Shown here: in pieces, positions 1-64,000 of the stretch
Layout of the letters: the number at the start of each line of letters is the position of its first letter
Numbering within the stretch: position 1 is the first letter of the stretch
Assembly: GCA_964199315.1 (NCBI GenBank)
Contig: OZ116706.1
Coordinates: forward strand, 9,300,001-9,364,000
DNA from: Orbicella franksi
Taxonomy: Eukaryota
DNA: 64,000 nucleotides
Direction: 5' to 3'
Translations under genes and position numbers: made by a program
Notes under the pieces: model-generated
What the model was told of the DNA's origin: nothing
Databases searched by the model: none
Seen by the model: the letters and a program-made list of their open reading frames with translations, nothing else

Positions 1-12311: not shown

Positions 12312-13273
12312 ACTTGACCACTTTGACGGAAATAACTCGATCTCGAACATACCTAGGTGCATGTTATCAACAAGGCTTCCAGGACCTTCATCACAGTAAC
12401 GATGCATAGTCAAGCAAAATTGTCACCAAATATTCTCCGAACAAGCGAAAAGAGATTACATGTAGTATTTTGATTCTTCGAGCTACGGGCTGAATCAAAA
12501 GGAGCTGAATAGATAAGTCGAGTATAAGAATATTCGGCCGAAACAAAACTAAACCGAACGAATACTGACTTCTTAGCCAGAACACCACAACAACTGAAAG
12601 GGTGGATCGATACGCACTTAGGAATGGGGACGATTTAATCAGCAAAAAGGGGTAAATGCCTAAAATATACTATCTTAATTACTGCTGATAGATGGTTGTC
12701 GGAAATATAAAACGTCGTAATACTTCATTGTAGCACAAGGTGATTATTCTGTTCTAAACTTCTAATCTTGTGACTCGTAAATCCTTGAAAAATTTATTTT
12801 TGGCTGAAAGATATGCCCACTGATCAGAACTTAAGATAAACTAGCGCTGGGTTGAGCATTTTGGAAGGGCATGGAGTGGGTCCAAACGAAACTTTTGAAT
12901 GCCCGTTTCAATGACGTCCTTCGCAGATGTCTCGCTACGTCACTTGGAAGCTTCTTTCGTGGATCTACTTCGTACCCCTGTGTGACCAGAACTTGGAATA
13001 TAAGAAAACCTAAGGTGTTTAATTGCCCACGTAATTGAATTAGTATACTATAAATTCAGCTTAGCTAAGATGAAAGAAATTCAGGTTAATAAAACAGTTC
13101 TTCAAATCTACCTTAACACTAGATACCTGGGAAAACTTGTTATGATTTTAGTTTGGAAAGCACAACCACACACGGTGTCTTCCACGCATGATAAAAAAGG
13201 ACCCGACTAGCAATTCTGTTGGCCTTTATTGAACGGTTTCCGGGTACATTTATCAATGTCAAGTCAGTCGGTG

Positions 13274-13291
13274 TAATTACATTAACAGCTG
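13274..13291 (+). promoter_or_regulatory. P3 paired-class palindrome TAATTACATTA plus E-box CAGCTG upstream of G2
   Basis: Conserved in paralogous positions at 18854 (TAATTGCATTAACAGCTG) and 26193 (TAATTACATTAGCAGCTA). Confidence 0.55.
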
Positions 13292-13422
13292 GTAAGCTCA
13301 CACGATCACCACTAGTATACACTGGTGTGAATTGACTGTTACAGTTTGACAGTGAGTTACACTCTCAGTCTTATCAACAAAGAAGCTCTCGTTATTTGCA
13401 TAGAAAGGTAGAAGCACCGTCC

Positions 13423-13549
13423 ATGGAAGCCAATCCATTTTCTATAGAAAGTATTCTGAAGAAAGGTTCTACCTTGAGCGTTGAAGAGGCGACAGAAACC
13501 CAACCCTCAAGATCCAACGACGCCCTATCATTAGCTGTGAAGTTGGCTG
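13423..13549 (+). CDS. DMBX: Dmbx-like gene G2, exon 1 (MEANPFSIESIL...ALSLAVKLA)
   Basis: ATG 13423, eh1-like FSIESIL, phase-1 donor G|GTAAGT. Its pairing with exon 2 at 19227 is inferred. Confidence 0.88.
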
Positions 13550-15049
13550 GTAAGTCCACTTGAACTAGGACTAATGTAGTTTTAGTTAGCGACGGAGCTT
13601 CGATGCTAAAAGTTCTCCGATGCGAAAGAAGGACATTTGCCCTCTACTAGTACATTAGCCACTCATTACCAAACGTAGCGTTCATTTTTGAAATGACCCT
13701 TGGGATACGTTTTAAGCTATTCTACCTCAGCTAATAGCTTAACTGAAACGATATATTGTCGAGCCTAATACTTCACAAAAGACTTCTTTTCAAACGAGGA
13801 TCGCTCTTCTCTTGTGCTGATGGATTTTAGTTACGCCGATTGCTTCACTGATTAAGGGCTTCTTAAACGCAACGAAGTTGATAACAAAAATAAACTGTTT
13901 TCTCGTTTCGAGTGACGTTACAAGAATTACTGAGGTAGAATAATCAATTGGATAAATGACTATGAGCAGCCTATTGCGCATCTATAACTTTAAACGAGCA
14001 AAGCGCACTCAAATTGAACTGACGTGCGCAACATTGGCCGCATGGTATGACCTGACTGTTGTGTGGTATACTTTATTTTCTCTTCCAAGATAACACAGGC
14101 GTATAACATGTAGGTTGCCAACGTGGTTGTATCCATATTTTAGGAGTAATAATTTTACCAATGATCTTGTTAACTTTACTCCAAGTGACGAGGAGGCTTC
14201 AAATTCAACGTTAATGTAAACAAGATAACAAGGGGTGAAGAGCTTCATTTCCAATTTGTTTGAGCCGAGAGCTCAGTTGCACGTGTCTCTCAGTGATGCA
14301 GTATGCAAGTGTTGACGTTTCAAGTTCTCTTTTGCGACAGCGGTTCAGCATACTATGAGAATTATTGTTGAAAATCAGAGAAATGAACGGCAAAAAACAA
14401 CATTAATGAAACGATTGCTGTTTCAAAGAAAATCTGCCAATTTCGTGACCTTCCACTAATCGGTGTTTATCACAAGACTGAACGTTCCTTTGTTTGCCCA
14501 GTTGGCGCCAGAAAAAGATACAACACGTAGATAAAACTAACAAACCATAGGAGCAAAAATACTGTTTCAGTTTACCCCCATTAGTAATTTACACAGCTCA
14601 CAGAAACTTCAGCGAACTGATTCACGGAGTTAAGGAACATTGCAGTAGAGGTTTTACGAAAGAATCACAGGCCAATTTTCCTACTCTTGCATGGTCTTCC
14701 ACTCCTAGCATACATCGAAATTAGTCGTGTTTGTTATCAGTGACCCAATCACCTGACATTGGCGACTCGTGCATTCGTGCTTCTGGCTACAGCAAACATT
14801 TCTGCGTGTTTACTCAGCGTTCAACATGCACGATAAATTGTTATGGCAGTGTCAACAGAGAAAATCTCTACGGATTCGTACTGATGGAAAAGGTGGCTTT
14901 GCCGGTGTTCGAGAAAAGATAAAGATTAAGCAACGCTAGAAGGTCAGCCTCAATTCTGTGTAGTGTGATGATCAGGAGCAGATTATGGCTGAGGGGTCCA
15001 AGGGGGCCCATTTTTGGCCGAAATCGGCTTTCTTGATGGTCTAAATGAA

Positions 15050-15938
15050 GGTTTTTGTTTTATTGGCAAATATTCTTTAAAAGCAATCAGGACCTGAGTA
15101 AAAACACTAAAACCAAGTGTTTAAACACAATGAACGAGATTGAAAGAAAAGCGGAAGTTTGTGGACGATGTGTGAAAATAATAAAGGAAAGGAGAGACTT
15201 CCTGCGATTTGAGTCAGACGGACATACAACACTCCAAGGCTTTAAGTAATTAATCATTCTTAATGAATAAATTGGTAAGTGTAGTCATACATATTGTTAC
15301 GGTGTAATTGCCTAGGAATCGATAACGTGTTGTATACAACACCTTGAACTGCACCCGAATCCAGTGAGAGTCTCGGGAATGCGGGCCTCACCATCTTTTT
15401 GTTTTTTAAAAATCATTTTAACATTGCTCTTTGCAAGATTTTCACGCAAGTGGGGCCGTCAGTATATTTGAAGGGAGTTTTGTGTTGTCCTCTATTTAAA
15501 CTGAAACAGAATTAAGACCATGGATTCTGCCTTTGTACAAGTAGGTGATGGCAGATGTAGCTCGGCGAGATTCCAAGACTGTCACACTCTAGCCGCCTCT
15601 GTCGGCACGCATTTGGGAATGAAAACAATTTAATCTTGCAAATCACAGGGGTAAATACCTTAAAATAAACTGACTAAATGGCTGGTGATAGATGGCTGTC
15701 GGGAAAACAGGACTCGCAATAAATCACAATTTCCCAGGGTCTGGTGATAGAGGGAAATTCTGTACTAATACGTTAATCCTTTGATACGAGAAAAGCTTAA
15801 GACCGTTGTTAAAGGTTAAGCTTGATTCTTGACAAATTTCTCGGGCAATGTCCCTCTTATTATTAACTTAAAACCACAACGCATCTGATAAGACGTGGAA
15901 GCATTCTGGAATTCAAGATACTGCAAGGCGAAGGTCAC
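15050..15938 (+). repeat. Paralogous copy of the G3 upstream region, left part (before the LINE)
   Basis: Collinear blocks with about 24810-25790, e.g. acgatgtg.gaaaat, ttcctgc.att.gagt.aga.ggacatacaa, gtaattaatcat, ccatggatt.tgcctt, gccgcctctgtcgg, gaatgaaaacaatttaatc, aaaataaactgactaaatggctg. The left boundary is approximate. Confidence 0.8.
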
Positions 15939-18620
15939 GTTTCTCGTTTCATGTTTATTGGTATTCCCATATAAATGGTGTTACCTAAATACATAATCGT
16001 TAAATAAAAATTCAAAAACGAAACAAATTACAACAGCAACCGGAAAGAAAAATAAACATAGTTAGTTACAAGATTCTTTATTTTAAGTTCTAGGGTTACA
16101 AAGTTCTCTTATTTGTAGTGCTTCATATGTAAAGTAACCTAGTTTTTTACAAATAAAAGTGTCAGCGTTGTTAAATAGAAATATTGTTTTCTCTGTGTTA
16201 TTAAAGGAATCAAATTTTGGATATTTCTTGATGATGTCATTTGTGACTTGTTGTCTAATATTATTGTATCGGTCACAATGAAATAAGAAATGCATTTCAT
16301 TCTCAATTTGGCTAGAACAGCAGTACTGACAAATTCTAAGAGTTTCAAGTAATTTAGGAGTACAGTGTCGCCCAGATTCAATTCTAAGATTATGATTACC
16401 AGATCGGAGTTTTGCCAAAGCTTGTCTATGTTTGAGGTTCTTTACTTGTTCTAGGTACTCAGATTTGCTTACATCTCTTTTGAAACTTGAGTAGAAATTC
16501 AACTTTCTGTTAGACCGAATTATCTCCATTTGGTGTCTTTTCATATCATTTGAGATGTGACATTTTAGTTTTTGTAAATTATGTTTGATGATTTGTTCAT
16601 TGTAATTGTGTGTGTTTATATTATGCGGATGGTTTTCGTCATCTAAATAATTTTTGATGATTTCATTGACTGTTAACATGAAAGAGGACTTTGCTTCATT
16701 TGCCAGTTGATTCGAAATATCGAGGCATTGTTTGGCAACGCTATCTTCTGGGAGAGAGACAAGATGTAGCCAAAATTTAATAATGCTTGGAAGAAAATTA
16801 AATTTTAACGACAACCGTCCTGTTTCGTTTCGAGCAGCAATATTTGGTGCTCTTCTGTTGAGGCCGAGGTAATATTTGTAAAACTGTGTATGAAGTCTTT
16901 CCACAGGGTCTTTTTCCCATTTTTTCAGGTTTATGCTATCATATGCTCCCTAGATTTCGGATCCGTATAAAAGTGTGGGTTGAAATAGGGTATCAAATAG
17001 TTTATTACACATATTGATAGGAAGTTTATTGAAATCAAGATAACGTTTGGATGCGAAAATAGATCTTCTAGCCTTCTCAACTAAAGCCTTTTTAGAATTT
17101 GAGAAGCTTCCATTAGTGTTAAAAGTAACGCCAAGGTAGGTGTACTGTGAAGCCTTGGCAATTGGAGTTCCATTTAGAAAGAAGGACAATTTGTCACGTG
17201 TTGATTTACGATTTTGTTTTTGGAAAATTAGGGTTTGCGTCTTTTTTAGATTAATTTTTAATAACCTTTTCTCGCTATAATTTTGGAGGGTATTAAGTTG
17301 GTTTTGAAGACCAGCAGCACTGCTTGATATTAATATGAGATCATCTGCATAAAATAAACAATTGAGAGGAGACCCATTTGGTAAAATAATTGGATCTGTA
17401 CCAGTTGAGGATTCTAGTATGCGTGGAAATTCATCTAGATATAAATTCAATAGCAATGGTGAAAGAATACAACCTCGTCGCACTCCTCTGTTGTAATTAA
17501 AGAAGGAGCTTATTTTGTTTCCGTTTTTTATAGCGCATTTAGTTTTTGAATACATATCAGTGATTAAACGATAAAACTGTCCTATTTTATTGTATAGTAA
17601 CTTGTGTAATAACCCACTATGCCAGATAGAGTCAAATGCTTTTTGAAAATCTATGAAGCAGCAAAATAATTTGCCTTTGTTTGTATGTTTCACATGTTTG
17701 TCAATTAGTGTTCTTAAGGAAAAGATGTGGTCGGTTGTTCTGAAACCGTTAAGGAAACCAATTTGAGAGGAATGTAATAAATTGTGATTTTTAAGATAAG
17801 TGAGTAATCTTTTATTTAAGACAGCCGAGAATAATTTACCCAAACAGCTAGTGACACAAATGCCTCTATAGTTCGATGGATTAGACTTGTCCCCTGATTT
17901 GAAAATAGGACTTATTACTCCAGTAGACCAATTATCTGGATAGATTCCTTTACTGAGTAGGAAATTAAATAATTTTGTTAAAGAGGTAGTCAGATAAGGA
18001 ATTCCACATTTTAACATTTCACTCCTTATTCGGTCAAGGGCGACAGTTTTCTTATTTTTGAGCATTTTTATAGAATGTTTAACTTCATCCTCAGAAAAAG
18101 GTTGATCTAATTCAGCAAATTGTGACAGGATTGTTTCTCTGTCTTCTAACTCTTTGATTATTTCATCTTGTTTCTCACAGAAGATTATCGGCATTTGGTG
18201 CCGAATGTAATTGTTGAAAATGATTGTATAGCTTGCGCAAAGGAACATTCGAGTCAGGTGAAGCTTTTTTCTGAGTCGATAAATATCTTAAATTGGTCCA
18301 AAACTCGGTTGAGGTTCTAGTTTTAATGAGTTCGTCAATTTTGTTATCCCGATATTTGAGTTTTTTATGTCGTAATAACTGTTTGTACTGTCTTCTTACA
18401 GACATATATTCTAGTCGAGTTTGCTCGTCGAAAGGATTTTTATGGGTTTTATGTGAAAGGCGGCTTAAAAGTTTTCTTACATTACTGCAGTCACTATCAA
18501 ACCAAATTTGAGAGTGCCTTTTTTCGGAGTTCTTGTTCACTTTTACCAATGGTAACGAATGTTTGGCAGCAGTTTCTAATATTGTTATGAACTTATCTAC
18601 TATTTCGTATCTGTGGATCA
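15939..18620 (-). mobile_element. 5'-truncated non-LTR retrotransposon (LINE; RT plus C-terminal CCHC knuckle; clade uncertain, RTEX/CR1-group-like), antisense in G2 intron 1
   Basis: RT motifs IDFQKAFD, GVRRGCILSP, YADD, YLGV, then LRIESGRH...CQYC...HFLFHC. One frameshift near 18180 and a nonsense codon at 16950-16952 (GSEI*G). 3' end AATAAAC-ATGAAAC-GAGAAAC. No endonuclease domain present; no TSD identified. Confidence 0.93.
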
Positions 18621-18624
18621 TCTA

Positions 18625-18929
18625 ACATGGCCTCAGCGCCTAAATGTGCCATAATGTTAAGTTGGCTGTCTTATTGCTCCTTTACATCTCAGGCACAAGG
18701 ATCGATCAAACTCTGAAATCATTATCTCATCGCTTATTTCTCGATGAACCAGTTGAGTCATGACTCACATTGTAGAGTTGTAGGAGTCCATCGTCGACTC
18801 AGTTTAGATCGCATCGTTTTCCAATATTTGTCAAAACCAAATCTAATTTGGCTTAATTGCATTAACAGCTGCTAACATCAGTCACGGTTATCAAATTTGT
18901 GAGCAAGATATAGTCATTCCATGAGCTAC
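18625..18929 (+). promoter_or_regulatory. Paralogous copy of the G3/G2 proximal promoter, right part (after the LINE), with P3 site at 18854
   Basis: gttaag..tct.attgctc.ttta and aaggat...aact..gaaat.attat align to about 25958-26048; P3/E-box is retained. Confidence 0.7.
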
Positions 18930-18953
18930 ATGGAATGCAATGTCTATTTGATT
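18930..18953 (+). pseudogene. Vestigial Dmbx exon-1 start (MECNVYLI vs MEANPFSI)
   Basis: attccat...ATGGAATGCAAT resembles G3 attccataATGGATACCAAT and G2 ATGGAAGCCAAT. Similarity is lost after about 8 codons. Confidence 0.45.
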
Positions 18954-19226
18954 ACGCCCGTGCACGAAATGTTTATAATTCTACCTATGACACCTCATCT
19001 CTTGTATTTAAAGGGGCTTGTTACCAAGGCTATGCTTATGCGAATATCTTGACGAATTTTAGTAGAATAGCGGACGATGATGCGCTTGATTGCCCAAAAA
19101 CTATTGAGTATCGTACCGGTGGACCAAAGGAAACATTTCATGGAGACAAAATTAAACTCCCTTGTCACATGATCATGGTCATATTATTGCTAATCAGTAA
19201 TTCACAAACGCTTACCTCTTACTTAG

Positions 19227-19405
19227 ACGTTATATTGGAAGCTCGACAAGAGAAAACTCGTCGCATACCGAGACGCACGCGCACGGCCTTCACGCACCAG
19301 CAGTTGGGGATCCTGGAGAAATCCTTCAGTAAAACACATTACCCAGATGTAGAGCTCAGAGAGCAACTGGCTGAGAAGACCAATCTGCAAGAGGGTAGAA
19401 TTCAG
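19227..19405 (+). CDS. DMBX: Dmbx-like gene G2, exon 2
   Basis: Acceptor acttag|, reads [60 protein letters not shown], donor |GTGAAC; 179 nt. Confidence 0.95.
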
Positions 19406-19765
19406 GTGAACTGGTAAATAGATTGCTTAGTAATGTCAGCTAACTTTCTTCTGTGTTTTGAGTCTTCTTGTTTGTTACAACCAAAAATGATTTGGCTCTC
19501 TAATTGACTAAGACCCAAAGGATTGCGGGCGGGCCGAGGGGAACAAGAGAACAAGGAGACCTTCCGCTACCCTCTTTCTCCTATGGGAAAAGGCGAATGG
19601 ATAGCTAGCAAAAAAAGTGCGGGGATGGGGTGGGGTTCGGTATGCATCTCGAGATCCTACTAAACTCCTTTTGGCGTCTATGCGGGATAAACATGGCGCC
19701 TTTTTCATTTTTATTGTCCTATTTTTTTTTCATTTTTATAATGAGGCACATGTTTTACTTTTTAG

Positions 19766-20128
19766 GTTTGGTTTAAAAACAGACGCGCCAAGTATCGAAA
19801 GGAGAAGAAAAAATGTCTCCCAGTGCATAGCAATCAGAACTATGAAAGCGAGGATGAGTACATTGCACCCACCTATCAGGTGATACCAACTCAAAACTTG
19901 TCATCTTATGTTCAGTTTAACACGCTAGTACCGTGCTACTGCAACTGTAACGGTACCGGGGAAACCGTTAGACATTTCTGCAGATTTTCGTCAACGGCGT
20001 GTACCCATTTAGCCTCACATGCTCAGCTGGCACACGCCAATGGGCTTAACAGTTTGTCGTATCCCATGTCGTATGCGAATAACCAAGTAATGGATCATGC
20101 GCACATTGCACATGTGTGGCGAGGATAA
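19766..20128 (+). CDS. DMBX: Dmbx-like gene G2, exon 3 (VWFKNRRAKYRK...HVWRG*); 222 aa predicted total
   Basis: Acceptor ttttag|GTT TGG TTT AAA AAC AGA CGC; in frame with track ORF 19823-20128. Confidence 0.95.
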   Translation, partial: VWFKNRRAKYRKEKKKCLPVHSNQNYESEDEYIAPTYQVIPTQNLSSYVQFNTLVPCYCNCNGTGETVRHFCRFSSTACTHLASHAQLAHANGLNSLSYPMSYANNQVMDHAHIAHVWRG

Positions 20129-20456
20129 ACAAGGACAGGAAGATGGGCGATCGCCTCCTGCGGGAACAAAGATCGGATAGCGTTAGTGGCGAAAATCGGG
20201 ATATGCGATACTCGTGAACTTGGTGCTTACATCAAGTCGTCTTCCGGGAAGAATTGTGGCACTCACATGCAATTTAAGAGGGAAGCGACAGCAAGGCTGC
20301 TGACCACGATTCACAGACAGAACAAGTGGAAAAAAGTGCGATTAATTTTTCCAATAACGAAAACGTGAAAAGTAAAAATAACATAAAGATGAACAATGTA
20401 AATAATTTAGCGTTTGTTATTTAATTTCGTAGAGGAAGAGATTTTCTTAACAATTT

Positions 20457-20694
20457 AACTATAAAACACTGCGACAATATGGAAAAACTTAAAACCATTT
20501 TGGTTTAAAAACATCGACGACGTTTCAACGTTCGCTTAACGTCATTATTAAGTCAACTGAGTGAATAGTATTTGTACCCATTTTATTCACTCAGTTGACT
20601 TGATAATGTCGTTAAGCGAACGTCGAAACGTCTTCGTTGTTTTTCAGCCAAAATGGTTTTACGTTTTTTCCTATTGTCGCAGCGTTTTATAGTT
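20457..20694. repeat. Inverted repeat with 111-bp arms (100/111 identical) and 16-nt spacer; Penelope-like fold-back with decayed hammerhead variants
   Basis: Arms 20457-20567 and 20584-20694 with no indels. Arm consensus gttgac TTGATAA t gacgtt aagcg aacgtc GAAACGTC gtcgat. Confidence 0.85.
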
Positions 20695-21054
20695 GAGTTA
20701 TTTAATTTATTTAGCGTTCATAATTTATTTTACTATTAGTTTCTTTTTGTTGCAAACACGTTCATGTATTATTTACCGAGCTTACTTAGCTTTTAGGCGC
20801 AGCTTGTCAGTGTAGATGGAGTGTGTTGCTGTTGTTGCTATTGCTGCGTGTAGAAGGAAATGCCTCAATTGCCGCATGATTCACTTGGAATTTTCTCTTT
20901 CAAAAGCCTGTTTACGATAAACAGAGCTACAAGAAGATAATTTGGCTTTAAATTTCATGTATCGAAAAGAAACCTCTCCAAAAACAACCTTCAGAATGGG
21001 GAAGTGAAGTTTGCGTCGGACGAATTCCGACACTGCGAACGGTAAGAATCAAAA

Positions 21055-21560
21055 AAAAAAAAATAATAATAACGAATCTTTAGACAGGATTAACCCATCA
21101 GTACTATAAAGTACTGTTATCAAAGGGGTCCTGTAAGATTTAAAAATTTAAAAGTTTAAAATAGGTAAAAAGTTAAAAAGGCAAAACTAGTACATTGGGA
21201 AACATATAAACTCACGATTAAAAATTACAAATAAAAATGTTCGTTGGCCTTTTGCCTAAATAAAAGCCTAGAGTTCAGAGTTCTTATGTCCACCGGTAAA
21301 CTGTTAAAAATTGAAGCCCCTAAAAACGAAAAACTCCGACGGCCAAACTCCAAGTTCATTTTCGGCAGTTCGATCGAGGAAAATCTATTTCTTGTGTTGA
21401 CATTGTGACTTACCCTTGTAAAATAGTTCTTAAAAGGCGTGCATACATTTCCAATTAGACAATCAAAAACATACAGACAGACTTTTCTTTTCAAATAACT
21501 GTCAACTGATGGAATACGAATGCCAGTCTTGTTTTGCAGACCTGAGGAAATGCAGCTTAG
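21055..21560 (-). mobile_element. LINE 3' fragment (CR1/L2-like RT C-terminus plus 3' UTR)
   Basis: HNVNTR...LPKMNLEFGRRSFSFLGASIFNSLP..IR...F is typical of CR1/L2 ORF2 ends; ends in a (TTA)n/T-rich tail. Confidence 0.8.
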
Positions 21561-21801
21561 TCTACGATGTTCGAGGTTGCGAATTAGTTGCCTGCGCGTA
21601 TTTGAATAGCTTAGTGTGATTAGACTACAATAGGTAAAAACCCGTGCCCGAGACGCAAAAGTTTGCACAGTTGAACTGAAGATTTACAAAAGTTAATGTC
21701 AGCTAGTTTAATTGTCCTTTATTGCCACAAGATAATGATTTCTCTTTCATGAGCCCGCTTAACGCGGACACCTTTTATTAATCATAAGGTATTAAGCCTA
21801 A

Positions 21802-21978
21802 CAAGTTGAACCCCGCTATTTCGAACTCTCAAGGGAAAGCAGATACAGGCCGAAATAGCCGGAGTTCGAAATAACTCAGGGTAAATGACTGAGGGTCAAA
21901 TCCAAGAGAAATGGTTTTGTGTTTGAAATAACGGGGAATTCGAAATGACCGAGTTCGATTTAGCGGGGTCCAACCGCA
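21802..21978. mobile_element. pogo/Tc1-mariner-type MITE (related copies at about 32780, 33150, 43025)
   Basis: TIRs agttgaaccccgctatttcgaactc ... gagttcgatttagcggggtccaac, with internal ttcgaaataac repeats. Confidence 0.7.
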
Positions 21979-22784
21979 TGGCCTTTTCGTCAAGACAGGC
22001 ACAACTGTCCGTATTAAGTGGGTGTGCATTCATTCTAACAGCTCGCTTCATTCGGACACTGGGATAACACGCATACTGATGTGTCTTAATATAGGTGACT
22101 TTATAAAAGTAATTGTACTTAACCGTTGGATTGTTATGAAATGATTAGTTAACTAAATGATTGATAATAATTTCATTCTACAAAGTCTACGTACAGCATT
22201 AAATGCCGGCTCACATCATACCCAGCAAAGATTACACTTTTGCTTATGGTTACAGAAACAATTCATCAATGTCATATTTTAAATGTCAAAATAATAAATT
22301 TGTTTGTAATCTTGCAAACTCACATAATCATGAAGGACCCATGAAATATATCCTCAATAGACCCTCACAGTTACAGCTCTAGTGATTCGGTTTAAAAGCG
22401 ATGTTATGTGCATGAAGTAAATCAAATGGTAGTATAGTGCCAATGCATTTCAGTTTCATTTCAAGTTCCAAAGAAAAGAAAAAACGCCTTCGCGCCAGAG
22501 GATATGATCCTGGAGAAAAGCATTTTCTGCACGATCCACCCAGACCCTGTTTTCAGCTTGGCTATAGTGTCATTGTTTTGGTACCACTCGGTTTCGTTAG
22601 CAAAGATTGCCCATTGCCCCATCTCACATTAAGTTCACGCAGTCATCACTAAGCTCAAAGCTAAGAGAACAGGGCAGACATTTAATGGGAGTAGTTTTGG
22701 TGTGGCTTGCTAGCCACACTAAGTCGGCATCCCCAAGTTTGTTAGGTTACGGGAACACGTCGCATATTTGTTAGCTAAGATCTT

Positions 22785-22855
22785 ACGCTGTACAATGGTT
22801 AGTATCCTCGCCTTTCAATCTAGTAGACCCGGGTTCGATACTGGGATCCACCGGC
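22785..22855 (+). pseudogene. Degenerate tRNA-like sequence (tRNA pseudogene or SINE head)
   Basis: TGGTTAG A-box-like, GGTTCGATAC B-box, followed by a T-run. The cloverleaf stems do not close. Confidence 0.35.
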
Positions 22856-25800
22856 TTTTTTTTCTTAACCATCGTATTTTTTTTCTTTTCTTTTCTTGTT
22901 TAACCTTTTTTTTCAGGTTAGGGACCGACAATCTGATAACACGGTTTTTGATGTTACCTGACCTTGCTGTTACGCATAGTCGACATCAAATCGCACCCGA
23001 TGGCTTAATTCATGGGGAAAAGAATCCTCGATTTCTCTGAAGATCTTTCGCAGCTACCCTGCGAGCAGCGTACGTATCAACGTACGTATCCTGACTTGTC
23101 GCCGGAACACACGCAAGGCTTAGAGAACTCGATCTATCGCGTGAAGCAGACTACCTTTCGTCTTCAGGCGACAAGAAAAAAATGTTGGGCAACCTTCAAT
23201 TTATCGGTTTCAACTAGGTAACGAGAAGTTTCCAAGGTAGAGTGGGTCAATGTAGAATGAGTAAATCCATCAGAACAATGCAGTTGCTTCCCGGTTCTTG
23301 TAATTCATGTAGTCTACACGAAAAGTCATTCGAGAGGAGTCAACATAAGGACCGATTCACTTGGTTTTCCATATTTTGTTTTCTTTTTAGTTGTAGCAAG
23401 TCAATAAAATATCTCGTATAACTGGAATACACATGTCCGCAATGCGGACCTATATTTTTAATTTCTCCCCGAGTAACAAAATATACAGCAAATCGAATGA
23501 TGTGGTATTTTTATGGGAAATAATGTAAGTGATTCAACCCCTTGTCAGATGACGTTTTCCGAACAGTCAAATAATTAAATTGCTTCCTCAAGGTCAAAAC
23601 AACGTTCGCTACTTATCTTATGGATAAAGAACTACAGTAAAATATCAACGGTTTAAGACAATTACCAACAAAAGCGCTTGGTAATCTCATTAATAGAAAG
23701 CAACCTTTTTCGTGCACGTGGCGAAGGGTCACTACGACAGAGAAAAAATGTAAACAATATAACAAGGAGTGAGGAGGTCACTGTTTCAATACCTTCGAGG
23801 AAGTGACACTGTTCAATGATTTTCTTGAATAAGTTTACCGTTAAAGCAGGAAAGCAGGACATTGAATGCTTAATGTAAATAAGTTACGTTTCCACAACTT
23901 CGTATCATCACGCCGACTTCGTGCTCTACTCGATTTGATCAGTTATTTTTTTTATCGGAGAAACACTTCTGAGATTAAGTTTACCATCTTGGCGCCAGAA
24001 GACAAAGATAGACCATGGTGATGCAATACAAGATCGCTTCTAGAGGAAAAAAGAAAAAAAGAGAGGAAATATTGAGAATATTACATGTAACTAGCTAAGG
24101 AGAAGAGACAACTTACTCGACTAACTTAAATTGTAAAACAAATATACTTTAAAAGTTAGATGTATTTCTGTTAGAGTAAAATCACGACAGATTTTGCATT
24201 TTTTGCATCATTCACTCCAGTTAATTGCTCTATTCATGAAGTCTTATTCTTATCTTCTAATCAAGGGCCTGCCCCTCAAAACATCTTACGAAGTAACGTC
24301 TAGCATTACCTAAAAGTTTGTTTTATAGGCTTTATAAGGTAATAAAGGTTTCATTGTTTTTCTACTGGCCGTTTGACAAATGCAATTACAGCATGCGACC
24401 TCGGCTCTTCGGACAGTGCATTCAGGCGGTCGGCGCTAATTAATTACTTTATTGGAACACTGCATGGTAAATTCTAAATGGACCCGTGGTCTGGAACAAC
24501 AGATGGAAATATTTGCAGCATAGAGAAGCAAGCCAGGTGGTACTTTGTCCCTTTGTATAATCTGTTGCCACACATTTTTTAAAGAATATTTGACATAATA
24601 TTCGCCAAGAGGTAAAATGATAATATGTAAGGCTAAAGAAGAAGGAAAAAATAATATAAAACGGAACGTTTTCGACTTATTGATGACAGAATCTTGAGAA
24701 CTTTTGGTTTTGTGATAAAATAACTTTTATTCTACGACAATTCAAGCCGCTTGCAAAATGTAATATTTCGCTCACATAAAGGTAACCAGAGAAAGAAAGG
24801 TAAAGAAATCAGCATGTTTTATTGATGCGTTATTTGCTGTTTTCTTGGTACAATCTCTGTGAATTAATGTAAAACTTGTTTTTTGAGTATAAACAATATC
24901 GTTAAATCCCAAGCTGAGCTTTAACCTTTTATACGATGTGCGAAAATCGTGAATGAAAAACGATTTCCTGCAATTGGAGTAAGATGGACATACAATATCC
25001 TAAACTTCATGTAATTAATCATCCATAATTAATAAATTGAAAAACGATACATGGGGTAAAACGGGTCCCACACACATATTGGTATTATTTTTTCACTGAT
25101 TGTGTTAACATGTATTAAATAATAAATGGTAGATACTGCTTCCAAATACCATTTGAAAAACTGGTGAAAATTGTTTTTAGAGAGTCTCAATGAAACTAAT
25201 TATAATCCTGCATTGCGAGATTCAATATTTGTTGGTTCTTAACTCCCCTTGGTAGAAACATACAAAGCAAACGTATTGCATACTAAGAACATAGGTTGCT
25301 TCTTCTCTTTGAAAAACTAATGAATCAACAAGAGATCCTGAACACAGACTACAGCTGTGACACAATAGCACTCTACTTTCTTCATTTGCTGCGCGACATT
25401 TCTGCTCATTTGCACTTGTAGCAGAAAGACTCATAAAACGGCTAGTTGTCGCTGCATACTTACATGTTTAATCTGTTTAGTTCCTTTACTTTACGGATGT
25501 TCGGCGTTTATTCGTAATTAAAACCATGGATTATGCCTTAATTTATAAACCGATAGGCGATAAACATCGGCGAGTATTAATGAACAAAATTCCAACACAA
25601 TCTCACACACGCCGCCTCTGTCGGTAAGCATTTGAGAATGAAAACAATTTAATCCTGTAAACAGAACGAAAACTTAAAATAAACTGACTAAATGGCTGCT
25701 GATGGATGCCGTCGAGAAAAAGCGAGACCAATAAATCATGCCTTGGAAGGGTATCACTATTGGGGGATTTGTATGCATTGATACTATAATCCTGTGACAC

Positions 25801-26192
25801 GTGAATAGTAACAGCCCCATCACATATGCCTTGCCTGATACACACCAGGTAATCCAGGTTTTTTTTCATTAAAACTTGGCTCTCTTGATAATGAAGTTGA
25901 AACATCTTGCAACTTAACTCCACAAGGAGATAAGCGGTCCTTGACAGAATGTAAACGTTAAGGTGTCTAATTGCTCATTTAATGGCATTAGCACATCATT
26001 CTTAAAATAAGTAAGGATGAAAGAACTAGGAAATGATTATTTTCTCCGTCCTTTTGGAGCAAACGTCTACGAATTAGAGTGATTTATGTTATGCATTGCA
26101 CGATTAAAAACGTCCTTCAAAGCTGCTGTTACGTTAACTACTGGCATCTGCGACAGTTTCTGGAGCATTTATCAATGTCAACGTGCGTGGCT

Positions 26193-26210
26193 TAATTACA
26201 TTAGCAGCTA
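26193..26210 (+). promoter_or_regulatory. P3 palindrome TAATTACATTA upstream of G3
   Basis: Shared with G2, together with an upstream tttatcaatgtcaa block and a downstream gtaagct.acacgatc block. Confidence 0.55.
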
Positions 26211-26395
26211 CAGCAGCTTGTAAGCTAACACGATCTGATTATGAAAAGCACACATGACACACATATACGAGCGTCTGCGATGCGAAGGTACATGCATTGC
26301 AAGTATTGAGGTGCTGCAGTCAGGGATAGAACACAATCTGACAGTCTGTCAGAAAAGAATCAAATACATCGAAGGTAGCGGTACGCTATTCCATA

Positions 26396-26522
26396 ATGGA
26401 TACCAATCCATTCTCAATTGAAAGCATTCTGAAAAAGAACTCGTCCACGCCGACTGATAACACAGAGGAACCCAAACCTTCGAAATCAACAGAGGCCCTT
26501 TCACTCGCTGTGAAACTAGCTG
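26396..26522 (+). CDS. DMBX: Dmbx-like gene G3, exon 1 (MDTNPFSIESIL...ALSLAVKLA)
   Basis: ATG 26396, 127 nt as in G2, donor G|GTAAGT. Confidence 0.92.
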
Positions 26523-28535
26523 GTAAGTTGCAATTTATCCAAGATGACGCTTATTCAGGTCCATACATGTAGTAAACCATAAGTGTCTAATGAAAGATGT
26601 CTTGTGTCGATTAAGTTAGATCCCAGAATCCGCGTTAAAGGTGACAAATAAAAGAAAAACACACTAGGGCATTATTTTGAGATCAGATCGTCTGGGAGAA
26701 GAAACTGTGCAACAAATTAAATGTGTTATCATATCCCCCTCGTCCGTAAAATAATTGATGGTAAGATGTTGAATGCGACGTTTAAATCTCTAAGTTTTAG
26801 CCTTCTGAGATCTATAATCTCAATCAAAACAAATCGCATGTTTGAATAACAGAGTGCGTACTTCAGTAGAATAGAACAGGATTGCTATAATGGTGCTCGG
26901 TTACCTCGATGGACTATCTTAAACTCTTTATGGCCCATCAAAAACGAAACGTGAGCAGTTATTTCGTAGACGTTTAGCTTTATGTCAAATCAAAACAAGT
27001 TGCCTCTTGGCAAAACAGAACACCTTATTTAAATAGGAATAAATGATTACAGATTAAAGCTAGGTTTTCTCCCCGAATATCTGTTAATCTTCTAATAGTG
27101 ATGGTTCATCGTACGAGACTATATTACCGATTCAAAGAAAAGAAATGCAAGTTCTAATGTAATGAACGCAAAACCGCATAATTAGTAATGGTATTCCAAG
27201 GAATAGTTTGGCAACATCATTACTCGTAGATAGCATTTTCGCAGACTCGCTTTTGCAATGTTTCTAAGTTTAGTTACTGAGTACTTTGATAAGCCCTTTT
27301 AAATGCTATTGCATCAATGATGTGAGCCTTGGGCTGTTGAAGCTGACTAGAGCGGTATAAGGTTTGCTGAATGGCTGAACACGCACCGATGTCTGCTAAG
27401 AGTCAATGCAAACAAGCTAACAAGGAGCGAAGAGCTATCTACATCTTAATGAGAAATCCATCTTCAAACACCCGTAATAAGCAGAATGTCAAAAGTATCT
27501 TCATCCAGGCTAACCTCTAGGCTCATTAAACCGAAGCGAGGTGATCTCGTTTACAAATTTTAAGGATAGCAATCTACCACACCTGGTTATTTCTTTATCG
27601 CGAAGTTTATCAAAACAAAATGTCTTTTTGAACCAATCTGGCGCCGTAAAAGTATGCAAAATGGCTATCCGTTTAAACGAGCTGATGTCAAGGACACTAA
27701 ACTTATTGTGGTTGACATTTAAGTATGGTTTTACATTAGATAAAATGGAGCAGCACGTTTGAAGCCCAAGCAAGTTGGTCCAGTGGGGGCGGCCACCTTA
27801 TATTTAACACTGACAGAGATGCAGAGATGTCTGTCTGAAATATAGATTAAAAAGCCCTAGCAGCCCATTATAGGCGTACTGTATCTGTTATTCTACTTCC
27901 TAAGAGGTACCATAATGAAATCAAAAATTGATTATCCTGTCTAATTAGCATTCGTCACGACTATAAATATTGTTTTAGACTATTATGACTTGGTCATATT
28001 CAGTCTAACACTCACTTATTTTGCTGTAAAAATGAAAATACCTTTCAAGATGCCAGGTCATACACATGTTTATCTCCAAGCGGTACCAAATAAGGTGCTG
28101 GTAATCCCACCGGAGTATGATGACGAGAACATTCCGTCAGTTTGATACTAGATCCCCCACCTCCCCCCCGGACATTGGTGCTCTTGGCAATTTTTCAATT
28201 CTGTTTGATTGATGGAAATGATCTAAAGGACGCAAAAAGACTATTTTTGCCAGTTTGATTCATGGCGAAAGTGGGCCTCAGACTCCCTCTGAATCTGCTT
28301 GACCACTAATATACGATAACGAGAGCCTCGTATACTTCCTATATATCGCAGTTTTCTCTAAAAAAATTAACGACTGGAATTAATTTGATTTTTGTTTTGG
28401 GTTCCCTCGTTAAAAATTATTTTCGTTATTATTATATATATTACTGGCATGTTACACAATGTCCCACGCAGTGCAATGAGTGTTTTAGTCTAACGGGTAA
28501 GCCCAATCACATGCACGATTTTTTCTCTCTCTCAG

Positions 28536-28714
28536 ACGTTATTTTAGAAGCTCGACAAGAGAAAACTCGCCGTACACCACGGCGCACGCGCACAGCCTTC
28601 ACGCACCAGCAGTTGGGAATCCTGGAGAAATCCTTCAGTAAAACACATTACCCAGATGTAGAGCTCAGAGAGCAACTGGCTGAGAAGACCAATCTGCAAG
28701 AAAGCCGGATTCAG
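28536..28714 (+). CDS. DMBX: Dmbx-like gene G3, exon 2
   Basis: Acceptor ctctcag|, reads [22 protein letters not shown]...NLQESRIQ, donor |GTAAAT. Confidence 0.95.
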
Positions 28715-28978
28715 GTAAATAGATTACGTGATGGTTTACAACTAAACTAAAAGTTGCAATGAACGACGTTTACAAAACGACAAAATGAATAGTGCTTATA
28801 GTATCAGGGTTTACATTCTAAGCTACGCTGACAAGCGTTTGCTCGTTTGGTTGTTTGTGGCTTAATTCAAAGGAAGTTAAACGAACGTTCAAACCATTTT
28901 CACGTTTTAGCCGAAATTAAAATTATTGGCTCTTTGAACATATCAATGTTTAATTCATTCTTCACATCTCGGTTTTAG

Positions 28979-29314
28979 GTCTGGTTTAAAAACAGACGTG
29001 CCAAATACCGCAAGGAAGTAAGAACGTGTCTTCCACAAGACAGCTACGACAGTGATGAGGAGCACATTTCTACTGCTTGTCCAGTGACACCGACCCAAGC
29101 CCCGCCGTCTTGTTTTCAGTGCAACACAGTTCCATATTATTTCAACTATAACGAGCCTATAGACTCAATGAGATCTTTTGGATGTTCCACGAGCATGTAC
29201 CCCACACTCACTTCACACACTCAGTTGGCACCAGCACATGGAATACACGGTTGGCAGCCAGTTACAAACCTGATGATGGATCATAAGCATCTGGGAGATC
29301 TGTGGCGTGGATGA
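28979..29314 (+). CDS. DMBX: Dmbx-like gene G3, exon 3 (VWFKNRRAKYRK...DLWRG*); 213 aa predicted total
   Basis: Acceptor ttttag|GTC TGG TTT AAA AAC AGA CGT; in frame with track ORF 29084-29314. Confidence 0.95.
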   Translation, partial: VWFKNRRAKYRKEVRTCLPQDSYDSDEEHISTACPVTPTQAPPSCFQCNTVPYYFNYNEPIDSMRSFGCSTSMYPTLTSHTQLAPAHGIHGWQPVTNLMMDHKHLGDLWRG

Positions 29315-30039
29315 TAATGATATTAGATTTATCGCCCTATTTTTTCTTTTTTCTTTTGTTTTTCTTTTGTTTTTGTTTTTGTTTTCCGATAAACTCGAAA
29401 TTACGGAGCACTTTAACCATTAACTAGAGTCTATCTTAGTTATCTCGAACGAAATGCACCTAAAGCTTGGTGCCTTTGCTATTTTAACTTTTACGTTATG
29501 TATTTTAACAGAGTGTGCAACGTATTATTTGAATACTTTAAATAATGTTAACTTTTCCACATATTCGCATCCCATGACAGACGTGGGGCCTTTTAAATTA
29601 CAAGACACATTCAGAAACTATATGTATGCCCATTGTTTTTCTGCGCGCCGATACAATTTACGCCCCGCCCCCCCCCCCCCCCCCCACAAACTGGACCCCG
29701 TAGATAAAGGCGTTTCAATACAGTTTTTGAGAGAACATACCTAGCTTCTTCAACCAGCTTTTTCCACGTTCGCCGGTTCGCTTGTTTAGATTTAAGTTTC
29801 GCTTGCTGTTCTTAAAGTGAAATTGATATTGTCATGATGGTAATGATAACCAGAAAACCCCCAAATCAATAAAAACCTAAATTTTGCGCATTACCTAATT
29901 CATGTTGAGGTCAATACAAAAAATCTTAAACGGAACTGTATGCCACATAAACTATGGCAGGATTAAAACATTTTAATGTTTAGTTTTAAATAAATCGCAT
30001 TCCTTTATTTGTAATATTTGTAATATAATGGTAATTAGG

Positions 30040-30767
30040 GAGAAACAACATAATTTTCATACAAACGATCTTAGCAAATAAGAAATTTTCAGAGATCAGC
30101 AAAACATTGCTTCTGTCAAATATGCGACGTATTTTAACATTATTTTTGAGACAAACATAATTTGAGTTTTTCTGTATAAAGGCCAAGGTTACCCCCCAAA
30201 ATTCTATCAAACTACCAAAGGTACGTGAGTTAATGTGTTCGTCTTGAAAGTTATTGTCTCGTCACTTGGCCTGATTGATTGGTAGGCTAAACATTTCCAA
30301 GGTCAAGAGAACGCTTAAACGAGTTTCGTAACGGCTTGCGCATCTTGAATAATAATGGTCAGTAGATAAGAGAAATAACTTAATTTTCATGCGAATGATC
30401 TTATCAAATAAGAAAGTTCCAGAGATCAGCAAAAAGAAAATGAAAACTTTGCCTCTGTCAAATATGCGACATATTTTAACACTATTTTTGAGACAAACAT
30501 ATTTGACTTTTTCTGTGTCATGGCAGTATCAACTTCACTAAAAAGCACGGCTGGTAAAAACTTTGGAAACATCGATCAAGAAGACCTGATTATAAGGGTC
30601 AAGGTTACCCCCAAAAATTCGATCAAACTACCAAAGGTACGTGAGTTAATGTGCTCGTCTTGAAAGGTATTGTCTCGTCACTTGGCCTGATTAATTGGTA
30701 GGCTAAACATTTCTAAGATCAAGAGAACGCTTAAAGGAATTACGTAACGGCTTGCGCATCTTGAATA
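30040..30767 (+). repeat. Two-copy tandem duplication (about 310 and 400 bp; the second copy has extra inserts)
   Basis: Long shared blocks such as atcaaactaccaaaggtacgtgagttaatgtg and cgtaacggcttgcgcatcttgaata occur twice. Confidence 0.85.
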
Positions 30768-32781
30768 GTTTAGCCTCGATTTTTCAAGTTCGTCGTTTGT
30801 AATCTGTGTCAATCTTCTCCATCCTTAACCATCCTTTTTCCTTTATGGTTTATTATTTTCTCTTTGGTGCTTCTCTATCTTAGTGAAAAACTATTATTTT
30901 CAGGTTTTCAATTTAAAAGTTATTTTGTACGTGGCCAAGATATCTCAAAATGCCGTGACTGACCTCTTTTAATACCCGTCATTTAGTGTTTACTGATCCT
31001 ATTGTAGAACAAATGTTTGTTTTACGCGTTTTCGGTCAGCCAGTGCGTCAAAGTAGCTTAAGCATCGGGCAATTTTCTTATAACTGATGAAAAACTAAGG
31101 CTAATTCACAACCAATATGAAAATAAACGGTAACACGGGCGTGTCTAGACAAAATCGTGAAGTCTAGTCATTATATACGTATTTTCTAAACTTTTCAACT
31201 TATTGTATGCCTGAAAAAATAGGATTTTTAACAGTCTGGCTCACTGAAGCATATCACTGATCCTCTAAATTGCTTGGATCAATCAATATCTGATGATTGC
31301 TTTCGACGGTGCCTGCTAAAGCGCTCTGATGAGAAGAGTAGAAGAGGAAATTTTCAAAAGGTAGGTACAGTTGAACCTCTCCTTGTGGACACCTCCGCAA
31401 TACGGACACATCTATTTTACGGACAGCTGACGTGGTCCCAGAGAAACCAGAATTGATATAAACCCTACCTCTACACTCTTTTTTGTTTTATAAAAATACA
31501 TTTTATAAGAATTTATATCGAGGCTGAAGTCTACGGAATTTTTAGAATATATTACGAATAACCCGAGGCTGAGACTTTGAAAGAATATAATTTTGTGTGT
31601 TGAAAATTTGTAAATATAATACAATTATATGTTTTTAACTAAACTATGGTAAAATTCTTCCTTTCTCTAAACAGCAAAATTAGCCAAAAAGCAACAAAAT
31701 CAGAGCACTAGCCGTATGTTCGATGCTAATAACATTTCTGCAAGACGTCATGAATGTCATATCAGGCTTAAATGCCTGCAGTCTGGCTGCAAAATTACTT
31801 TAACACCATCCAGACATCAAATACATTCCAAAACAGAAATGTCATAAGCTGTAATCTAGAAATACTCACAAGAATATTTTCAGCCTACTATTTGCAGAAA
31901 AATAAGACTATTAAGCCCTGGCCGGAAAAGCAATATTCTTATATAAAAAAGAGTGTATCATACGGACACTCCGCCCGTAGGTTCGACTGTAGATTAACAT
32001 GGCAAATACTCATTTTGTTCTTTCGATTAATTCTTAATCCCACTGTCTTGAATAGTTGGCAATTATTTGCAATCTAAGCACCCCTACAACACCACCTCTT
32101 AGCAGTAGTTATAGTTATAGTCAGTATGCTTGAAGATAATTTATCGTCTTACCAAAACGTCTGATGCAGTACATTCAAACTGTTTATTTTCCTTAAATTA
32201 AGATCAAAGTTCTTCTTGACTAAAATCAGCCGCGGACCATTAGGCCGCTATATTAAATATTTATACTGCTGAAAAGTGGTCTGAAATAATACTGAAGGCA
32301 TCAGAAAACACAATTGAAATGTTCTTTCATAAACACGAAAATGGTCTTCATCGCCAAATGTTTGGAAAAACAACTTGAATTGTTGTACTTGGAGAGAATG
32401 ACGTTTTTCTATTAGACCCTGTCACACCCACTGTCGGTCAGCCGTGTATGACCATGCAAGTAAAAGCTATTGGGCGCTACTTTCACCTGACGCCATTCGA
32501 TTTTCAAACTGATGCAAAATGAGTTATTCAATTTCCCAGTTCAGTTTGCACTTGGTTCCAATTCGGAGTGAAAATTTGGAGAGACATTGAAAATATTGCA
32601 CGCATGGGACACAGGAAGCCGTTTATTTTGGTACGTCCGTCATTGTAAATAAATTTAAAGCTTCTTACACAGTAGCAGTAATTAAACCAAACAGCTTCGA
32701 TGACAAGCACCAGTACCCCTAAATATAGAATCAAGGCCATGCAAGAAATTTCATTATTTTTCGTAAATACCAGTTGAACAC

Positions 32782-33425
32782 GAAATAGCGGGAGTTCGAA
32801 ATAATTGGTTGTAAATGAATGAAAGGCAAATCCAAGGGAAATGGTTTTGAGATCTTAATAACGGGGAAGTCGAAATAACCGAGTTCGAACCGGGATCCAA
32901 GTGTTCTGTGGTCTTTATTTTGTAGTGGTTAGGATTGAAAAGGATCCTTTTGGGCTCTTTACATCGTCTTCTCGCTATCTTTCTGGGAAAGGAAAATTAA
33001 AGATTATGTAAATGCTGTTGCCTCATGCAAGGATATAAATACAATTTTGATAATTCGAATAACAAAAATATATTTATTTATTCATTACTTTTTTTGCACC
33101 TTTCTTTGTTCTTTGATAATCCATTGATTATCTTCCTACACACGTATTTTCGCTATTCCGAACCCTCGGGGAAAACGAAATAGCGCGGAAGTTCGAAATA
33201 ACTTGTAGTAACCGACTGAAGGGCAAATTCAAGGGAATTCGTTTTGAGTTCTTAATAACGGGGAAGTCAAAATAACCAAGTTCGAACCGGGTTGCAATTG
33301 TGATGTAGTTTTTAACTTACCATGGCTACTTGTCGCTATCTTTCTAGGAAAGGAAAATTAAAGATAACGTAAATGTTGTTGCCTCTTGCAAGGCTATAAA
33401 TAAAGTTTTGATAATAAAAATATAT

Positions 33426-33456
<31 letters not shown>

Positions 33457-33538
33457 TTTTTTTATTACTTTTTGCACCTCTCTTTGTTCTTTCTTTGTAT
33501 TCCATTGATTCCATTGATTAACTTCCTACGCACGTATT
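32782..33538 (+). repeat. Two-copy tandem duplication (period about 390 bp) containing a MITE fragment; (ATTT)n expanded in copy 2
   Basis: Blocks tcgctatctttct.ggaaaggaaaattaaagat and gttcttaataacggg are repeated at about 390 bp spacing. Confidence 0.8.
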
Positions 33539-33671
33539 GATAAGCGGCTTTCATGTACTGTTTGTTAGATATAAGCACAGATGCCAAGAAATACTCTCAA
33601 AAACAGCGTGTTATGGGTTTTTGAAATAGTATAGATGTTTTTGTTTCAGATCTACGTCGTTCCCTTATTAC

Positions 33672-36009
33672 CAGTCCGGGATCGTTATCAGATTTGATAA
33701 CCTCGACCAAAACAAACCATCAACCAATCGCTGCACAAGTTTTCGTTCACGTGACATTATTTGGTAGCAACAGTGTATAATTCAATATGGCAGTCGACGG
33801 GGCGCTGCGATGAAAGGAGTTACTTTTTTCACAACATCACAATACAATTTCATTTAATTAATTGTATGTTTGCTTCACAATAGGTTACTGGATTATGGAA
33901 TAGAAACAGAGATGTATGGAAGAAAACTGTCTTTGTCCAAAAGCTACTGCGAAAAGTTTCATTTTCAGATAGACACCGTATAATATTTGTTCCAAGTTAA
34001 AACACACGAAGGTAGACAACAGGTATTCTGTTCACAAAAGCGTTGTTTATTGATACTAATATGATAGCTTCTATTTTCACTCAGGCTTCATTTTCTTGAT
34101 AGTTGGCGAAGCTGGCTGTTCAACAGTCTGTATAAAATATAAACGAAACACTAACAGTAAATACATCTTGAGTTCACAAATTGACACTGAACAATTTGCT
34201 TCTATATTCCAAGCAGAGAGCTGCAACTGAAGTTCGTTCAATTTGCATGAGCGAAGCGTGGTTAGGACCGAAACATCTCCTACTATGATTCATCACTAAC
34301 AGTATCGAAACAATTCGCGACCCTCCCTCTGTCGACTCTCTGTCCAGATGTACTGAAGATAGAATAGCTTACCTCGATGGCCATATCCCATCCCTCGTCT
34401 AATTCCATTTCTGCGATTGCTAATTCAATCCCCTCTGCCGTATTGTACATTTCGTTTCCATCTTTGAAGCACTGGAGTTCTCTTTGTCGTTGTGGGCTCG
34501 CCTGATATGGTTCTGGCACAACAGCAAAAATATAGCAGGTATATTTACTTTAATTCGTGATACACCTCCGTTCAGTGGAATGGGTGGGTACATGCAACAC
34601 TTTATGTTGTGAGATGTGACAGTAAACTTGGAAGTCTTGGCATTTCCGGAAAAAAATTGTTTTAGTTATAGATCAGTAGTCTATTGTTGTGCATTCGGTG
34701 ATATGGAAAAACGCTTTTAATGACCGATTCATATAAAAGAAACTATGATTCAAGTAATATGTTTTCGTACCATAGTTCAATCGCTAAATCCAACAATAAG
34801 CTTCATTATATAACGACTGGTGTGCCAGAAAACTGACCTAGTTTAGCCGGCATTTCCGGAAAATATTTCAGGACCGCGAGTTGTTGAAATTGACTCTAAA
34901 ATATAGGCAACTTACCCTTTAATGTGATTGCCGATTTTCCCGCAATCCGAAAGGTGTCTTAGTTCCCTGTTTAAGAAGTATTGCACCCGGCCTATCTGTC
35001 TTCCAGCAACTTCTCTCAAAGTGTAATTTTTCTTAGCGCTCTTGGATACCAGACTGTGGCACGCCTAGAAGTGTCTCGGGTATTTCTCTAATTTCTGGCA
35101 AAACACAACGAAGTGCGAACGGGTCTTTGTTTCCAATTTTCAGGAAGGACATGAAAAGGAGTTCCTTCTGGCCCCTTGATTTTGAACTCATGGTAACCCT
35201 TCAAAAGAAAATAAACAACTAATGTTAGATTCGCAAGTGGTTTCCCGACCACCTGGACTGCCGTACCATGAATCGAGCGACTCACTAAGAGCTATAATTT
35301 TTTCTGAAGGGGCTTAGATGATTTATGTAAGTTACTTTTACGTACTCCTTGATTTTCCACCAGTAATTCTTAAAGTTGAATGGTGCGTGTTTAAAAGGAA
35401 CGAAAATTTTATGCTGCAAAACTCGACAACAATAAACCTACCCTATGTAATCACCAAGCTATATCCACAAAATCGACATAAATTTGCTATTTTGATTCTA
35501 TGGGTACCAGCATCCGCCATCTCAATACCTAGGAACACATCAATTGCAGCTGTAAATATGGCCGCCGTTACGAACAACACATCGCAAATCAAAATACCCC
35601 CGTGCACTTTTTTCACAGATCGTGCACAACACTAAAAACACGTTAAATCCCAAGAATATGGCGTGAAGATTAACGACATATTTTTTGTGATTTCCGCAAA
35701 AATCTCCAAGTAACTTAAATCTAATGACAAAATGAAAAACATACCTGGTTTGGATGCAAAATTGCAAGCGCTGTTTCACTTTACGAGTAGCATTTTACAT
35801 CGTTTACGCTGGTCTTCAACCACCATCTTCAAAACACGTGAGGCTCCTTCTTTTCTGGTAATTATCGGATAGAATTATGGGTAAATTACCCGATTATAAT
35901 CGAACAAATAACGAGCAAAGCGAAGTGAATACGAAAATTCCCGGTTTTTGAAATGGCCGCCATGTTGTGACGTTACATGGTTATCAAATCTGATAACGAT
36001 CCCGGTCTG
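33672..36009 (-). mobile_element. 2338-bp DNA transposon with 31-bp TIRs and 5-bp TSD, internally deleted and non-autonomous
   Basis: TIR CAG(T/A)CCGGGATCGTTATCAGATTTGATAACC at 33672-33702 and 35979-36009 (1 mismatch); ATTAC duplicated at 33667-33671 and 36010-36014. Confidence 0.9.
34077..35520 (-). pseudogene. Decayed spliced gene inside the TIR element with a RAG1-N-terminal/Chapa-like zinc-finger start
   Basis: Putative exons: 35520-35442 (MADAGTHRIKIANLCRFCGYSLVIT*G, donor GTAGGT); 35198 or 35094 to 34916 (...KYPRHF*ACH...RHLSDCGKI, donor GTAAGT); 34512-34373 (EPYQ...WDMAIE, AG/GTAAGC); 34127-34077 (TVEQPASPTIKKMKPE*). Contains internal stops and phase breaks. Confidence 0.6.
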
Positions 36010-37420
36010 ATTACTGTTAAGCATTTATGTCTGATGGCGTAATTTCCCACACTACGAATTAACAATGACCGTTTTCACACTAGAGACGGCAAATCTCCTG
36101 GGCGGACACAGTCGCCTTAGTGTGAAAACGGGACGAAGAAAATTTTGGACGTAAAAGTCGTGTCAATTTGTCCATCGATTTGTCTGTCTGTTAAAATGAT
36201 TTGCGAGGTCCAGTTGCTCCTCTAGATGAGCAAATCATCATGGGGTTCAGAGCCACCTTAAATTTTCGAAGTTTAAGTCTTGGAAAGTACCAGAAACTAT
36301 TTTGAGCCACGTTAAAGTTACATCAGACGAACAAAAGGTTGCATCTCGGTCGCTGTATATTCTAAGGGGAATGAAACTAGCTAATGGAGTGATGGCTTGT
36401 GGGAAAATGCAAATGGCGTGTGAAAAGCTGAAAGCAATCAAGCCTGTTAGTGCCACGACGGTGTATTGTCCGTCTAGATATGAATTAACGATGACCAACA
36501 AGAGGTGAATTATCTCCTAGAATTCCCATTACTTGGCTGCGTCTCGAGAAACTCTTACGCTTCTTTCGTGCTCTCCGCACTTTCCCCGTGCGTGCATCAT
36601 AACTCAGTGATCCATGCTAAAGCATGAATCAGTTGTCCAATAGAAGTATTTGTGCGGGACACAAGATCATCGCACGCATTGTCCCTTGTAAAGCCAGCCA
36701 TCGTTCCGGTTTGGGGGAAGCAAAAATACTCAACAAACAACAGCAATAAAAAAATAACAAGAACAGCATTAACAGTGACTAAACCCCAAATTACACGGTT
36801 GCACAACAGCCTATAGGGGGCTAAGACATGGAAAAAGCGTACGTGTTCAAGTGCACACGTCGAGAGCATTTAGGTCGAGAATTAAGATGGATTTATAACA
36901 CCGACAATATTTATCAGTACTGTCAATTATCGTCATAAACGTATGTCGTAAAGTCATGAAATACCAATAAAAATATCATCATTTTGCGTTTCGGCCGCTT
37001 TAGTTTAGCACCACGAAATACAAATACGTTTGTTGTTGGAAAGGAATACTAGATGTCCAAATTAGATCAATATTAACGCTATATGCTCCTTTTCGTTAAA
37101 ACAGAAACGTAGTTTATTTCACCAAGTCTGGAATTTTTGATCGATTATAAAAGGCTTCTTGACAAGGTGTTGAACAAACTACAACAATCACCCAAAAATC
37201 TGGATTAGTATAAATTTGTTTTCAGACGCATTAGTATCTTAATAGTTCTAAATCATAAATGAGGATGTGCTTCAGATTGCATTCGTTCCAGCGCTATAAA
37301 ATTGACTCTATGCCGTAGTGAAACGGTCGAAGGCGTCTGCGAGTTTTGAAACACTTTCTGAGTTTCTAATGAAATTGGCATGTGCCGATCGCCATCTTTT
37401 CAATACAAAATATAGGTCAA

Positions 37421-37572
37421 TTACGTAGTTTTCAGTTGAGGGTCGAAAGTAATCAGGCAATTACTTTGGTTTTGGTTTTGGTTTTACTACGGTTTGAGAT
37501 TGGCTAAGTAGTCTAATTGGTAAGTAACTGGTTTGGATTTGGTTTTACGACACTCAGTTGAAAACCGCTCTA
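37421..37572. mobile_element. About 150-bp MITE
   Basis: Inverted ends gttttcagttgagggtcg ... cgacactcagttgaaaaccgctcta with (GGTTTT)n inside. Confidence 0.6.
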
Positions 37573-40500
37573 TCACTACCGTTAACTGATTCAACTCCTT
37601 CTGAAGTTTACCGTGGAAGCAAAGACATGTATGATAGACAAAATAGATCACGTCACGTTTTGTTTGGTTCCATGCCCAAAACACATCAGGGTCCATCAGC
37701 GTACTCAAGCACGGATGACGTCATCTCGTGACACAACCCTACATGCACTAGATATTTCTATGATAATATTTGTTATTTTCCTTAGAACAAAGTTCTAGAA
37801 TCTTATCCGCAAAATTGTAATCAACCTATTGTTTATCCTTTGTTCTCAATACAGTGACGCTATGTCAGCTAAGTTGAAAGTCTTTGATTAAATAAAAATA
37901 AAAAAATTAAAACGACAGAACAAGTTCAATTGCATGGGAAAGACATCGTGTTTCCACTTTGTTTGTTTGTTGAATCCATCAGATCGTAGGAATCATTCAA
38001 AGAGGTGATAGTTCTGTAAATGGAGTAAAGTTAACCTTGTTTGCTAGAAAAATTATTGACCAAGTATGAAATCTTTCTTGTCAGAGATCATTTTTTAAAG
38101 CAAATGAGTGTAATTCTGTGGCGATATTCACTTTTGCTATAATTGTAAAGGATACTTCTTTTTTTCCGTTTGTTGTTTCTTTATCTATGAAAAGAATGTT
38201 CTCAACAGAGGACCAAAGCAGCAGGAGTCGTGTGTTCAGTAGTTTCCCACCGGAATACCGTTACTTGTCGAATTTTCCTTTCTTATCCAATGCACAATTG
38301 GTCAACAAGAAAATGACAATAAAAAAAGGAAAAAAGACACATCTTACAGAAGGTAAATGACATGGGATCAGAGTTCAAAGCAACACTGTCATGTTGTGGA
38401 ACCGCCTTCATTGAACCCTAGGTTGTGGGAAAATCAAAGAGGTAAAAATAAATGTGTTTGTTATAGGATGGCTACGACAAAAGCGTTGTTTATCGATCGC
38501 ATTAATTGAATGCTTTGCCGCGTTCTTTTCTCTTACCATTCGTTCTTTATTTGAGACTAATAAACATCATCCGAGTTATGTGCCTCTCTCAAGCGTACAT
38601 TGAGACAGGAATGCCTGTATGTCGACGAAACGCATATCCATATGTAAGAGACGCAATCATATTTACCGCCCTAATTTATCAAGAGTTGATGCACAACAAG
38701 CTTTATTCGCCTGAAGTATCATCATCTTCGTCATCATCACTCAGTCGTTTGCGCGGAATGCGCCTTCGAAAGCCTCGACGGATTTTTCTCTAGCGTTTCT
38801 GCCCATGCAACCCGCTTCCACTGACGTGGACCTAGCCTGGATTATAGAGGCCGCCACCAACGAATAAGGATGGACGTGCATGCCTTTCACTTGAATGCAC
38901 TCTTGCATGGGTAAGTACAGTGAACGACAAATATCAATAATGTACTTTAGTCGATGAAAACAATATTTATCATTTGTAAATTATATAAAATATAAAGCGG
39001 AAACAATTTTTAACCCAGATGAGAAATGATACAGGAACACGAAAGCGGAATTGCATTAAAGAGAAAATGTTGAAATTCGCCTGCCGATACATGTATTTAA
39101 GCAGGAAGGAATGTGGGCGTTTGTTGCTTCCAGTTACAGGCTTGGTAAAGATAATGAATGGAAGGAAACTGCCAGCTTAAATCGTGCATAAAAACAATCT
39201 GATCCTTCTGACAGGAAACACCACCATTTATCGCATCACGGATTTGGTTTTTCCTGCCTCCGTCGGAAGATATGTCCTTCACCTTAGCTATTTTGAAAAA
39301 TGTATGACTATCAAAAAGAGCCATCATGTATCTGGTTACTGAGGTAGATCACGAATGCAGGAATGTATAGCTGTATAGTCAGATTAATTGACCAACGGCA
39401 GATCTTTCAAAGCAATTAAGCTGTTTAAGGTTTTAGAAGGAAAATAAATCCAAGACTTTATTAATAAAAATTACAGCAAGGAAAAAAGTTTCTTAAAAAA
39501 ACTATTCCCTTTATAAAAGTTAAAGCATTCTTCTCAATTTGTTGTGCATGTTTTGCTGAAACACGATATGTCCCAAAACGTCTTTTGACAATACCAAAAT
39601 CATCTTCAAACCAACTCGCTGATTGGAAGAACGGAAGAGTGTCTTTGCCCATGCGTGCAAAAATGACAACTACTGCTTTTTAAGTCCCGTGGAAGAGAAA
39701 GAAAATGTCTACCTGTCTAATTTACCCGACTTTTTAAAAGTTTAATCTCTGCTAATCTTCTATAATCTATAAGACTTCAAACTTTGTATTGGTCTTGAAA
39801 ACAACTGGTGGGTTATATATATAAAAATTAAGATTGTTTCGTGGATTAAGGTTAGACCGAAATAAGCAATCTAATTCAGGCACACACGCACGATGTCACA
39901 GCAATCTCTTGTCCTGTTCTCAATTAAACCACAACCTTATAATTATGCTCTACAGCAACGAAGATTTTGTTGCTCTTGTTCGTTAAAGCGATCTTCCACA
40001 GCATTGCTAGAACTTCATGAAAATATTCCATTTTGTTGTGTTCTTAGCTTCCGACGCTTCTCACAAAAACTTAATCCCTGATTGAACCTAACCAATGCAA
40101 TTAACGTAAGCTTCATCCTGAATGTTAAATATTTCTATTACCCTTTTTACTAAACTGAGCTAAACATCAATTAATCAATTAATGTGGTTCTTACTGTGAA
40201 GTTTCGGGACTATACTCAAACGTGTCATCAAACAACAGAAGAGTATCTAGAAGCGTTGCGTGTTTTGCAATATTTCAATGATATTCCTCAGTGATTTCAG
40301 TTTCAACTTTGGTGCACTTAAGGGAGAAAGGGTCAAACGTTTCAGGTATGAGAAACAACCTTTTTTAGCATCAAAACAGCGCAGGAAATCGCGTTTAAGA
40401 GAATTTAAGACACTGATTTGTAAGGAACGTGCAAATCTTCCAAACTAGAGCCAGAACTGATGGCAAAAATGAGAAAATTTGTGTGTTAAAAGGATTTTTA

Positions 40501-40911
40501 AAGCGATTAATTTTGTAAATTTAGTCCCAATTCCGTTCGGAATCCGGTCATGTTTCATAAATAAACGCCTAATTCGGCGGTATTGCGAAGATTCGCTAAA
40601 CTCCACTCTTAACAATACGAAAAGTAGAGGGTTTTTATGTTAATGAGTTAAATTAATGGAGATAAAATTCAAAGGTCGAAGAACTTGGGAGCCACCAGAA
40701 AGTTATCAACTTTAGTCTAAATATTGAACACTTGTTTTTCACTTTCCTGTCGAGACGACGTCAAAGATGAAGGATTGTACACGTTTTCCGATGGGAAAGT
40801 TTTCTGCACAGTAGACTAATTAATTTTTCGAAACTTCCTTTCAACAGAGAGTTTATACGTATGTATAATTGAATTTACAGTTTATGAGTAATAACGAAGA
40901 GGCAAGATTTG

Positions 40912-40951
40912 CTGTTACTCCGAGTTTCGTGCTTACGCACTCATCAGACAG
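40912..40951 (-). ncRNA. Mirror copy of the minimal hammerhead ribozyme
   Basis: Exact reverse complement of 41295-41334. Confidence 0.8.
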
Positions 40952-41294
40952 TATTTAATGATAAGCATTCCTATCAACTAGATATATATACACGGTATTA
41001 AACAATAGGCTAATTGCTGGACTAGTTGCATTACAATAAGTGATAGTTATACTGGAAAACAATAGGTGTGAAGACAGAAATTACGGGGACGAGTATAAAC
41101 TGCGTGGGTGCAGTACAGTTCTTTATATTGTACTGCACCCACGCAGTTTATACTCGTCCCCGTAATTTCTGTCTTCACACCTATTGTTTTCCAGTATAAC
41201 TATCACTTATTGTAATGCAACTAGTCCAGCAATTAGCCTATTGTTTAATACCGTGTATATATATCTAGTTGATAGGAATGCTTATCATTAAATA

Positions 41295-41334
41295 CTGTCT
41301 GATGAGTGCGTAAGCACGAAACTCGGAGTAACAG
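41295..41334 (+). ncRNA. Minimal type I hammerhead ribozyme
   Basis: CUGU-[CUGAUGA]-GUGC(GUAA)GCAC-[GAAA]-CUC(G)GAG-UA^ACAG. All core nucleotides are present, with 4-bp stem I, 4-bp stem II and a near-palindromic short stem III; cleavage predicted after 41330. Confidence 0.8.
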
Positions 41335-43309
41335 CAAATCTTGCCTCTTCGTTATTACTCATATACTCAGCTCTACACTATATGTGTATTGAGCACTATT
41401 TTAATGGGATCTGCTACTTCCTCATATGGTGAATTTACAGTTTATATAGGCATGTGTATCCACTGAGATTGTCTCCAGATCGTTTGGAAAGTTATCTCGT
41501 GCACTGAACGTTCAACTTAGAAATTTATGGAAAATATTAACGGGTATGGAAACCTCAGCTTCGTGGTTCAAGTTCTTGACAAAAAGAACAAGAAACCAAG
41601 GTCGTACACCATGTTTCAAACAGAAGGAGCAATAACAACTGCAAAGAAAAACAAGAAAAAGGAATTCGACTTTGCAACCCGGTAATAGGTACATGTTGAG
41701 TTGAAACGTAGCTATCTGCAACTCACAGATTAATGAAGTGCTGAGTGCAATGACTCTGCATTGCCCTTTTATAGCTACTGTAGTCTCGATTAATTTTCCT
41801 AATGAATGATATTATCAGTTTGCAACACAAGGCTGGATTTGAGTTTAAAAAAAAAACCTGCTTCAACTGTCGGTTTTTAGCTCTCAAAACCAAGTATTAT
41901 CATTAGCGCTTAACGTGGGTAAAGGGTAAATTCCTGTCAGTAAAAACCGCACAGCAAAATGCTTACGCCGCCTTGACTGCCAATGAAATTCAGATAAGAA
42001 GAAAAATTACACTACTCATGTTGTGTTAATGCTTAACATTAGTGTATAGTAAGTGCAATACAGACAGGTCTTTATTTAAAGGTAACGCCATAGTCTCTTC
42101 CCCTATCACTAGAAAAAAAAAACTATCAGTAAAAGCAACCGTTATACGCCTTCTTTTTCCGTTTCCGACTAAACTAATCTTCTCAGCCGTAGCCGATAAA
42201 GAATTTTGTATCCAATTTATGAAGAACTTTAACCCTTTAAACTCCCACGAACGGTCCAAGTTTAAAATTGACATTCGGAGCAGACTTCCCATTCCAACGC
42301 CGGCGTTGGAACATAAACAACATCACACGAAGGCCATTTTACCGTTGACCGCTGATCTCAGAAACAAAACTTGCGCCCGACACAATTGCTAGAAAATTTC
42401 AGGGTTTGACAAAACTGCTGGTTTGTTTTTTAAATTCTGAAAGTATTATAAAATTTGTAAGTATGAACGTCTTCTTGGGCGACGTATTAAGTATTTAAAA
42501 CTTGTTTTACACACACTCAGAGAAGCTAGGGTAAATTTAAAACGGAAGTGAATTCTATCACGAAGTTATATCATGTAAATATTTGGCAGCTTACTTCTTC
42601 AAAATACCATTGGGTTGCTTCTGTGTAATTGAACAATTAACAGGAAACCTTTAAGTAGGACCTGTTAAAATAATAAATCTGAGACTACTTGACGACTGAT
42701 AAGAACTATTCTCCATGACGTTTGACCTAACAATTTACTCTTATTTGACGCGACGGTTGATGGCTAACCACATTATCGCCTTCACTAGTTATCACTATAT
42801 ATATAGCGAATTTTGTGATTTATTAATAACCAGTCATCTTCTATCATTCGTATTCTCATATTGCGCTGTAATCAAATTTGGTATTGTTAATTCAATTTTA
42901 ACATGATAGAATGTTACAAGAATTAATTCTCGCGAATTCGCGAGCTGAGATTTGTCATATCTCCCAATAGCTCGAGTGAACGGTCGTTTCTGTTGGATTT
43001 GCCTCAATCCAATACTATTTTACCTGTGATTTCTCGAACCCCCGATAACTCGAAAAAACTTTCCCGTGGGAAAAAATCGACCCTCGATAACTCGAACCTT
43101 CCAAAATTTGGTACCTGTTGATCCTGAGGTTGTGCAAGTTCTCTATTTCCATTACATAGCAAACGATAAATCTGAAGAGAAGAGTTTTTGGGTTCAAAAG
43201 AGGCACAACACAGTGTTATTACATGGACTGAAATACAGTTCAGAGTTGGGTCGATTTATCGTCGGTATCCTTTGGATACCTATCTGCCGAATTGGCTGAA
43301 CATCGCCAT

Positions 43310-43945
43310 CCACAAAAAACAGGCTTCAATAGCATTTCACAAACATTAACGTGTCTGCTTTAATTAGTTGGGACAAATTTCTGACATTGTAGAGAAGAGG
43401 TCTCGGTTGAAAAGAGGCAAGGGCATATCCATACCCGCTATTTAATTAATTTGAGAGTACATTGTTTTTATGTATATACAAAAGATATTTTGTTTTTATG
43501 TGGATTGAAATGTTGTTGAGAGTTGGGTGGATTTACCACCTGCATCCCTAGCATTCTGCTCTAATAATTTGGACTCCTTTTTTTGTAATACGTTTTGTCT
43601 GAGAATGAAGATCTGCATCTAAAACAAACAGGCTTTCACAGCATTTCACGAAAATTAACGAGTCTGCTTTAATTGTTCTTGAAATATTTTAGACATTGAA
43701 GAGAAAGGTTTCTTGGTCAAAAAAAATGTAAGAGCGTATCCACAGTTGTAACTTCAATTTATACAGTAGTGCTTTTATGGCTTGAAATGCTGTTGAGAGC
43801 TGTGCAAATTCAGCGCCTGCCATGTATCCTTCGGGATCTGTTCTGTCGATTTGGCCTGCATTTCACCAATTTTGTCTCAGAATGGACGCTTTTACTAAAT
43901 TTCACGAAAATAAATGTGCCTGCTTTAATTAGTCGTGACAAAAGA
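43310..43945 (+). repeat. Degenerate tandem repeat of about 305 bp (2-3 copies)
   Basis: catttcac...attaacg.gtctgctttaatt recurs at about 43335, 43640 and 43900. Confidence 0.7.
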
Positions 43946-46900
43946 GTACCTCAACAGTTTAGCTTTCTTCGAAGCTTCCTTGGATATTCCGTGTTCCCGA
44001 TTTCTCGGAACTAATATGCGATTCCTTTGGGGGTTAGATAAATCGACAGTATTATTCTAATTTTTGACATCATTATATCTTGCTTGCTCACAAAGAATAC
44101 AAAATACGTTCCAATTCATTTTGCGCGAACGAATCCTATTCATTTCCTTGTAACATAAAAAATCTAAGAAGGCAACTTGACAAGTTTGGCAGGGTGCTTG
44201 AGCGGTATCTAGTATGCACCTGATAAAATATTGTGAATTTTTCAAAACACCAGTGGAAATACTTTGCAACACTGAAAACAAGGTAACTTGAAAATCGAAT
44301 ATCAAGCTACGAATCTGTATAATGCAAATTGTCTTTAGTAATCTCAATGTCTCTTTGCACGCTCTTCGGGTATCAAACTTGCGAAGAAGTACTTGCTTCT
44401 GATTTGTGTGAGCAAACTAAATCCATGCAACATCGAGTGACGACTGCCAGAATGAAGTAGTCGTCTTGTCTAAGTACCTTGATTGCTGTTATATTTTCTC
44501 CTCGTTCAGCAAGGACTGACGACTAGTTCTATTTCCTTGTAGGGTTAGGGTTAGGGTTTTTCTTTTCTTTTACCTCGTCTTCACTTTATTTTTAAATGAA
44601 CGTTCCCGTGAACTGCATTGTGCATCATGAATGTGCATGTCTAAAGACTGCAACGAAGTTTAGAGCAGAGCAGCGGACGTTTTACTAGTTACAGCCAAAG
44701 TATTGAGTAATATTTACATTTGGGCAAAAAAAACCCATCATTAATGAATCGAAAAGTTCGGGTTTATGACGCCAAATGACTTTCATGCTCGGTAATTGTG
44801 AAAATTCAAGACAACAAAAGGATGAAACGGGAGTATCCTGATTCAACAGGTGATCAGTTTTTAATTCCTAACTCCTCTTACAAATTCTCTATACTGATCT
44901 ATCTACGAATCCTATAGCACACGTAGGGAGAACTAATTGCATTTCTCCCGTGACTCTCGTGTACTCTGTGTTGACGTTGTGAAGAGAAATTTAATGCTGG
45001 CTACTTTGGGGGCTAAAAAGGTTAAATACTCATTGCCTCCCATTTGATTCTCATACATGTTTATTTACAAATTCTCCATCATCTGTGTGGTAGAAAATGA
45101 AATATTCTGTCATGAATATGAGAAATAGAATAAGATTCTTCTACGTGCTTTCCCGTGAATAACTCTGTCCTAACCACCATCAGGGAGTGCGCGTTTTCCG
45201 TTCGTGTCAAGGCGTCGCAACATTTTAAAAATCGTGAAAATCCACTTTGAGAGATCTCTGAAATCGGATTTGCGTGTAAAGCGGACACTCCCCCCAAGAC
45301 GACGATCTGAAGGTTTCCATCTGCCGCCGGTTGAAGGTGAGCCAAGCTTTGGCTTGTGGCTCACAAAACTATGAAAATAGTCTTGAGTATCACGACACTT
45401 ATCTTTAGAGCAAGTGCAGTGATCCCCTTATGAATTTTAGCCCTATCCTCCCTTGAGTAACCCATACAATTAACGGAAGAAATTGCAAGAAAATTGAAAG
45501 CCTTTTTGAAAGAAACATTTCTGATGGGAACATCCATGAGTCACCCGACCACTTTTCTGCAATTACCAAACAGTCAGCAGTGCCAGTAGTGTGTGTTCCG
45601 TGATAGATTATTATAATACCGTATTAAACATCCCAAGCCAGCTTTATTCTTAGGCACTAGCTGTGTGGAGGTCATGAGAGGTCCATGCGGTACGTTTTTT
45701 GGCTACAGCATAGTTTATTTGCGGATATCTTTCACAAAGACGTAGGGCATTTTCTCTCTTGTACGCTATCTATGCAAGTATACGCAGTGACAATTTAATT
45801 TTAAGAATTTACTGTACTCGTTCCCTCAAACGTTTGTTATCACAGCCGGAGTGCAGATTCTTCAAAGAAAAATCGGATCGGATCAGAGGTTCGTGTTACA
45901 AAAGCTACGAGATACAAAAATGGAACTTTTCACCACTACAACGGGCTCAGCTGCATGCGATATAAAATTATGGGCAATTCATTTGAGAAAAATTCAAAAC
46001 TAAAACGTTAACCTTCATCTAGTTTGCAAATGTATCCAGTGAACCGAAATTAAGTTTGTTTAGATAACTAGAATTAAACTTTAACTAACTGGAACTAGAA
46101 TTGAAGTTTGTTTAACCATCCGGCAAACGGAGTTTTGGGTCTCTCGTGGTTCAATACATTTTAAAAGGGGAACCTCATAATCGTACCAACAATGACACAC
46201 CAACAAGGGAAACCAAAATAGTGCGCTTTAAAAATGAAAAGCTTGTAGTTATAAACTGAAGAAATTACTTCCACGTATTATATTGATCAAATGGGCGTTG
46301 CTCTCGTAAATGGTGTTTCTCCTTGCATAGGGCGAAATTAAATACTGCCATCATTCATTCTAATCTAATACAAAGAGAGAGTCCAAGACAAGGTTCTGTG
46401 CAATAACTTTTCTCACTAATCTCTACGGTTTGTCATATTTCAGTTTGGTATAAGCATGTAGCACTCTATAAATACAGTAAACACTTCCTGTAATTCGTTA
46501 ACTAAACATTTCCTGGGTATGAGTTATGGTACTAGAACCAGCAATAAAATTTACATATTGTCATAGAAATCAGCTAACCAAAAATTAAAATAAAGTCAAT
46601 GGGTGAAAAGATGTTAAATGCTCGTGAGACTCCATTGATTTTCAAAACGCAAAACGCACCTGTGTTATTACGTGATGCCGTGACTGTTTGATTGCTTTAG
46701 TAATCAGCTTATTTAGTCAATCGTAGTTTTCCTCTGAAATCTGGTTAAGATATTCTCAAGCCGTAATAAAAACTATATAATCTCGGAAAAGGGAAACTTT
46801 TAAAATCTGTGTTTGTACGAAAAACAAATTATTGCATCTTTCCTATAAGTTGTGTCTTTTGACATTCTATTGATAAATAGTTCCTTTATCCTCGCGCTGG

Positions 46901-49900
46901 TTGAAACGTTTGAAAATCTTGTCAATGAGATCTCGGTCAGTGGAGTAGAAATATTCACCGACTTCCTTTAATCAAGGAAAGTAACAATTTAAAACAAATA
47001 TAACGTTTAAAAACAATAATTTCAAATATGCTTGACAAAACAGAACGAAAAAAGCGGAAACATATCAAGAATTTTATGGGCATGAGTAACTGCAGTTTAT
47101 AAAAAAACAGAGGCACAAAAGAATTAGCAAGAAAAGAATGAAGTGAAGCTCATTTTTCAATAGTTGTCTACATGTTTGGTATTATGCTCTGTTAAATCTT
47201 TCTTTGGAATAACTCAATTCTTTGGATACTAACAATTTGTTAAATACCTTAGGCTTAAAATGTCTTCACGTAGAGACCAAAAAAATGAGTACTAGCCGAC
47301 GACCTAAATAGGTCGTGTGTGGGCATGCGTCCCCATATTAGCGATGCTGATCTCATTTGTACTTGTTATGTCACGATAAAGTGATTTTCTCATTCTGTCG
47401 TAGTGAATGACCTCCATTTGTCATTTGCGTTTTAGCGGCAAGGGCAAATAACGATAGGTCCTTACATATATGTTCTACTTTTTACGAAGCATAAATTTCG
47501 TGCGATGTTTTCGCGCACGCATTATCGGGCAAGGCGGACTTGGAAATTTGGCGCTTTTGAAACAGCATGTAATAAATGGTTCCATCGCGTGTTCACAAGC
47601 TTGTCGTAGCCCTCCTCGTTCGATGAGCAGCCCGTAATAATCAATCACATAAGAAGGCTCATTAGTAAATAATCTCTTTAAATCCCTGTGTAAACTATGA
47701 TTCGACGAAAACAATACAGCTTCAATGAAAAATAGTGGAATTTCTTGTTGGAAGTTCTGTGCACTGAAAATTTCAGCCTAAAATGCCTGAACAATCAGAA
47801 CAGAATCACCATTCAGTACAAAAGAGCAAGCAAATTAACACGTAGATTTCAACTCAGTATTCTTGCCTATATCCGCAAAAATGCAATACGTTAATCGCTT
47901 TATTAAAATTTAATCTGCAGACTAAGTACCTATTACACCATTATTTGTTTAACACTGAAAACGTCAACCTATCGGCCTTCAAAAAATGTTTGTCCCGCAG
48001 TTTTTGAATCAACAAAAACATACTTTGCCGATTATCTTCCACCTTGATCAGTTTTCTACCAGGAATACGCCGCGTTCCTTTGAGAAAGCCTCGCATGCAG
48101 CACAAACCCTGTCAATCTCCAGTTATAGTCAGCTAAGCGAAAATCGCTTTAAGTCATTTCCATCCGACAGTCCGTATAAATATATGACGATAATACTAAT
48201 ACTCCATAAGCATTATCCTTTCAAAAACACGTTTCCTCTCTTCGTGAAATCACTAGTCTTGTGAAAACAATTTTCTATTTATTTACTACGTTCCTTTCGC
48301 TGTTCGGATTGGTGATTTCTAACTCCGCCTTGCCGTTTTCCATGTGAACTTCAAGCAGTGAGAATTTTCTTTTTTTAGAGAAAAAATGAATGTCTCAAAG
48401 CTATAAAGTAGGCTAGACAGGATTAGTAAAATGCCTTGCAGAGTGACAGAATTAGGCTTTCAAAATGAGCTCACGGAGCAGTTACTTCTGCAATACTAAA
48501 CAAACAACCCATCACGCATATATAACACGGCACAATGACGAGTGACGGACGTGCTTAACTGTGCGGTGCAAAGCCTAAACGGGGACAGTCTAACAGTTCC
48601 CTGGCAGGAGACGGCTAAAGAATAGCTGCCAACGTCAGAAGTTATACATAAAGGAAAGCAAGATAGAAAAAGTCCGTGTCCAACTGAAACAGGTACAACG
48701 TGGCATTTTACTGCTCGTACTTTACTTTACGTAAGACTATTTTAAAGAAAAGAGCGCGCAGACTTGTTGTTTTTCTTGGATTTAACCTATTTGGATATGA
48801 AATCTCAAAGACCAAGCGTAACTAAAATTAAGATCAAAACAACTAGGTCAAATAAACTTCTTCAAGTGAATTAAGAATTTTGATTTCAGAATGTCACAGA
48901 TAAGTAACTGGCAAAACAATAGTTGGATAATTGGGTGGTGAAGAATACGATAAAAAAAAGATTCACTTTTTTACTATCCAAAACGTACAGTAAAATAACA
49001 TCTCTTGTCGATAAGCGTTATTTTTCGCTCGTCCAAAGTTTGAGTCGTCACCAAATGCCGGTGTGTTAGAGTTAACACGCAGACCACTTGAATTCGTTCA
49101 GTGACGTCACTGCTATTAAGTTCTTCAACAAAACACTCTGAAAGAGTCTTCAACGGCTCTGCAGCCATCAAAGCCAAGAAACTATAGAGTCGCTGTGTTC
49201 AGTACTTGTGTTCAACACTTGTCACCTAAACGAAAGTGTTTCTCCAAAGTTTGTATAGTGGAAGAAAACGCCTTAATCTTTTTTAAGCAGCAATATAAAG
49301 AATTACAATAGCGATCTAATGTACTCCAGGCAGCAAGACCGGCAACTAAATCCACTGAAATAACCGACTTCCAATAGCAAGAATATATCATCGGCAGTTT
49401 TTGCTAGAACGCGATCACTTCCTGTTCCTGTTGTTTTTTGAACGTCCTACAAAGAATTGTAGGACGTTAAAAAAAAAAAATAACAGTTTGGACTTTGAAA
49501 CAGTGTGCTGGACATCAGAAAAACAAACCGGATCATTCTTGGTCCCGGCAAAAGTGTTGTTTAATTTTTCACCCCTCGATTGAAGATGATAGGAAAGACC
49601 AAAGAAAAGATCAAAAGCCAACTTTAAATCACTCACTTGTGCAGAAAGATTGGCGTGTAAAGAACATAGCGTGACATGAATATAGGATCACCAAAACGAG
49701 CACGTCCAAAAATACAGTTAAGCGGTTTTTAAAAACTCACTGAAGCTAAGCGGGGATCAACAGTGTTGTGTTTGGCTGAGAACGGAAAAAGATTTGTATT
49801 TCGTGGTTAATGACGTAACTGGACATACTTAGCGTACTACAGAGACTGTGCGTGAGAGTGCTTCTGTAATCCTTCTCTAGGCAAGAACCTCGTTAAAGCG

Positions 49901-51720
49901 CTACATATGAAAAAATTGGGCACAGATTTGCTTTGGATTTTTCTTCCCGCTTAAATGTTTCCGGTCAGTTTTGAATCAGAACCACAGTGGCTTTGTCGAG
50001 CAACGCGCAATGCGCGCATGACACACTTTAGACACGGAAGTATCCTTTTTTAGTTTTTCAAGAAATTGCGAGACCAAATTAAATGTTAGTTAGTGTCTAG
50101 AAATGCCTAGGAATGAACATACCAGTGTGTTGCGTGGATTTTTAAGCAACAAAAGATATCCAACGCACGTATTCAGTGCACAGACACTGGGCTAGCCGGC
50201 ACGAAGCGAGGCTGACTAACAATCGTCAACGTATCGCTAAAATGTTTCGCACCATTAAGTGAATTTTAATCAACTGAAGTCATGCATCTAATACCTCACT
50301 TGACTAAAATCAAATGAAATTAGCACCAAATAATTAATGCTCGCACTCGCTATTCAATATTTATGTTAGAATCGACTCAGGGTATTATTCTTTTGATGCC
50401 TGTTATCACCATAGTTACCTTTCCTGAAAGAATATCAAAATACAGTAAAATAGTTCTGGTAACATTTTTTAGACCTTTTTTCACAATCTCGTCATTCTCA
50501 TGCTTTGTTTATATAAAGAAAACACGCTATTACAGTCAATTTCCGAAGTGAGAAAGCAGGCATTAACTCGCTGAGATTTTATATCAAATCACGGTAAAAC
50601 AGCTCACTAATGGGATATTCAACATATGGGCAGCTTCCTTCGCAAAAAGCGACTAATAAAATGAAGAAAAACAAGTCTAAAATTTCCAGTAAACTATCGT
50701 TAAGACGTCATTCCAGGTTATAAAGTTAATCATCTAAATTGATCTTGTAAATCATGCAGTACGGCACTGAATTCAAAGAAATGGGAATTAATTTCCGTCT
50801 TCCACCACGGACCGACAGTGCTTCCAAGATCTCTTTATTAACGGCACCAATTTCTTGAAAAGTGACGTATTAACCAACTTAGTGATCATGAATTCGCATG
50901 AGTCAACTTCCTTATTTTTGTTCCTTTTTCTCATTCACAACATGCGGGCAGGGATTGTTAAGACTGCGACAATTTCGCCTATCTTCTATTCTAAACAAAA
51001 ATGTTACGTGCGTTGCGTCACACATCCTCAAAGGTTCAAGTCACGTAGCATTTATTAAAGTGGTTCCGAAAACGCGTTATGATCCCGGATGATCATAGTT
51101 TCCTATAAAATTGATTACCCTTTTCTCCGTTGTACACTAACAGAAAGCCTCTTCAAGGAGGTCCACAAGGCTGTAATTATGCAGCTATCAATCAGTGTCA
51201 GCCACCGAATTTCTTGAGCAAACGATCGGCATACGAAACCGATGGAGGTGTGTACACAGTGATAAACCTGGTTTAGGCAATATAGTCCGTTGGCTGTTTC
51301 TCTTAAGCACGATTTGCTTAACCCCACTGCTGGAGTTTATGTTCGGAAATGAGCAACGCTTGGAAAGTAAATGAAATAAAGGTTTTCGGCATAGCTGTTT
51401 TGATACCAAAGCTCACACGGATTACCTTTTTAATATCCACATGGTTTTCATGGTGTATATAGTGGTACAGAATAGGTCAGTCGAAGGAAATCGCTTGTTT
51501 CTGTGTTACAATATCTGCGGTTTCACACAAGTACTGTATAGTATTAGACGTATGACAAAGTAAATTTGTAACACGAATTCTGCCAAGGAAGATTCCGGAA
51601 CCTTTGAAGAAAGATTTTGAGAAGCGAGGGTATGATAAAAAAAAAGTACAATCGGATTCCGTGATATTTTCGCCATATACATTCTTCCCTTTCTCTGTTT
51701 ATCAATTGTAACGCAGTTAT

Positions 51721-52046
51721 GAACTCGTTATAGGATTTCAAGTCTGTCTCAACTCCTCTTTATCACTTTAGTCCTGGAGAAAGAAGGAAAGAAGTAAATC
51801 TGCTTACAATGCTTTTCAGCCAAAGCTACGCAATCTGGTTTCATTGTATTAACTGTTCTTAGGACGTAACAAAGCCTCCGTCATTCGGTATTACTTCTAC
51901 TGTTTCGGGAAATGTTTCGTTTTCTCTTCCATTGTTATTCAGTTAAGAACTCGTTATAGGATTTTGAGCCTGTCGTTTTGTCTTAAGTTTGACCATTTTA
52001 CCCGAAGAGAAAGGAAAGAAAGAAGTAAATCTGCTTAGAATGTTTT
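51721..52046 (+). repeat. About 100-bp direct duplication upstream of G4
   Basis: gaactcgttataggattt ... gaaagaagtaaatctgctta.aatg at 51721 and 51947. Confidence 0.7.
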
Positions 52047-52354
52047 AGAAATCAGTTAGTAATCTGCGCGATTGCATTTAGCTGCAGGAAAGGCGGAATT
52101 AAAGTAACTTGCGTCTCGAAATACTATTAAGGAAACAAAACTTCACGATGCAAAACAGCACGGCTGAACATATCCCTCTATCTACTTACTGTCCACTAGC
52201 GCTTCGCTAATTTACAAAGACGGTAAGTCACTAACATACTACTGTCTGCCGCAGATAGCAAAACAAGAAACCACGGAGGGCTTTCACTTGTGATCATTGA
52301 CGGTTTGTGCGGCCCACGGTATCCTGTGTCAACACCTTGTAGCCAACAACAAAG

Positions 52355-52478
52355 ATGGAGTCAGATCTAAGTACTTCGTCATTCTCCATAGACAACATAC
52401 TGAAGCCTGACAAATGTGATTCAAGTCAAGAACCTCGTTCCGCAGATCGGGCTTTAACACTGGCTGAGCGCCTAGCTG
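52355..52478 (+). CDS. DMBX: Dmbx-like gene G4, exon 1 (FSIDNIL...RALTLAERLA)
   Basis: Exact ALTLAERLA Dmbx motif; donor G|GTGAGT. Confidence 0.93.
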
Positions 52479-53194
52479 GTGAGTATCGTATGATGAATTC
52501 ACACTTCGCCAACGACAGCGTCATAGTAGAATTGATAACATCACTAGCGAGCGAAATCTCGTAAAGATAAAATTATGGCCTCAAAATAGCAGAAAAGAGC
52601 GTAACATTCTTTCTTGTTTTTGCCAAGTAATTTACATGATAGGAGTTAGCCGGTGTAAATCGACTAGAAGATACCTCGAGCAATCGCTTTTTTCTCCCAG
52701 AAGAATCAATCTATCACCTTGCAAAACAAAGCACACTCCTTGTAGCTGTCCATAATGCCTGCAAAAGGGATCAAGAGTTTTATGCTTGGAATACCAATTT
52801 GTTTGTATTCTTGATATACTGCACTTACAGCTTCCACTCGCGTCATTATAACAGTATGGTAATCAGTATGAAGAACTTTTGTTTTGAGTTTGAGCCTGAA
52901 AAACTTAAAGATGGCTCGTATCTTAATTTTCTTTCCTAACTGGAGTAATCAGCAGAGTGGTTACAAACTGAATTTTTTAACAAACTTATTATAAACACAG
53001 TAATGGAGGATTCGATTCAAGTACATACATACATATACATGTACTTTTCTGACAAGGCAGGTCTGAATATGGCAGGGTGTGGACCTGCCAATAAAATTGA
53101 TAACATTAAAAGTCTCGAATGTTTGAAACGCATTCCGATTTTGTTCGCGGTAAACAAAGGTTTCTCAAACCGTTGCCTTCGTGATATTCAACTT

Positions 53195-53205
53195 AGATAG
53201 ATAGG

Positions 53206-53256
<51 letters not shown>
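53195..53256. repeat. (AGAT)n microsatellite in G4 intron 1
   Basis: About 15 AGAT units followed by aaactttatt, possibly an antisense LINE tail. Confidence 0.9.
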
Positions 53257-53257
<1 letters not shown>

Positions 53258-53352
53258 AACTTTATTATTAACTTAAATATTTCCACAACAATTTCTGCAA
53301 CCTGCCAGCTTCACCAGAAAACAATTTAACACAACAACGCTTGTCTTCACAG

Positions 53353-53531
53353 ATATAATACTGGAAGTGCATTATGGATCATCGAGAGGCAAGCATCGGC
53401 GAACACGCACTGCCTTCACTCACCAGCAGCTGCAGATATTAGAAAATACATTTTCAAAGACACATTACCCAGATGTTGTGATGAGGGAGCAGCTGGCAGC
53501 CTATATTAACATTCCAGAGTCAAGAATCCAG
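53353..53531 (+). CDS. DMBX: Dmbx-like gene G4, exon 2 (GC donor)
   Basis: Reads [60 protein letters not shown]; donor CAG|GCAAGT. Confidence 0.93.
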
Positions 53532-54357
53532 GCAAGTCGGAAGTCTCTTATTGGAATATTCTTTAGATAGTGGTAATGGACTTATATATACAGTATTATC
53601 AGGAAAGATTTCTCCGTCGAGGTTTATCACGATACCTGAATACTCCTTCTCTCTCGGCTTACCGCGGTACTTAGCAGTGGGAGGTACAAGGGAGGTCGAG
53701 GGAACGAGCCTAGTCTCATACAGCTGTTTCGCCAGTATCGTGGCGAAATACAATTTGCCTTTAGTGGTTCTCTCCACCCGGGTAGCTGCATGTTGCTACC
53801 AATTGAGTCAAAGATGTAAGTATTCTTGAAAATGAATTCAAGGATAAATTGTGTGCTGAGTGAGACAGCTAGCTTGCAAGTACTACGGGACAAACTTCAG
53901 ATTAAGAGCCAAGCCTCGTGCCGAGGGCGCGTAAATCCGCTTTACCCGCCCTGTTTACCCCCTAGATAGAATACTAGTCATCGAAGGTCTGCCAATATTA
54001 TGTCAGATTTCAACAACAATTCGATTAATGACACCAATATACACACCTGTATGGGTGAAGGAAGAGAACCTCCCAATTAATGAGTTGTCAAGGAACATGG
54101 GATTGCAAGGGGGCAGACTCGTACCTCCACAACTCGACTGGGAGTCCTTCGCAATGACCCCTCGAGAACCACGCACTCTTCAAACAACTGATTCAATCGC
54201 CCTTAGCGTCTCTAGACAGTTTACCGACATCTTACCGAATAAAGTAAATGGACATGTGACACCCTTGTTTCGCTCAGACAGCAGATTGTGCAGACAAAGC
54301 ACAGAGTGATTCACATAGAAATCAGTGAAAAATAACTCGGATCATGTTACCTTTTAG

Positions 54358-54696
54358 GTGTGGTTTAAAAACCGAAGAGCCAAATACAGGAAGCAAATGA
54401 AAGACGGAGAAGAGCTAACCACGAGTGAAATTGAAAATAAAGCTTTGGAGCATCACTTCAGTGGCCATGAAGTACCTTGGAGCCCTCAACACTTTTATGC
54501 TGCCAACAGTATACCTTTCAGCCCAGGAAGTGCTATTACACCTCAAAGCAATTTCGCACAGTACTCCTGGTCAGCAGTTCCATTGTATACCTCAAGCCCG
54601 TGCGCATGTCTGCCGTCGTACTCTGATAATCCAAGAAGGTCTTGGCCGTGCACTGCATGTTGCGACAATACGGATGTAAAAAGCCATTTACAATAA
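54358..54696 (+). CDS. DMBX: Dmbx-like gene G4, exon 3 (VWFKNRRAKYRK, K50); 213 aa predicted total
   Basis: Acceptor cttttag|GTG TGG TTT AAA AAC CGA AGA; TAA at 54696; AATAAA at 54940. Confidence 0.95.
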   Translation: MWFKNRRAKYRKQMKDGEELTTSEIENKALEHHFSGHEVPWSPQHFYAANSIPFSPGSAITPQSNFAQYSWSAVPLYTSSPCACLPSYSDNPRRSWPCTACCDNTDVKSHLQ

Positions 54697-57600
54697 CTGG
54701 TCTTCAATTAAATGTGTGTCAATCTGGACTGATGCAATGAAGTAAAGAATCATACTTAATCACGAACTGCAACACCACCAGATTAAATTCTTCTTGTTAT
54801 TGGTAGCTACTAGATTTTACTTTTATAATTGATTTGGCACTTCATCCACTTCAGATTACTCCGAATGGCCACTAAAACATCCCTCCAGACATTCACTTTG
54901 TATTGATACTTATAATCAACCAAATGTAAATGGCTGGATAATAAAAATGTCGGACTGAAGTTTTAAAATTAGAACGAAAACAATTCTCTCATAAATACAA
55001 GGTTCGATAGACTCTATATACTAAAGTTACCGTAACTATTAGACTGTAAAGTGTAAATTCAAAATAAGAAAAAATAATAACTATGCAAATAGTTATGTAT
55101 ATATGTTAAATATGTATACAATAAGGTTCTAAAGTTTGTGACTGTAAAACAATACTGTGTATTAGCTTGGTCAACAGGTCAAAAATTTGTCTTAGAAATA
55201 AAAAATAGAAAAAAAAAATTAAATCTTCCAGTTTTATTTTAAATCAACTTAATGCAACTGGAAGTCTAGTTTGAAGATTACACTGAAATAGATAGTTTGG
55301 GGTTATGAAAGCAGCTATAGAAGATAGACAGTGGACCATCAAACTTGTCAAACTCGGACATGATACCTTCCGTGTATTTCCGGATTAGAAATAAGGTCAA
55401 CCTCGTAAACATTTAATTTCTATCACCTAGCATTTAAGGGTCAGGATGGAGAGGCATTAATTTAAACTGGCAGTGAATGTTTGGACCATTGGTCGCAATT
55501 ATCACCCTGAAGAGTCTGCGTGGGAAGGGTAGCATGACAACTGGCCAGCTGACGCGAATTTCCGGGCCAGGTGCTCCTGCTTATAAATGAAGAATGTTTG
55601 AATTCAAAACACCGACTTGGGCGACTAAATATAAATACCATCTTTGCTTAAGTCAGTCCTAATGCCTTTACCCACGGTTCGCGTGTCAAGTCAAGCGCAA
55701 CATTCCAAAAGCAAAAACTGAATGGCGTAAATATTATTTGTTTCTCGTCCAGTATCTCGAGAGTACTATACCACAAGTACCCAGATCATAACAAAATGGA
55801 TGACAGTACAAGCAACCAATTATCACAATAATAAAAGAACAACAACGATGACGACGAAAACAACAAAAACGGCCATGCTACAAGGGATGGGTTGTGAAGC
55901 CTGATTTCGCAAATTGTATTGGCCCAACATTATATCTGGTTGTCTGAGTTAGGTTAAAAGAAACACATTCAGGACCGCAAAATTACAAGGTTCTTCACAA
56001 TTCTAGTTAAAAAAGATTACGTAATTGACCGGTATATTTACTTAAAGACGAGAATCTTTATGCAATTGTAGATCTAATTAAATAATCTAATCTAAACAGG
56101 ATCACTTTAGACGTTGTTTCTCAGATCCAGAATTTTCTTTTAAAAAAGATAAAATTCAAAGCAGCGTGCATGTTCCTTCAGTCGAGGTGCTTATTGTCAT
56201 AATCTTAGTCTACAAAAGTTAACACCCAACTTGTGGACGCATAAAAAGTTGCCTTACTAGCGAAATATTCGCCCCGGTTCGTTAATAACTTTTTCATGAG
56301 CAATTCTCTTCTTAAAAATTTGGTCCTAGGTTACCTCGAGAAACAGTTAGCGCTTAGTGTTTTTGTCTAGCACTTTTGCACTGATAGAATACACAGGATT
56401 AGCCGGAAGAACGTTTATTTTTAGAGCGCTGAGAAATAAACAAACACAAAGAATTTCCTTCTTAACGCAAATAATCGTGGGAACTAAACTTACGGAAATT
56501 TTGCCTCATAAAGCAAAATAACTCTTTAATTTTCTCATGTCTCGCTAATTAATCTTATTCCACTTTCACCGTGGGAAACGTTAAATTAGGACGACTGCCA
56601 TAATGGGATTGAAAATAGAAGCAGTTCTCGTCAGCATGCCATAAGGAGTATTTTCTTTTGCGTGGTTGAACTGAGCTTGGGTTGGCCACTGCGAATAAAC
56701 CAGATACGATGCACAACTATAATTATTATTGATTCAAAAAGAGCGAGATAGGCACGTGAGCAAAAGGGTTTGGACCGCGAGACCGCTTCACAGACCTAAT
56801 AGATCAGAAATAAAGTTTCACCAGCATGGAGGGAGGAGGTATTACCTCTTTGTAACCTCTTTTTTGAATGATATTCCCCCGCATGACGCCTCCATTGCAA
56901 GTTAGGTCCGTCCAGTCCTGAATACCGAGAATACGAATATGGCCTATTCCACCCAATTCTTTGTCATTAAAGCGCTTTCAAATAGAGGGTGTTGTCTTAT
57001 TTATAGTAGGCATTTTTCTTACCAAAACAGTGTCGGGGTCAGCGGCAGCCCACTACTCAACCATAAGTCAAGTTCCATCCCCTCCCTCTCCCTGTCGCAA
57101 TCTCGGAAGAGCAAAACTACTGAGGAAGCGGGGGCAGCGAGTCTCCATCACGTCGTCCTGTGTACCCCGAGTAGTTCGATCAACGGCGGTTGTCTGGCGA
57201 TCTAATAACATACAGTTGCGGGTCCTTCGAACACGACAGTACTGAACAGAGTTGCATGGCTCTGTCTCGCGTTTTGTGCTTTTTAATTTGTAACTGAAAA
57301 GTCAGCAAAGGATCGCCTTTCCTCAGTGAAATCTTTATTTTGTGCGTCTAACTATATTTCCAATGGTCCATCAACAAACGCTATTGTGAAATCAGTACGG
57401 AGACCACTTATAAGTCACTTATTACTTTCGTTTCACAGAGTAAAAATCATGCGTTTACACTAGAGGAGTATCTGGAAGAAACTCTCCAAATAAGAGGTAT
57501 CCAGAGCAGTTATTCTATTCGATACAGATCTCCTTTGGAATATTTTGAAATCTTTTGTTCAACCTTGGAAATGAAATAGAATATGATAGAACACATTTAC

Positions 57601-60499
57601 TACTGAGCTTAGTACACGAACGGGACCTCTGTACTGCTGAAACTAGGTTGTCCTGCTGCTTAATTACTATTTAACACAATATAACTGACTTTGTGACTTT
57701 CGAATTTGTGACTTACGAATTTCAGAAGTGTGTCCATTCAGTCAAAGCTATGAAAGAGAAGTATATGTGGTAATCGGTTTATTTTTCAATTTCTTTTACT
57801 GGCTACAAAAAGAAAATATTGCCCTTCGGTATTATTTGTCTTACTGTCTTTGTCTCATGGAACTTGTTGCTACATATAGTGTCATAATTTCCCCCACGTA
57901 GTTGACTGTAGCCTCAAAATAAACTGTTTCCTGCTCAAATTAAATTATAATCCATCACAATCCGTGCGATAAGTGGACAGTGGCTTTCCCCATATCCTGA
58001 AGAATTCTAAACATTTTTGATGTGTTGATGACCTTGAGATTTCCTTCCTTATCTTAATTTGTGTTTCGTGTTAAAATTCGCATCTGTCGCATCATTTTAT
58101 AGACGAATAATTTCCAAACGAATACGTAATTTGTTTCAACGGATGACTATCATGATAACTACGAAAGCTCGTTCAGATGATTAGAGTTAATCAACACTCT
58201 TCTGCAGGTTATATTTAGACATGCAAACTTTCTCTGCAATGCCCTTCCTTGCCCGTTCCACTTTATAGCCGTCATCTCCGCTTGTGTGGCTTTATCATAT
58301 TTCTCGTTGTGTAGGGTGTGGTCCTAATATAATCTGTTACTCATCAATGTAACGTTACAGTTTTCCAAGTATATCCCATAAATAACGTTCACCGCCATGG
58401 ATTGTGTTAATTCTTTCATCTCCTACGAACAACTGTGAAAACCTTAACCAACATCGCGCGCGGTGGATTAAAAATTGCCCAGTTGAGTAATGACAGTGCA
58501 TGTTCGTGAAACTCCATAATTCAAATGACCTTGAGAGGATAAAGCAAAAGACATAACAAACACAAGAACTATGATCAGAACTTGTCCTTTCCTTCGTTAA
58601 TGGAAAGTGAAATTCAGATATCAAAGCGATCGGTTCATTGGAAAGGTGTAAAATATAGTTTTCGTTGACATTGCTTCGAGAACAACAACAACAACAAAAA
58701 AAGGCCAGGTTACGGTTTCGGTCACTGAACGTTTCCACTAGCATTCCATATCCTGGGCACAACGTCTTATCACTAAAAGCAGATGTCACACCTTGATAGA
58801 TCATAAGATGAAACAGTCCGTCTTATCCCTCTCAGTGCAACACCAGCGAACAGATCACTTTGTCCGAACGGAAAGAGTAATAGTAGCTATAAAATGATAG
58901 TAAAAGTTTTATGGCTTGAAAATCAAGTCTACGATCGATTTTTACGAGAATTGTCTTCAACTCCTTTACTAAGACGTAGATTGGAGACAGGAGCTCGTAC
59001 CCCGTCATTGATCAGATGGGACGAGAAACGATCAACTACTGGACAGGTCTAGAATGAGATTGAACAAGAAAACTTCAAGACACAATGAAATCGACAGCTT
59101 TAAACATGGCCGTCAAACCTAGCAGTATGATCCCAATCAATCCCATTACGTGCCTGCCACGCCCAATCTGGTTCCTATTTATAATAATCCGATGAATTAA
59201 GGTTGGGCATTCCCAATATATTCTACTCGAAGAACAATAAGAAAATTGTATTCCATTTAGAAAAGGCCCTGATTCTAAAGTAAATAACTTGCTACAATGT
59301 ACACCACAAGAGCGCACAAATGTAAATAGTCCCTTAGACCTAATTCTGTTATTACTTACTAGGTGTTTTCAAAAAATACCTGTTATCTATATCGCAGTAA
59401 AATAGGTATAACGTTTCTAATATCTAAACAAACAGTGGGGTTCAGCTTATCAACTTCAGCTGGCGGTAGTCTTTAACCGACGTTTAATTAAAAGCCATCC
59501 ATTTTGGTGACAGTAATTAAATTATCTTGTCATCGCCAGTAAAAAGCCCATTCATCTTAACAGCAAAGAGAATTTCTATTAACATCAAACACAACAGCAA
59601 TCGTTTGTTTCCCTCCACTAGGGAACTATGGGGCAGTAAAGTTAGTTGCAAGGAAACGTTTCCTGCACGGAAACGTATGAACATGTTAAGCAATTTATGT
59701 TATTAGTTATTTTTCATCGATACAAAGCCCTTGCGAAAATAAAGACGCAAATCCCGTGGCTTACAATCAGAAGTTCAATTTATCACTCTTGACAAACTGA
59801 AGAGGCAATACAAAGCAAAATTTACGTTAACCTCCTTTAAGACTATACATGCAGATGTTAAGGTCCTCGTTAAACAGCTGATTCGTGGTTTGCATAAACA
59901 ACCTGCGCTGATTCGCATGCCTAAGTGATCCCCCTTTTGAGAACCATGCAATACGAGCATCAAGGTAGGGATGAAGGGTCACCGAATTCTTAAGCACGCA
60001 ACCAAATTTTAAAGTTTAAAATGAATTATCTAGCTACTTGTTACAAAATAACACGTTGCATGCTTTAAGGATTACAGAGTATAAGTAAGTCTTGCGAATT
60101 ACCACACTAAGCAATGACAACAATCCGTGAGGTTCTCTAAACACAGTATTCAAATTCCGCTGGATTGGGTGATGTTGATTTGCATCTGATAAGAAAGCGG
60201 GGATTAACGCATGGGATGCGTCCGCATGGAAAGATTGGAATATAAGGGAAATAAATTGACGTGTTGTACTTGAGCATGTAACCAATGTACCATTCTTTCA
60301 AATGACGGAAATCGAGCGGATGGAAGTCCTTTCTGCATTTAGGTGTTCCTAACGCGAGTTATACATGGTTAGTATAAAATGCAGATACCAGATGTTCCTG
60401 TCCCAATTTGGCATGTTCAGTACCTAGTCTTACTGACGCTTCAGTCTCTTTGGAACGCCTTGGAATAAACAGCTTGCGTGTCATCAAAGTATAACAAAC

Positions 60500-60680
60500 A
60501 TGAATCATGCAACACCTTCCAGCCCAGCTGCAGCGTCCGGCAGAGAAAAGAGAATGAGCGAAAAATCGTCCTCTTTTATGATGGAAAATCTGTTGAAGCC
60601 GGATGGGGACAGAGGAGAACAAGAACCGAAAGAGACTCCATCAAAAATAAAAGCCCTTTCTGTGGCGGCCCACCTTGCAG
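60500..60680 (+). CDS. DMBX: Dmbx-like gene G5, exon 1 (FMMENLL...ALSVAAHLA)
   Basis: Divergent eh1 and ALxxAxxLA motifs; phase-1 donor G|GTTTGA. The start could be the later Met (MSEKSSSF). Confidence 0.85.
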
Positions 60681-63600
60681 GTTTGAAGTTTCCTATTTTG
60701 GTAAAATAAGTAATCTTCCACAAATATTGAAAGCCCTTTCTGTACACAAAAGTCCTTCTGAATGCTGCCGATCGATCAAGAAAAAGCCACGAGTACTACC
60801 TTCCCTCTCTTTAAGTGTTATGCCATATTTGCTCCTCGTTTTCATTTCATGTATAGCAACTACTCGTTTATCCAAGGCTATTAGCACATTGATGCTTGAC
60901 TCTTTTCTTTTAAAGTAAAGAGTCACTTAACATTCTGTTTCTCTACGCATCCAACACAATATCGTTAGAAGAATGTTTCATCGCCATATTTCCTTCTTTG
61001 TAAACACTTCTGCTAATTCACTGAATTGGATTACATTGTTTTGAAGTCAAAAAGCCTTTGTTTTCTGTAACATCGGAAAATTTAAATCCTAGCTGCTGAA
61101 CTCACCATGCACTAGCTCGAATGAAACCTTAGTTTGAGACAGCGGACTGTTTGAATTTGTACTCTCGAGGTAAACGTAATTGATTACAGGACATTCCGAT
61201 TTTTCTGCTCCCTGCAATCGTATATTTCCCACTATGGTTAGGGGATCAAAGAAAGCCTTCTTTGATTTCTCGATATTGGGAAATCACATATCAACATAGA
61301 TTATGTCAAACAATTTCAACACCTGAAAAATCTAAGGAAGACGCCACAATGTTCTGGAACCAAGGAGTACACAGTCACGAAGAGTCCTTGCAAAGCACCA
61401 CGAAATATTTCATTCCCACAAACAATTCTCTGAACATTTTCACCCCAAACTCCCTAAGCTGGTCTTCAAAACCTCATTTTATCTTGAGGAGAATTGAAGT
61501 TGCTTGAGAGAAAACAGTATAGTTAGATCACATACGAACCATGAAAAGGCCATGCTGGTTTTGTTTTTTCGCTAAATGGCTGAAACATTCTCTATATGTG
61601 AAACTCCCTGGTATAATCAACCGTCAGTTGCCTGCTTCGCCACAATGACCTGTCGTAGAAAGTGCTACCTCCCAGCAAGACGCAATTAACTTTTAATCCA
61701 TCAGTTGACAAAACGAGCGGAACTGTCGAAAACGAACGGAACTATTTGCTAATAGAGTTTGAAATGTTTAATGCAGAGGCTTTACAAAAGACGTGCAGGT
61801 CTGAGTGTAAAAGACTAATCTGATGTTCTTGCTTTCGCCTTGATATTAAACTAACATGAGAGGATTGTTTGCGGCTTTTTAACCACTGAAAGCAGAAGTG
61901 GGAAATATTATTTTCCCTTTGGATGACAGCCCTGAGTTAATTTTTTTTCAGGGTTCGGGAAATATGTTACGACATCTTGGTTGATGAACAAATTGTGCGG
62001 CATATCTGTGAAAACAGAACTAGGGAAAATTTATCTACGTTAGAATTTGCGGAGAAAACAGTAAACACCATCACTCAGAAAGCAATATTTTTGGTTGTCA
62101 AACATGCATTTATTTGTAGCGATCAAGGCTCTGCTAAGGAGCTAAAATCCGTTTACTGCCGAAGAATGAACATAAAGCGTTCGCGGACGACTGAAACAAA
62201 CAAATAAACAAACGAATGATAGTTGCATATAGATCTCTAAGAACACCTACCCCTACTTTACATGAGACAAAATGTGATTGCAACTAATAACCTTGAATTG
62301 AACTTATGTGACCACAACTATCAATTTTGCAGTTATATCGTGCATGTTTTCAAACGGCTCTTTTCCAACTGGTTCAAGTTTTTCCATCCAACATAGTTAA
62401 ACAGCTACATGTTGCTTCCCTTGTTTGCAGATTATCAAATACTTTCATTGTCATTGTCATTTTAAGAAACGATAATTTTGATAAATTGCATGTTCCACGA
62501 GGAAGCAAGTATAGTTACCCTGCGTAATGCGTGCTATATTTTAGATCCGGCCGTGTATTGCAGGTAATAAATATTTTGTTATAAAAGTGACTGAACAAAC
62601 TATACCACAAACCCTGTCAACATGATCATGGATTTTCTTATCTTCAAGAAAGCATTGTCCCACACCCTGTGACAGAATTTGATTGAAAATGGCAAGATAA
62701 GAGAATATCTAAAATTCCTCCGCAAGACCAAAACTAAAGATGTCAAGGATGAGGCCACCATTTTTGATTGTAGAGCAGTGGGCCAGTGGTAGGACCCTCA
62801 ATGTAAAGACTAACGGACCTGAATGTAGAAACTGATGGTATTATTTAATTTTAAACTGAACTCGCCCTTACGAGTACCTACAGCCTAGCCATGTAGTAGC
62901 GTTAAAATTCTTGATTGCACAAACCTTGATTGTATAGTCTCTGGGCAACTGATTGAACCTTTTTTTTATAACAATGATATGAAATAACGAATCTGTTTTC
63001 GGCAATCAATTTAACGTGACATGTAATTTGGGACAATCAGAAACCCTTGCTGCAGTTATAAAAATAAAGAGATGGGTTATTTCTGAAAGGTGATGCGAAA
63101 ACTGATCCACAACTTAAACAAAATATGGACAGATCGAGCTGTGCTCTTGTGTTCAGGTTTCCTATTTTCACAGTTTAATACAGTGTACCAATTTCTATCC
63201 TGAAATGAGAATGGTCTTTAATTTCATCATAAATTATTTCCTAGTATTCCAGATTCCTGAATAAAATTAAATAGATGCTAGGCAGAAAAAGAAACCTAAC
63301 TCCAACGGGGTTCTTCGTAGTTAACACACTGTTCTCATAAATAATATTTAACGTGAAAACTGGTGATGTGACATATGATTGGCATCACCGCACAACCAAA
63401 CATATGCATACTTAGGGTGCTGGGAAAAAAAACAGCGGATCTGAAAATCCGCATGATTCAAGTATGGCTGCCATTTAAGGATCAGCTTATTCCGACTAAG
63501 CACCAGTGATAAATATTATTACAGCGAAATTCAAGCCTCGACAACAGCATGACGAAAGACACCTGACTTGCCTTCTTGAACGATCTTATTCAATTCTTGT

Positions 63601-63874
63601 ATTATGCATGATTTTATAATTTTCGAGTATATCTGAGAAAGATAACACAATTGATTCAAATTGTTATTTGTCGCCGTTATACAAAAAAAAAACTGCTCTC
63701 TTTTTCCTAAATGATAGCGTTAGGTAATGATAATGAAGAGAAAATCATCAACGAGGGAATATTAACTTGATGTATCACAAAATTGTCAGAGCTAATATTA
63801 GGGCAGTTCACAAGGAAACTTGGTGTTACTAGCTTCAGATTAAAACGACTAATCTGATGTTGTTTCTGTTTCAG

Positions 63875-64000
63875 ATATCATATTAGAGGCACATTGTGGC
63901 TCTTCTATACCACAGCATCGTCGTACACGCACTGCCTTTAATCGTCACCAGCTAAAAGTTCTTGAAAATACCTTTTCCAGAACCCATTATCCGGATACAG
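63875..64000 (+). CDS. DMBX: Dmbx-like gene G5, exon 2 (truncated by the window end)
   Basis: Acceptor gtttcag|, reads [42 protein letters not shown]. Not in the ORF track. Confidence 0.92.

What the first reader, a model, noticed from the sequence alone, without database searches (positions are those of the whole stretch)
15050..19226. Hidden sixth duplication unit: G2 intron 1 contains a LINE-split copy of the G3 promoter, so G2 may be a chimera
Seen: over 1 kb of collinear similarity to about 24810-26400 on both sides of the LINE. With the LINE removed, the spacing from aaaataaactgactaaatgg to the P3 site is about 510-520 bp in both copies. A vestigial start MECNVYLI (18930) follows and lies only 297 bp before exon 2, versus over 2 kb in G3. 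Inference: three ancestral copies A, B and C existed; A kept exon 1, B kept its promoter and exons 2-3 but lost exon 1 by deletion, and today's G2 joins A exon 1 to B exons 2-3.
Basis: partly seen in the sequence, partly recalled or inferred. Interest (0 to 1): 0.75.

Follow-up and report, generated by a model that had tools for sequence, protein, structure and literature searches.

The report
Relic promoter units in Dmbx cluster
The first intron of one coral Dmbx homeobox gene holds an old, well-conserved copy of its neighbour's promoter region that has lost its coding first exon and was recently split by a LINE. A matching relic sits upstream of the neighbour, so the two genes probably inherited two alternative 5' ends each and kept opposite ones.

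Summary
G2 intron 1 contains three collinear blocks homologous to the G3 5' region: 15154-15307, 15501-15799 and 18781-18909. A minus-strand LINE (15954-18608) splits them. The blocks match nothing else in the 497-Mb genome. The LINE is absent at the same site in three related corals.

The "vestigial start" at 18930 is not supported. No exon-1 coding relic is detectable there in any of five species.

The chimera reading is partly right. A public cDNA contig and RNA contigs show exon 1 (unit A) spliced over unit B to exon 2. However, the arrangement is not peculiar to G2.
- A fourth 5' unit, D, lies between G2 and G3. It keeps an exon-1 relic in Desmophyllum and two other corals.
- Units A, B, C and D are each orthologous across robust corals.
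- G2 and G3 exons 2-3 split before the robust/complex coral divergence.

Best model: an ancestral gene with a distal and a proximal 5' unit was duplicated whole. G2 kept the distal first exon and G3 the proximal one. The silenced units persist under constraint (B block I is 90% identical between genera, against 72-77% for flanking intron), probably as enhancers.

This is a new example of a known process, of moderate interest.

The parts
12543..12788 (+). Unit A, block I. This is the proximal promoter block of G2, and it lies upstream of the 5' end of the cDNA contig.
   Evidence: nhmmer E 1e-57. Orthologues in L001, L002, L004-L007.
12967..13549 (+). G2 exon 1 as transcribed (at least this extent). 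The 5' UTR contains the P3 block 13201-13329 (P3 palindrome 13274-13284). The CDS is 13423-13549 and includes the eh1 motif FSIESIL. The donor is at 13549|GT.
   Evidence: cDNA contig L003 maps here at 100% identity. Splice joint seen in RNA contigs. P3 sites. eh1 motif.
14196..14536 (+). Unit A intron element IE (14196-14274) plus about 260 bp that is also homologous to unit D.
   Evidence: nhmmer. Alignment A2.
15154..15307 (+). Unit B, block 0. It is homologous to 24923-25067 upstream of G3 and is present only in B and C units.
   Evidence: nhmmer E 3e-39. Identity to Oculina/Desmophyllum is 90/87%.
15501..15799 (+). Unit B, block I. This is the promoter-type block with TAATCC and TGATnnAT-type motifs.
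   Evidence: BLAST and nhmmer. Identity between genera is 90% with no indels. Shortest branches in the trees.
15922..18610 (-). Lineage-specific insertion: 32 bp of unassigned sequence plus a LINE copy (15954-18608) encoding a reverse transcriptase.
   Evidence: RVT_1. More than 40 copies at about 97% identity. Absent at the orthologous site in L007, Oculina and Desmophyllum.
18781..18909 (+). Unit B, P3 block (P3 palindrome 18854-18864). It is homologous to the 5'-UTR part of exon 1 in units A and C.
   Evidence: Orthologues found.
18910..19226 (+). Remaining 3' end of intron 1. It has no detectable exon-1 coding relic and no IE. The in-frame ORF from 18935 is not conserved.
   Evidence: 8-14 open codons in three relatives. 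A 1-nt insertion at 19125 is seen in RNA contigs.
19227..19405 (+). G2 exon 2 (homeodomain residues up to position 46). It contains an 83-nt run identical to G3 (19310-19392).
   Evidence: Permutation p 0.001.
19766..20472 (+). G2 exon 3. The CDS runs to 20128 and the 3' UTR reaches at least 20472.
22170..22485 (+). Unit D, degenerate P3 block region in the G2-G3 spacer. Block I of D is not detectable in this species.
   Evidence: Orthologous to Oculina 14854-15152 and Desmophyllum 18775-18972. D forms a clade.
23731..24090 (+). Unit D intron element IE (23731-23809) and a downstream stretch homologous to unit A.
24923..26247 (+). Unit C regulatory blocks of G3: block 0 (24923-25067), block I (25507-25811) and the P3 block (26120-26247, P3 palindrome 26193-26203).
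26396..29314 (+). G3 coding exons: 26396-26522, 28536-28714 and 28979-29314. Its IE lies at 27388-27460 in intron 1.
   Evidence: P0018 is a near-identical spliced protein.

Best explanation
G2 and G3 are tandem Dmbx-type (K50, eh1-bearing) homeobox genes. Each locus carries two 5' units.

The distal units are A (upstream of G2) and D (upstream of G3). They consist of block I, a P3 block, exon 1 and an intron element (IE). The proximal units are B (in G2 intron 1) and C (the working 5' end of G3). They consist of block 0, block I and a P3 block, followed by exons 2-3.

The most likely history has three steps. An ancestral scleractinian gene acquired two alternative promoter/first-exon units, either by a partial 5' duplication or by fusing two genes. 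The whole composite was then duplicated. Finally the copies kept opposite first exons. G2 kept the distal one and lost the coding part of the proximal exon 1 and its IE by deletion. G3 kept the proximal one, and the distal exon 1 decayed.

The exon-less units were not erased. B's blocks are as conserved between genera as G3's working promoter blocks. B therefore probably acts today as an intronic enhancer, or as a weak alternative promoter, of G2, with homeodomain-type sites that could allow auto- or cross-regulation.

The LINE is a recent insertion specific to this lineage, lying between B's block I and its P3 block.

Shown: the homology, collinearity, uniqueness in the genome, orthology of the four units, splicing over B, absence of the LINE in relatives, and conservation above background.

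Inferred: the order of events, the deletion, and the enhancer function.
For: - Collinear homologous blocks. They match nothing else in the genome.
- The same A-B-exons-D-C layout occurs in a close relative (L007), Oculina patagonica (L001), Desmophyllum pertusum (L002) and L005.
- With three species, each of the four units is monophyletic with support of 99 or more.
- Unit D has a full-length exon-1 relic with an open frame and a GT donor in Desmophyllum (E 2.8e-15). It also has relics in L005 and L009.
- Block 0 is present only in B and C, in every species tested.
- IE is present in A, D and C but never in B.
- The D profile matches A over about 330 bp (E 5e-10) but matches C's intron over only 42 bp.
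- The IE-to-block-0 spacing is similar in the A-to-B and D-to-C intervals: 780-940 bp and 990-1190 bp.
- The best 24-row tree has the split (A+D)|(B+C), with support 75/77.
- A cDNA contig and RNA-library contigs show the 13549>19227 joint.
- B block I is 90% identical between genera with no indels. Flanking intron is 72-77% identical with many gaps.
- G2 and G3 synonymous sites are saturated outside a short conversion tract, so similarity that survives between paralogous units is best explained by selection.
- Acropora digitifera has two simple genes of the A type and the C type.
- Exon 2-3 trees place the acroporid beta gene inside the G3 clade. A clade of G2 with robust-coral G3 that excludes it is rejected (p-AU 0.00025).
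Against: - The deep branching among A, B, C and D is unresolved. (A+D) has only 75/77 support, and (A+B) and (A+C) are not rejected (p-AU 0.20).
- No species examined keeps a coding exon 1 in B, so its former presence is inferred from the homology of B to C.
- Acropora lacks B and D. This could mean they were gained later rather than lost there. The taxonomic position of L005, L006 and L009 is unknown.
- In the exon 2-3 tree the Acropora alpha-type genes do not group with G2. The grouping is not rejected, p-AU 0.27.
- No transcription start was seen in B.
- Two polyA raw-read runs had no G2 reads at all.
- No activity data exist for any block.
Confidence: 0.55

Rival explanations
1. Three full ancestral genes A, B and C existed. 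Deletions removed A's exons 2-3 and B's exon 1. G2 alone is therefore a fusion, and unit D is unrelated to that event.
For: B is an exon-1-less 5' unit and A's exon 1 is spliced to exon 2. In the three-way comparison, B block I is closer to C than A is (76% against 58-63%).
Against: A fourth unit, D, mirrors A and is followed by C, with block 0, at similar spacing. There is no relic of exons 2-3 between 13550 and 15153. G2 exons 2-3 are not close to G3's: synonymous sites are saturated outside the conversion tract, and G2 falls outside the G3/beta clade.
Confidence: 0.15
2. Only regulatory DNA was copied. B, and perhaps D, arose by duplication of an enhancer/promoter module into the intron and the spacer (shadow enhancers). 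B never had a coding exon 1.
For: No exon-1 coding relic and no IE exist in B in any of five species. B's blocks are under constraint. Acropora lacks B and D.
Against: D clearly carried exon 1 and the intron element. B includes the homologue of the transcribed 5' UTR (the P3 block), not only upstream DNA. Two separate copy events would have had to produce the same unit order twice.
Confidence: 0.17
3. Four complete tandem genes (A, B, D, C) existed. Two independent deletions each removed the 3' half of the upstream member of a pair.
For: All four units were gene 5' ends, or are homologous to gene 5' ends.
Against: This needs two parallel deletions with nearly the same end points. It also needs independent loss of block 0 in A and D. 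Only two exon 2-3 lineages exist across all species sampled.
Confidence: 0.1
4. The similarity is due to chance or to a dispersed repeat.
For: None beyond the weak 22-bp post-LINE BLAST match when taken alone.
Against: E-values go down to 1e-37. The blocks are collinear and have no other genomic matches. The same blocks lie at orthologous positions in four other genomes.
Confidence: 0.01

Closest known systems
Partition of ancestral alternative promoters between gene duplicates. Examples: the aphid follistatin paralogues (PMC11874257), and from my own knowledge the teleost mitfa/mitfb genes and the duplication-degeneration-complementation model.
   Same: An ancestor with more than one promoter/first exon was duplicated, and the copies retain different promoters.
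   Different: Here the two 5' units are themselves duplicates of each other and encode near-identical eh1 first exons. The discarded units survive as conserved non-coding blocks, one inside an intron and one in the spacer. Ancestral dual promoter use is inferred, not shown.
Fusion (Lepore-type) genes made by unequal crossing-over between tandem paralogues (from my own knowledge).
   Same: The 5' exon comes from an upstream unit and the 3' exons lie next to a downstream unit. The genes form a tandem family prone to unequal exchange.
   Different: No recent hybrid junction is present. The arrangement is shared by several coral genera and occurs at both loci. Per-exon trees do not show 5' and 3' parts tracing to different extant genes.
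Tandemly duplicated Dmbx genes of anthozoans. Six DMBX homeodomains are reported in Nematostella (PMC1779571), and tightly linked duplicated Dmbx1 genes in Acropora millepora are mentioned in PMC6214176.
   Same: The same gene family and the same tandem organisation.
   Different: Those reports, as far as I read them, count genes. In the searches I ran I found no mention of exon-less 5' units or relic first exons in the cluster.
Old promoters reused as enhancers, and shadow enhancers (from my own knowledge).
   Same: A promoter-derived block is kept under constraint without its exon, close to the gene it probably regulates.
   Different: Activity is untested here.

Membership tests
Dmbx-type K50 paired-like homeobox gene (G2, G3) | Homeodomain | tested here: met
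   PF00046 is precomputed for P0006, which differs from the G2 model by one residue, and for the other hits.
Dmbx-type K50 paired-like homeobox gene (G2, G3) | Lysine at homeodomain position 50, and the PRD-class intron at position 46/47 | tested here: met
   RIQ|VWFKNRRAK, with the intron after RIQ, in all five genes.
Dmbx-type K50 paired-like homeobox gene (G2, G3) | N-terminal eh1 (FSIxxIL) motif, and orthology to genes that sources name Dmbx | tested here: met
   FSIESIL lies in exon 1. Sources name P0023 and P0027 'diencephalon/mesencephalon homeobox'. No formal tree against bilaterian Dmbx was made.
LINE (non-LTR retrotransposon) | Reverse transcriptase ORF | tested here: met
   RVT_1, E 2.3e-35, in the ORF 16950-18248 on the minus strand.
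LINE (non-LTR retrotransposon) | Many genomic copies sharing the 3' end, with variable 5' truncation | tested here: met
   More than 40 copies at 95-98% identity. Nearly all start at the same 3' end (query position 905).
LINE (non-LTR retrotransposon) | Target-site duplication, and an empty orthologous site | tested here: inconclusive
   The empty site is clear in L007 and Oculina. No duplication is recognisable, and 32 unassigned bases lie next to the 3' end.
Fusion gene of two tandem paralogues | 5' and 3' exons trace to different parental genes in per-exon trees | tested here: inconclusive
   By eye, exon 1 of G2 resembles the alpha-type first exons (listing). Exons 2-3 of G2 fall outside the G3/beta clade but do not group significantly with alpha.
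Fusion gene of two tandem paralogues | Relics of the lost halves: exons 2-3 of the upstream gene and exon 1 of the downstream gene | tested here: not met
   No exon 2/3-like sequence lies in 13550-15153. No exon-1 coding relic lies in B in five species. Only the 5'-UTR-homologous P3 block remains.
Partition of alternative promoters/first exons after duplication | Each duplicate locus carries both 5' units and uses a different one | tested here: met
   The A+B and D+C layout occurs in four to five species. G2 uses A. G3 proteins start at C's exon 1.
Partition of alternative promoters/first exons after duplication | Units pair as (A,D) and (B,C) | tested here: inconclusive
   Structural characters agree: block 0, and the extended IE homology. 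The tree gives 75/77 support and the alternatives are not rejected.
Partition of alternative promoters/first exons after duplication | The ancestor used both promoters | not testable with these tools
   This needs outgroup transcript data.
Conserved non-coding regulatory element (unit B) | Conservation between species above the local background | tested here: met
   B block I is 90% identical with no gaps and B block 0 is 87-90%. Intron segments are 72-77% identical with many gaps.
Conserved non-coding regulatory element (unit B) | Enhancer or promoter activity | not testable with these tools
   RNA-library contigs cover 14319-15983, but DNA carry-over cannot be excluded.

The most novel reading that the evidence does not exclude
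The ancestral scleractinian Dmbx gene of this subfamily had two active alternative promoter/first-exon units. After tandem duplication, G2 and G3 divided them reciprocally. The two silenced units have been kept since before the divergence of several coral families as homeodomain-site-rich enhancers. They would then link the two paralogues in a shared auto- and cross-regulatory circuit. This would be a fossil record of promoter-to-enhancer conversion in a cnidarian homeobox cluster.
Probability: 0.35. Interest if true: 0.55.

Novelty: new member of a known kind. Interest (0 to 1): 0.42.

Why it matters
This locus shows the steps by which tandem developmental genes diverge in their regulation, which is rarely visible. 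Duplicated 5' ends, reciprocal loss of first exons, and survival of the discarded promoters as conserved non-coding blocks can all be read from sequence across several coral genera.

For annotation, it means the first exons of G2 and G3 are probably not positional equivalents. It also means the long first intron of G2 holds a candidate enhancer rather than junk.

It gives concrete elements (B blocks 0 and I, the P3 blocks, the IE) to test in coral or Nematostella reporter assays. It is still one more example of known processes, not a new principle.

Tried and rejected
- **Dispersed repeat:** rejected. The flanks of the LINE match only themselves and G3 upstream in the genome.
- **Vestigial start codon at 18930:** not supported. 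Local alignment is no better than shuffles. Exon-1 profiles find nothing in B in any species.
- **97-codon in-frame ORF 18935-19226 as a coding extension:**
  - It is unlikely by shuffling (30 of 20000).
  - It is only 12, 8 and 14 codons long in L007, Oculina and Desmophyllum.
  - G3 has a comparable 76-codon open stretch.
  - RNA contigs carry a 1-nt insertion at 19125.
  - I treat it as chance.
- **Low dS of exon 2 as evidence that exons 2-3 are young:** rejected.
  - The 15 differences cluster at both ends, around an 83-nt identical run (permutation p 0.001).
  - Exon 1 and the start of exon 3 are saturated.
  - This points to a short gene-conversion tract.
- **Homologues of the blocks upstream of G1, G4 and G5:** none found.
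- **Deep tree of the four units:** unresolved with 168, 300 and 382 columns.
- **Raw polyA RNA runs X21 and X23:** no G2 reads, so no transcription-start information.
- **Look-ups that failed:**
  - The look-up of sequencing runs was busy once.
  - The Montipora (P0027) and Nematostella (P0035) loci were not on record, so no outgroup locus could be examined.
- exhausted.
Full report
**Setting.** The window is G000:C9:9300001-9364000 of a 497-Mb coral genome. It carries five co-oriented homeobox genes on the + strand. Each has the intron after RIQ of the homeodomain and a lysine at position 50, and four have a recognisable eh1 first exon. Sources name their relatives diencephalon/mesencephalon homeobox, i.e. 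Dmbx. Expanded and tightly linked Dmbx genes are already known in Nematostella and Acropora (PMC1779571, PMC6214176).

My gene models are:
- G2: 13423-13549, 19227-19405, 19766-20128 (222 aa).
- G3: 26396-26522, 28536-28714, 28979-29314 (213 aa).

**The observation.** Sensitive BLAST of 12-20.5 kb against 22-30.5 kb gives two collinear series.
- The first links G2's own upstream region and exon 1 (unit A) to G3's (unit C).
  - 12607-12782 matches 25621-25806.
  - 13233-13307 matches 26153-26235.
  - 13423-13555 matches 26396-26528.
- The second links G2 intron 1 (unit B) to the same G3 sequence.
  - 15165-15274 matches 24933-25039 (78%).
  - 15510-15795 matches 25516-25808 (70%, E 2e-37).
  - After the LINE, 18849-18870 matches 26188-26209.

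The post-LINE block also matches unit A (13248-13311 to 18826-18893, E 1.5e-5). All three copies hold a P3-spaced TAAT/ATTA palindrome, at 13274, 18854 and 26193. Three-way alignments are convincing. Profiles built from them find exactly three copies in the window.

The LINE encodes a reverse transcriptase on the minus strand. More than 40 genomic copies at about 97% identity fix its limits at 15954-18608. Spacing from the shared 20-mer to the P3 site is 503-537 bp in B without the insertion, against 517 bp in C.

About 0.55 kb aligns, in three blocks. The 'vestigial start' at 18930 is not supported.

**Transcripts.**
- A JGI metatranscriptome contig (L003) maps at 100% identity to 12967-13549, 19227-19405 and 19766-20472. 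The exon 1 to exon 2 junction across B is therefore real.
- The P3 block of unit A lies in the 5' UTR, and block I lies just upstream of the known transcript. By homology, B retains a promoter block and a 5'-UTR block but not the coding part of exon 1.
- RNA-library contigs of two runs show the same joint (13549>19227). One shows a second GT..AG joint, 14942>19227.
- Two raw polyA runs had no G2 reads.

**Other species.** Proteins found with the exon-2 ORF fall into G2-type and G3-type groups. P0006 differs from my G2 model at one residue.

The loci of Oculina patagonica (L001), Desmophyllum pertusum (L002), a closer relative (L007) and L005 all show the same architecture:
- unit A with exon 1;
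- unit B inside intron 1, without exon 1;
- exons 2-3;
- unit C with G3.

None of them has the LINE. Window 15921/18642 abut L007 9645/9662, and window 15922/18653 abut Oculina 12225/12256. The LINE is therefore recent and the relic is old.

**A fourth unit.** Profiles also detect a unit D between G2 and G3.
- In Desmophyllum it has a full-length exon-1 relic (19036-19161, E 2.8e-15) with an open frame, a degraded eh1 motif and a GT donor.
- L005 and L009 also keep relics.
- In the window, D survives as a degenerate P3 region (22170-22485) and an intron element.

That intron element (IE, with a GTAAACA-containing core) occurs after exon 1 in A (14196-14274), in D (23731-23809) and in G3 intron 1 (27388-27460). 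This holds in three species, and IE is never found in B. Block 0 occurs only in B and C. The D profile matches A over about 330 bp but matches C over only 42 bp. IE-to-block-0 spacing is similar in the A-to-B and D-to-C intervals.

**Trees and dates.**
- With three species, each of A, B, C and D is monophyletic with support of 99 or more. All four therefore predate these genera.
- Their mutual order is unresolved. The best 24-row tree has (A+D)|(B+C) at 75/77, and the alternatives are not rejected.
- G2-G3 synonymous divergence is saturated in exon 1 (dS 1.5) and at the start of exon 3.
- The low value in exon 2 (dS 0.41) comes from an 83-nt identical run flanked by clustered differences (p 0.001). 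This is a short conversion tract.
- Acropora digitifera has two simple genes. One has an A-type unit and one has a C-type unit with block 0. Neither B nor D is present.
- In the exon 2-3 protein tree the acroporid beta genes nest within the G3 clade. A clade of G2 plus robust-coral G3 is rejected (p-AU 0.00025). G2 plus Acropora alpha is not rejected.
- The G2/G3 split therefore predates the robust/complex divergence.

**Constraint.** Between the window species and Oculina or Desmophyllum, B block I is 90% identical without indels. That equals C (90%) and exceeds A (85%). Intron segments are 72-77% identical with many gaps. B also has the shortest terminal branches. Because paralogous neutral sites are saturated, the blocks shared by A, B, C and D are best read as selected regulatory sequence. 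They hold TAATCC, TGATnnAT-like and P3 motifs, read directly from the alignments. Assigning binding factors to these motifs is inference from known homeodomain preferences.

**Interpretation.** The simplest account of two 'half unit plus full unit' arrangements is as follows. A composite gene with a distal and a proximal 5' unit was duplicated whole. G2 kept the distal first exon and G3 the proximal one. Acropora later lost the silent units. This is alternative-promoter partition after duplication, as described for aphid follistatin (PMC11874257).

It is probably wrong about the number of units, the timing, and G2 being special. How the composite itself arose (partial 5' duplication or fusion of two genes) cannot be decided here.

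The rivals are regulatory-only copying and two independent fusions. They remain possible because the deep tree is unresolved and no outgroup locus could be fetched.

**Verdict.** This is a new example of a known evolutionary process, of moderate interest.

Noticed in passing
window 14319-14942 and 19227: One polyA RNA library has a second GT..AG joint, 14942>19227. Another has a 1665-bp contig colinear with 14319-15983. This may be an alternative non-coding upstream exon or intronic transcript of G2 between unit A's IE and unit B. Stop codons precede the donor.
   Followed up: partly
window 19310-19392 vs 28619-28701: An 83-nt run is identical between G2 and G3 exon 2, with 15 differences clustered on both sides (permutation p 0.001).
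   Followed up: yes
window 18935-19226: The 97-codon ORF in frame with exon 2 is not conserved. The open stretch is 12, 8 and 14 codons in three relatives, and RNA contigs of the same species carry a 1-nt insertion at 19125. It is unlikely to encode an eh1-less isoform (note s1-234209).
   Followed up: yes
L004 (Acropora digitifera) 10001-18970; protein P0029: The NCBI model 'isoform X1' joins exon 1 of the upstream (alpha) Dmbx gene to the tail of exon 1 of the next (beta) gene and then to its exons 2-3. The protein therefore has the EALSLAVKLA tail twice. A distal first exon may serve the downstream gene in Acropora too, or the model may be an artefact.
   Followed up: no
L002 (Desmophyllum pertusum) 13200-15520: The distance from unit B's P3 block to exon 2 is about 2.3 kb, against about 0.4 kb in the other species. 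The P3 block itself is split by about 230 bp. No exon-1 or IE relic was detected there, and the content was not examined further.
   Followed up: partly
window 15922-15953: 32 bases lie between the empty-site breakpoint (defined by L007) and the LINE 3' end. They are absent from relatives and are not part of the LINE consensus. Other LINE copies are followed there by a CAA/TTG-type microsatellite (loose ends). No target-site duplication was seen.
   Followed up: partly
window 15954-18608 and genome-wide: Several copies of this LINE family share both ends (a unit of about 2655 bp) at 97% identity. RNA libraries contain abundant reads from it, which suggests a young and possibly still transcribed family. 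No endonuclease domain was found in this copy.
   Followed up: no
window 21851-21973, 32776-33148, 33171-33538: A repeated element of about 120-400 bp is shared between the G2-G3 spacer and a tandem pair near 33 kb. It lies where unit D's block I would be expected, so it may have displaced it.
   Followed up: no
L006 6499-6591: In this unidentified coral the 6-kb first intron of the G2-type gene keeps only block 0 of unit B. Block I and the P3 block were not detected. This suggests stepwise loss of the relic in some lineages.
   Followed up: no
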